Shown here: piece after piece, positions 1-32,000 of the stretch
Layout: every line of letters begins with the position of its first letter
Position numbering within the stretch: position 1 is the stretch's first letter
Assembly: GCF_001457615.1 (NCBI RefSeq)
Contig: NZ_LN831024.1
Coordinates: 5,850,001 to 5,882,000, forward strand
Length of the DNA stretch: 32,000 bases
Direction of reading: 5' to 3'
DNA from: Pseudomonas aeruginosa
GTDB taxonomy: Bacteria > Pseudomonadota > Gammaproteobacteria > Pseudomonadales > Pseudomonadaceae
The notes under the pieces: model-generated
Databases searched by the model: none
The model's input: the letters and a program-made list of their open reading frames with translations, nothing else
Told to the model about the DNA's origin: nothing
Made by a program: the position numbers and the translations under genes

Positions 1-609
1 CTGGAGAACCCGCACCAGGGCCAGATCCTGGTCTCCGGCGAAGAGCTGCGCCTGAAGAAGAGCAAGAACGGCGACCTGGTCGCCGCCGACAGCCAGCAGA
101 TCAACCGGCTGCGCAGCGAACTCGGTTTCGTCTTCCAGAATTTCAACCTGTGGCCGCACATGAGCATCCTCGACAACGTGATCGAGGCGCCACGTCGCGT
201 ACTGGGCAAGAGCAAGGCCGAAGCGATCGAGATCGCCGAGGGCCTGCTGGCCAAGGTCGGCATCGCCGACAAGCGCCACAGCTATCCCGCGCAACTTTCC
301 GGCGGCCAGCAGCAGCGCGCGGCCATCGCCCGGACCCTGGCCATGCAACCCAAGGTGATCCTGTTCGACGAGCCCACCTCGGCGCTCGACCCGGAAATGG
401 TACAGGAAGTGCTTAACGTGATCCGTGCGCTCGCCGAAGAGGGCCGGACCATGCTGCTGGTCACTCACGAAATGAGCTTCGCCCGCCAGGTTTCCAGCGA
501 GGTGGTATTCCTCCACCAGGGCCTGGTAGAAGAGCAGGGAACGCCGCAACAGGTTTTCGAAAACCCCCAGTCGGCGCGCTGCAAACAGTTCATGTCCAGC
601 CACCGCTAA
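1..609 (+). CDS. ABC transporter ATP-binding protein of a basic amino acid (His/Arg/Lys/Orn-type) importer; 5' end lies outside the window
   Basis: Frame 1 is open from base 1 ([16 protein letters not shown]...) and continuous with the listed ORF 160..609. ABC signature LSGGQQQR, Walker [12 protein letters not shown] and H-loop LVTHEM are visible. The cognate binding protein and two permeases follow. Position matches PA5152 by recalled synteny. Confidence 0.9.
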
Positions 610-623
610 CGGAGCAACACCGC

Positions 624-1376
624 ATGAAGAACTATAAGAAGATCCTGCTGGCCGCCGCTGCAACCCTGGCCTTCGCCCTCGACGCCAGCGCCGCCGACAA
701 GCTGCGCATCGGCACCGAAGGCGCCTACCCGCCCTTCAACGGCATCGATGCCAGCGGCCAGGCGGTCGGCTTCGACCTCGACATCGGCAAGGCGCTGTGC
801 GCCAAGATGAAGACCGAGTGCGAGGTGGTGACCTCCGACTGGGACGGCATCATCCCGGCGTTGAACGCCAAGAAGTTCGACTTCATCGTCGCGTCCATGT
901 CGATCACCGACGAGCGCAAGCAGGCAGTCGACTTCACCGATCCCTACTACACCAACAAGCTGCAGTTCGTCGCGCCGAAGAGCGTCGACTTCAAGACCGA
1001 CAAGGACTCCCTGAAGGGCAAGGTGATCGGCGCCCAGCGCGCCACCATCGCCGGCACCTGGCTGGAAGACAACATGGCCGACGTGGTCACCATCAAGCTC
1101 TACGACACCCAGGAGAACGCCTACCTCGACCTCTCCTCGGGGCGCCTGGACGGCGTGCTGGCCGACAAGTTCGTGCAGTACGACTGGCTGAAGAGCGACG
1201 CCGGCAAGGAGTTCGAGTTCAAGGGCGAACCGGTGTTCGACAACGACAAGATCGGTATCGCCGTGCGCAAGGGCGACCCGCTGCGCGAGAAGCTCAACGC
1301 CGCGCTGAAGGAAATCGTCGCCGACGGTACCTACAAGAAGATCAACGACAAGTACTTCCCCTTCAGCATCTATTGA
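624..1376 (+). CDS. Periplasmic basic-amino-acid binding protein (HisJ/ArgT/LAO family) of the ABC importer
   Basis: 250-aa ORF with an N-terminal signal peptide (KKILLAAAATLAFALDASA/AD). The family-3 SBP pattern is visible (LRIGTEGAYPPFN, DFIVASMSITDERK). It sits between the ATPase and the permeases. Confidence 0.9.
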   Translation: MKNYKKILLAAAATLAFALDASAADKLRIGTEGAYPPFNGIDASGQAVGFDLDIGKALCAKMKTECEVVTSDWDGIIPALNAKKFDFIVASMSITDERKQAVDFTDPYYTNKLQFVAPKSVDFKTDKDSLKGKVIGAQRATIAGTWLEDNMADVVTIKLYDTQENAYLDLSSGRLDGVLADKFVQYDWLKSDAGKEFEFKGEPVFDNDKIGIAVRKGDPLREKLNAALKEIVADGTYKKINDKYFPFSIY

Positions 1377-1437
1377 TGCCAAGCCAGGCCACCGCCGGGC
1401 GCGTCCCGGCGGTGGCCGCCTTCAGGCCTGACTTCTC

Positions 1438-2133
1438 ATGATTCTCGACCTGCATGGGTTCGGCGAGCAACTGCTCGCCGGTACCTGGATGACCCTCAAG
1501 CTGTCGCTGGCGGCGGTCTGCGTGGGGCTGTTGCTCGGCCTCCTCGGCGCCATCGCGAAGACTTCGAAGTACGCGGCCCTGCGTTTCCTCGGCGGCACCT
1601 ACACCACCATCGTCCGTGGCGTGCCGGAAACGCTCTGGGTACTGATGATCTATTTCGGCACGGTGAGCGGCCTGAACGCCCTCGGCGACCTTTTCGGCAA
1701 GCCGGACCTGGCGCTCTCGCCGTTCGCCGCCGGCACCCTGGCCCTCGGCCTGTGCTTCGGCGCCTACGCCACCGAGGTGTTCCGCGGCGCGCTGTTGTCC
1801 ATTCCGCGCGGCCATCGCGAGGCCGGCCAGGCGCTCGGCCTGTCGCCCGGACGGATATTCTGGCGCATCGTCCTGCCGCAGATCTGGCGGGTCGCCCTGC
1901 CCGGCCTCGGCAACCTGTACCTGATCCTGCTGAAGGACACCGCGCTGGTGTCGCTGATCACCCTCGACGAGATCATGCGCAAGGCGCAGGTCGCCTCCAA
2001 CGCGACCAAGGAACCCTTCACCTTCTACATGACCGCGGCCGCCATCTACCTGAGCCTCACGGTCGTCATCATGGTCGCCCTGCACTTCCTCGAACGTCGC
2101 GCCGGCCGTGGTTTCGTGAGGAACGAGCTATGA
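1438..2133 (+). CDS. ABC importer permease, HisQ-like
   Basis: 231-aa polytopic ORF. It has the EAA-loop region of polar amino acid permeases (GHREAGQALGLSPGRIFWRIVLPQ). Its stop overlaps the next start (ATGA at 2130-2133). Confidence 0.9.
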   Translation: MILDLHGFGEQLLAGTWMTLKLSLAAVCVGLLLGLLGAIAKTSKYAALRFLGGTYTTIVRGVPETLWVLMIYFGTVSGLNALGDLFGKPDLALSPFAAGTLALGLCFGAYATEVFRGALLSIPRGHREAGQALGLSPGRIFWRIVLPQIWRVALPGLGNLYLILLKDTALVSLITLDEIMRKAQVASNATKEPFTFYMTAAAIYLSLTVVIMVALHFLERRAGRGFVRNEL

Positions 2134-2822
2134 GCGAGTGGGAGCTGATCCTCAAGTGGATGCCGAAGATGCTCCAGGGCGCGGCGCTGACCCTGGAGCT
2201 GCTGGCGATCGCGGTGGTCGCCGGGCTCGCCCTGGCCCTGCCGCTGGGCATCGCCCGCGCCTCGCGGCACTGGTACGTGCGCGCGGTGCCGTACGCCTAC
2301 ATCTTCTTCTTCCGCGGCACGCCGCTGCTGCTGCAACTGTTCATCGTCTACTACGGCCTGGCGCAGTTCGAGGAAGTGCGCAAGAGCGCCTTCTGGCCCT
2401 ACCTGCGCGATCCGTACTGGTGCGCGCTGCTGACCATGACCCTGCACACCGCCGCCTATATCGCCGAGATCCTCCGCGGCGCGATCCACTCGGTGCCGGT
2501 CGGCGAGGTGGAGGCCGCCCGCGCCCTCGGCATGTCGCGGCGCCAGGCGCTCTGGCACATCATCCTGCCGCGCGCGGTGCGCATCGGCCTGCCGGCCTAC
2601 AGCAACGAAGTGATCCTGATGCTCAAGGCCAGCGCGGTGGTCTACACCGTGACCCTGTTCGACATCATGGGCATGGCCCGGACCATCATCGCCCGCACCT
2701 ACGAATCGATGCTGTTCTTCTGCCTGGCCGGCGCGCTGTACCTGGTGATCACCATCGTGCTGACGCGGATCTTCCGCCTGATCGAACGCTGGTTGCGGGT
2801 CGACGCCACCCAGGGCCGCTGA
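2130..2822 (+). CDS. ABC importer permease, HisM-like
   Basis: Start chosen at ATG 2130 (MSEWELILKWMPKML...), coupled to the upstream stop. The 5' part of the listed ORF 1752..2822 overlaps the previous gene out of frame. EAA-loop EAARALGMSRRQALWHIILPRA. Confidence 0.88.
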   Translation: MSEWELILKWMPKMLQGAALTLELLAIAVVAGLALALPLGIARASRHWYVRAVPYAYIFFFRGTPLLLQLFIVYYGLAQFEEVRKSAFWPYLRDPYWCALLTMTLHTAAYIAEILRGAIHSVPVGEVEAARALGMSRRQALWHIILPRAVRIGLPAYSNEVILMLKASAVVYTVTLFDIMGMARTIIARTYESMLFFCLAGALYLVITIVLTRIFRLIERWLRVDATQGR

Positions 2823-2843
2823 GCGGGCGCTTTCCGATGCCTG

Positions 2844-2873
2844 CGGGGCGGCTATAATCGCCGCCCCGTTTTC
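2844..2873 (+). terminator. Intrinsic terminator after the ABC importer operon
   Basis: cggggcggc (2844-2852) pairs with gccgccccg (2860-2868), loop tataatc, followed by tttt. The loop contains a TATAAT hexamer 33 bp upstream of the next gene's GTG. Confidence 0.7.
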
Positions 2874-2890
2874 CCGCTGCCGCTCGCATC

Positions 2891-4111
2891 GTGTCCGAAA
2901 CCTTCCCGTTCCTCACTGGCGACGCCCTGTCGCAGCGCTTCCTCGCGCTGGACGCGTTCCTCCTCGAACACCAGCGGCTCTGGCGACCCCGCCCGTTCAG
3001 CGAACCGACCCTGGCGTGGGAAGCCGAACACACCGAGCTGGCGTCCTGGCTGCGCGGGCGCAGCCTCGAACAGGCCGACGCGGAGCACAACCAGCCCACC
3101 CGCCTGGCCGCGCCCGCGCCTTATCCGCAGCTCGCCGCCCAAGCCGCGGCGCTGGGCGCGGTCGGCGAACTGCCATTGGCGGAACGCCCGCAGGCACCGA
3201 ACCGCTTCAACGTCGACGTACCGGGACGCAAGTGGCAGCAGATCGGCCTGTTCGCCGGGCGCCTGCAGTTCGCCCGGCCGGTCGTCCACTGGCTCGACTG
3301 GTGCTCCGGCAAGGGCCATCTGGGCCGCCTGCTGGCCCATGCGGGGCAACCGCTGACCTGCCTCGAACACGATCCCGCGCTGGTCGCCGACGGACAGCGC
3401 CTGAGCGACCGCCTGGGGCTCTCCGCCCACCACCTCCGCCAGGATGTGCTGGCCGCGGACTGCGCCGAGCGCCTGCTTCCCGGGCATACGCCAGTGGCCC
3501 TGCACGCTTGCGGCGAACTGCACCTGCGCCTGCTGCGCCTGGCCAGCCAGGCCGGCTGTCGCCAACTGGCGGTGGCGCCATGCTGCTACAACCGCATTCC
3601 GGGGCCTTTCTACCAGCCACTCTCGCAAACAGCAGGCCGATCGCTGCTCGCGCTATCGCTTGACGACCTGCGCCTGCCCCTGAGCGAGACAGTCACCGCC
3701 AGCCAACGGGTCCGTCGCCAGCGCGACCAGTCGATGGCCCGGCGCCTGGGTTTCGACCTGCTGCAGCGCGAGCTACGCGGAATCGACCAGTACCTCAGCG
3801 TGCCTTCCCTTCCGGTGGCCTGGCTGGAACGTCCATACGCCGACTACTGTCGCGAACTCGCCGCCCTCAAGGGACTTCCCGAACCGGCCGCGCGCGACTG
3901 GCAGGCGCTGGAAGCGGCCGGCTGGAAGCGCCTGGCGATGGTTCGCAACCTGGAACTGGTGCGCGCCCTGTTCCGCCGCCCGCTGGAACTCTGGCTGCTG
4001 CTGGACCGCTGCCTGTATCTGGTCGAACAGGGCTATAGCGTCCGCCTGGGCGAGTTCTGTCCGACCTCCCTGTCTCCGCGAAACCTGCTGATCCTTGCGG
4101 AGCGCAGCTGA
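2891..4111 (+). CDS. Conserved hypothetical protein, putative SAM-dependent methyltransferase (Methyltransf_32/METTL25-like)
   Basis: 406-aa ORF starting at GTG 2891. The motif LDWCSGKGHLGRLLA resembles the G-x-G-type SAM-binding motif I of that family. Function is not otherwise recognisable. Position matches PA5156. Confidence 0.6.
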   Translation: MSETFPFLTGDALSQRFLALDAFLLEHQRLWRPRPFSEPTLAWEAEHTELASWLRGRSLEQADAEHNQPTRLAAPAPYPQLAAQAAALGAVGELPLAERPQAPNRFNVDVPGRKWQQIGLFAGRLQFARPVVHWLDWCSGKGHLGRLLAHAGQPLTCLEHDPALVADGQRLSDRLGLSAHHLRQDVLAADCAERLLPGHTPVALHACGELHLRLLRLASQAGCRQLAVAPCCYNRIPGPFYQPLSQTAGRSLLALSLDDLRLPLSETVTASQRVRRQRDQSMARRLGFDLLQRELRGIDQYLSVPSLPVAWLERPYADYCRELAALKGLPEPAARDWQALEAAGWKRLAMVRNLELVRALFRRPLELWLLLDRCLYLVEQGYSVRLGEFCPTSLSPRNLLILAERS

Positions 4112-4455
4112 TACGGGTGTTCCGGATGGTTGCCCACACAACCTGTGGATAAGTCTGGTGACAAGTTCTGGGAAACATCTGCCGAGGGGCCCGTATCCAG
4201 GGGCGGTCAATGCTGTTCAAAAAATGAACAGAAAAAATAAAATCCATATAAAACAATATCTTGATAACAACCGAGATAACCGCAGCGATTCTTAGAGCGT
4301 TTCCTTCCTATCCCTTGCCCACTTGTGCATAAGCCTGGCTTTCCGGTTAATCCGAAAGTGGACTTCAGCACCGACAATAGTTGCAAAACGGCATCGTATG
4401 ACGTTCGAAGGAACGGATTGTTCTTTTATTGCAACGGTTGAGCTCTTGTTAATCG

Positions 4456-4500
4456 CTGCCTAGGCAGTATTATTTTGAAACACTTTCCCTGCCTAGACAG
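4456..4500. promoter_or_regulatory. Pair of MarR-type operator palindromes upstream of the MarR/efflux operon
   Basis: Perfect 12-bp palindrome CTGCCTAGGCAG (4456-4467). A one-mismatch copy CTGCCTAGACAG lies at 4489-4500, 33 bp apart, ending 15 bp before the MarR ATG (4515). Confidence 0.55.
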
Positions 4501-4514
4501 CGATCCCCTCCACC

Positions 4515-4985
4515 ATGGGTCACTACAGCGCCTCCGACTTTCCCTTCAAGGGCTCCATTGGCCAGCTCATCGGCGTCAGTGCCGCGACCAAGGACCGCAT
4601 CCTCGAGAAGCACCTCGCCGCGCTGGACATAACCGCCGCCCAGTTCAAGGTGCTGATCTTCGTCGGTCTCAACCGTGCCAACAGTCCGGTCGAACTGTGT
4701 CGCGAGCTGTCGGTGGACAGCGGCTCGATGACTCGCATGCTGACGCGCCTGGAGAAAAAAGGGCTGCTGCTGCGCGGCCGCTGTCCCGAAGACCGCCGTT
4801 GCCTGCGCCTGGATCTCAGCGAAGCGGGACGGAAGGTCCAGGAGCAGCTTCCGCTGATCGCCTCGGCGGCGATGAACGAGCTGGTCGCCTGCCTGAGCAC
4901 GGAAGAATTGCAGACGCTGACCCATCTGCTGACCAAGGTTCTGCTACACGCCGGCTGCCCGCGGGCCAGCCTGCAGGAGTCCTGA
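4515..4985 (+). CDS. MarR-family transcriptional regulator
   Basis: 156-aa ORF of typical MarR size, with a winged-HTH region (ELCRELSVDSGSMTRMLTRLEKKGLL). It is the first gene of the efflux cluster. Position matches PA5157. Confidence 0.85.
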   Translation: MGHYSASDFPFKGSIGQLIGVSAATKDRILEKHLAALDITAAQFKVLIFVGLNRANSPVELCRELSVDSGSMTRMLTRLEKKGLLLRGRCPEDRRCLRLDLSEAGRKVQEQLPLIASAAMNELVACLSTEELQTLTHLLTKVLLHAGCPRASLQES

Positions 4986-4988
4986 TCC

Positions 4989-6467
4989 ATGCCCTTCCCT
5001 CCTCTCCATCCCTGGCCGCAGCGATTGGCGCTGGCCTCGGCGATACTGCTGGCCGCCGGCTGCGTCACTTCCGAAGGCCTGGAACCGAACGCCCGCCCGC
5101 AACCGGCAGGCGCCCTCCAGGCGGGGAGGAGCCTGGAAGGCGTAGCCCTTTCGCCAGCGGCCTGGCCGCGCCAGGACTGGTGGACCGGGCTCGGCGACCG
5201 GCAGCTCGACCAACTGATCGGCGAAGCCCTGCAAGGCACCCCCGACCTGCAGATCGCCGAGGCGCGTGCGCGCCAGGCGGCGGCAACGGCCCAGGCGCAA
5301 GATGCCGCGCGCCAGCCGACGCTGGACGCCAAGGCCAGCTACTCCGGCATCCGCGCGCCGACCAGCGTGGCCCCGGCACCGCTCGGCGGCCGCTATTCGG
5401 CGATCAAGTACCTGTCGCTCGGCTTCAACTACGACTTCGACCTCTGGGGCGGCGAGCGCGCCGCCTGGGAAGCCGCCCTCGGCCAGGCCAATGCCGCCCG
5501 GATCGACAGCCAGGCCGCGCGCATCGGCCTCTCGGCGAGCATCGCCCGCGCCTACAGCGACCTCGCCCACGCCTTTACCGTGCGCGATCTCGCCGAGGAA
5601 GAACTGAAGCGCTCGCAGCGCATGACCGAGCTGAGCCAGAAGCGCATGAGCGCCGGACTCGACAGCAAGGTCCAGCTGCAACAGACGCAGACCCAACTGG
5701 CCACCGCCCGCCAGCAGCTCAGCGCCGCCGAGCAGGACATCGCCAGCGCCCGCATCGCCCTCGCCGTGCTGCTGGGCAAGGGGCCCGATCGCGGTCTCGA
5801 ACTGCAGCGCCCGCAACCGCTGGACCCGGCCAGCCTGAGCCTGCCCTCGGTGCTCCCGGCGGAACTGCTCGGCCGCCGCGCCGACATCGTTGCCGCGCGC
5901 TGGCGGGTCGAGGCGGCGCGCCGCAACATCGACTCGGCGAAGACCGAGTTCTATCCCAACCTCAATCTCGGCGCGATGGCCGGCCTCGCCGCCCTGCACA
6001 CCAGCGACGTGTTGCAGGCGCCGAGCCGCTTCTTCCAGGTGGCGCCGGCGATCTCCCTGCCGATCTTCGACGGTGGCCGCCGCCGCGCCAACCTGGCCGA
6101 ACGCGACGCCGACTACGACCTGGCCGTCGGCCAGTACAACAAGACGCTGGTCCAGGCCCTCGGCGAGGTCAGCGACGACCTCGGCAAGTTGCGCTCCCTG
6201 GAGCAGCAGGTGATCGACCAGCGCCAGGCCCGCGATATCGCCAGGTCCAACTTCGACCTGGCCATGCGTCGCTACGGCGAAGGCGTGGGCAGCTACCTCG
6301 ACGCCCTCAGCGTGCAACAGCAACTGCTGGTCGCCGAACGCCAGCTGGCCAGCCTGGAGAGCCAGCAGATCGATCTTTCCGTCCAGCTGGTCCAGGCCCT
6401 GGGCGGCGGTTTCCAACCCGATTCCCGCTCCGCTGCGCTCGCTACCGCGAAAGCGCCGGCAGAATGA
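4989..6467 (+). CDS. opmG: Outer-membrane efflux lipoprotein, NodT/OprM family
   Basis: 492 aa with a lipobox (ILLAAGC). Coiled OMF repeats are typical of the OprM family. Its stop overlaps the next start (ATGA at 6464-6467). Position matches PA5158 (opmG). Confidence 0.85.
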   Translation: MPFPPLHPWPQRLALASAILLAAGCVTSEGLEPNARPQPAGALQAGRSLEGVALSPAAWPRQDWWTGLGDRQLDQLIGEALQGTPDLQIAEARARQAAATAQAQDAARQPTLDAKASYSGIRAPTSVAPAPLGGRYSAIKYLSLGFNYDFDLWGGERAAWEAALGQANAARIDSQAARIGLSASIARAYSDLAHAFTVRDLAEEELKRSQRMTELSQKRMSAGLDSKVQLQQTQTQLATARQQLSAAEQDIASARIALAVLLGKGPDRGLELQRPQPLDPASLSLPSVLPAELLGRRADIVAARWRVEAARRNIDSAKTEFYPNLNLGAMAGLAALHTSDVLQAPSRFFQVAPAISLPIFDGGRRRANLAERDADYDLAVGQYNKTLVQALGEVSDDLGKLRSLEQQVIDQRQARDIARSNFDLAMRRYGEGVGSYLDALSVQQQLLVAERQLASLESQQIDLSVQLVQALGGGFQPDSRSAALATAKAPAE

Positions 6468-7666
6468 ACGAGGCACCCACCATGACTACCGCCAACAGCG
6501 AAACCCCCGCCGGCAACCCGAAGCGCAAGCGCTGGTTGCTGATCCTGCTCGCCGTGATCGTCCTCGCCACCCTGGCCAGCGTGGCCTGGGAGTTCTTCTA
6601 CGGCCGCTGGCACGAGGACACCGACGACGCCTACATCAACGGCAACGTGGTACAGATCACCCCGCAGATCGTCGGCACCGTGGTCAGCATCGGCGCCGAC
6701 GACGGCGACCTGGTGCGCAAGGGCCAGGAACTGGTCAGGTTCGATCCCAGCGACGCCGACATCGCCCTCCAACGCGCCGAGGCCAACCTGGCCCACACCG
6801 TGCGCCAGGTGCGCGGGCTGTTCAGCAACGTCGACGGCTATCGCGCCGAGGTCGCCACCCGCAAGGTCGCGCTGGCCAAGGCCGAGGCCGACTACAAGCG
6901 GCGCAAGAACCTCGCCGACGACGGCGCCATTTCCCAGGAGGAACTGGCCCACGCCCGCGACGCCCTGGACAGCGCGAAAGCCTCGCTGACCAGCTCGGAA
7001 CAGCAGTTGAACACCAATCGCGCGCTGGTCGACGACACCCAGATCACCTCCCATCCGGACGTCAAGGCCGCCGCCGCGCAACTGCGCCAGGCCTACCTGG
7101 ACGACGCCCGCTCGACCATCGTCGCGCCGGTCACCGGCTACGTCGCCAAGCGCAGCGTACAGGTCGGCCAGCGCGTGCAACCGGGCAATGCGCTGATGGC
7201 CGTGGTCCCGCTGGACCAGATCTGGATCGACGCCAACTTCAAGGAAACCCAGCTCAAGCACATGCGTATCGGCCAGCCGGTGGAGATCCGCTCCGACCTC
7301 TACGGCAGCGACGTGCGCTACAGCGGCACCGTCGACAGCCTCGGCGTGGGCACCGGCAGCGCGTTCTCCCTGCTGCCGGCGCAGAACGCCACCGGCAACT
7401 GGATCAAGATCGTCCAGCGGGTGCCGGTGCGCATCCATATCGATCCGCAAGAATTGCAGAAGCATCCGCTGCGCATCGGCCTGTCGATGGACGTCAAGGT
7501 CGACCTGCACGACCAGAGCGGCCCGGCCCTGGCCCAGCAGCCACCGCGCGAAGCGCTGTTCTCCACCGATGTCTACCAGCAGCAACTGGCCTCGGCCGAC
7601 AAGCTGATCGAACGCCTGATCGAAGCCAACCTCGCCGAAGACCACGGCAAGACCGCCCAGCGTTGA
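6464..7666 (+). CDS. EmrA-like membrane fusion (periplasmic adaptor) protein
   Basis: Real start is at ATG 6464 (MNEAPTMTTANSE...) or ATG 6482. It has an N-terminal TM anchor (WLLILLAVIVLATLASVAW) and HlyD/EmrA-type coiled-coil and barrel segments. The upstream 2 kb of the listed 1063-aa ORF is a Pro/Arg/Gly-rich out-of-frame artefact over marR/opmG. Confidence 0.85.
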   Translation: MNEAPTMTTANSETPAGNPKRKRWLLILLAVIVLATLASVAWEFFYGRWHEDTDDAYINGNVVQITPQIVGTVVSIGADDGDLVRKGQELVRFDPSDADIALQRAEANLAHTVRQVRGLFSNVDGYRAEVATRKVALAKAEADYKRRKNLADDGAISQEELAHARDALDSAKASLTSSEQQLNTNRALVDDTQITSHPDVKAAAAQLRQAYLDDARSTIVAPVTGYVAKRSVQVGQRVQPGNALMAVVPLDQIWIDANFKETQLKHMRIGQPVEIRSDLYGSDVRYSGTVDSLGVGTGSAFSLLPAQNATGNWIKIVQRVPVRIHIDPQELQKHPLRIGLSMDVKVDLHDQSGPALAQQPPREALFSTDVYQQQLASADKLIERLIEANLAEDHGKTAQR

Positions 7667-7676
7667 GCCCGCCAGC

Positions 7677-9206
7677 ATGAGCGAAAGCAGCAGCTTCTCC
7701 CCGCCCAGCCTGGTGATGGCGACCATCGGCCTGTCCCTGGCGACTTTCATGCAGGTGCTCGACACCACCATCGCCAACGTCGCCCTGCCGACCATCTCCG
7801 GTAACCTCGGGGTGAGTTCGGAACAGGGCACCTGGGTGATCACCTCGTTCGCCGTGAGCAACGCCATCGCCCTGCCGCTGACCGGCTGGCTGGCCCGGCG
7901 GGTCGGCGAGGTGCGCCTGTTCATCGCCGCCGCGCTGCTGTTCGTACTCGCCTCGTTCCTCTGCGGCATCGCCCAGTCGATGCCTTCTCTGGTCGGCTTC
8001 CGCGCCTTGCAGGGCTTCGTCGCCGGGCCGCTGTATCCGATCACCCAGACCCTGCTGATCTCCATCTACCCACCGGCGAAGCGCGGCATGGCCCTGGCCC
8101 TGCTCGCGATGGTCACGGTGGTGGCGCCGATCGCCGGGCCGATCCTCGGCGGCTGGATCACCGACGACTACAGCTGGCCGTGGATCTTCTTCATCAACGT
8201 GCCGGTCGGCCTGTTCGCCGCCTTCGTCGTCTACCAGCAACTGAAGGCACGCCCGGTGGTGATCAAGAAGGCGCCGATGGACTACGTCGGCCTGATCGCC
8301 CTGGTGATCGGCGTCGGCGCCCTGCAGATCGTCCTCGACAAGGGCAACGACCTGGACTGGTTCGAGTCGAACTTCATCGTCGGCGGCGCGCTGATCGCGG
8401 CGATCGCCCTGGCCTTCTTCATCATCTGGGAATTCACCGACCGCCATCCGATCGTCAACCTGCGCCTGTTCGCCCACCGCAACTTCGCCGCCGGCACCCT
8501 GGCGCTGGTGCTGGGCTATGCCGCGTTCTTCGGCATCAACCTGCTGCTCCCGCAATGGCTACAGACCCAGATGGGCTACACCGCCACCTGGGCCGGGCTG
8601 GCCGCCGCGCCAATCGGCATCCTCCCGGTGTTCCTCTCGCCGCTGGTCGGCCGCTACGCCAACCATTTCGACCTGCGCATGCTCGCCGGCCTGTCGTTCC
8701 TGGCGATGGCCATCACCTGCTTCATGCGCGCCAACTTCACCACCGAGGTCGACTACCAGCACATCGCCATCGTGCAGTTGATCATGGGGCTCGGCGTGGC
8801 GTTCTTCTTCATGCCGATCCTGAGCATCCTGCTCTCCGACCTGCCCCCCGACCAGATCGCCGATGGCTCCGGCCTGGCCACCTTCCTGCGCACCCTCGGC
8901 GGCAGCTTCGCCGCCTCGCTGACCACCTGGATCTGGAACCGCCGCGCCACGCAACACCACGCCTACCTCAGCGAAAACATCAGCCTCTACGACCCGGCCA
9001 CCCACGAAACCCTCGCCCAGCTCGGCGGCAACACCCAGGCGAACGCGGCGCTGCTCGACCGGATGGTGCAGAGCCAGGCCTACATGATGTCCACCATCGA
9101 CTACTTCACCATGCTCGGCTGGCTGTTCCTCGCCCTGCTGGTGATCATCTGGCTGGCCCGCCCGCCGTTCGGCGCCAAGCCCGGCGCGGCCGCCTCCGGG
9201 CACTGA
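7677..9206 (+). CDS. EmrB/QacA-type MFS drug efflux transporter (14-TM DHA2 family)
   Basis: 509-aa polytopic ORF. The N-terminus is typical of EmrB (FMQVLDTTIANVALPTISGNLG). It follows the MFP gene. Position matches PA5160. Confidence 0.88.
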   Translation: MSESSSFSPPSLVMATIGLSLATFMQVLDTTIANVALPTISGNLGVSSEQGTWVITSFAVSNAIALPLTGWLARRVGEVRLFIAAALLFVLASFLCGIAQSMPSLVGFRALQGFVAGPLYPITQTLLISIYPPAKRGMALALLAMVTVVAPIAGPILGGWITDDYSWPWIFFINVPVGLFAAFVVYQQLKARPVVIKKAPMDYVGLIALVIGVGALQIVLDKGNDLDWFESNFIVGGALIAAIALAFFIIWEFTDRHPIVNLRLFAHRNFAAGTLALVLGYAAFFGINLLLPQWLQTQMGYTATWAGLAAAPIGILPVFLSPLVGRYANHFDLRMLAGLSFLAMAITCFMRANFTTEVDYQHIAIVQLIMGLGVAFFFMPILSILLSDLPPDQIADGSGLATFLRTLGGSFAASLTTWIWNRRATQHHAYLSENISLYDPATHETLAQLGGNTQANAALLDRMVQSQAYMMSTIDYFTMLGWLFLALLVIIWLARPPFGAKPGAAASGH

Positions 9207-9239
9207 GGACGAACGGCATTCGGGCAGGAAAATCAGTGG

Positions 9240-9267
9240 TTTACTCCTGGCGGCGGCTGGCTATAAT
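9240..9267 (+). promoter_or_regulatory. Sigma-70-type promoter for tRNA-Thr
   Basis: -35-like TTTACT (9240-9245), a 16-bp spacer, a perfect -10 TATAAT (9262-9267), then a GC-rich discriminator (GTCGCCC). It ends 12 bp before the tRNA 5' end. Confidence 0.55.
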
Positions 9268-9279
9268 GTCGCCCTCTTC

Positions 9280-9355
<76 letters not shown>

Positions 9356-9367
9356 TGAATCCCGAAA

Positions 9368-9396
9368 AGCCCCGCCTCGCGCGGGGCTTTTTGTTT
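9368..9396 (+). terminator. Intrinsic terminator after tRNA-Thr
   Basis: agccccgc (9368-9375) pairs with gcggggct (9381-9388), followed by ttttgtttt. Confidence 0.8.
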
Positions 9397-9454
9397 TATC
9401 CTGCTTCCTTTCTACCCAGTGATGGCACTTCGAATAGAATGCCGGGTCAGATGC

Positions 9455-9474
9455 ACCTACCAGATCTGGGGTTG
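9455..9474. promoter_or_regulatory. Possible lux-type (las/rhl) box in the rmlBDAC promoter region
   Basis: ACCTACCAGATCTGGGGTTG contains a perfect 10-bp palindrome CCAGATCTGG (9460-9469) and the CT...ATCTGG core seen in rhl/las boxes. rmlBDAC is reported to be RhlR- and RpoS-regulated. The exact published site was not verified here. Confidence 0.35.
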
Positions 9475-9589
9475 GCAGGATCGCCATTTTTCCCGTACTA
9501 ATCGTCGTCTTCACGATCGATTGGTACACCTTGGCGGGACGTGTCGAAGCAGCCCTACGGACAACCACTGCTTGAACAAGGTATGACTC

Positions 9590-10648
9590 ATGACGATTCT
9601 CGTGACCGGCAGCGCCGGCTTCATCGGCGCCAATTTCGTGCTCGACTGGCTGGCCCTGCATGACGAGCCGGTGGTCAGCCTCGACAAGCTCACCTACGCC
9701 GGCAACCGGCAGAACCTCGCCAGCCTCGACGGCGACGCCCGGCACACCTTCGTCGCCGGCGATATCGGCGATAGCCAGCTGGTAGCCCGCCTGCTCGCCG
9801 AGCACCAGCCGCGGGCGATCCTCAACTTCGCCGCGGAATCCCATGTGGACCGCTCGATCCACGGCCCCGAGGACTTCATCCAGACCAACATCGTCGGCAC
9901 CTTCCGCCTGCTGGAAGAAGTGCGCGCCTACTGGGGCGCGCTGGAGCCGGAAGCGAAGGCGGCATTCCGCTTCCTCCACGTCTCCACCGACGAAGTCTAT
10001 GGCTCGCTGGCACCGAGCGATCCGGCCTTCACCGAGAACAACCGCTACGAGCCGAACAGTCCCTACTCGGCGTCCAAGGCGGCCTCCGACCACCTGGTGC
10101 GGGCCTATCACCACACCTATGGGCTGCCGGTGCTGACCACCAACTGCTCGAACAACTACGGCCCGTACCACTTCCCGGAAAAGCTCATCCCACTGGTGAT
10201 CCACAACGCCCTGGCCGGCAAGCCGCTGCCGATCTACGGCGACGGCCAGCAGATCCGAGACTGGCTCTACGTCAAGGACCATTGCAGCGCCATCCGCCGG
10301 GTCCTCGAAGCCGGGCAACTGGGCGAGACCTACAATGTCGGCGGCTGGAACGAAAAGGCCAACCTCGACGTGGTCGAGACCCTCTGCGCCATCCTCGACC
10401 AGGAGCAGCCGCGCGCCGACGGCCGCAGCTATCGCGAGCAGATCACCTTCGTCAAGGATCGTCCGGGCCATGATCGCCGCTACGCCATCGATGCCACGCG
10501 CCTGGAGCGCGAGCTGGGCTGGAAGCCGGCGGAAACCTTCGAGACCGGCATCCGCAAGACCGTGCGCTGGTACCTGGACAACCAGGACTGGGTGGCCAAC
10601 GTAACCAGCGGTGCCTACCGCGAGTGGGTGGGTAAGCAGTACGCATGA
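9590..10648 (+). CDS. rmlB: dTDP-glucose 4,6-dehydratase
   Basis: 352 aa. Rossmann motif [13 protein letters not shown] and catalytic YSASKAASD. It is first of four overlapping rml genes (ATGA overlap with rmlD at 10645-10648). Confidence 0.95.
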
Positions 10649-11553
10649 ACCGGATCCTTCTCCTCGGCGCCAACGGCCAGGTCGGCTGGGAGCTGCAGCG
10701 CGCCCTGGCGCCGCTGGGCGAACTGCTGGTCTGTGACCGTCGGCGCGCCGATCTCGCCGACCCCGAAGGCCTGGCGCGACTGGTTCGCGCCGAGCGGCCG
10801 CAGTTCATCGTCAACGCCGGTGCCTACACCGCGGTGGACAAGGCCGAGAGCGATGCCGACAACGCCCGCCTGATCAATGCCCGCGCCGTCGCGGTACTGG
10901 CCGAGGAGGCCGCGGCCTGCGGCGCCTGGCTGGTGCATTACTCCACCGACTACGTGTTCGACGGCGCGGGCAGCGTGCCTTTCGCCGAGGACGCGCCGAC
11001 CGGCCCGCTGAGCGTCTACGGGCAGACCAAGCTGGAAGGCGAGCAGGCCATCCGCGCCAGCGGCTGCCGCCACCTGATCTTCCGCACCAGCTGGGTCTAC
11101 GCCGCGCGCGGCGGAAACTTCGCCAAGACCATGCTGCGCCTGGCCGGGCAACGCGACGAACTCAAGGTCGTGGCCGACCAGTTCGGCGCGCCCACCAGCG
11201 CCGAGCTGATCGCCGACGTCACCGCCCAGGCCCTGCAGCGCCTGCGCTGGGATGCCGAGCTGGCAGCACGGGCCAGCGGCACCTACCACCTGGTCGCCAG
11301 CGGCGAGACGTCCTGGCACCTCTATGCGCGCTTCGTCATCGAACAGGCGCTGGAGCGGGGCTGGGAGTTGCAGGCGACGCCGCAGCGGGTCCTGCCGATC
11401 GCCACCGAGGACTACCCGGTGCCGGCGAAGCGTCCGGCCAATTCGCGCCTCGACAACCGCAAGCTGCAACAGGTCTTCGGCCTGGTACTGCCAGACTGGC
11501 GCTACCATGCCGGACGCATGATCCAGGAACTGAGCGAGCAGGGACCACTATGA
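10645..11553 (+). CDS. rmlD: dTDP-4-dehydrorhamnose reductase
   Basis: 302 aa. N-terminal [11 protein letters not shown] and YGQTKLEGE (YxxxK) are typical of RmlD. It is translationally coupled on both sides. Confidence 0.93.
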
Positions 11554-12431
11554 AACGCAAGGGCATCATCCTCGCCGGAGGCTCGGGCACCCGCCTGCAC
11601 CCGGCAACGCTGGCCATCTCCAAGCAGTTGCTGCCGGTGTACGACAAGCCGATGATCTACTACCCGCTCAGTACCCTGATGCTGGCGGGCATCCGCGAGA
11701 TACTGATCATCTCGACCCCACAGGACACCCCACGCTTCCAGCAGTTGCTGGGCGACGGTTCAAACTGGGGCCTGGACCTGCAATATGCCGTGCAACCGTC
11801 GCCGGACGGCCTGGCCCAGGCCTTCCTGATCGGCGAGTCGTTCATCGGCAACGACCTCAGCGCGCTGGTCCTGGGCGACAACCTCTATTACGGCCACGAC
11901 TTCCACGAGTTGCTCGGCAGCGCTTCGCAGCGCCAGACCGGCGCCAGTGTCTTCGCCTACCACGTGCTGGACCCGGAGCGCTACGGCGTGGTCGAGTTCG
12001 ACCAGGGCGGCAAGGCCATCAGCCTGGAAGAGAAGCCACTGGAGCCGAAGTCGAACTACGCGGTCACCGGCCTGTATTTCTACGACCAGCAGGTGGTGGA
12101 CATCGCCAGGAACCTGAAGCCTTCGCCGCGCGGCGAGCTGGAGATCACCGACGTCAACCGCGCCTATCTGGAGCGCGGCCAGCTCAGCGTGGAGATCATG
12201 GGCCGCGGCTACGCCTGGCTGGATACCGGCACCCACGATTCGCTGCTCGAGGCCGGCCAGTTCATCGCCACCCTGGAGAACCGCCAGGGTCTCAAGGTGG
12301 CCTGCCCGGAAGAGATCGCCTACCGGCAGAAGTGGATCGACGCCGCGCAACTGGAAAAACTCGCCGCGCCGCTGGCCAAGAACGGCTACGGCCAATACCT
12401 CAAGCGCCTGCTGACCGAGACCGTGTACTGA
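11550..12431 (+). CDS. rmlA: Glucose-1-phosphate thymidylyltransferase
   Basis: 293 aa. The signature [34 protein letters not shown] is diagnostic for RmlA. Confidence 0.95.
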
Positions 12432-12976
12432 TGAAAGCGACCCGCCTGGCAATTCCCGACGTCATCCTCTTCGAACCCCGGGTGTTCGGCGACGATCGCG
12501 GATTCTTCTTCGAAAGCTACAACCAGCGCGCCTTCGAGGAGGCCTGCGGTCATCCGGTCAGCTTCGTCCAGGACAACCATTCGCGTTCCGCCCGTGGCGT
12601 CCTCCGCGGCCTGCACTACCAGATCCGGCAAGCCCAGGGAAAACTGGTGCGCGCCACTCTCGGCGAGGTATTCGACGTGGCCGTCGACCTGCGTCGCGGC
12701 TCGCCGACCTTCGGCCAGTGGGTAGGCGAACGCCTGAGCGCGGAGAACAAGCGCCAGATGTGGATTCCGGCCGGCTTCGCGCACGGCTTCGTGGTGCTCA
12801 GCGAATACGCCGAGTTCCTCTACAAGACCACCGACTTCTGGGCGCCGGAACACGAACGCTGCATCGTCTGGAACGATCCCGAGCTGAAGATCGACTGGCC
12901 GCTGCAGGATGCCCCCCTGCTTTCGGAGAAGGACCGCCAGGGCAAGGCATTCGCCGACGCCGACTGCTTCCCCTGA
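12431..12976 (+). CDS. rmlC: dTDP-4-dehydrorhamnose 3,5-epimerase
   Basis: Start at ATG 12431 ([29 protein letters not shown]), overlapping the rmlA stop by 1 nt (TGATG). RmlC cupin motifs RGLHYQ and GFAHGF are present. The listed ORF start 12332 lies inside rmlA. Confidence 0.93.
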   Translation: MKATRLAIPDVILFEPRVFGDDRGFFFESYNQRAFEEACGHPVSFVQDNHSRSARGVLRGLHYQIRQAQGKLVRATLGEVFDVAVDLRRGSPTFGQWVGERLSAENKRQMWIPAGFAHGFVVLSEYAEFLYKTTDFWAPEHERCIVWNDPELKIDWPLQDAPLLSEKDRQGKAFADADCFP

Positions 12977-13035
12977 ACGGCAGGGAGCGACCGGACTCGG
13001 CGCAAGGCGTGATAATTTAGGGCATCCCGTCCGGG

Positions 13036-14874
13036 ATGCCCCGGATACTCGCAGCCACGGCAGGTTCGTTCGTCTTGAAAGCCTATTTCCATCGCTGGCG
13101 CTCGCTGGTCATCCTCGCCCTGCTTCTCGCGCCGCTGCTCTGGCCCCTGCAATATTTCGCCGAGCGCTACTACAGCGAGCAGTTGGCCGAGCAGAACCGC
13201 CAGACGCTCGACCTCTACGTCGCCAACCTGCTCGGCACGCTGCGCCGCTACGAAGAACTGCCGCAGATCCTCGGCGGCCTGCCGGTGCTGCGCCAGGCCC
13301 TGCAACAACCTGGCGACCCGCTGCTGCAGAAGATCGCCAACGAGGCGCTGGCCGACATCCGCCGACGCACCGGCGCCGACGTGATCTACCTGCTGCAACC
13401 GGACGGCACTACCCAGGTCGCCTCCAACTGGGCCCAGGCGGACAGTTTCGTCCACCGCAACTTCGCCTTCCGCCCCTATTATCGCGAGGCCATGCAGGGC
13501 CGCCTGGCGCGCTTCTTCGGCCTGGGCACCACCTCGATCAAGCGCGGCTACTACTTCGCCAGTGCGGTGAAGGAAGGCTCGCGGATCATCGGCGTGCTGG
13601 TGGTGAAGGTCGATCTCGAACACATCGAACGGCTCTGGGGCAATTCCCCGGAGCAACTGCTGGTGATAGACAACTACGGCGTGGTGATCCTCTCCTCCCG
13701 CGAGGATTGGCGCTTCCATGCCAGTCGGCCGCTGAGCGCGGCGGAGCGCGACGAGATCCACGCCAACATCCCCTACCCGGTGCAGGACCCGAAGCCCCTG
13801 CGCCTGCAACAGAGCGCCTGGCTCAGCCAGAGCCGGACGCTACCGGAAACCGGCTGGACGGTGAGCATCTACGCCCCCCGCACCCTCATCGAACGGCCGG
13901 TGCGCAGCGTCCTGCTGATCGGCGGCGCGACCCTGCTCGCCCTGCTCCTGCTGCTTACCCTGCTGACCCTCAGCCGCCGTCACTACCTGGACCGCATCGC
14001 TCTCGAGGCCGAGGCCAAGCGCCAGTTGGAAGAGCGCGTACTGGAACGCACCCGCGAGCTGGAGAACGCCAACGCGCAGTTGCAGCAGGAAGTCCACGAA
14101 CGCGAGCAGGCCCAGCGCGAGCTGATGCGCGCCCAGGACGAAGTGGTCCAGGCCGGCAAGCTCACGGCCCTCGGCACCATGTCGGCGAGCATCAGCCACG
14201 AACTCAACCAGCCGCTGGCGGCGATCCGCAGCTACGCCGACAACGCCCGGGTGCTGCTCGACCACCAGCGCACCGAGGACGCCCGCGGCAATCTCGAGCA
14301 GATCAGCGACCTCACCACCCGCATGGCCTCGATCATCGCCCACCTCAAGGCCTATGCCCGCGGTGCGCGCCGGGCGCCGGAGAACGTGCAGTTGCAGCCG
14401 GCGATCGAGGACGCCCTGTCGATGGTGGCCAGCCGGCGGCGGGCGATGAACGTCGAACTGCTGCGCGACGTGCCGGACGCCCCGCTGTGGGTCCAGGCCG
14501 GCGAGACCCGCTTGCGGCAGATCCTCGGCAACCTGCTCACCAATGCCCTCGACGCGCTCGCCGAGAAAGCTCCGCCGCGGCGCCTGTGGGTAATCGCCAG
14601 CCAGGACCAGCACGGCGTGACCCTGACTCTGCGCGACAACGGCCCGGGGTTTTCCGAGGACGCCCTGGCCCACGCCCACGAACCCTTTTTCACCACCAAG
14701 ACCACCGCCAAAGGGCTCGGCCTCGGCCTGGCCATCTGCGATAACCTATTGCGCGCCCTCGGCGGCCGCCTGGAAATGGGCAACCATCTCGAAGGCGGCG
14801 CCGTGGTGCGCCTGCACTTGCTGCCGGGAGTTCCCGGCGTCGCCGCCATGCCCCAGGAGGAAACCCGCGCATGA
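13036..14874 (+). CDS. dctB: C4-dicarboxylate sensor histidine kinase
   Basis: 612 aa with two TM segments flanking a periplasmic sensor. H-box SASISHELNQPLAAI, plus N and G boxes (LLTNALDA, DNGPGF, GLGLGLAI). It overlaps dctD (ATGA at 14871-14874). Confidence 0.9.
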   Translation: MPRILAATAGSFVLKAYFHRWRSLVILALLLAPLLWPLQYFAERYYSEQLAEQNRQTLDLYVANLLGTLRRYEELPQILGGLPVLRQALQQPGDPLLQKIANEALADIRRRTGADVIYLLQPDGTTQVASNWAQADSFVHRNFAFRPYYREAMQGRLARFFGLGTTSIKRGYYFASAVKEGSRIIGVLVVKVDLEHIERLWGNSPEQLLVIDNYGVVILSSREDWRFHASRPLSAAERDEIHANIPYPVQDPKPLRLQQSAWLSQSRTLPETGWTVSIYAPRTLIERPVRSVLLIGGATLLALLLLLTLLTLSRRHYLDRIALEAEAKRQLEERVLERTRELENANAQLQQEVHEREQAQRELMRAQDEVVQAGKLTALGTMSASISHELNQPLAAIRSYADNARVLLDHQRTEDARGNLEQISDLTTRMASIIAHLKAYARGARRAPENVQLQPAIEDALSMVASRRRAMNVELLRDVPDAPLWVQAGETRLRQILGNLLTNALDALAEKAPPRRLWVIASQDQHGVTLTLRDNGPGFSEDALAHAHEPFFTTKTTAKGLGLGLAICDNLLRALGGRLEMGNHLEGGAVVRLHLLPGVPGVAAMPQEETRA

Positions 14875-16228
14875 GTCCCTTCGCGCCATTCGATGCCCAG
14901 ACCCAGGTCCTGCTGATCGACGACGATCCGCACCTGCGCCAGGCCCTGCGCCAGACGCTCGACCTCGCCGGGCTCAAGGTCGCGACCCTGGACGACGCGC
15001 GCCAGCTGGATACCGCGCAGTGCAAGGACTGGCCCGGAGTGGTGGTCAGCGACATCCGCATGCCCGGCATCGATGGCATGGAACTGCTCCGCCAATTGCA
15101 CGAACAGGACGCCGACCTGCCGGTGATCCTGATCACCGGCCACGGCGACGTGCCGCTGGCGGTCCAGGCCATGCGCGGCGGCGCCTATGACTTCCTGGAA
15201 AAGCCCTTCCCCAGCGACGCCCTGCTCGACAGCGTGCGCCGCGCCCTGGAGGTGCGCCGGCTGGTCCTGGAGAACCGCACCCTGCGCCTGGCCCTGGCCG
15301 AACGCCACGAGCTGCATGGGCGCCTGATCGGACGCTCGGCCGGCATGCAGCGCCTGCGCGAGCAGGTCGGCTCGCTGGCGGCGATCCAGGCCGACGTGCT
15401 GGTCCTTGGCGAAACCGGCGCCGGCAAGGAGGTGGTCGCGCGGGCCCTGCATGACCTGTCGAGCCGACGCGACGGACCGTTCGTCGCGATCAACGCCGGC
15501 GCCCTCGCCGAATCGGTGGTGGAAAGCGAACTGTTCGGTCACGAGGCCGGCGCCTTCACCGGCGCGCAGAAGCGCCGCATCGGCAAGTTCGAGTACGCCA
15601 ATGGCGGCACCCTGTTCCTCGACGAGATCGAGAGCATGAGCCTGGACGTGCAGGTCAAGCTGTTGCGCCTGCTGCAGGAACGGGTAGTCGAGCGGCTCGG
15701 CTCCAACCAGTTGATCCCGCTGGATATCCGCATCATCGCGGCAACCAAGGAAGACCTGCGCCAGGCCGCCGACCAGGGCCGCTTCCGCGCCGACCTCTAT
15801 TACCGCCTCAACGTCGCCAGCCTGCGCATTCCACCGCTGCGCGAGCGCGGCGAAGACATCCCGCTGCTGTTCCGCCATTTCGCCGAAGCCGGCGCCATGC
15901 GTCATGGCCTGACGCCACGCGAACTGGACGCCGGCCAGTCGGCGCGGCTGCTGGCCTACGACTGGCCGGGCAACGTGCGCGAATTGCAGAACGCCGCCGA
16001 GCGCTTCGCCCTGGGTCTCGGCCTGAGCCTGGACGACGGAGTCCTGCCCGACGCCGCCGACGAGCCGCACAACCTCAGCGCCAAGGTCGAGGCCTTCGAG
16101 CGCTCGCTGATCGCTGCCGAACTGGAACGCCCGCACAATTCGCTGCGCAGCGTCGCCGAGGCCCTCGGTATCCCGCGCAAGACCCTGCACGACAAGCTGC
16201 GCAAGCACGGCCTGCCGTTCAACACGCC

Positions 16229-17495
<1,267 letters not shown>

Positions 17496-17513
17496 GAAGA
17501 AGAGGGAAAGCCC

Positions 17514-18146
17514 ATGCACGCGCTCGCGCGCGTCTGGGCGCGCCTGGAGGAAGGCCTGATCGCCTTCCTCCTCGCCGCCATGACGCTGGTTACCTTCGTT
17601 TATGTAGTCCTCAATAACCTCTATACGCTGCTCTACGATCTCGCCGATCTCTGGGAGGGCGGCAACGAGACGCTGCTCGCCATCGGCGATGGGGTCCTCA
17701 CCCTGGCCCAGGAGATGACCTGGAGCAACGCCCTGACCAAGGCCCTGTTCGCCTGGCTGATCTTCCTCGGCATCGCCTACGGCGTACGCACCGCCGGGCA
17801 CCTCGGTGTGGACGTGCTGGTGAAGCTGGCCTCGCGACCGGTACAGCGAGTGCTCGGCGTGATCGCCTGCCTGGCCTGCCTCGGCTACGCCGGCCTGCTC
17901 TGCGTGGCCAGCTACGACTGGGTGAAGACCCTGTTCATCGCCGGCATCGGCGCCGAGGACCTCGACCACTTCGGCATCCGCCAATGGCACATCGGCCTGA
18001 TCGTGCCGGTCGGCTTCGCCCTGGTGTTCATCCGTTTCGCCGAGATCCTCGTGCGCATCCTGCGCAACCGCCAGACCGGACTGGGACTGGCCGACGAGGC
18101 TGCCGACGCGCTGAAGCTGACCGAGCACGAGGAGCCCAAGGCATGA
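17514..18146 (+). CDS. dctQ: TRAP transporter small permease
   Basis: 210 aa with four hydrophobic segments. It sits between dctP and dctM, and its stop overlaps the dctM start (ATGA at 18143-18146). Confidence 0.9.
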   Translation: MHALARVWARLEEGLIAFLLAAMTLVTFVYVVLNNLYTLLYDLADLWEGGNETLLAIGDGVLTLAQEMTWSNALTKALFAWLIFLGIAYGVRTAGHLGVDVLVKLASRPVQRVLGVIACLACLGYAGLLCVASYDWVKTLFIAGIGAEDLDHFGIRQWHIGLIVPVGFALVFIRFAEILVRILRNRQTGLGLADEAADALKLTEHEEPKA

Positions 18147-19426
18147 CCATTCTGTTCCTCTTCCTGCTGCTCTTCCTGCTGATGTTCATCGGCGTGCCGA
18201 TCGCCGTCTCCCTGGGTCTCTCCGGCGCACTGACGATCCTCCTGTTCAGCCCGGACTCGGTACGCTCGCTGGCGATCAAGCTGTTCGAGACCTCCGAGCA
18301 CTACACCCTGCTGGCGATCCCGTTCTTCCTGCTCTCCGGCGCGTTCATGACCACCGGTGGCGTGGCGCGGCGCCTGATCGACTTCGCCAACGCCTGCGTC
18401 GGACACATCCGTGGCGGCCTGGCGATCGCCGCGGTGCTCGCCTGCATGCTCTTTGCCGCGCTATCCGGCTCGTCTCCGGCAACGGTGGCGGCAGTGGGTT
18501 CGATCGCCATCGCCGGCATGGTCCGCTCGGGTTATCCACAGGCGTTCGGCGCCGGGATCGTCTGCAACGCCGGCACCCTCGGCATCCTCATCCCGCCATC
18601 GATCGTGATGGTGGTCTACGCCGCCGCCACCGAGACCTCGGTGGGCAAGCTGTTCATCGCCGGCGTGGTTCCGGGGCTGCTGCTGGGACTGATCCTGATG
18701 GTGGTGATCTACATCGTCGCCCGGGTCAAGAAGCTGCCCGCCATGCCAAGGGTCAGTCTGCGCGAATGGCTGGCCAGCGCGCGCAAGGCGCTGTGGGGGC
18801 TGCTGCTGATGGTGATCATCCTCGGCGGCATCTATTCCGGCGCCTTCACCCCCACCGAGGCCGCCGCCGTCGCCGCGGTGTACTCGGCCTTCGTCGCACT
18901 GTTCGTCTACCGCGACATGCGCCTGAGCGAATGCCCGAAGGTGCTGCTGGAGTCCGGCAAGCTGACCATCATGCTGATGTTCATCATCGCCAACGCCATG
19001 CTCTTCGCCCACGTGCTGACCACCGAGCAGATACCGCAGAGCATCGCCAGCTGGGTCACGGAACTGGGACTTTCGCCATGGATGTTCCTGCTGGTGGTGA
19101 ACATCGTGCTGCTGATCGCCGGCAACTTCATGGAGCCTTCGGCGATCATCCTGATCCTGGCGCCGATCTTCTTCCCCATCGCCATGGAGCTGGGCATCGA
19201 TCCGATCCACCTCGGCATCATCATGGTGGTGAACATGGAGATCGGCCTGATCACGCCGCCGGTCGGGCTCAACCTGTTCGTCACCTCGGCGGTCACCGGC
19301 ATGCCGCTGGGCGCGACCATCCGCGCAGCGCTGCCGTGGCTGATGATCCTGCTGGTGTTCCTGATCATCGTGACCTACATCCCGGCGGTATCCCTGGCAT
19401 TGCCGAACTGGCTGGGGATGAGCTGA
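18143..19426 (+). CDS. dctM: TRAP transporter large permease
   Basis: Start at ATG 18143 (MTILFLFLLLFLLMFIGVPIAV). 427-aa polytopic DctM-family protein. The listed ORF start 17984 lies inside dctQ. Confidence 0.93.
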   Translation: MTILFLFLLLFLLMFIGVPIAVSLGLSGALTILLFSPDSVRSLAIKLFETSEHYTLLAIPFFLLSGAFMTTGGVARRLIDFANACVGHIRGGLAIAAVLACMLFAALSGSSPATVAAVGSIAIAGMVRSGYPQAFGAGIVCNAGTLGILIPPSIVMVVYAAATETSVGKLFIAGVVPGLLLGLILMVVIYIVARVKKLPAMPRVSLREWLASARKALWGLLLMVIILGGIYSGAFTPTEAAAVAAVYSAFVALFVYRDMRLSECPKVLLESGKLTIMLMFIIANAMLFAHVLTTEQIPQSIASWVTELGLSPWMFLLVVNIVLLIAGNFMEPSAIILILAPIFFPIAMELGIDPIHLGIIMVVNMEIGLITPPVGLNLFVTSAVTGMPLGATIRAALPWLMILLVFLIIVTYIPAVSLALPNWLGMS

Positions 19427-19539
19427 CGGAACGGTAACGACGGCGGAAAACCCCGCCCTGCGCTCGGGCCTTCGGCAAAAATCCGCTCATGCCGCAGGCC
19501 CGTGCCCCGCAGTTGACGGGCCGGGCCACCTGTCGATGG

Positions 19540-19556
19540 CTGGCACGCCGCTTGCT
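19540..19556 (+). promoter_or_regulatory. Orphan sigma-54 (-24/-12) promoter downstream of dctM
   Basis: CTGGCACGCCGCTTGCT is a complete match to YTGGCACG-N4-TTGCW. UAS-like sites lie at 19441-19457 and 19473-19488, at the same distances from the -24 GG as in the dctP promoter. Confidence 0.55.
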
Positions 19557-19565
19557 CAATCGCTC

Positions 19566-19765
19566 GCAGTGCCCCTGGCACCGGCTTTCGGTTCGCCCAG
19601 CGAACCGCGCCCTTCGGCCACGAACCGGATGGCGGCCCCTTCCCCTGTGCCGACGTGCGCCAGCACGCGCGGCGGGTGGGCGGCGATCCCGTCCCCCCAG
19701 CGGTCTTCATACCCTGAAGCCCAAATGAAGAGCCCGGCGAACGCCGGGCTTCTTCATTTCTTTCC
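19566..19765 (+). ncRNA. Predicted ~200-nt sigma-54/DctD-dependent small RNA (candidate; ends inferred)
   Basis: It is bounded by the sigma-54 promoter (predicted TSS ~19566) and the intrinsic terminator at 19727-19765. No credible ORF or SD lies inside. The interior is GC-rich with several local hairpins (for example ggttcgc..gcgaacc). Confidence 0.3.
19727..19765 (+). terminator. Intrinsic terminator in the dctM-arcD spacer
   Basis: gaagagcccggcg / cgccgggcttcttc hairpin (19727-19755), followed by the T-rich run atttctttcc. Confidence 0.7.
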
Positions 19766-20143
19766 TTGTGCTTTTTCGTTCTTTGATAAGAGCGGAAAAT
19801 TATTTTTACTTATAAATAAAAAAGCACCTACACCGAAATACTGAAACACTTCTCTGGCAAACCGTGGCGGTTTTCGACGGACCGCCAACAAGCTGGCGAG
19901 CCCCCCTCCAAAAGTCAGAATACCGTCTCGCGAAATTCATTGATCGGCATCAACGATCCGGCTTGATCCGCGGCTTATAGCCCGATTTCGAGCAATTTCA
20001 AGCTTTCCCCGTAGCGGATGGCAAGACTTCCCCTATCACATGAAAAAACCGCCCTATTCCGGGCAGGTCTTAGATTCCTCTTCTATCTTTGGCACTCGCA
20101 ACTTACAGGAATGCGTCATCTAATTACTTTGAGTAGGAAGCTA

Positions 20144-20157
20144 TTGACGTGGATCAG
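20144..20157 (+). promoter_or_regulatory. ANR (FNR-type) box of the arcDABC promoter
   Basis: TTGACGTGGATCAG is the TTGAC-N4-ATCAG arc box described for P. aeruginosa arcDABC. A -10-like TAATGG lies at 20182-20187, consistent with a class II site centred at about -41.5. Confidence 0.8.
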
Positions 20158-20221
20158 CATTCAACAATAGCCGCTGCCGCCTAATGGCTTCACTCTCAAT
20201 TCCTATAGGGAGATTCCGAAA

Positions 20222-21670
20222 ATGTCCCAAGAATCCAGCCAAAAACTCCGACTAGGAGCGCTAACGGCTCTGGTTGTCGGCTCGATGATCGGAGGGGGCA
20301 TCTTCTCCCTTCCGCAAAACATGGCAGCCAGCGCCGACGTCGGCGCCGTCCTGATCGGATGGGCGATCACCGCCGTCGGCATGCTCACCCTCGCTTTCGT
20401 CTTCCAGACCCTCGCCAACCGCAAGCCCGAACTCGACGGCGGCGTGTACGCCTACGCCAAGGCCGGCTTCGGCGACTACATGGGTTTCTCCTCGGCCTGG
20501 GGCTACTGGATCAGCGCCTGGCTGGGCAACGTCGGCTACTTCGTCCTGTTGTTCAGCACCCTCGGCTACTTCTTCCCGATCTTCGGCAAGGGCGACACCG
20601 TCGCGGCGATCGTCTGCGCCTCGGTCCTGCTCTGGGCCCTGCACTTCCTGGTGCTGCGCGGGATCAAGGAGGCGGCGTTCATCAACACCGTCACCACCGT
20701 GGCCAAGGTCGTGCCGCTGTTCCTGTTCATCCTGATCTGCCTGTTCGCCTTCAAGCTGGACATCTTCACCGCCGACATCTGGGGCAAGAGCAACCCGGAC
20801 CTGGGCAGCGTGATGAACCAGGTGCGCAACATGATGCTGGTCACCGTCTGGGTGTTCATCGGCATCGAGGGCGCGAGCATCTTCTCCTCCCGCGCGGAAA
20901 AACGTTCCGACGTCGGCAAGGCCACCGTGATCGGCTTCATCACCGTCCTGCTCCTGCTGGTGCTGGTCAACGTGCTGTCCATGGGCGTGATGACCCAGCC
21001 GGAACTGGCCAAGCTGCAGAACCCGTCGATGGCGCTGGTACTCGAGCATGTGGTCGGCCACTGGGGCGCCGTGCTGATCAGCGTCGGCCTGCTGATCTCG
21101 CTGCTGGGCGCGCTGCTCTCCTGGGTGCTGCTGTGCGCCGAGATCATGTTCGCCGCCGCCAAGGACCACACCATGCCGGAGTTCCTGCGCCGCGAGAACG
21201 CCAACCAGGTGCCGGCCAACGCCCTGTGGCTGACCAACATCTGCGTACAGGTGTTCCTGGTGGTGGTGTTCTTCACCTCGGGCGACCCGGACGGCATGGA
21301 CCCGTACACCAAGATGCTGCTCCTGGCCACCTCGATGATCCTGATCCCGTACTTCTGGTCCGCCGCCTATGGCCTGCTGCTGACCCTGAAGGGCGAGACC
21401 TACGAGAACGATGCCCGCGAACGCAGCAAGGACCTGGTCATCGCCGGCATCGCCGTGGCCTACGCGGTCTGGCTGCTCTACGCCGGGGGCCTGAAGTACC
21501 TGCTGCTGTCCGCCCTGCTGTATGCGCCCGGCGCGATCCTTTTCGCCAAGGCCAAGCACGAGGTCGGCCAGCCGATCTTCACCGGAATCGAAAAACTGAT
21601 CTTCGCCGCAGTCGTCATTGGCGCCCTGGTGGCTGCCTACGGCCTCTACGACGGTTTCCTCACCCTCTGA
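20222..21670 (+). CDS. arcD: Arginine/ornithine antiporter
   Basis: 482-aa polytopic APC-family transporter. It is first in the arcDABC order. SD GGGAG lies upstream. Confidence 0.95.
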   Translation: MSQESSQKLRLGALTALVVGSMIGGGIFSLPQNMAASADVGAVLIGWAITAVGMLTLAFVFQTLANRKPELDGGVYAYAKAGFGDYMGFSSAWGYWISAWLGNVGYFVLLFSTLGYFFPIFGKGDTVAAIVCASVLLWALHFLVLRGIKEAAFINTVTTVAKVVPLFLFILICLFAFKLDIFTADIWGKSNPDLGSVMNQVRNMMLVTVWVFIGIEGASIFSSRAEKRSDVGKATVIGFITVLLLLVLVNVLSMGVMTQPELAKLQNPSMALVLEHVVGHWGAVLISVGLLISLLGALLSWVLLCAEIMFAAAKDHTMPEFLRRENANQVPANALWLTNICVQVFLVVVFFTSGDPDGMDPYTKMLLLATSMILIPYFWSAAYGLLLTLKGETYENDARERSKDLVIAGIAVAYAVWLLYAGGLKYLLLSALLYAPGAILFAKAKHEVGQPIFTGIEKLIFAAVVIGALVAAYGLYDGFLTL

Positions 21671-21691
21671 TTACTCCACTGGAGACGTGAA

Positions 21692-22948
21692 ATGAGCACG
21701 GAAAAAACCAAACTTGGCGTCCACTCCGAAGCCGGCAAACTGCGCAAAGTGATGGTCTGCTCGCCCGGACTCGCCCACCAGCGCCTGACCCCGAGCAACT
21801 GCGACGAGTTGCTGTTCGACGACGTGATCTGGGTGAACCAGGCCAAGCGCGACCACTTCGACTTCGTCACTAAGATGCGCGAGCGCGGCATCGACGTCCT
21901 CGAGATGCACAATCTGCTGACCGAGACCATCCAGAACCCGGAAGCGCTGAAGTGGATCCTCGATCGCAAGATCACCGCCGACAGCGTCGGCCTGGGCCTG
22001 ACCAGCGAGCTGCGCTCCTGGCTGGAGAGCCTGGAGCCGCGCAAGCTGGCCGAGTACCTGATCGGCGGCGTCGCCGCTGACGACCTGCCCGCCAGCGAAG
22101 GCGCCGACATCCTCAAGATGTACCGCGAGTACCTGGGCCATTCCAGCTTCCTGCTGCCGCCGTTGCCGAACACCCAGTTCACCCGTGACACCACGTGCTG
22201 GATCTACGGCGGCGTGACCCTGAACCCGATGTACTGGCCGGCGCGACGACAGGAAACCCTGCTGACCACCGCCATCTACAAGTTCCATCCCGAGTTCGCC
22301 AACGCCGAATTCGAGATCTGGTACGGCGACCCGGACAAGGACCACGGCTCCTCGACCCTGGAAGGCGGCGACGTGATGCCGATCGGCAACGGCGTGGTCC
22401 TGATCGGCATGGGCGAGCGCTCCTCGCGCCAGGCCATCGGTCAGGTCGCCCAGTCGCTGTTCGCCAAGGGCGCCGCCGAGCGGGTGATCGTCGCCGGCCT
22501 GCCGAAGTCCCGCGCCGCGATGCACCTGGACACCGTGTTCAGCTTCTGCGACCGCGACCTGGTCACGGTCTTCCCGGAAGTGGTCAAGGAAATCGTGCCC
22601 TTCAGCCTGCGCCCCGATCCGAGCAGCCCCTACGGCATGAACATCCGCCGCGAGGAGAAAACCTTCCTCGAAGTGGTCGCCGAATCCCTCGGCCTGAAGA
22701 AACTGCGCGTGGTCGAGACCGGCGGCAACAGCTTCGCCGCCGAGCGCGAGCAATGGGACGACGGTAACAACGTGGTCTGCCTGGAGCCGGGCGTGGTGGT
22801 CGGCTATGACCGCAACACCTACACCAACACCCTGCTGCGCAAGGCCGGCGTCGAGGTCATCACCATCAGCGCCAGCGAACTGGGTCGCGGTCGCGGCGGC
22901 GGCCACTGCATGACCTGCCCGATCATCCGCGACCCGATCGACTACTGA
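21692..22948 (+). CDS. arcA: Arginine deiminase
   Basis: 418 aa. N-terminus [26 protein letters not shown] and C-terminal catalytic GGGHCMTCP are diagnostic for ADI. Confidence 0.96.
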
Positions 22949-23027
22949 CAGACAACCCGCTCTCGAGCTGAACGGCGGCGTCCCCAGGAGGGGCGCCGCC
23001 CACCGACTTCCCACAAGGAGATCAATC

Positions 23028-24038
23028 ATGGCTTTCAACATGCACAACCGTAACCTGCTCAGCCTGATGCACCACAGCACCCGCGAGCTGCGTTACCTGC
23101 TCGACCTGTCCCGCGACCTCAAGCGCGCCAAGTACACCGGCACCGAGCAGCAGCACCTGAAGCGCAAGAACATTGCCCTGATCTTCGAGAAAACCTCCAC
23201 TCGCACCCGCTGCGCCTTCGAGGTGGCCGCCTACGACCAGGGCGCCAACGTCACCTACATCGACCCGAACTCCTCGCAGATCGGCCACAAGGAGAGCATG
23301 AAGGACACCGCGCGGGTTCTCGGCCGGATGTACGACGCCATCGAGTACCGCGGCTTCAAGCAGGAAATCGTCGAGGAACTCGCGAAGTTCGCCGGCGTTC
23401 CGGTGTTCAACGGCCTGACCGACGAATACCACCCGACCCAGATGCTCGCCGACGTGCTGACCATGCGCGAGCACAGCGACAAGCCGCTGCACGACATCAG
23501 CTACGCCTACCTGGGCGACGCGCGCAACAACATGGGTAACTCCCTGCTGCTGATCGGCGCCAAGCTCGGCATGGACGTACGCATCGCCGCGCCGAAGGCG
23601 CTCTGGCCGCACGACGAGTTCGTCGCCCAGTGCAAGAAGTTCGCCGAGGAAAGCGGCGCCAAGCTGACCCTCACCGAGGATCCGAAGGAAGCCGTGAAGG
23701 GCGTGGACTTCGTCCACACCGACGTCTGGGTGTCGATGGGCGAGCCGGTGGAAGCCTGGGGCGAGCGGATCAAGGAACTGCTGCCCTACCAGGTCAACAT
23801 GGAGATCATGAAGGCCACCGGCAACCCGCGGGCCAAGTTCATGCACTGCCTGCCGGCGTTCCACAACAGCGAGACCAAGGTCGGCAAGCAGATCGCCGAG
23901 CAGTATCCGAACCTGGCCAACGGCATCGAGGTGACCGAGGACGTCTTCGAGTCGCCCTACAACATCGCCTTCGAGCAGGCCGAGAACCGCATGCATACCA
24001 TCAAGGCGATCCTCGTCTCGACCCTCGCCGACATCTGA
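23028..24038 (+). CDS. arcB: Catabolic ornithine carbamoyltransferase
   Basis: 336 aa. Carbamoyl-phosphate motif STRTRCAFE, plus HPTQ and HCLP motifs. Confidence 0.96.
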
Positions 24039-24098
24039 CCGCGCTCCTGCGCCCCGGCCCACGCGGCCGGGCGCAGCCGCCTTCCGGAGGTAACCGAT

Positions 24099-25031
24099 AT
24101 GCGTATCGTCGTCGCATTGGGCGGTAATGCCCTGCTACGCCGTGGCGAACCCATGACCGCGGACAACCAGCGGGAAAACGTGCGGATCGCCGCCGAACAG
24201 ATCGCCAAGGTGGCGCCCGGCAACGAGCTGGTGATCGCCCACGGCAACGGCCCCCAGGTCGGCCTGCTGGCCCTCCAGGGTGCCGCCTACGACAAGGTCT
24301 CGCCCTACCCGCTGGACGTCCTCGGCGCGGAAACCGAGGGCATGATCGGCTACATGATCGAACAGGAAATGGGCAACCTGCTGCCGTTCGAAGTGCCGTT
24401 CGCCACCATCCTCACCCAGGTCGAGGTGGACGGTAAGGATCCGGCGTTCCAGAACCCGACCAAGCCGATCGGCCCGGTCTACTCCAGGGAAGAAGCCGAG
24501 CGCCTGGCCGCCGAGAAGGGCTGGAGCATCGCCCCGGACGGCGACAAGTTCCGCCGCGTGGTGCCCAGCCCGCGGCCGAAGCGGATCTTCGAGATCCGCC
24601 CGGTGAAGTGGCTGCTGGAGAAAGGCACCATCGTCATCTGCGCTGGCGGCGGCGGTATCCCGACCATGTACGACGAGGCCGGGAAGAAGCTCAGCGGCGT
24701 CGAGGCGGTGATCGACAAGGACCTCTGCTCCTCGCTGCTGGCCCAGGAGCTGGTGGCCGACATCCTGATCATCGCCACCGACGTCGACGCGGCCTACGTC
24801 GACTGGGGCAAGCCGACCCAGAAGGCCATCGCCCAGGCCCACCCGGACGAACTGGAGCGCCTCGGCTTCGCCGCCGGCTCCATGGGTCCGAAGGTCCAGG
24901 CCGCCATCGAGTTCGCCCGCGCCACCGGCAAGGACGCGGTGATCGGTTCGCTCGCGGACATCGTCGCAATCACCGAGGGCAAGGCGGGAACACGGGTCAG
25001 CACGCGCAAGGCGGGCATCGAGTACCGCTGA
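24099..25031 (+). CDS. arcC: Carbamate kinase
   Basis: 310 aa. [13 protein letters not shown]...[11 protein letters not shown] is typical of carbamate kinase. It is the last gene of the arc operon. Confidence 0.95.
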
Positions 25032-25043
25032 TACACCACCCCC

Positions 25044-25070
25044 AGGGCCGCTTCGCGGCCCTTCTTCATT
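25044..25070 (+). terminator. Intrinsic terminator of arcDABC
   Basis: agggccgc (25044-25051), loop ttc, gcggccct (25055-25062), followed by tcttcatt. Confidence 0.75.
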
Positions 25071-25443
25071 CTCCTCTGCCGGCATCGGGCGAAAGGTGGA
25101 TAGCGCCACGCCTCTGCGCGCGGACTTTCAAGCAAGTCCCGCAACACTCGCCCACGCCCCACCTCTGCCAACAGCCCGGCCATGGGCGTCAATCCCCCCA
25201 CGGCAGACCGCCAGCACTTGTGGAAAGCCCACGCAACGCGGTATTCAGTAGGAAAATACGTGACTCGATAGTCATGATTCACGTCAGCATAGTCACCCTG
25301 ATCATTTCAACGGCCACTGGCTCGTGCCCGGGTCCGTGAAGCTCGCCTCGCCGACGGGAAAGGCCGCCATCGCCGCCACGCGCTTCCCGCTCCGGACCAG
25401 GCAGCAGCCCGGCACGCGAACGACTATTCGAAGGAGTTTCTGA

Positions 25444-27351
25444 GTGATGTATCGACTACCGGTCATTGTTGGTTTCGGTGGCTACAACGCAGCAGGCCGT
25501 AGTTCCTTCCACCACGGCTTCCGCCGCATGGTCATCGAATCGATGGACCCGCAGGCGCGCCAGGAAACCCTAGCCGGCCTGGCGGTCATGATGAAACTGG
25601 TCAAGGCCGAAGGCGGCCGCTACCTGGCCGAAGACGGCACGCCGCTGTCCCCGGAGGACATCGAGCGGCGCTACGCCGAACGCATCTTCGCCTCTACCCT
25701 GGTGCGACGCATCGAACCGCAGTACCTCGACCCGGATGCAGTCCACTGGCACAAGGTCCTCGAGCTGTCCCCTGCCGAAGGCCAGGCGCTGACCTTCAAG
25801 GCCTCGCCCAAGCAACTGCCCGAGCCGCTGCCGGCCAACTGGACGATCGCTCCCGCGGAGGACGGCGAGGTGCTGGTGAGCATCCACGAGCGCTGCGAGT
25901 TCAAGGTGGACAGCTACCGTGCGCTGACGGTGAAGTCCGCCGGCCAGTTGCCCACCGGTTTCGAACCGGGCGAGCTGTACAACTCGCGCTTCCACCCGCG
26001 CGGCCTGCAGATGTCGGTGGTCGCCGCGACCGACGCGATCCGCTCCACCGGCATCGACTGGAAGACCATCGTCGACAACGTCCAGCCCGACGAGATCGCG
26101 GTATTCTCCGGCAGCATCATGAGCCAGCTCGACGACAACGGTTTCGGCGGCCTGATGCAATCCCGCCTGAAGGGCCACCGGGTCTCGGCCAAGCAACTGC
26201 CGCTGGGCTTCAACAGCATGCCCACCGATTTCATCAATGCCTACGTGCTCGGCAGCGTCGGCATGACCGGCAGCATCACAGGCGCCTGCGCCACCTTCCT
26301 CTACAACCTGCAGAAGGGTATCGACGTCATCACCAGCGGCCAGGCCCGGGTGGTCATCGTCGGCAACAGCGAGGCGCCGATCCTGCCGGAGTGCATCGAG
26401 GGCTACAGCGCCATGGGCGCACTGGCCACCGAAGAAGGCCTGCGCCTGATCGAAGGCCGCGACGACGTGGACTTCCGCCGCGCCAGCCGGCCTTTCGGCG
26501 AGAACTGCGGCTTCACCCTGGCCGAGTCCAGCCAATACGTAGTGCTGATGGACGACGAACTGGCCCTGCGCCTGGGCGCGGATATCCACGGCGCGGTAAC
26601 CGACGTGTTCATCAACGCCGACGGTTTCAAGAAGTCCATCTCCGCCCCCGGCCCGGGCAACTACCTGACGGTAGCCAAGGCGGTGGCCAGCGCGGTGCAG
26701 ATCGTCGGCCTGGACACCGTGCGCCACGCCAGCTTCGTCCACGCCCACGGCTCCAGCACGCCGGCCAACCGGGTCACCGAATCGGAAATCCTCGACCGCG
26801 TGGCCAGCGCCTTCGGCATCGACGGCTGGCCGGTCACCGCGGTGAAGGCCTACGTCGGCCACTCCCTGGCCACCGCCAGCGCCGATCAACTGATTTCCGC
26901 CCTGGGCACCTTCAAGTACGGCATCCTCCCTGGGATCAAGACCATCGACAAGGTCGCCGACGACGTCCACCAGCAGCGCCTGAGCATCTCCAATCGCGAC
27001 ATGCGCCAGGACAAGCCGCTGGAGGTGTGCTTCATCAACTCCAAGGGCTTCGGCGGCAACAACGCCAGCGGCGTGGTGCTGTCGCCGCGAATCGCCGAGA
27101 AGATGCTGCGCAAGCGCCATGGCCAAGCGGCCTTCGCCGCCTACGTCGAGAAGCGCGAGCAGACCCGCGCCGCCGCCCGCGCCTACGACCAGCGCGCGCT
27201 GCAGGGCGACCTGGAGATCATCTACAACTTCGGCCAGGACCTGATCGACGAACACGCCATCGAGGTCAGCGCCGAACAGGTGACGGTGCCCGGCTTCAGC
27301 CAGCCGCTGGTATACAAGAAGGACGCGCGTTTCAGTGACATGCTCGACTGA
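25444..27351 (+). CDS. fabY: FabY-type beta-ketoacyl-ACP synthase (initiating KAS of P. aeruginosa)
   Basis: 635-aa ORF from GTG 25444 (the ATG at 25447 is an alternative start), with AAGGAG at 25431-25436. It has a KAS I/II-like fold with active-site Cys in GSITGACATF and His motifs HAHGSSTP and VGHSL. Position matches PA5174. Confidence 0.88.
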   Translation: MMYRLPVIVGFGGYNAAGRSSFHHGFRRMVIESMDPQARQETLAGLAVMMKLVKAEGGRYLAEDGTPLSPEDIERRYAERIFASTLVRRIEPQYLDPDAVHWHKVLELSPAEGQALTFKASPKQLPEPLPANWTIAPAEDGEVLVSIHERCEFKVDSYRALTVKSAGQLPTGFEPGELYNSRFHPRGLQMSVVAATDAIRSTGIDWKTIVDNVQPDEIAVFSGSIMSQLDDNGFGGLMQSRLKGHRVSAKQLPLGFNSMPTDFINAYVLGSVGMTGSITGACATFLYNLQKGIDVITSGQARVVIVGNSEAPILPECIEGYSAMGALATEEGLRLIEGRDDVDFRRASRPFGENCGFTLAESSQYVVLMDDELALRLGADIHGAVTDVFINADGFKKSISAPGPGNYLTVAKAVASAVQIVGLDTVRHASFVHAHGSSTPANRVTESEILDRVASAFGIDGWPVTAVKAYVGHSLATASADQLISALGTFKYGILPGIKTIDKVADDVHQQRLSISNRDMRQDKPLEVCFINSKGFGGNNASGVVLSPRIAEKMLRKRHGQAAFAAYVEKREQTRAAARAYDQRALQGDLEIIYNFGQDLIDEHAIEVSAEQVTVPGFSQPLVYKKDARFSDMLD

Positions 27352-27366
27352 GCGCCACCACAACGG

Positions 27367-27393
27367 AAAAGGCCCGGCTAGACCGGGCCTTTT
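27367..27393. terminator. Bidirectional intrinsic terminator after fabY
   Basis: aaaa-ggcccgg (27371-27377), loop ctaga, ccgggcc (27383-27389)-tttt. It is A/T-flanked on both sides. Confidence 0.8.
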
Positions 27394-27440
27394 CGTTTCA
27401 GTGCAGCGCGCGCCAGTTGGATCAGCTCGCTGCGCCACTC
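27394..27440. repeat. Direct repeat copy A: orphan copy of the cysQ 3' end (attL-like)
   Basis: The 47-nt cgtttcagtgcagcgcgcgccagttggatcagctcgctgcgccactc is identical to 28789-28837 except for one GC dinucleotide unit. Confidence 0.9.
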
Positions 27441-27473
27441 GGCGAGCCTATCTGGATGCGCTGGATCAGGTGA

Positions 27474-27671
27474 TGGCCAGTTCCAGCGTTTCACCGACAG
27501 CCGCTGGAAGTTCACGGGTACGATGCCGATCTGGACTTCCAGCGTCTCATGGAGGAACAAACAGCGACGAGGTTCCTGGCGGAACTGAAAAAGCACCGAT
27601 CGGCCAATTTTGACATCAAGCTCCACGGTGAAGCTCCCATTGAGTTATCAGGCACTGGATATCCGTTCTGA
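27474..27671 (+). pseudogene. 3' remnant (65 codons) of a colicin M-like lipid II-degrading bacteriocin gene, truncated at the islet boundary
   Basis: My own translation is WPVPAFHRQPLEVHGYDADLDFQRLMEEQTATRFLAELKKHRSANFDIKLHGEAPIELSGTGYPF*. There is no start codon, and an in-frame stop lies at 27471. By eye it aligns with the recalled colicin M C-terminus ...DDKYDFNASTHRGIIGESLTRLGAMFSGKEYQILLPGEIHIKESGKR. The alignment is supported by YD-x5-[H/Q]R, TR 8-9 residues later, and [Y/F]xIxLxGExxIxxSG near the end. Confidence 0.5.
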
Positions 27672-27681
27672 TAGCCCCTCG

Positions 27682-27710
27682 AAACACCTATTTATTGACA
27701 GGTGTTTTCT
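27682..27710 (+). terminator. Hairpin terminator for the remnant gene, overlapping the 3' end of the convergent membrane-protein gene
   Basis: aaacacct (27682-27689) pairs with aggtgttt (27700-27707), with a 10-nt loop, followed by tct. Confidence 0.5.
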
Positions 27711-28389
27711 CATCGCTGGAGGAAAGCACATAGTAAAAAAATACGAACCCCAGCCATAGGGGAAGCATTGCCTCATAATCCCCACTGAAAAAAGAGCAGG
27801 CAAACCCTACCAGCCAAACCGCAAGAAGAATTCCACTCAACACCTGTGTGGTCTTACTGCGAAATATCAGTCCTCCAGAGGTACTACGCCAACCTATAAT
27901 CAGCAACGGCAGGAGCATAAAACAGACGGCAAAAGCGACCGCACAAGAGACAAACCAGGCAACTACTATATTGTCCCTCCACGTTGGATACAGCATTCTA
28001 TCCAGACTTAAAGAGGTTGCTAAAACTTCTGAAAGCACAATGGAAACTGGAGTCGCCAAATAGAGAAAAACCAAAAGCACACGACTTCTCCTCACGACTA
28101 CCGGAGATGGCAGAAAGAATATAGCGAGCGCCAAAATAAGCGCACAAATCGAATACCGCTCCAGATAGATCTTATCGGTAAGCTGCCGGAACAACTCGTC
28201 TTGAAATTTCTCTTCAGCGGTCAGTCTTGAAGCATAGTCATTCATATTCTCAGGATAGATATCTGCCAACACCTCAGAGCTTTTCAAAACATCCATACCC
28301 AGCGAAGCTGAGAATAGATAAATCGATACGCTCGCCATCACAGCCGCAGCTAAAACACGAAAACGATAGATCGATGGATATGTTGGCAT
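27688..28389 (-). CDS. Integral membrane protein with 6 predicted TM helices and no recognisable family; candidate orphan bacteriocin immunity protein
   Basis: ATG at 28389 (MPTYPSIYRFR...) is preceded by GGGAGGG. The listed TTG start at 28404 is less likely. 233 aa. I count six hydrophobic segments, with Arg/Lys-rich loops (RFR, RRSR, RSTSGGLIFRSK) on alternate sides and a ~50-aa acidic loop after TM1. GC is clearly lower than the flanks. It is convergent with the ColM-like remnant. Confidence 0.75.
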   Translation of the reverse strand: MPTYPSIYRFRVLAAAVMASVSIYLFSASLGMDVLKSSEVLADIYPENMNDYASRLTAEEKFQDELFRQLTDKIYLERYSICALILALAIFFLPSPVVVRRSRVLLVFLYLATPVSIVLSEVLATSLSLDRMLYPTWRDNIVVAWFVSCAVAFAVCFMLLPLLIIGWRSTSGGLIFRSKTTQVLSGILLAVWLVGFACSFFSGDYEAMLPLWLGFVFFYYVLSSSDEKTPVNK

Positions 28390-28716
28390 AGCGCCCTCCC
28401 GCAAACGCGAGAACTCTACGCTCTACATGCTCTCCCCGTGTGCGATTACGATGGAGTTTTCATGGAGCCCATGATCCTCCCCAGGCTTCGGAAAAAATCA
28501 CACAGGAACTTACTCAGGCGCCACCCCTATCGGCACCGGCCGACAGCTCAACGAAAAGCCCCGCTCATACGGTCATGCCGTTCACCAAAGTGAATATTTG
28601 ATGAGCCACTACCGAATCCCGCTGTCAGTCATCTGCTGCGGGCTATTTGCATGTTTTCTGTCAGCCCGAGCGGGCAAAACATCGTAATCTCCCATAGAGA
28701 CCAGAAAACAGATCAG

Positions 28717-28755
28717 AAAAACGCCGCGCCCCCATTGGGGTGCGGCGTTTTTCTT
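28717..28755. terminator. Bidirectional intrinsic terminator supplied by the islet; now terminates cysQ
   Basis: 12-bp stem acgccgcgcccc (28721-28732) / ggggtgcggcgt (28737-28748), with a 4-nt loop. It is flanked by aaaa upstream and tttttctt downstream. Confidence 0.8.
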
Positions 28756-28788
28756 AAGTAAACAGCATTAGGGTTCGACCAGCTCTTC

Positions 28789-28837
28789 CGTTTCAGTGCA
28801 GCGCGCGCGCCAGTTGGATCAGCTCGCTGCGCCACTC
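28789..28837. repeat. Direct repeat copy B: functional cysQ 3' end (attR-like)
   Basis: This 49-nt copy of 27394-27440 carries (GC)5 at 28801-28810, versus (GC)4 at 27406-27413 in copy A. It includes the cysQ stop codon (28793-28795). Confidence 0.9.
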
Positions 28838-29614
28838 AGCAGCGCGCGGCAGGGCCAGGAAGGAGCCGTTGAGGTAGTCCTCGCGCGGCTCGTAGGTGAA
28901 TGGCGCGCCATGCAGGTCGAGCACCTCGCCGCCGGCGCCTTCCAGCACACCCTGGGCGGCGGCCGTGTCCCATTGCGAGGTTGGCGTCAGGCGCGGATAG
29001 CAGTCGGCAGCGCCCTCGGCCAGCAGGCAGAACTTCAGCGAACTGCCGATGCTGGCTCGCCGCAGGTCGCCGAAGCGCTCGCTCAAGCCATCCAGCAGGC
29101 GCTCCTGGGCCGGGCTGCCATGGCGCTTGCTGGCCACCACGGTGAAGGCCTCCTCGGGCTCCAGGCGCACACTGATCGGTTGCGCGCGGCCATCGGCCTC
29201 CTCGCGCCAGGCACCGAGACCGGCGCCACCGTAGTAGCAGCGGCCGCTCACCGGCACGCCGACCAGACCGAACAGCACCCGGCCATCCTCGACCAGGGCC
29301 ACGTTGACGGTGAACTCCTCGCTACCGGAGATGAACTCCTTGGTGCCGTCCAGCGGGTCCACCAGCCACCAGCGCCGCCAGTGGCCGCGCTCGCTCAGCG
29401 GTATCTCGCAATCCTCTTCGGAAAGCACCGGAATGTCCGGCGCCAGCGCCCGCAACCCCGCCTCCAATATATGGTGCGCGGACAGGTCGGCGGCGGTAAC
29501 CGGCGATTCGTCGGCCTTCGAGCGCACCGCCACGTCGGCGCGCCAGTGCGGCAGGATCGCCTCGCCGGCGCGCCGCACCAGCGCCACCAATTCGCCCCAG
29601 GGCACCGGCCTCAT
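28793..29614 (-). CDS. cysQ: 3'(2'),5'-bisphosphate nucleotidase
   Basis: Start at ATG 29614 (MRPVPWGELVALVRRAGEAIL...), overlapping the nudE stop (ATGA). 273 aa. IMPase-family motifs WLVDPLDGT and SLKFCLLAEG are present. The 5' extension of the listed 395-aa ORF overlaps nudE out of frame. Confidence 0.9.
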   Translation of the reverse strand: MRPVPWGELVALVRRAGEAILPHWRADVAVRSKADESPVTAADLSAHHILEAGLRALAPDIPVLSEEDCEIPLSERGHWRRWWLVDPLDGTKEFISGSEEFTVNVALVEDGRVLFGLVGVPVSGRCYYGGAGLGAWREEADGRAQPISVRLEPEEAFTVVASKRHGSPAQERLLDGLSERFGDLRRASIGSSLKFCLLAEGAADCYPRLTPTSQWDTAAAQGVLEGAGGEVLDLHGAPFTYEPREDYLNGSFLALPRAAEWRSELIQLARALH

Positions 29615-30177
29615 GCCTGGTACTCGCCGCGCTGGGTGAGCAGGTCGCGCACCAGGTACAGCGCGGCCAGGGCGCGGCCTTCGCTGAACTGGGCGTGCTG
29701 GGCCAGGCTCGACAGTTCGCGCAGGCTGATGCGATCGACGCCCATCGGCTCCGGCTCGTCGCCCGGCAGGCGCTCCTCGTAGAGGTCGCGCGCCAGCACC
29801 ACCTGGATGCGCTGGCTCATGTAGCCCGGCGACAGCGACAGTTCGGTGATGTGCTCCAGTTGCCGGGCACCGTAGCCCGCTTCCTCCTTGAGCTCGCGGT
29901 TGGCCGCCGCGAGGATGTCCTCGCCCGGCTCGACCAGGCCCTTGGGCAGCGACAACTGGTATTCGTCGACCCCGGCGCAATATTCCTCCACCAGCACCGC
30001 GTGCTCGGCATCGAGCATGGCCACCACCATCACCGCACCGTAGCCCTGGCCCTTGCCGACCAGACGCTCGTAGGTGCGCTCGACGCCATTGCTGAAGCGC
30101 AGTTGCAACTCCTCGACAGCGAACAGTCGGCTCTTCGCGACGATCTCGCTGGCGAGTACGGTGGGTTTCTGACGCAT
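29611..30177 (-). CDS. nudE: Nudix hydrolase (ADP compounds hydrolase NudE/YrfE-like)
   Basis: Start at ATG 30177 (MRQKPTVLASEIVAK...), with AAGGAG upstream. 188 aa. Nudix box GLVEPGEDILAAANRELKEEAGY. The nudE-yrfG neighbourhood is as in enterobacteria. Confidence 0.8.
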   Translation of the reverse strand: MRQKPTVLASEIVAKSRLFAVEELQLRFSNGVERTYERLVGKGQGYGAVMVVAMLDAEHAVLVEEYCAGVDEYQLSLPKGLVEPGEDILAAANRELKEEAGYGARQLEHITELSLSPGYMSQRIQVVLARDLYEERLPGDEPEPMGVDRISLRELSSLAQHAQFSEGRALAALYLVRDLLTQRGEYQA

Positions 30178-30302
30178 GTGGATAACTCCTTGGCGAAGCC
30201 GGCGGGTTATCATACCCCGGCTTTTCCGATTATCCCTGTCGGAGATTGATGGGAAGCGACAGATTTCCGCATCGATCGCGACGAACCGCGACAAGAGCCG
30301 CC

Positions 30303-30968
30303 ATGCCCACCCTGCCCTGGTCCGCCATCGACACCGTGCTGCTCGACATGGACGGCACCCTGCTCGACCTGCACTTCGACAACCACTTCTGGCTGGAACA
30401 CCTGCCCCAGCGCTATGCCGAACGCAACGGCCTGAGTCGCACCGAAGCCGACGCCGTGCTCGAGCCGCTGTTCCGCGAACACGCCGGCCAGCTCAACTGG
30501 TACTGCCTGGATTTCTGGAGCCGGGAACTGGACCTGTCGATCCGCGAACTCAAGCACGAGGTGGCGCACCTGATCTCGCTGCGTCCGCACGCCGATACCT
30601 TCCTCGCCGCCCTGCGCCGGGCCGGCAAGCGCGTGGCGCTGATCACCAACGCGCACCGCGACTCGCTGTCGCTGAAGCTGGAACGGATCGAACTGGCGCC
30701 CTATTTCGACCGACTGATCAGCTCCCACGACTACGGCTACCCGAAGGAGGACGCGCGCTTCTGGAGCGCCCTGCAAGCCGATTTCGGCTTCGACCCGCAG
30801 CGCAGCCTGTTCATCGACGACAGCCTGCCGATCCTGCGCAGCGCCCGCGCCTATGGTGTCGCCCACCTGTTGGCGGTACGCCACCCGGACAGCCGTGGCC
30901 AGGTCCGGGACACCGAGGAGTTCGCCGCCCAGGAGGACTACCGGCGGCTGCTCGAAGGACTGCCGTAG
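30303..30968 (+). CDS. yrfG: HAD-superfamily hydrolase (YrfG-like nucleotidase)
   Basis: Start at ATG 30303 (MPTLPWSAIDTVLLDMDGTLLDL). HAD motif I DMDGT, motif II ITNA and motif IV FIDDS are present. 221 aa. Confidence 0.75.
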   Translation: MPTLPWSAIDTVLLDMDGTLLDLHFDNHFWLEHLPQRYAERNGLSRTEADAVLEPLFREHAGQLNWYCLDFWSRELDLSIRELKHEVAHLISLRPHADTFLAALRRAGKRVALITNAHRDSLSLKLERIELAPYFDRLISSHDYGYPKEDARFWSALQADFGFDPQRSLFIDDSLPILRSARAYGVAHLLAVRHPDSRGQVRDTEEFAAQEDYRRLLEGLP

Positions 30969-30974
30969 CCGCGG

Positions 30975-31002
30975 AAACGAAAACCCCGCCACGCGGGCGG
31001 GG
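30975..31002 (-). terminator. Intrinsic terminator between convergent yrfG-like and kbp genes
   Basis: ccccgcc (30984-30990) pairs with ggcgggg (30996-31002). On the minus strand it is followed by ttttcgtttcc. Confidence 0.7.
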
Positions 31003-31019
31003 TTGGCGAAACGCCGGGA

Positions 31020-31457
31020 TCACTCGGGAATGCGCAGGACCTGGCCGGGGTAGATCTTGTCCGGATGGCTGAGCATCGGCTTGTTGGCCTCGAAGATCTT
31101 CATGTAGGCGTTGGCATTGCCGTATTCGGCCTTGGCGATGGCGCTCAGGGTGTCGCCTTTCTTCACGGTGACGAAGCGCGCCTCCGGAGCGGCCTGGGCC
31201 ACGGTGATCTTGTCTTCCACCGAGGAGACGCCGGCGACGTTGCCCAGCGCCAGCAGGATCTTCTCTTTCTCCTCCTGGCTGGCCACCTCGCCCGAGGCGA
31301 TGACCTTGTCGCCTTCCACCGAAACCTGGATGTTCGGGTTGCCCAGGCCGACCTTGGCGACGTGCTCCTTCAGCGACTCGGCCGCCTGTGCCTCATGCCC
31401 CGTCAGCGTATCCCACAGCTTTTCACCGGCTTCCTTCACGAACGCGAAAATACCCAT
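31020..31457 (-). CDS. kbp: BON + LysM domain protein (potassium-binding protein Kbp/YgaU homologue)
   Basis: Start at ATG 31457 (MGIFAFVKEAGEKLWD...). 145 aa. It is near-collinear with the recalled E. coli YgaU/Kbp, including GDTLSAIAK..YGNAN.Y.KIFEANKPML..PDKIYPGQVLRIPE. Confidence 0.88.
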   Translation of the reverse strand: MGIFAFVKEAGEKLWDTLTGHEAQAAESLKEHVAKVGLGNPNIQVSVEGDKVIASGEVASQEEKEKILLALGNVAGVSSVEDKITVAQAAPEARFVTVKKGDTLSAIAKAEYGNANAYMKIFEANKPMLSHPDKIYPGQVLRIPE

Positions 31458-31630
31458 CTTTGGTTCTCCCTTTACGGTTACGGTTGCAAGCGGCCGGCGC
31501 AATCCCGATCCGCGACTAGCCAAGTCTAGACTGCAAAAACCGGCGAAATATCCCCAGGCTCCTTCGTCACCCCATAACACTGCGCCCATTCGCGTTAAGA
31601 TTCGGCGACACCCCCGCCACGGAAGCGCCG

Positions 31631-32000
31631 ATGGACATCAAGCAACTGAAATTCCTCTGCGCCCTCGACGAAACCCGCCACTTCGGCCAGGCCGCCGCGC
31701 GCTGCCACGTCACCCAGCCGACCCTGTCCATGCGCCTGCGCAGCCTGGAGGAAGAACTCGGCCTGGAACTGGTGCGACGCAGCCAGCGCTTCGAAGGCTT
31801 CACCGAGGCCGGCGAGCGCGTACTGGCCTGGGCACGCAGCCTGCTGGCGGCCCAGGAAGGGCTGTACGCGGAAGCCGCCGCCTGCCGCGGGCAACTGGTC
31901 GGGACCCTGCGCCTGGGCGTGGTGCCGCTGGCCAGCTTCGACCCGATGCGCCTGGTCCAGCACATGGCCGGGCGCCACCCGGAGTTGCGTTTCCAGCTCT
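31631..32000 (+). CDS. LysR-family transcriptional regulator; 3' end outside the window
   Basis: My own translation from ATG 31631 is MDIKQLKFLCALDETRHFGQAAARCHVTQPTLSMRLRSLEEELGLELV..., a typical LysR N-terminal HTH. It is absent from the ORF track because there is no stop in the window. Confidence 0.85.
   Translation, partial: MDIKQLKFLCALDETRHFGQAAARCHVTQPTLSMRLRSLEEELGLELVRRSQRFEGFTEAGERVLAWARSLLAAQEGLYAEAAACRGQLVGTLRLGVVPLASFDPMRLVQHMAGRHPELRFQL

Follow-up and report, generated by a model that had tools for sequence, protein, structure and literature searches.

A probable orphan-immunity form of the pyocin M4 (PaeM4/PmiC) locus between fabY and cysQ in Pseudomonas aeruginosa

The fabY-cysQ interval

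The genes fabY and cysQ are convergent in many Pseudomonas and Azotobacter species. In the P. aeruginosa DNA analysed here, they are separated by an islet of lower GC content bracketed by two direct repeats (Table 1). All coordinates refer to the window, that is, the whole stretch of 32,000 nucleotides under analysis. The 1342 bp lying between the repeats (27444-28785) have a GC content of 49.3%, compared with 65.9% for fabY, 70.8% for cysQ and 65.1% for the whole window. We found in this segment a truncated gene, an intact ORF for a membrane protein, about 380 bp with no credible ORF, and a hairpin between the two genes. Neither the ORF list nor Pfam revealed an integrase, excisionase or transposase in the islet. 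The first-pass annotation of this DNA had described the same low GC, the same contents and the same lack of mobility genes, and all three descriptions hold.

Both repeat copies correspond to the 3' end of cysQ. The presence and direct orientation of the repeat agree with the first-pass annotation, and its length is slightly greater than the 47 and 49 bp given there (53 and 55 nt). As also proposed there, the positions of the ORF and of the hairpin identify the right copy as the real end of cysQ, with the stop codon at 28793-28795 inside it, and place the left copy directly beside the bidirectional fabY/cysQ terminator. In genomes where the site is empty, 7 nt separate this terminator from the stop codon of cysQ. 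Alignment of the two copies in the window shows one 2-bp GC indel and two mismatches. In L001, a related locus carrying an intact island, the repeat is 56 nt long and its copies are 100% identical; the indel represents a 2-bp GC deletion of the left copy in the lineage of the window. The 38-nt core of the repeat occurs exactly twice in the window, against none expected from 100 shuffles. The element does carry a replacement cysQ 3' end, as had been claimed, and in addition it provides cysQ with a new terminator. The 96-nt segment containing this hairpin (28700-28795) folds at -39.5 kcal/mol, with a z-score of -4.8. The weaker hairpin between the islet genes has a counterpart in L001, a 13-nt perfect inverted repeat. 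A permissive Rfam scan of 27200-29000 returned sub-threshold chance matches only, none of them near threshold. We also considered a nudE origin for the left end of the island; the 20-27-nt likeness to 29797-29823 is marginal (E 0.085), has no extension or protein-level continuation, and was attributed to chance.

Table 1. Features of the fabY-cysQ interval (window coordinates)
Feature	Coordinates	Strand	Details
fabY, PA5174-type beta-ketoacyl synthase, left core flank	25444..27351	+	635-aa ORF; Pfam ketoacyl-synt N and C domains
Ancestral bidirectional fabY/cysQ terminator hairpin	27366..27390		Folds on both strands; -23 to -25 kcal/mol, z -4.7 and -5.6
Left direct repeat	27391-27443 (53 nt)		Displaced, non-functional cysQ 3' end: last 46 nt, stop and ~7 nt
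Surviving 36 bp of island left arm	27444..27479		Ends in GGCCA microhomology; matches first 36 bp past the left repeat in L001
3' stump of probable pyocin M4-type (ColM) toxin gene	27475..27671	+	Aligned to the 342-aa Colicin_M protein of L001
Hairpin between convergent toxin stump and pmiC	27681..27708		Weak bidirectional terminator; -12 to -15 kcal/mol, z -1.9 and -2.6
pmiC (B-type), predicted orphan ColM-immunity gene	27688..28389	-	233 aa
Island right arm, non-coding, upstream of pmiC	28390..28714		No credible ORF
Island-borne intrinsic terminator now serving cysQ	28715..28754	-	18-nt arms, 94% complementary, then U-run on the minus strand
Right direct repeat	28786-28840 (55 nt)		Functional cysQ 3' end
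cysQ, 3'(2'),5'-bisphosphate nucleotidase, right core flank, intact	28793..29614	-	273 aa; Pfam Inositol_P E 3e-49; source name CysQ

A probable pyocin M4-type locus with a toxin remnant

Neither the toxin stump nor the membrane protein gave a significant match in searches of Pfam, NCBIfam and PDB sequences. The islet proteins were identified through the genomic context of related loci and not through family searches. In L001, the same 56-bp repeat flanks an intact island of 2.43 kb, which contains a 342-aa Colicin_M protein gene (PF14859, E 2.6e-24) and a membrane-protein gene. The toxin reads D294-A-N-L-D-F-Q300-R in the catalytic region and falls into the only cluster of 342-aa ColM proteins in P. 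aeruginosa, for which the source databases give the name "lipid II-degrading bacteriocin".

These features match the pyocin M4 locus described in P. aeruginosa BL03 (Paskevicius et al. 2017, PMC5626474; Ghequire, Buchanan and De Mot 2018, PMC5821083), which the first-pass annotation had missed. PaeM4 has 342 residues, and its partner PmiC (Q057_04090 in BL03) is a 232-aa protein with six transmembrane helices, encoded downstream on the opposite strand; the pair is chromosomal and restricted to P. aeruginosa (PMC5821083, PMC8469651). In PaeM4, Gln-300 takes the position of the catalytic histidine (PMC5626474). The assignment of our locus to PaeM4/PmiC is based on size, architecture, Pfam domain, position of the Gln-300 motif and species range, the BL03 reference having been compared by its description. 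The window shares with BL03 the species, the gene-pair architecture, the low GC and the chromosomal location, and its intact relatives share the Gln-300 variant. It differs in that the toxin is a frameshifted 3' stump and in that its immunity allele and the producer-linked one share only 75% identity. Altogether, the islet is very probably the paeM4-pmiC locus in orphan-immunity form. In published accounts of PaeM4/PmiC other than the original description (Ghequire and Ozturk 2018, AEM, as cited in PMC8469651), we found no mention of the fabY-cysQ position or of the 56-bp repeat.

The stump consists of codons 270-285, a 25-nt deletion with a frameshift, and codons 294-342, ending in a stop at 27669-27671. 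When the 25-nt gap is conceptually repaired, the product matches positions 211-279 of the 281 in Pfam Colicin_M (E 5e-6). The deletion is flanked by GTACG and takes out part of the catalytic motif DxYDx5(Q/H)R. A second, larger deletion of about 1.06 kb lies between GGCCA repeats, and the two BLAST segments on its sides overlap by 5 nt (27475-27479) when compared with L001. The first-pass annotation had the cargo gene cut at the left junction of the islet. This is refuted by the 36 bp of the island's left end that survive on the inner side of the left repeat, which make the loss internal. Both deletions are common to all nine other orphan-type assemblies examined. Where an intact toxin has 342 residues, a C-terminal PF14859 domain and the DxYDx5(Q)R motif, the window has a frameshifted remnant with neither a start nor a promoter. 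Since it lacks an intact toxin, the window is a degenerate member of the family, a PaeM4/PmiC locus without its toxin. Regarding regulation of the intact gene, a P-box (the PrtN site) upstream of paeM4 in L001 was considered and rejected: the one exact ATTGnnGT unit and one near-unit are not above chance.

The gene next to the stump has the size, six transmembrane helices and downstream, opposite-strand position of pmiC. Its ATG at 28389 follows a GGGAGGG Shine-Dalgarno sequence by 5-6 nt; the mechanically called ORF begins at a TTG at 28404. No match to a sigma-70-like promoter consensus was found in a scan upstream of pmiC. Hydropathy predicts six transmembrane helices, and the AlphaFold2 model likewise contains six long helices at low confidence. 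This model is so poor (pLDDT 60, pTM 0.43) that a fold search was not justified. The 233-aa protein is 75% identical to the 232-aa product of the L001 gene, which is located downstream of and opposite to the intact PaeM4 gene. Close homologues are all from P. aeruginosa, the exact protein is found on at least 999 contigs, and the ORF is intact across the cluster members listed. Outside this cluster, only three remote homologues were found in 1.84 billion representatives, and the one that could be placed, from P. nicosulfuronedens, is likewise a lone gene without a toxin. Comparison of the producer-linked (A) and orphan (B) alleles of pmiC gave a dN/dS of 0.26 and a dS of 0.48, suggesting that pmiC-B is under purifying selection. 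Immunity to PaeM4 is a prediction for this protein, and at 75% identity its protective effect is best regarded as putative. The stump and PaeM4 gave a dN/dS of 0.15 with a dS of 0.86. Most of this divergence thus arose at a time when neither toxin gene had been inactivated.

The window shows an orphan-immunity arrangement: its immunity ORF is intact, remnants of the toxin gene lie beside it, and other strains carry the complete pair in the same syntenic position. Precedents exist for immunity genes kept next to toxin remnants. Orphan pmiA genes accompanied by pseuM remnants occur in Pseudomonas and were described as "cheaters" (Ghequire, Kemland and De Mot 2017, PMC5277000). As in our locus, a ColM-type toxin gene was lost there through a frameshift or a deletion of part of it, the membrane immunity gene linked to it has stayed conserved, and relatives carry the intact syntenic pair. 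On the other hand, PmiA has about 137-142 residues and four transmembrane helices and is encoded on the toxin strand, whereas the window protein is unrelated in sequence, has six helices and is convergent with the toxin. In P. aeruginosa PAO1, 250 nt from the 3' end of the toxin gene remain ahead of an S6-type orphan immunity gene (Dingemans et al. 2016, PMC4905994). That case also concerns a 3' stump of about 200-250 nt beside an intact immunity gene, in the same species, and was read as a deletion with protection retained. It differs from ours in involving a nuclease pyocin, a cytoplasmic immunity protein and the toxA-PA1153 locus, with no repeat of a core gene end described.

Three states of the site and the origin of the repeat

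Among P. aeruginosa genomes encoding an identical CysQ, the fabY-cysQ site occurs in three states. It is empty, with a single, scar-free repeat copy, in L006, L008, L012 and L013. The orphan structure recurs in at least nine independent assemblies (L002-L005, L007, L009, L011, L097 and L098). In L001, L010 and L014, the same repeat flanks a full island with the 342-aa PF14859 Colicin_M gene and its convergent membrane-protein gene. The three states lie on near-identical flanking haplotypes, and each of the two occupied states is found on at least 1000 contigs. When orphan haplotypes are compared with producer haplotypes, positions 28479-28785 are 97-100% identical and positions 28390-28478 are 75-80% identical. 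The A/B divergence sets in precisely where the left repeat ends on its inner side, and it peaks solely within the toxin and immunity genes. We observed that this left boundary also fits the independent entry of two cassettes at the same site. No intact partner toxin was found for the orphan, B-type allele.

Comparing this interval across genomes thus yielded both the single-copy empty sites and the intact-bacteriocin occupants that the first-pass annotation had thought worth looking for. The segment is acquired and polymorphic, as proposed there. That it might instead be core DNA of odd composition, or an assembly artefact, is refuted by the empty sites in genomes with identical CysQ, by the recurrence of the structure in many independent complete genomes, and by the absence of the repeat in related species. 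Low-GC cargo between direct repeats could also recall a transposon or IS-derived segment, the repeat being its target-site duplication. This reading is effectively refuted: the target-site duplications known to us are all far shorter than 56 bp, L001 shows no terminal inverted repeats, and no transposase is present in the islet or at the site in related genomes.

A more serious question is whether the repeat is a true att site, with paeM4-pmiC as a small integrative element, or as the stump of an integrase-bearing island, mobilized by a recombinase acting in trans. Direct repeats that copy the 3' end of a gene, regenerate it, and are reduced to a single copy in scar-free empty sites give the classic attL/attR picture, and in these respects, as in its lower-GC cargo, the islet resembles the integrase-mediated islands and prophages found at tRNA or gene 3' ends. 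In a circular form, non-coding arms of about 670 bp would adjoin the repeat. Moreover, deeply diverged A and B cassettes occupy exactly one site and diverge from the inner edge of the left repeat. Against this, no integrase, excisionase or transposase was found in any of the three states, the intact island having only the toxin and immunity genes called, and none of the 26 contigs examined carries a larger occupant. The stump of a larger element that the first-pass annotation had suspected exists to the extent that a larger occupant with an intact bacteriocin gene was found; it measures only 2.43 kb and carries no integrase. Unlike integrase-mediated islands, the cassette was never seen elsewhere, circular or phage-borne in our searches. 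We detected the island and its att-like repeat in none of 50,697 phage and 72,556 plasmid records, the cassette only at the fabY-cysQ site and only in P. aeruginosa, and no duplication of the cysQ tail in 80 other Pseudomonadaceae loci. There was no attP-type junction in metagenome contigs, although rare circles could easily escape detection in assembled sequence. Finally, A and B share 97-100% identity in the right arm, which speaks for homologous exchange and against independent integrations. The repeat itself is the one piece of positive evidence for site-specific integration as first proposed, and we consider the att reading unlikely.

The other reading is that the repeat was made once, independently of any dedicated recombinase, either by a RecA-mediated single (Campbell-type) crossover of a circle carrying a cysQ 3' fragment or by homology-facilitated illegitimate recombination, and that ordinary homologous shuffling followed. 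A single crossover duplicates exactly the homology that is shared. Mobility genes, terminal inverted repeats and mobile copies elsewhere are all lacking, the three states lie on near-identical flanks, and the divergence peak is restricted to the toxin and immunity genes with the arms homogenized. However, 56 bp is short as a RecA substrate, and no donor context was found, the arms having no match in the cysQ-fabY spacers of other species. By sequence alone, this origin and the att site are indistinguishable. We give the one-off insertion a little under an even chance.

A bolder conjecture, to which we assign a small probability, is that the 56-bp repeat is a working recombination site that swaps integrase-less bacteriocin/immunity cassettes, through a recombinase encoded elsewhere or through the repeat itself. 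It would explain how A and B types with a dS of 0.5-0.9 came to one position, why divergence starts at the edge of the left repeat, and why empty sites are scar-free. If true, the common B-type orphan pmiC would be the sole trace of an extinct or unsampled PaeM4-like toxin variant.

Proposed history and implications

Our results suggest the following history. The intact island of 2.4 kb would encode a colicin-M-type lipid II-degrading bacteriocin of 342 aa and an inner-membrane protein of about 232 aa, with six helices, that shields the producer. Its original insertion may have generated the 56-bp repeat, duplicating the cysQ 3' end and bringing in the replacement terminator. Later exchange among empty, producer and orphan states would have relied on homologous recombination within the core genes on either side and not on active transposition or excision; we put forward both of these steps tentatively. 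The orphan allele probably stems from a diverged toxin/immunity variant and not from a recent derivative of the current producer allele. In this lineage, the toxin appears to have been destroyed by two microhomology-mediated deletions that left the immunity gene intact. The 1.06-kb event between GGCCA repeats would have removed the promoter region and codons 1-269, and the 25-nt event between GTACG repeats part of the catalytic motif, shifting the frame. A cell that has no toxin and still makes PmiC may, for that reason, resist the PaeM4-type bacteriocins of its neighbours. Such "immunity without production" would parallel what has been described for the orphans of pmiA and of S-pyocin immunity genes.

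The system is one already known, and the islet is common strain-to-strain variation, real and acquired but ordinary; on present evidence, it does not represent a new class of mobile element. A three-state bacteriocin polymorphism that includes a "ghost" toxin allele is neatly illustrated by this locus. Regarding annotation, the gene occurs in thousands of P. aeruginosa genomes, and its product, labelled "hypothetical protein" in public records, should become a PmiC-type ColM immunity protein. PaeM4, a pyocin suggested for therapeutic use, was lethal to 53 of 100 clinical isolates, and PAO1 is reported to be sensitive to it (PMC5626474). This strain and other carriers of orphan pmiC may belong to the PaeM4-resistant fraction. 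Typing the locus into its three states (empty, producer and orphan) could therefore help to predict PaeM4 susceptibility in P. aeruginosa.

Structure and identity of the islet

The 3' end of cysQ occurs twice in the same orientation, in copies that differ by one 2-bp GC indel and two mismatches, and we found exactly two occurrences of their 38-nt core in the window against none in 100 shuffles. The 1342 bp between the copies have a GC content of 49.3%, compared with 65.9% for fabY, 70.8% for cysQ and 65.1% for the whole window, and form the deepest compositional dip across the 32 kb. The duplicated gene end and the lower-GC segment described in the first-pass annotation are therefore confirmed. 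The assembly artefact considered there is ruled out, since the same arrangement recurs in many independent assemblies. An AT-rich intergenic stretch at 4110-4470 (57% GC over 4001-5000), upstream of a long ORF starting at about 4475, and a tRNA-Thr(TGT) at 9280-9355 are unrelated to the islet.

Coordinates of the islet features within the window
Feature	Position	Strand	Description
Left repeat copy	27391-27443		53 nt; adjoins the bidirectional terminator 3' of fabY (27366-27390)
Toxin stump	27475-27671	plus	Truncated gene; counterpart of PaeM4 codons 270-285, codons 294-342 and the stop codon by alignment
Antisense ORF	27378-27626	minus	Antisense to the toxin stump
pmiC	27688-28389	minus	Only intact islet gene; 233 aa, ATG start, GGGAGGG before the ATG
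Terminator carried by the island	28715-28754		From sequence and folding
Right repeat copy	28786-28840		55 nt; terminates the true cysQ (273 aa, stop 28793-28795)

The product of the only intact islet gene has six hydrophobic helices and matches no family in Pfam or NCBIfam, and its close homologues all come from P. aeruginosa. In another genome of this species (L001, GCA_052314515.1), the space separating cysQ from fabY holds a 75%-identical gene, which converges on a 342-aa gene bearing a Colicin_M domain (PF14859, E 2.6e-24). This genomic context identifies the membrane gene as pmiC. Pyocin M4 (PaeM4) has 342 aa, and its immunity partner PmiC is a protein of 232 aa that crosses the membrane in six helices; pmiC lies downstream of the toxin gene on the opposite strand, and the pair is chromosomal and confined to P. 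aeruginosa (PMC5821083 Table 1 and text; PMC8469651). The L001 pair agrees with pyocin M4 in toxin and immunity protein sizes, helix number, opposite orientation, chromosomal location and species range. PaeM4 reportedly enters cells via the HxuC haem receptor. In PaeM4, the catalytic His position is occupied by Gln-300 (PMC5626474), and the L001 toxin reads D294-A-N-L-D-F-Q300-R301. Altogether, this locus represents the known pyocin M4/PmiC system, degenerate in a way that is itself known; the islet is real and acquired, but ordinary.

Population states of the fabY-cysQ interval

Contigs encoding exactly the CysQ of the window, counted over the places listed and similar unlisted places (16 + 5 + 4 = 25), fall into three states. 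The orphan state, as in the window, accounts for about 16 places, and a full island of 2.43 kb (46% GC) with paeM4 and pmiC for about five. In the remaining four, a single 56-bp copy is present and the cysQ stop lies 7 nt from the fabY terminator. The repeat on either side of the island in the producer L001 measures 56 nt, with 100% identity between its copies. Hence, the acquired segment postulated earlier is borne out by same-CysQ contigs with and without the islet, including the empty sites that were to be looked for, and the larger occupant of which it would be the stump corresponds to the island with an intact bacteriocin gene. Both occupied states are common: 999 contigs or more encode the exact PmiC of the window, 1000 or more the commonest PaeM4 and 375 a second variant of it. 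Moreover, haplotypes of the adjoining fabY and cysQ-nudE regions show no grouping by state, a sign of exchange through homologous recombination.

Across the interval, the complete genome L009 (CP006984.1, GCA_000583975.1) is one alignment column off the window (a 1-nt gap at 27352), and nine more places beyond those listed are similar to it. The window probably derives from the L009 clone or one closely related to it. The L009 accession series presumably represents Liverpool-epidemic-strain-like isolates. The left repeat has lost 2 bp (GC) from its (GC)n run at 27405/27406 in the window, in L009 (orphan) and in the producers L010 and L014. This deletion is absent from L001, L005, L007 and L011; its presence across both lineages suggests recurrent slippage or haplotype recombination.

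Convergent fabY and cysQ represent the ancestral arrangement, which is also seen in many Pseudomonas, Ectopseudomonas and Azotobacter species. The spacers examined in other Pseudomonadaceae (L016-L094) vary in length between tens of bases and over 5 kb and hold other genes, with no duplicated cysQ tail among them. Recurrent unannotated ORFs of about 150 aa, 261 aa (membrane-like) and 464 aa have near-host GC. Variable length and recurrent ORFs mark this spacer as a tolerant spot for gene content change family-wide.

Allele divergence and loss of the toxin

Starting at the left repeat's inner edge (27444) and continuing to about 28478, some 90 bp upstream of pmiC (window 27444-28478 against L001 4667-6790, reverse complement), the orphan (B-type) and producer (A-type) haplotypes share only 75-90% identity; identity is 97-100% in the right arm (28479-28785) and in both repeats. 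We obtained a dS of 0.48 and a dN/dS of 0.26 for pmiC, and 0.86 and 0.15 for the toxin stump against PaeM4. The orphan did not arise simply by deletion from today's producer allele. These values indicate that most of the divergence arose when purifying selection was still acting on both toxin genes, implying a once-functional B-type toxin. Querying 5.8 billion proteins with PaeM4 returned a single P. aeruginosa cluster, 99% identical; among the 15 of its 99 sequences inspected, the 14 with a readable C-terminus were all A-type and no intact B-type toxin was found. The pyocin M4 literature covered, the primary PmiC paper aside, mentions neither the fabY-cysQ position and the 56-bp repeat nor the sharp divergence block and the missing B-type toxin, and novelty cannot be claimed for any of them.

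Once its internal gap is conceptually repaired, the stump fits the terminal part of the Colicin_M model (E 5e-6). One deletion, of about 1.06 kb and bounded by two GGCCA pentamers, took out codons 1-269, the promoter region and all but the first 36 bp of the island left arm (27444-27479). A second one, of 25 nt and bounded by GTACG pentamers, eliminated codons 286-293, some of the DxYDx5(Q)R motif among them, and caused a frameshift. The gene was thus lost through internal deletions, and not cut at the left junction as first proposed. Both deletions are common to the other orphan-type assemblies examined (L002-L005, L007, L009, L011, L097 and L098), which otherwise vary in SNPs and small indels only; the orphan haplotype thus had a single origin.

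The antisense ORF ends within the left repeat, thereby borrowing the CysQ C-terminal residues AEWRSELIQLARA. It is called in public assemblies, with 82 aa in L009, as in the window, and 76 aa in L005, L007 and L011, and looks like a rearrangement by-product rather than a gene. In L001, the minus-strand sequence ATTGCCGTAT TTTGGCGTGT (7925-7945), some 115 nt ahead of the paeM4 start, is similar to a pair of PrtN P-box units, of consensus ATTGnn(n)GTnn(n) (PMC4905994). Such units are no more numerous in the L001 locus than expected by chance, and this region is deleted in the window.

Origin of the repeat and role of the orphan pmiC

A 56-bp duplication of a gene 3' end is expected equally from site-specific integration and from single-crossover (Campbell-type) insertion. 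Integration mobilised in trans, with the repeat as att site, would account for two deeply diverged cassettes at an identical site and for a divergence that begins exactly at the repeat's inner edge. However, no recombinase gene is present in the empty, orphan or full state, and terminal inverted repeats are absent. Neither the island nor the att region has a copy in phage or plasmid collections, no attP-type junction appears in metagenome contigs, and the cassette has no second location or second host. We regard this scenario as unlikely, and the decayed integrase island or trans-mobilised cassette of the first-pass annotation finds no support beyond the repeat itself. We tentatively favour one old insertion followed by recombinational shuffling. 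The near-identical right arm marks at least one boundary of the exchange between the two cassettes as ordinary homologous recombination.

With the island, cysQ acquires a new terminator as well as a regenerated 3' end. In L007, an orphan, an 18-bp deletion corresponding to window 28743-28760 removes the 3' arm of this terminator, and read-through from cysQ into pmiC could result. Outside the P. aeruginosa cluster, the nearest relative of PmiC found (41% identity) belongs to Pseudomonas nicosulfuronedens (L095, OZ345275.1, 8001-8711), where its gene stands alone and is low in GC (47-50% against about 57%). The region is variable, and the neighbours are a PhdYeFM-type antitoxin and a large UvrD-helicase/Peptidase_M78 gene. 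As no trace of a ColM gene is detectable in the vicinity, this too may be an orphan immunity gene.

It is established for the family that lipid II is cleaved in the periplasm by ColM-type toxins and that PmiC confers protection against PaeM4 (PMC5821083; PMC8469651, citing Ghequire & Ozturk 2018). Immunity without production is known from pmiA orphans (PMC5277000) and from the S6-type immunity gene of PAO1, which adjoins a 250-nt 3' toxin remnant (PMC4905994). The window strain would likewise make no toxin and, having retained PmiC, would be protected from PaeM4-type attack, the 75%-identical B-type PmiC being a candidate for such cross-protection.

Follow-up and report, generated by a model that had tools for sequence, protein, structure and literature searches.

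The window analysed here (32,000 nucleotides of Pseudomonas aeruginosa DNA) carries an intact membrane-protein gene lying tail-to-tail with a broken colicin M-like toxin gene, and the question raised by this locus is what the protein does and why it has outlived its neighbor. The gene order is arc operon genes (ornithine carbamoyltransferase and carbamate kinase), a PA5174-type beta-ketoacyl synthase gene (25444..27351, + strand), a low-GC islet containing both genes, and cysQ (28793..29614, - strand). A single tRNA gene, tRNA-Thr (TGT) at 9280-9355, was the sole Rfam match in the window.

The membrane-protein gene was read from the sequence as a 233-amino acid open reading frame (ORF) on the reverse strand (27688..28389) beginning at an ATG. 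The longest ORF over the gene begins at a TTG at 28404 and encodes 238 amino acids. A Shine-Dalgarno sequence, GGGAGGG, was read directly at 28394..28400 (- strand), 4 nt 5' of the ATG, and a sequence scan upstream of the gene found no sigma-70 consensus promoter. The GC content was 0.45 for the gene and 0.65 for the window. The protein contained no His residues and no EExxxR motif. Public annotation calls it a 'hypothetical protein' throughout, and neither Pfam nor NCBIfam has a model for it.

Kyte-Doolittle hydropathy at a threshold of 1.6 gave five strong transmembrane (TM) segments: residues 12-30, 81-99, 104-122, 147-165, and 183-201. A sixth segment (about 206-224), rich in aromatic residues, fell below the threshold and was assigned by eye and from the AlphaFold2 model. 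The short loops rich in Lys and Arg (RFR, RRSR, and RSTSGGLIFRSK) were all on one side. Residues 31-80, an acidic segment with a net charge of -5 and a pI of 4.4, were on the opposite side, as was the loop at 123-146. AlphaFold2 reached a pLDDT of 53 with a P. aeruginosa-only alignment and of 69, a moderate confidence, when distant relatives were in the alignment; the latter model contained six long helices and a long helix leading from the acidic segment into or out of TM2. Hydropathy, charge distribution, and the predicted model fit six TM helices with both termini in the cytoplasm. These predictions agree with the initial annotation, made from the letters of the sequence, which had described six helices in an N-in/C-in orientation with an acidic periplasmic loop of about 50 residues after TM1. 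Its description of an intact membrane-protein ORF with a GGGAGGG Shine-Dalgarno sequence, no His, lower GC content, and no CPBP/Abi motifs was likewise confirmed. The CPBP/Abi intramembrane proteases (PF02517) were rejected as a family for this protein: there was no Pfam match to them at E<=10, and the His count was zero.

Scans of the protein and its distant relatives against Pfam, NCBIfam, and PADLOC gave no meaningful family match; the best Pfam score for the protein, to DUF6773 (E 0.21), was a chance match. A Foldseek comparison of the AlphaFold2 model with the PDB matched no solved fold (best E 1.4, TM score at most 0.27). MraY, an enzyme that handles undecaprenyl phosphate, was the lone match of a profile search against the PDB (E 0.13), spanning the hydrophobic helices, and was treated as compositional noise.

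Close homologues (>70% identity) were found in P. aeruginosa only and formed two allele groups. Group A, which includes the window protein, contained 233-amino acid proteins 96-100% identical to one another. Group B proteins were 232 amino acids long from the equivalent ATG and 75-76% identical to group A. The window protein aligned with three such proteins (P0004, P0023, and P0028) at 75-76% identity and 100% coverage (E 7.6e-108), and the genes for P0004 and P0023 adjoin intact 342-amino acid PF14859 genes. In one genome (L001) and seven further genomes the group B gene sits, as in the window, between cysQ and PA5174, and in all but one of these eight genomes its tail-to-tail neighbor is an intact 342-amino acid Colicin_M (PF14859) gene. 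The look-up of CysQ described below added two further loci with an intact toxin and a linked immunity gene (L032 and L036).

The group B partner toxin is 342 amino acids long with a mass of 39.0 kDa and carries the catalytic motif DxYDx5QR with Gln at position 300 (Q300). Pyocin M4 (PaeM4) has been published with 342 amino acids, 39 kDa, and Gln300 (PMC5626474; PMC5821083, Table 1), and the match in size, mass, and Q300 within DxYDx5QR identifies the partner toxin as PaeM4. Section 3.1.3 of PMC8469651 and the relevant parts of PMC5821083 describe PmiC as a 232-amino acid protein with six TM helices encoded downstream of paeM4 on the opposite strand. The same passages report that it confers PaeM4 immunity and give its occurrence as P. 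aeruginosa only. The name PmiC has been in use since 2018 (PMC5821083, Table 1 and section 9; PMC8469651, section 3.1.3), and the Methods of a population survey (bioRxiv 10.64898/2026.03.03.709350) take pmiC of strain BL03 (Q057_04090) as the reference sequence when M4 immunity is scored by BLAST, beside a separate orphan-immunity scan. In the seventh further genome (L016), paeM4 is split by an IS element (L016 5249-7466) encoding a 431-amino acid DDE_Tnp_1 transposase; this insertion is a second way of orphaning pmiC, independent of the first and recent.

The window protein shares with PmiC the homology to the neighbor of paeM4, the size and six TM helices, and the convergent position. Homology, shared site, and the match to published PmiC thus make the window gene a pmiC allele rather than an immunity gene of an unrecognised type. 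The initial annotation had proposed an orphan immunity gene against a lipid II-targeting bacteriocin and had called its type unrecognised. Homology, synteny, and selection strongly support the first half of this proposal, namely that the gene would be an immunity gene for a lipid II-degrading ColM-type bacteriocin retained after toxin loss; the second half is refuted, as the six-helix, ~232-amino acid immunity partner of pyocin M4 had already been named PmiC. The association with ColM-like genes implied by that proposal was found in many genomes, where the 76%-identical allele is convergent with an intact 342-amino acid Colicin_M toxin gene at the same locus. The dead ColM-like gene itself, also named in the initial annotation, is real.

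What is left of paeM4 in the window comprises codons 270-342 only (27475..27671, + strand), as delimited by DNA alignment to the intact locus L001 and by tblastn. Its end is 16 nt from the pmiC stop, compared with 17 nt at the intact locus, where the two genes are also tail-to-tail. In tblastn, PaeM4 residues 270-289 and 293-339 aligned to the window at 81-85% amino acid identity (E 3e-25). The remnant peptide alone did not reach the threshold of Pfam Colicin_M, and its identity as paeM4 follows from the alignment to PaeM4. A 1,059-bp deletion, whose endpoints share GGCCA microhomology, took out codons 1-269 of paeM4 together with its promoter region and joined the left islet end (27445..27474) to the remnant. 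A second, frameshifting deletion of 25 nt at about 27517/27518 takes the first Asp of the DxYDx5QR motif. The two remnant pieces were also found by tblastn in nine other orphan loci, and a 321-bp probe of the deletion junction aligned end-to-end at 97.5-100% in 9/9 of them. Since all nine carry the same junction, the toxin was lost once, in the common ancestor of the orphan loci examined. A search with PaeM4 in 5.8 billion protein clusters returned one PaeM4 cluster (99% identical), and none of the matches was an intact toxin of the ~80% variant represented by the remnant; that variant, the orphan's own, apparently persists only as remnants of the kind seen in the window. Antisense to the remnant runs an 82-amino acid ORF (27378-27626, - strand) whose last residues are the duplicated C-terminal peptide of CysQ, AEWRSELIQLARA. 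This ORF is annotated in other genomes as a hypothetical protein of 76-83 amino acids (e.g., L002 5764-5994) and is almost certainly an artefact.

Compared with the empty site, the islet extends over 27445..28785 and is flanked by a direct duplication of ~50 bp of the cysQ 3' end. According to blastn self-matches and comparison with an empty-site locus (L028), the left copy (27391..27444) is non-functional and has a 2-nt shorter GC run, and the right copy (28786..28840, - strand) is the functional 3' end of cysQ. The duplication resembles that of an att site, yet the islet encodes no integrase. The intact paeM4-pmiC islet is 2.4 kb long and likewise occupies the cysQ 3' end. At ~28717-28753 the islet carries a GC-rich hairpin with a T-run behind it (AAAAACGCCGCGCCCCCATTGGGGTGCGGCGTTTTTC); the hairpin now lies downstream of cysQ and stands between cysQ and pmiC, two genes of the same strand. 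Beside PA5174, the original bidirectional terminator is still in place (27367-27395).

Among genomes with identical CysQ, the PA5174/cysQ junction is a three-state polymorphism. The empty site, in which cysQ and PA5174 are 46 bp apart, was found at four loci (L028, L030, L034, and L035), the orphan pmiC state at four listed loci and 12 similar ones, and the intact paeM4-pmiC state at two listed loci and three similar ones. These genomes were those returned by a look-up of the window's own CysQ and form a biased sample, in which orphan pmiC was the commonest state. The HxuC-positive strain PAO1, reported to be sensitive to PaeM4, also has the site empty. The orphan and intact haplotypes were 78-86% identical in nucleotide sequence over 27445-28500 and 98-100% identical in the rest of the islet and the flanks. 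Sliding identity placed this boundary within the right part of the islet, upstream of pmiC (28390..28785), in which 28401-28500 was diverged and 28501-28785 (285 bp) was 98-99% conserved. Confinement of the divergence to the block of toxin remnant and pmiC suggests that a cassette of toxin C-terminus plus immunity gene may have been exchanged or replaced, or may have co-diversified, within a conserved islet frame.

The coding sequence of the orphan bears the mark of selection. Between the orphan and toxin-linked alleles dS was 0.48 and dN 0.126 (omega 0.26). The window and L017 represent orphan sublineages with the same deletion junction; their pmiC genes differ by 14 synonymous and seven non-synonymous changes, giving an omega of 0.15 (binomial p=4e-5 against neutrality). 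Because these sublineages share the deletion, the omega of 0.15 between them indicates that orphan pmiC was still under purifying selection after the death of the toxin. The exact window protein was present on at least 999 contigs, with the orphan context in all those read. Some P. aeruginosa assemblies carry disrupted orphan copies (P0002, P0003, P0038, and P0020), with C-terminal frameshifts or with products of 96 and 61 amino acids; these are either occasional losses of the orphan or assembly errors. The simplest reason for the continued constraint would be protection against the extant PaeM4 of competitors.

The best explanation of the locus, and one we regard as probable, is that the window gene is an orphan allele of the PaeM4 inner-membrane immunity gene pmiC that was kept after deletion of its toxin and still protects its bearer. 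ColM-family toxins cross the outer membrane via a TonB-dependent receptor and hydrolyse lipid II on the periplasmic side of the inner membrane. Ghequire and Ozturk (2018, AEM 84:e00716-18) are reported to have presented PmiC as the PaeM4 immunity partner, and the title of their paper names HxuC for PaeM4. In the window's lineage the single 1,059-bp deletion took the toxin promoter and 269 codons and left pmiC intact. In the proposed mechanism, PmiC would be inserted in the inner membrane with cytoplasmic N and C termini, exposing to the periplasm its acidic helical segment 31-80 and the loop LDRMLYPTWxDN (129-140). The PaeM4 ColM domain has a pI of 9.0 vs. 4.4 for segment 31-80, and the exposed segments may keep the basic catalytic domain away from lipid II. 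A strain that does not make the toxin would thereby be protected from PaeM4 released by competing strains. The LDRMLYPTWxDN loop is the same in both alleles and, in the distant relatives, is the best-conserved stretch longer than a few residues. The most economical model is that PmiC blocks the catalytic domain directly, at the membrane surface; shielding of the substrate is the alternative.

Homology, synteny, toxin decay, and purifying selection are shown by the sequences, and PaeM4 immunity through PmiC comes from the literature; protection by the 76%-identical window allele, and its mode, are what we infer. The window allele differs from the characterised PmiC type at 24% of residues, and its own toxin remnant is a diverged variant too (81-85% identity). 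As the remnant variant is diverged and has no intact version in the 5.8 billion clusters, the specificity of the window allele might not include extant PaeM4.

Relatives outside P. aeruginosa bear on the origin of the family. When 1.84 billion representatives were searched exhaustively with HMMER, three distant PmiC relatives emerged, with E-values including 1.7e-5 and 4.9e-4, and a profile search added more, for a range of 21-41% identity, in other Pseudomonas. Those at 21-30% identity were from P. rubra, Pseudomonas sp. GD04058, Pseudomonas sp. SBB6, and a MAG. The PmiC group and the distant group were aligned by hhalign over 203 columns with 98.7% probability (E 4e-16). At the three such loci examined (P0039, P0040, and P0045; L020 5001-5705, L021 5001-5660, and L023 4001-4657, from P. 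rubra, Pseudomonas sp. GD04058, and the MAG), the homologue is a native-GC gene in a conserved housekeeping neighborhood, between a Na+/H+ exchanger gene and dapC-glnD-map, with no ColM gene or trace nearby and no space for one. The 41%-identical relative (P0037; L018 6001-6711) has 47% GC in a 56%-GC genome and lies in an accessory-looking region beside genes for a PhdYeFM-type antitoxin, a BrxR-like protein, and a Peptidase_M78/UvrD helicase; no ColM remnant was detected near it. These distant but genuine homologues qualify the literature statement that PmiC occurs in P. aeruginosa only, a modestly new point. A tentative proposal, which we consider rather doubtful, is that PmiC is a mobilised, low-GC offshoot of a small six-TM family that is vertically inherited without a toxin partner in P. 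rubra, Pseudomonas sp. GD04058, and Pseudomonas sp. SBB6. If that family natively handles lipid II or undecaprenyl phosphate, PaeM4 immunity may amount to shielding or sequestering of the substrate rather than binding of the toxin, which would also explain the conservation of a 24%-diverged orphan whose toxin variant is no longer found.

Three other readings were weighed against retained, still effective PaeM4 immunity. The window protein could be a PmiC-family member specific for its own extinct or unsampled PaeM4 variant, giving no protection against extant PaeM4 and kept through past or rare encounters or by hitch-hiking. The single, diverged remnant-pmiC block between near-identical flanks has the pattern of co-diversified toxin-immunity cassettes, and the occurrence of only one PaeM4 cluster in the protein collection points the same way. 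Purifying selection nevertheless persisted after toxin loss, and the orphan allele is very common. The periplasmic motif and most TM residues are the same in both alleles, with mostly conservative substitutions between them, and membrane immunity proteins of the PmiA type have been reported to be promiscuous (PMC5358913; PMC8469651). With these points against it, this strict specificity is unlikely. The place of the distant homologues at a conserved chromosomal site, with native GC and away from any ColM gene, is what one would see if the primary role were a housekeeping one in the inner membrane, possibly in envelope or lipid-carrier handling, with PaeM4 immunity a side effect or recent recruitment and the orphan kept for its housekeeping. 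In P. aeruginosa, however, pmiC is accessory and low in GC, empty-site genomes with identical CysQ exist, and outside the orphan state the gene is toxin-linked at every locus examined, so that a housekeeping role is needless as an explanation; we consider it improbable.

A decaying leftover with no function, or a protein with some other task (phage exclusion or CPBP/Abi-type proteolysis, for example), is very improbable. The disrupted copies in some strains and the lack of an upstream promoter consensus are what such a reading would draw on. It is opposed by the full-length ORF on those 999 or more contigs at an omega of 0.15 and by the PADLOC, Pfam (including CPBP), and NCBIfam scans, in which the protein, with neither His nor EExxxR, had no match.

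Retained PaeM4 immunity would have practical weight. PaeM4, in development as an anti-Pseudomonas protein antibiotic, killed 53/100 clinical isolates (PMC5626474). The widespread orphan allele is the most likely genetic marker of pre-existing PaeM4 resistance and, being the commonest locus state in the biased sample, should enter genome-based prediction of pyocin M4 susceptibility. The locus is also a clean case, found in nature, of a toxin lost and its immunity kept: one ancient deletion was followed by continued purifying selection, and another strain (L016) adds an IS-mediated toxin knockout of independent origin. The pmiC family is already known and is not a new protein type, and its distant chromosomal relatives are a small lead.

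Among known immunity systems, PmiA, which gives immunity to PaeM1, PflM, and PsyM, resembles the window protein as an integral inner-membrane protein directed against a ColM-type lipid II hydrolase, with no soluble toxin-binding domain evident. PmiA is ~137-142 amino acids long, with a signal-like TM helix plus three TM helices and a semiconserved periplasmic motif, and is encoded on the toxin's strand, whereas the window PmiC has 233 amino acids and six TM helices and is encoded on the opposite strand. The closest ColM relative of PaeM4 (P0047, from Pseudomonas sp. NFX224) has a 140-amino acid, same-strand partner that is PmiA-like in size and position. BLASTP gave no alignment between the window PmiC and this putative PmiA-like partner, which was assigned by size and position only. 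The comparison with PmiA drawn in the initial annotation therefore holds for role alone and not for size, number of TM helices, strand, or similarity to that partner. Cmi (PF13995), the colicin M immunity protein of Escherichia coli, counters the same enzymatic activity on the periplasmic side of the inner membrane, and its gene likewise converges with that of its toxin. It is a 117-amino acid periplasmic protein with a single N-terminal anchor, and the window PmiC has no Pfam match to it.

The orphan immunity genes of S-type pyocins and colicins are alike in being kept without a functional toxin, with a remnant alongside, and in the expectation that they protect non-producers. Those orphans mostly encode small soluble binders of nuclease domains, unlike the window PmiC, a predicted polytopic membrane protein directed against a lipid II-degrading toxin. 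The nearest known system is PmiC of BL03. The window allele differs from it at ~24% of residues and by a one-residue indel in a cytoplasmic loop, and its partner toxin is reduced to 73 frameshifted codons. The two nonetheless share the species, the PA5174/cysQ site, the convergent position relative to paeM4, a length within one residue, the six-helix layout, the periplasmic motif LDRMLYPTWxDN, and the GDY/GEY turn.
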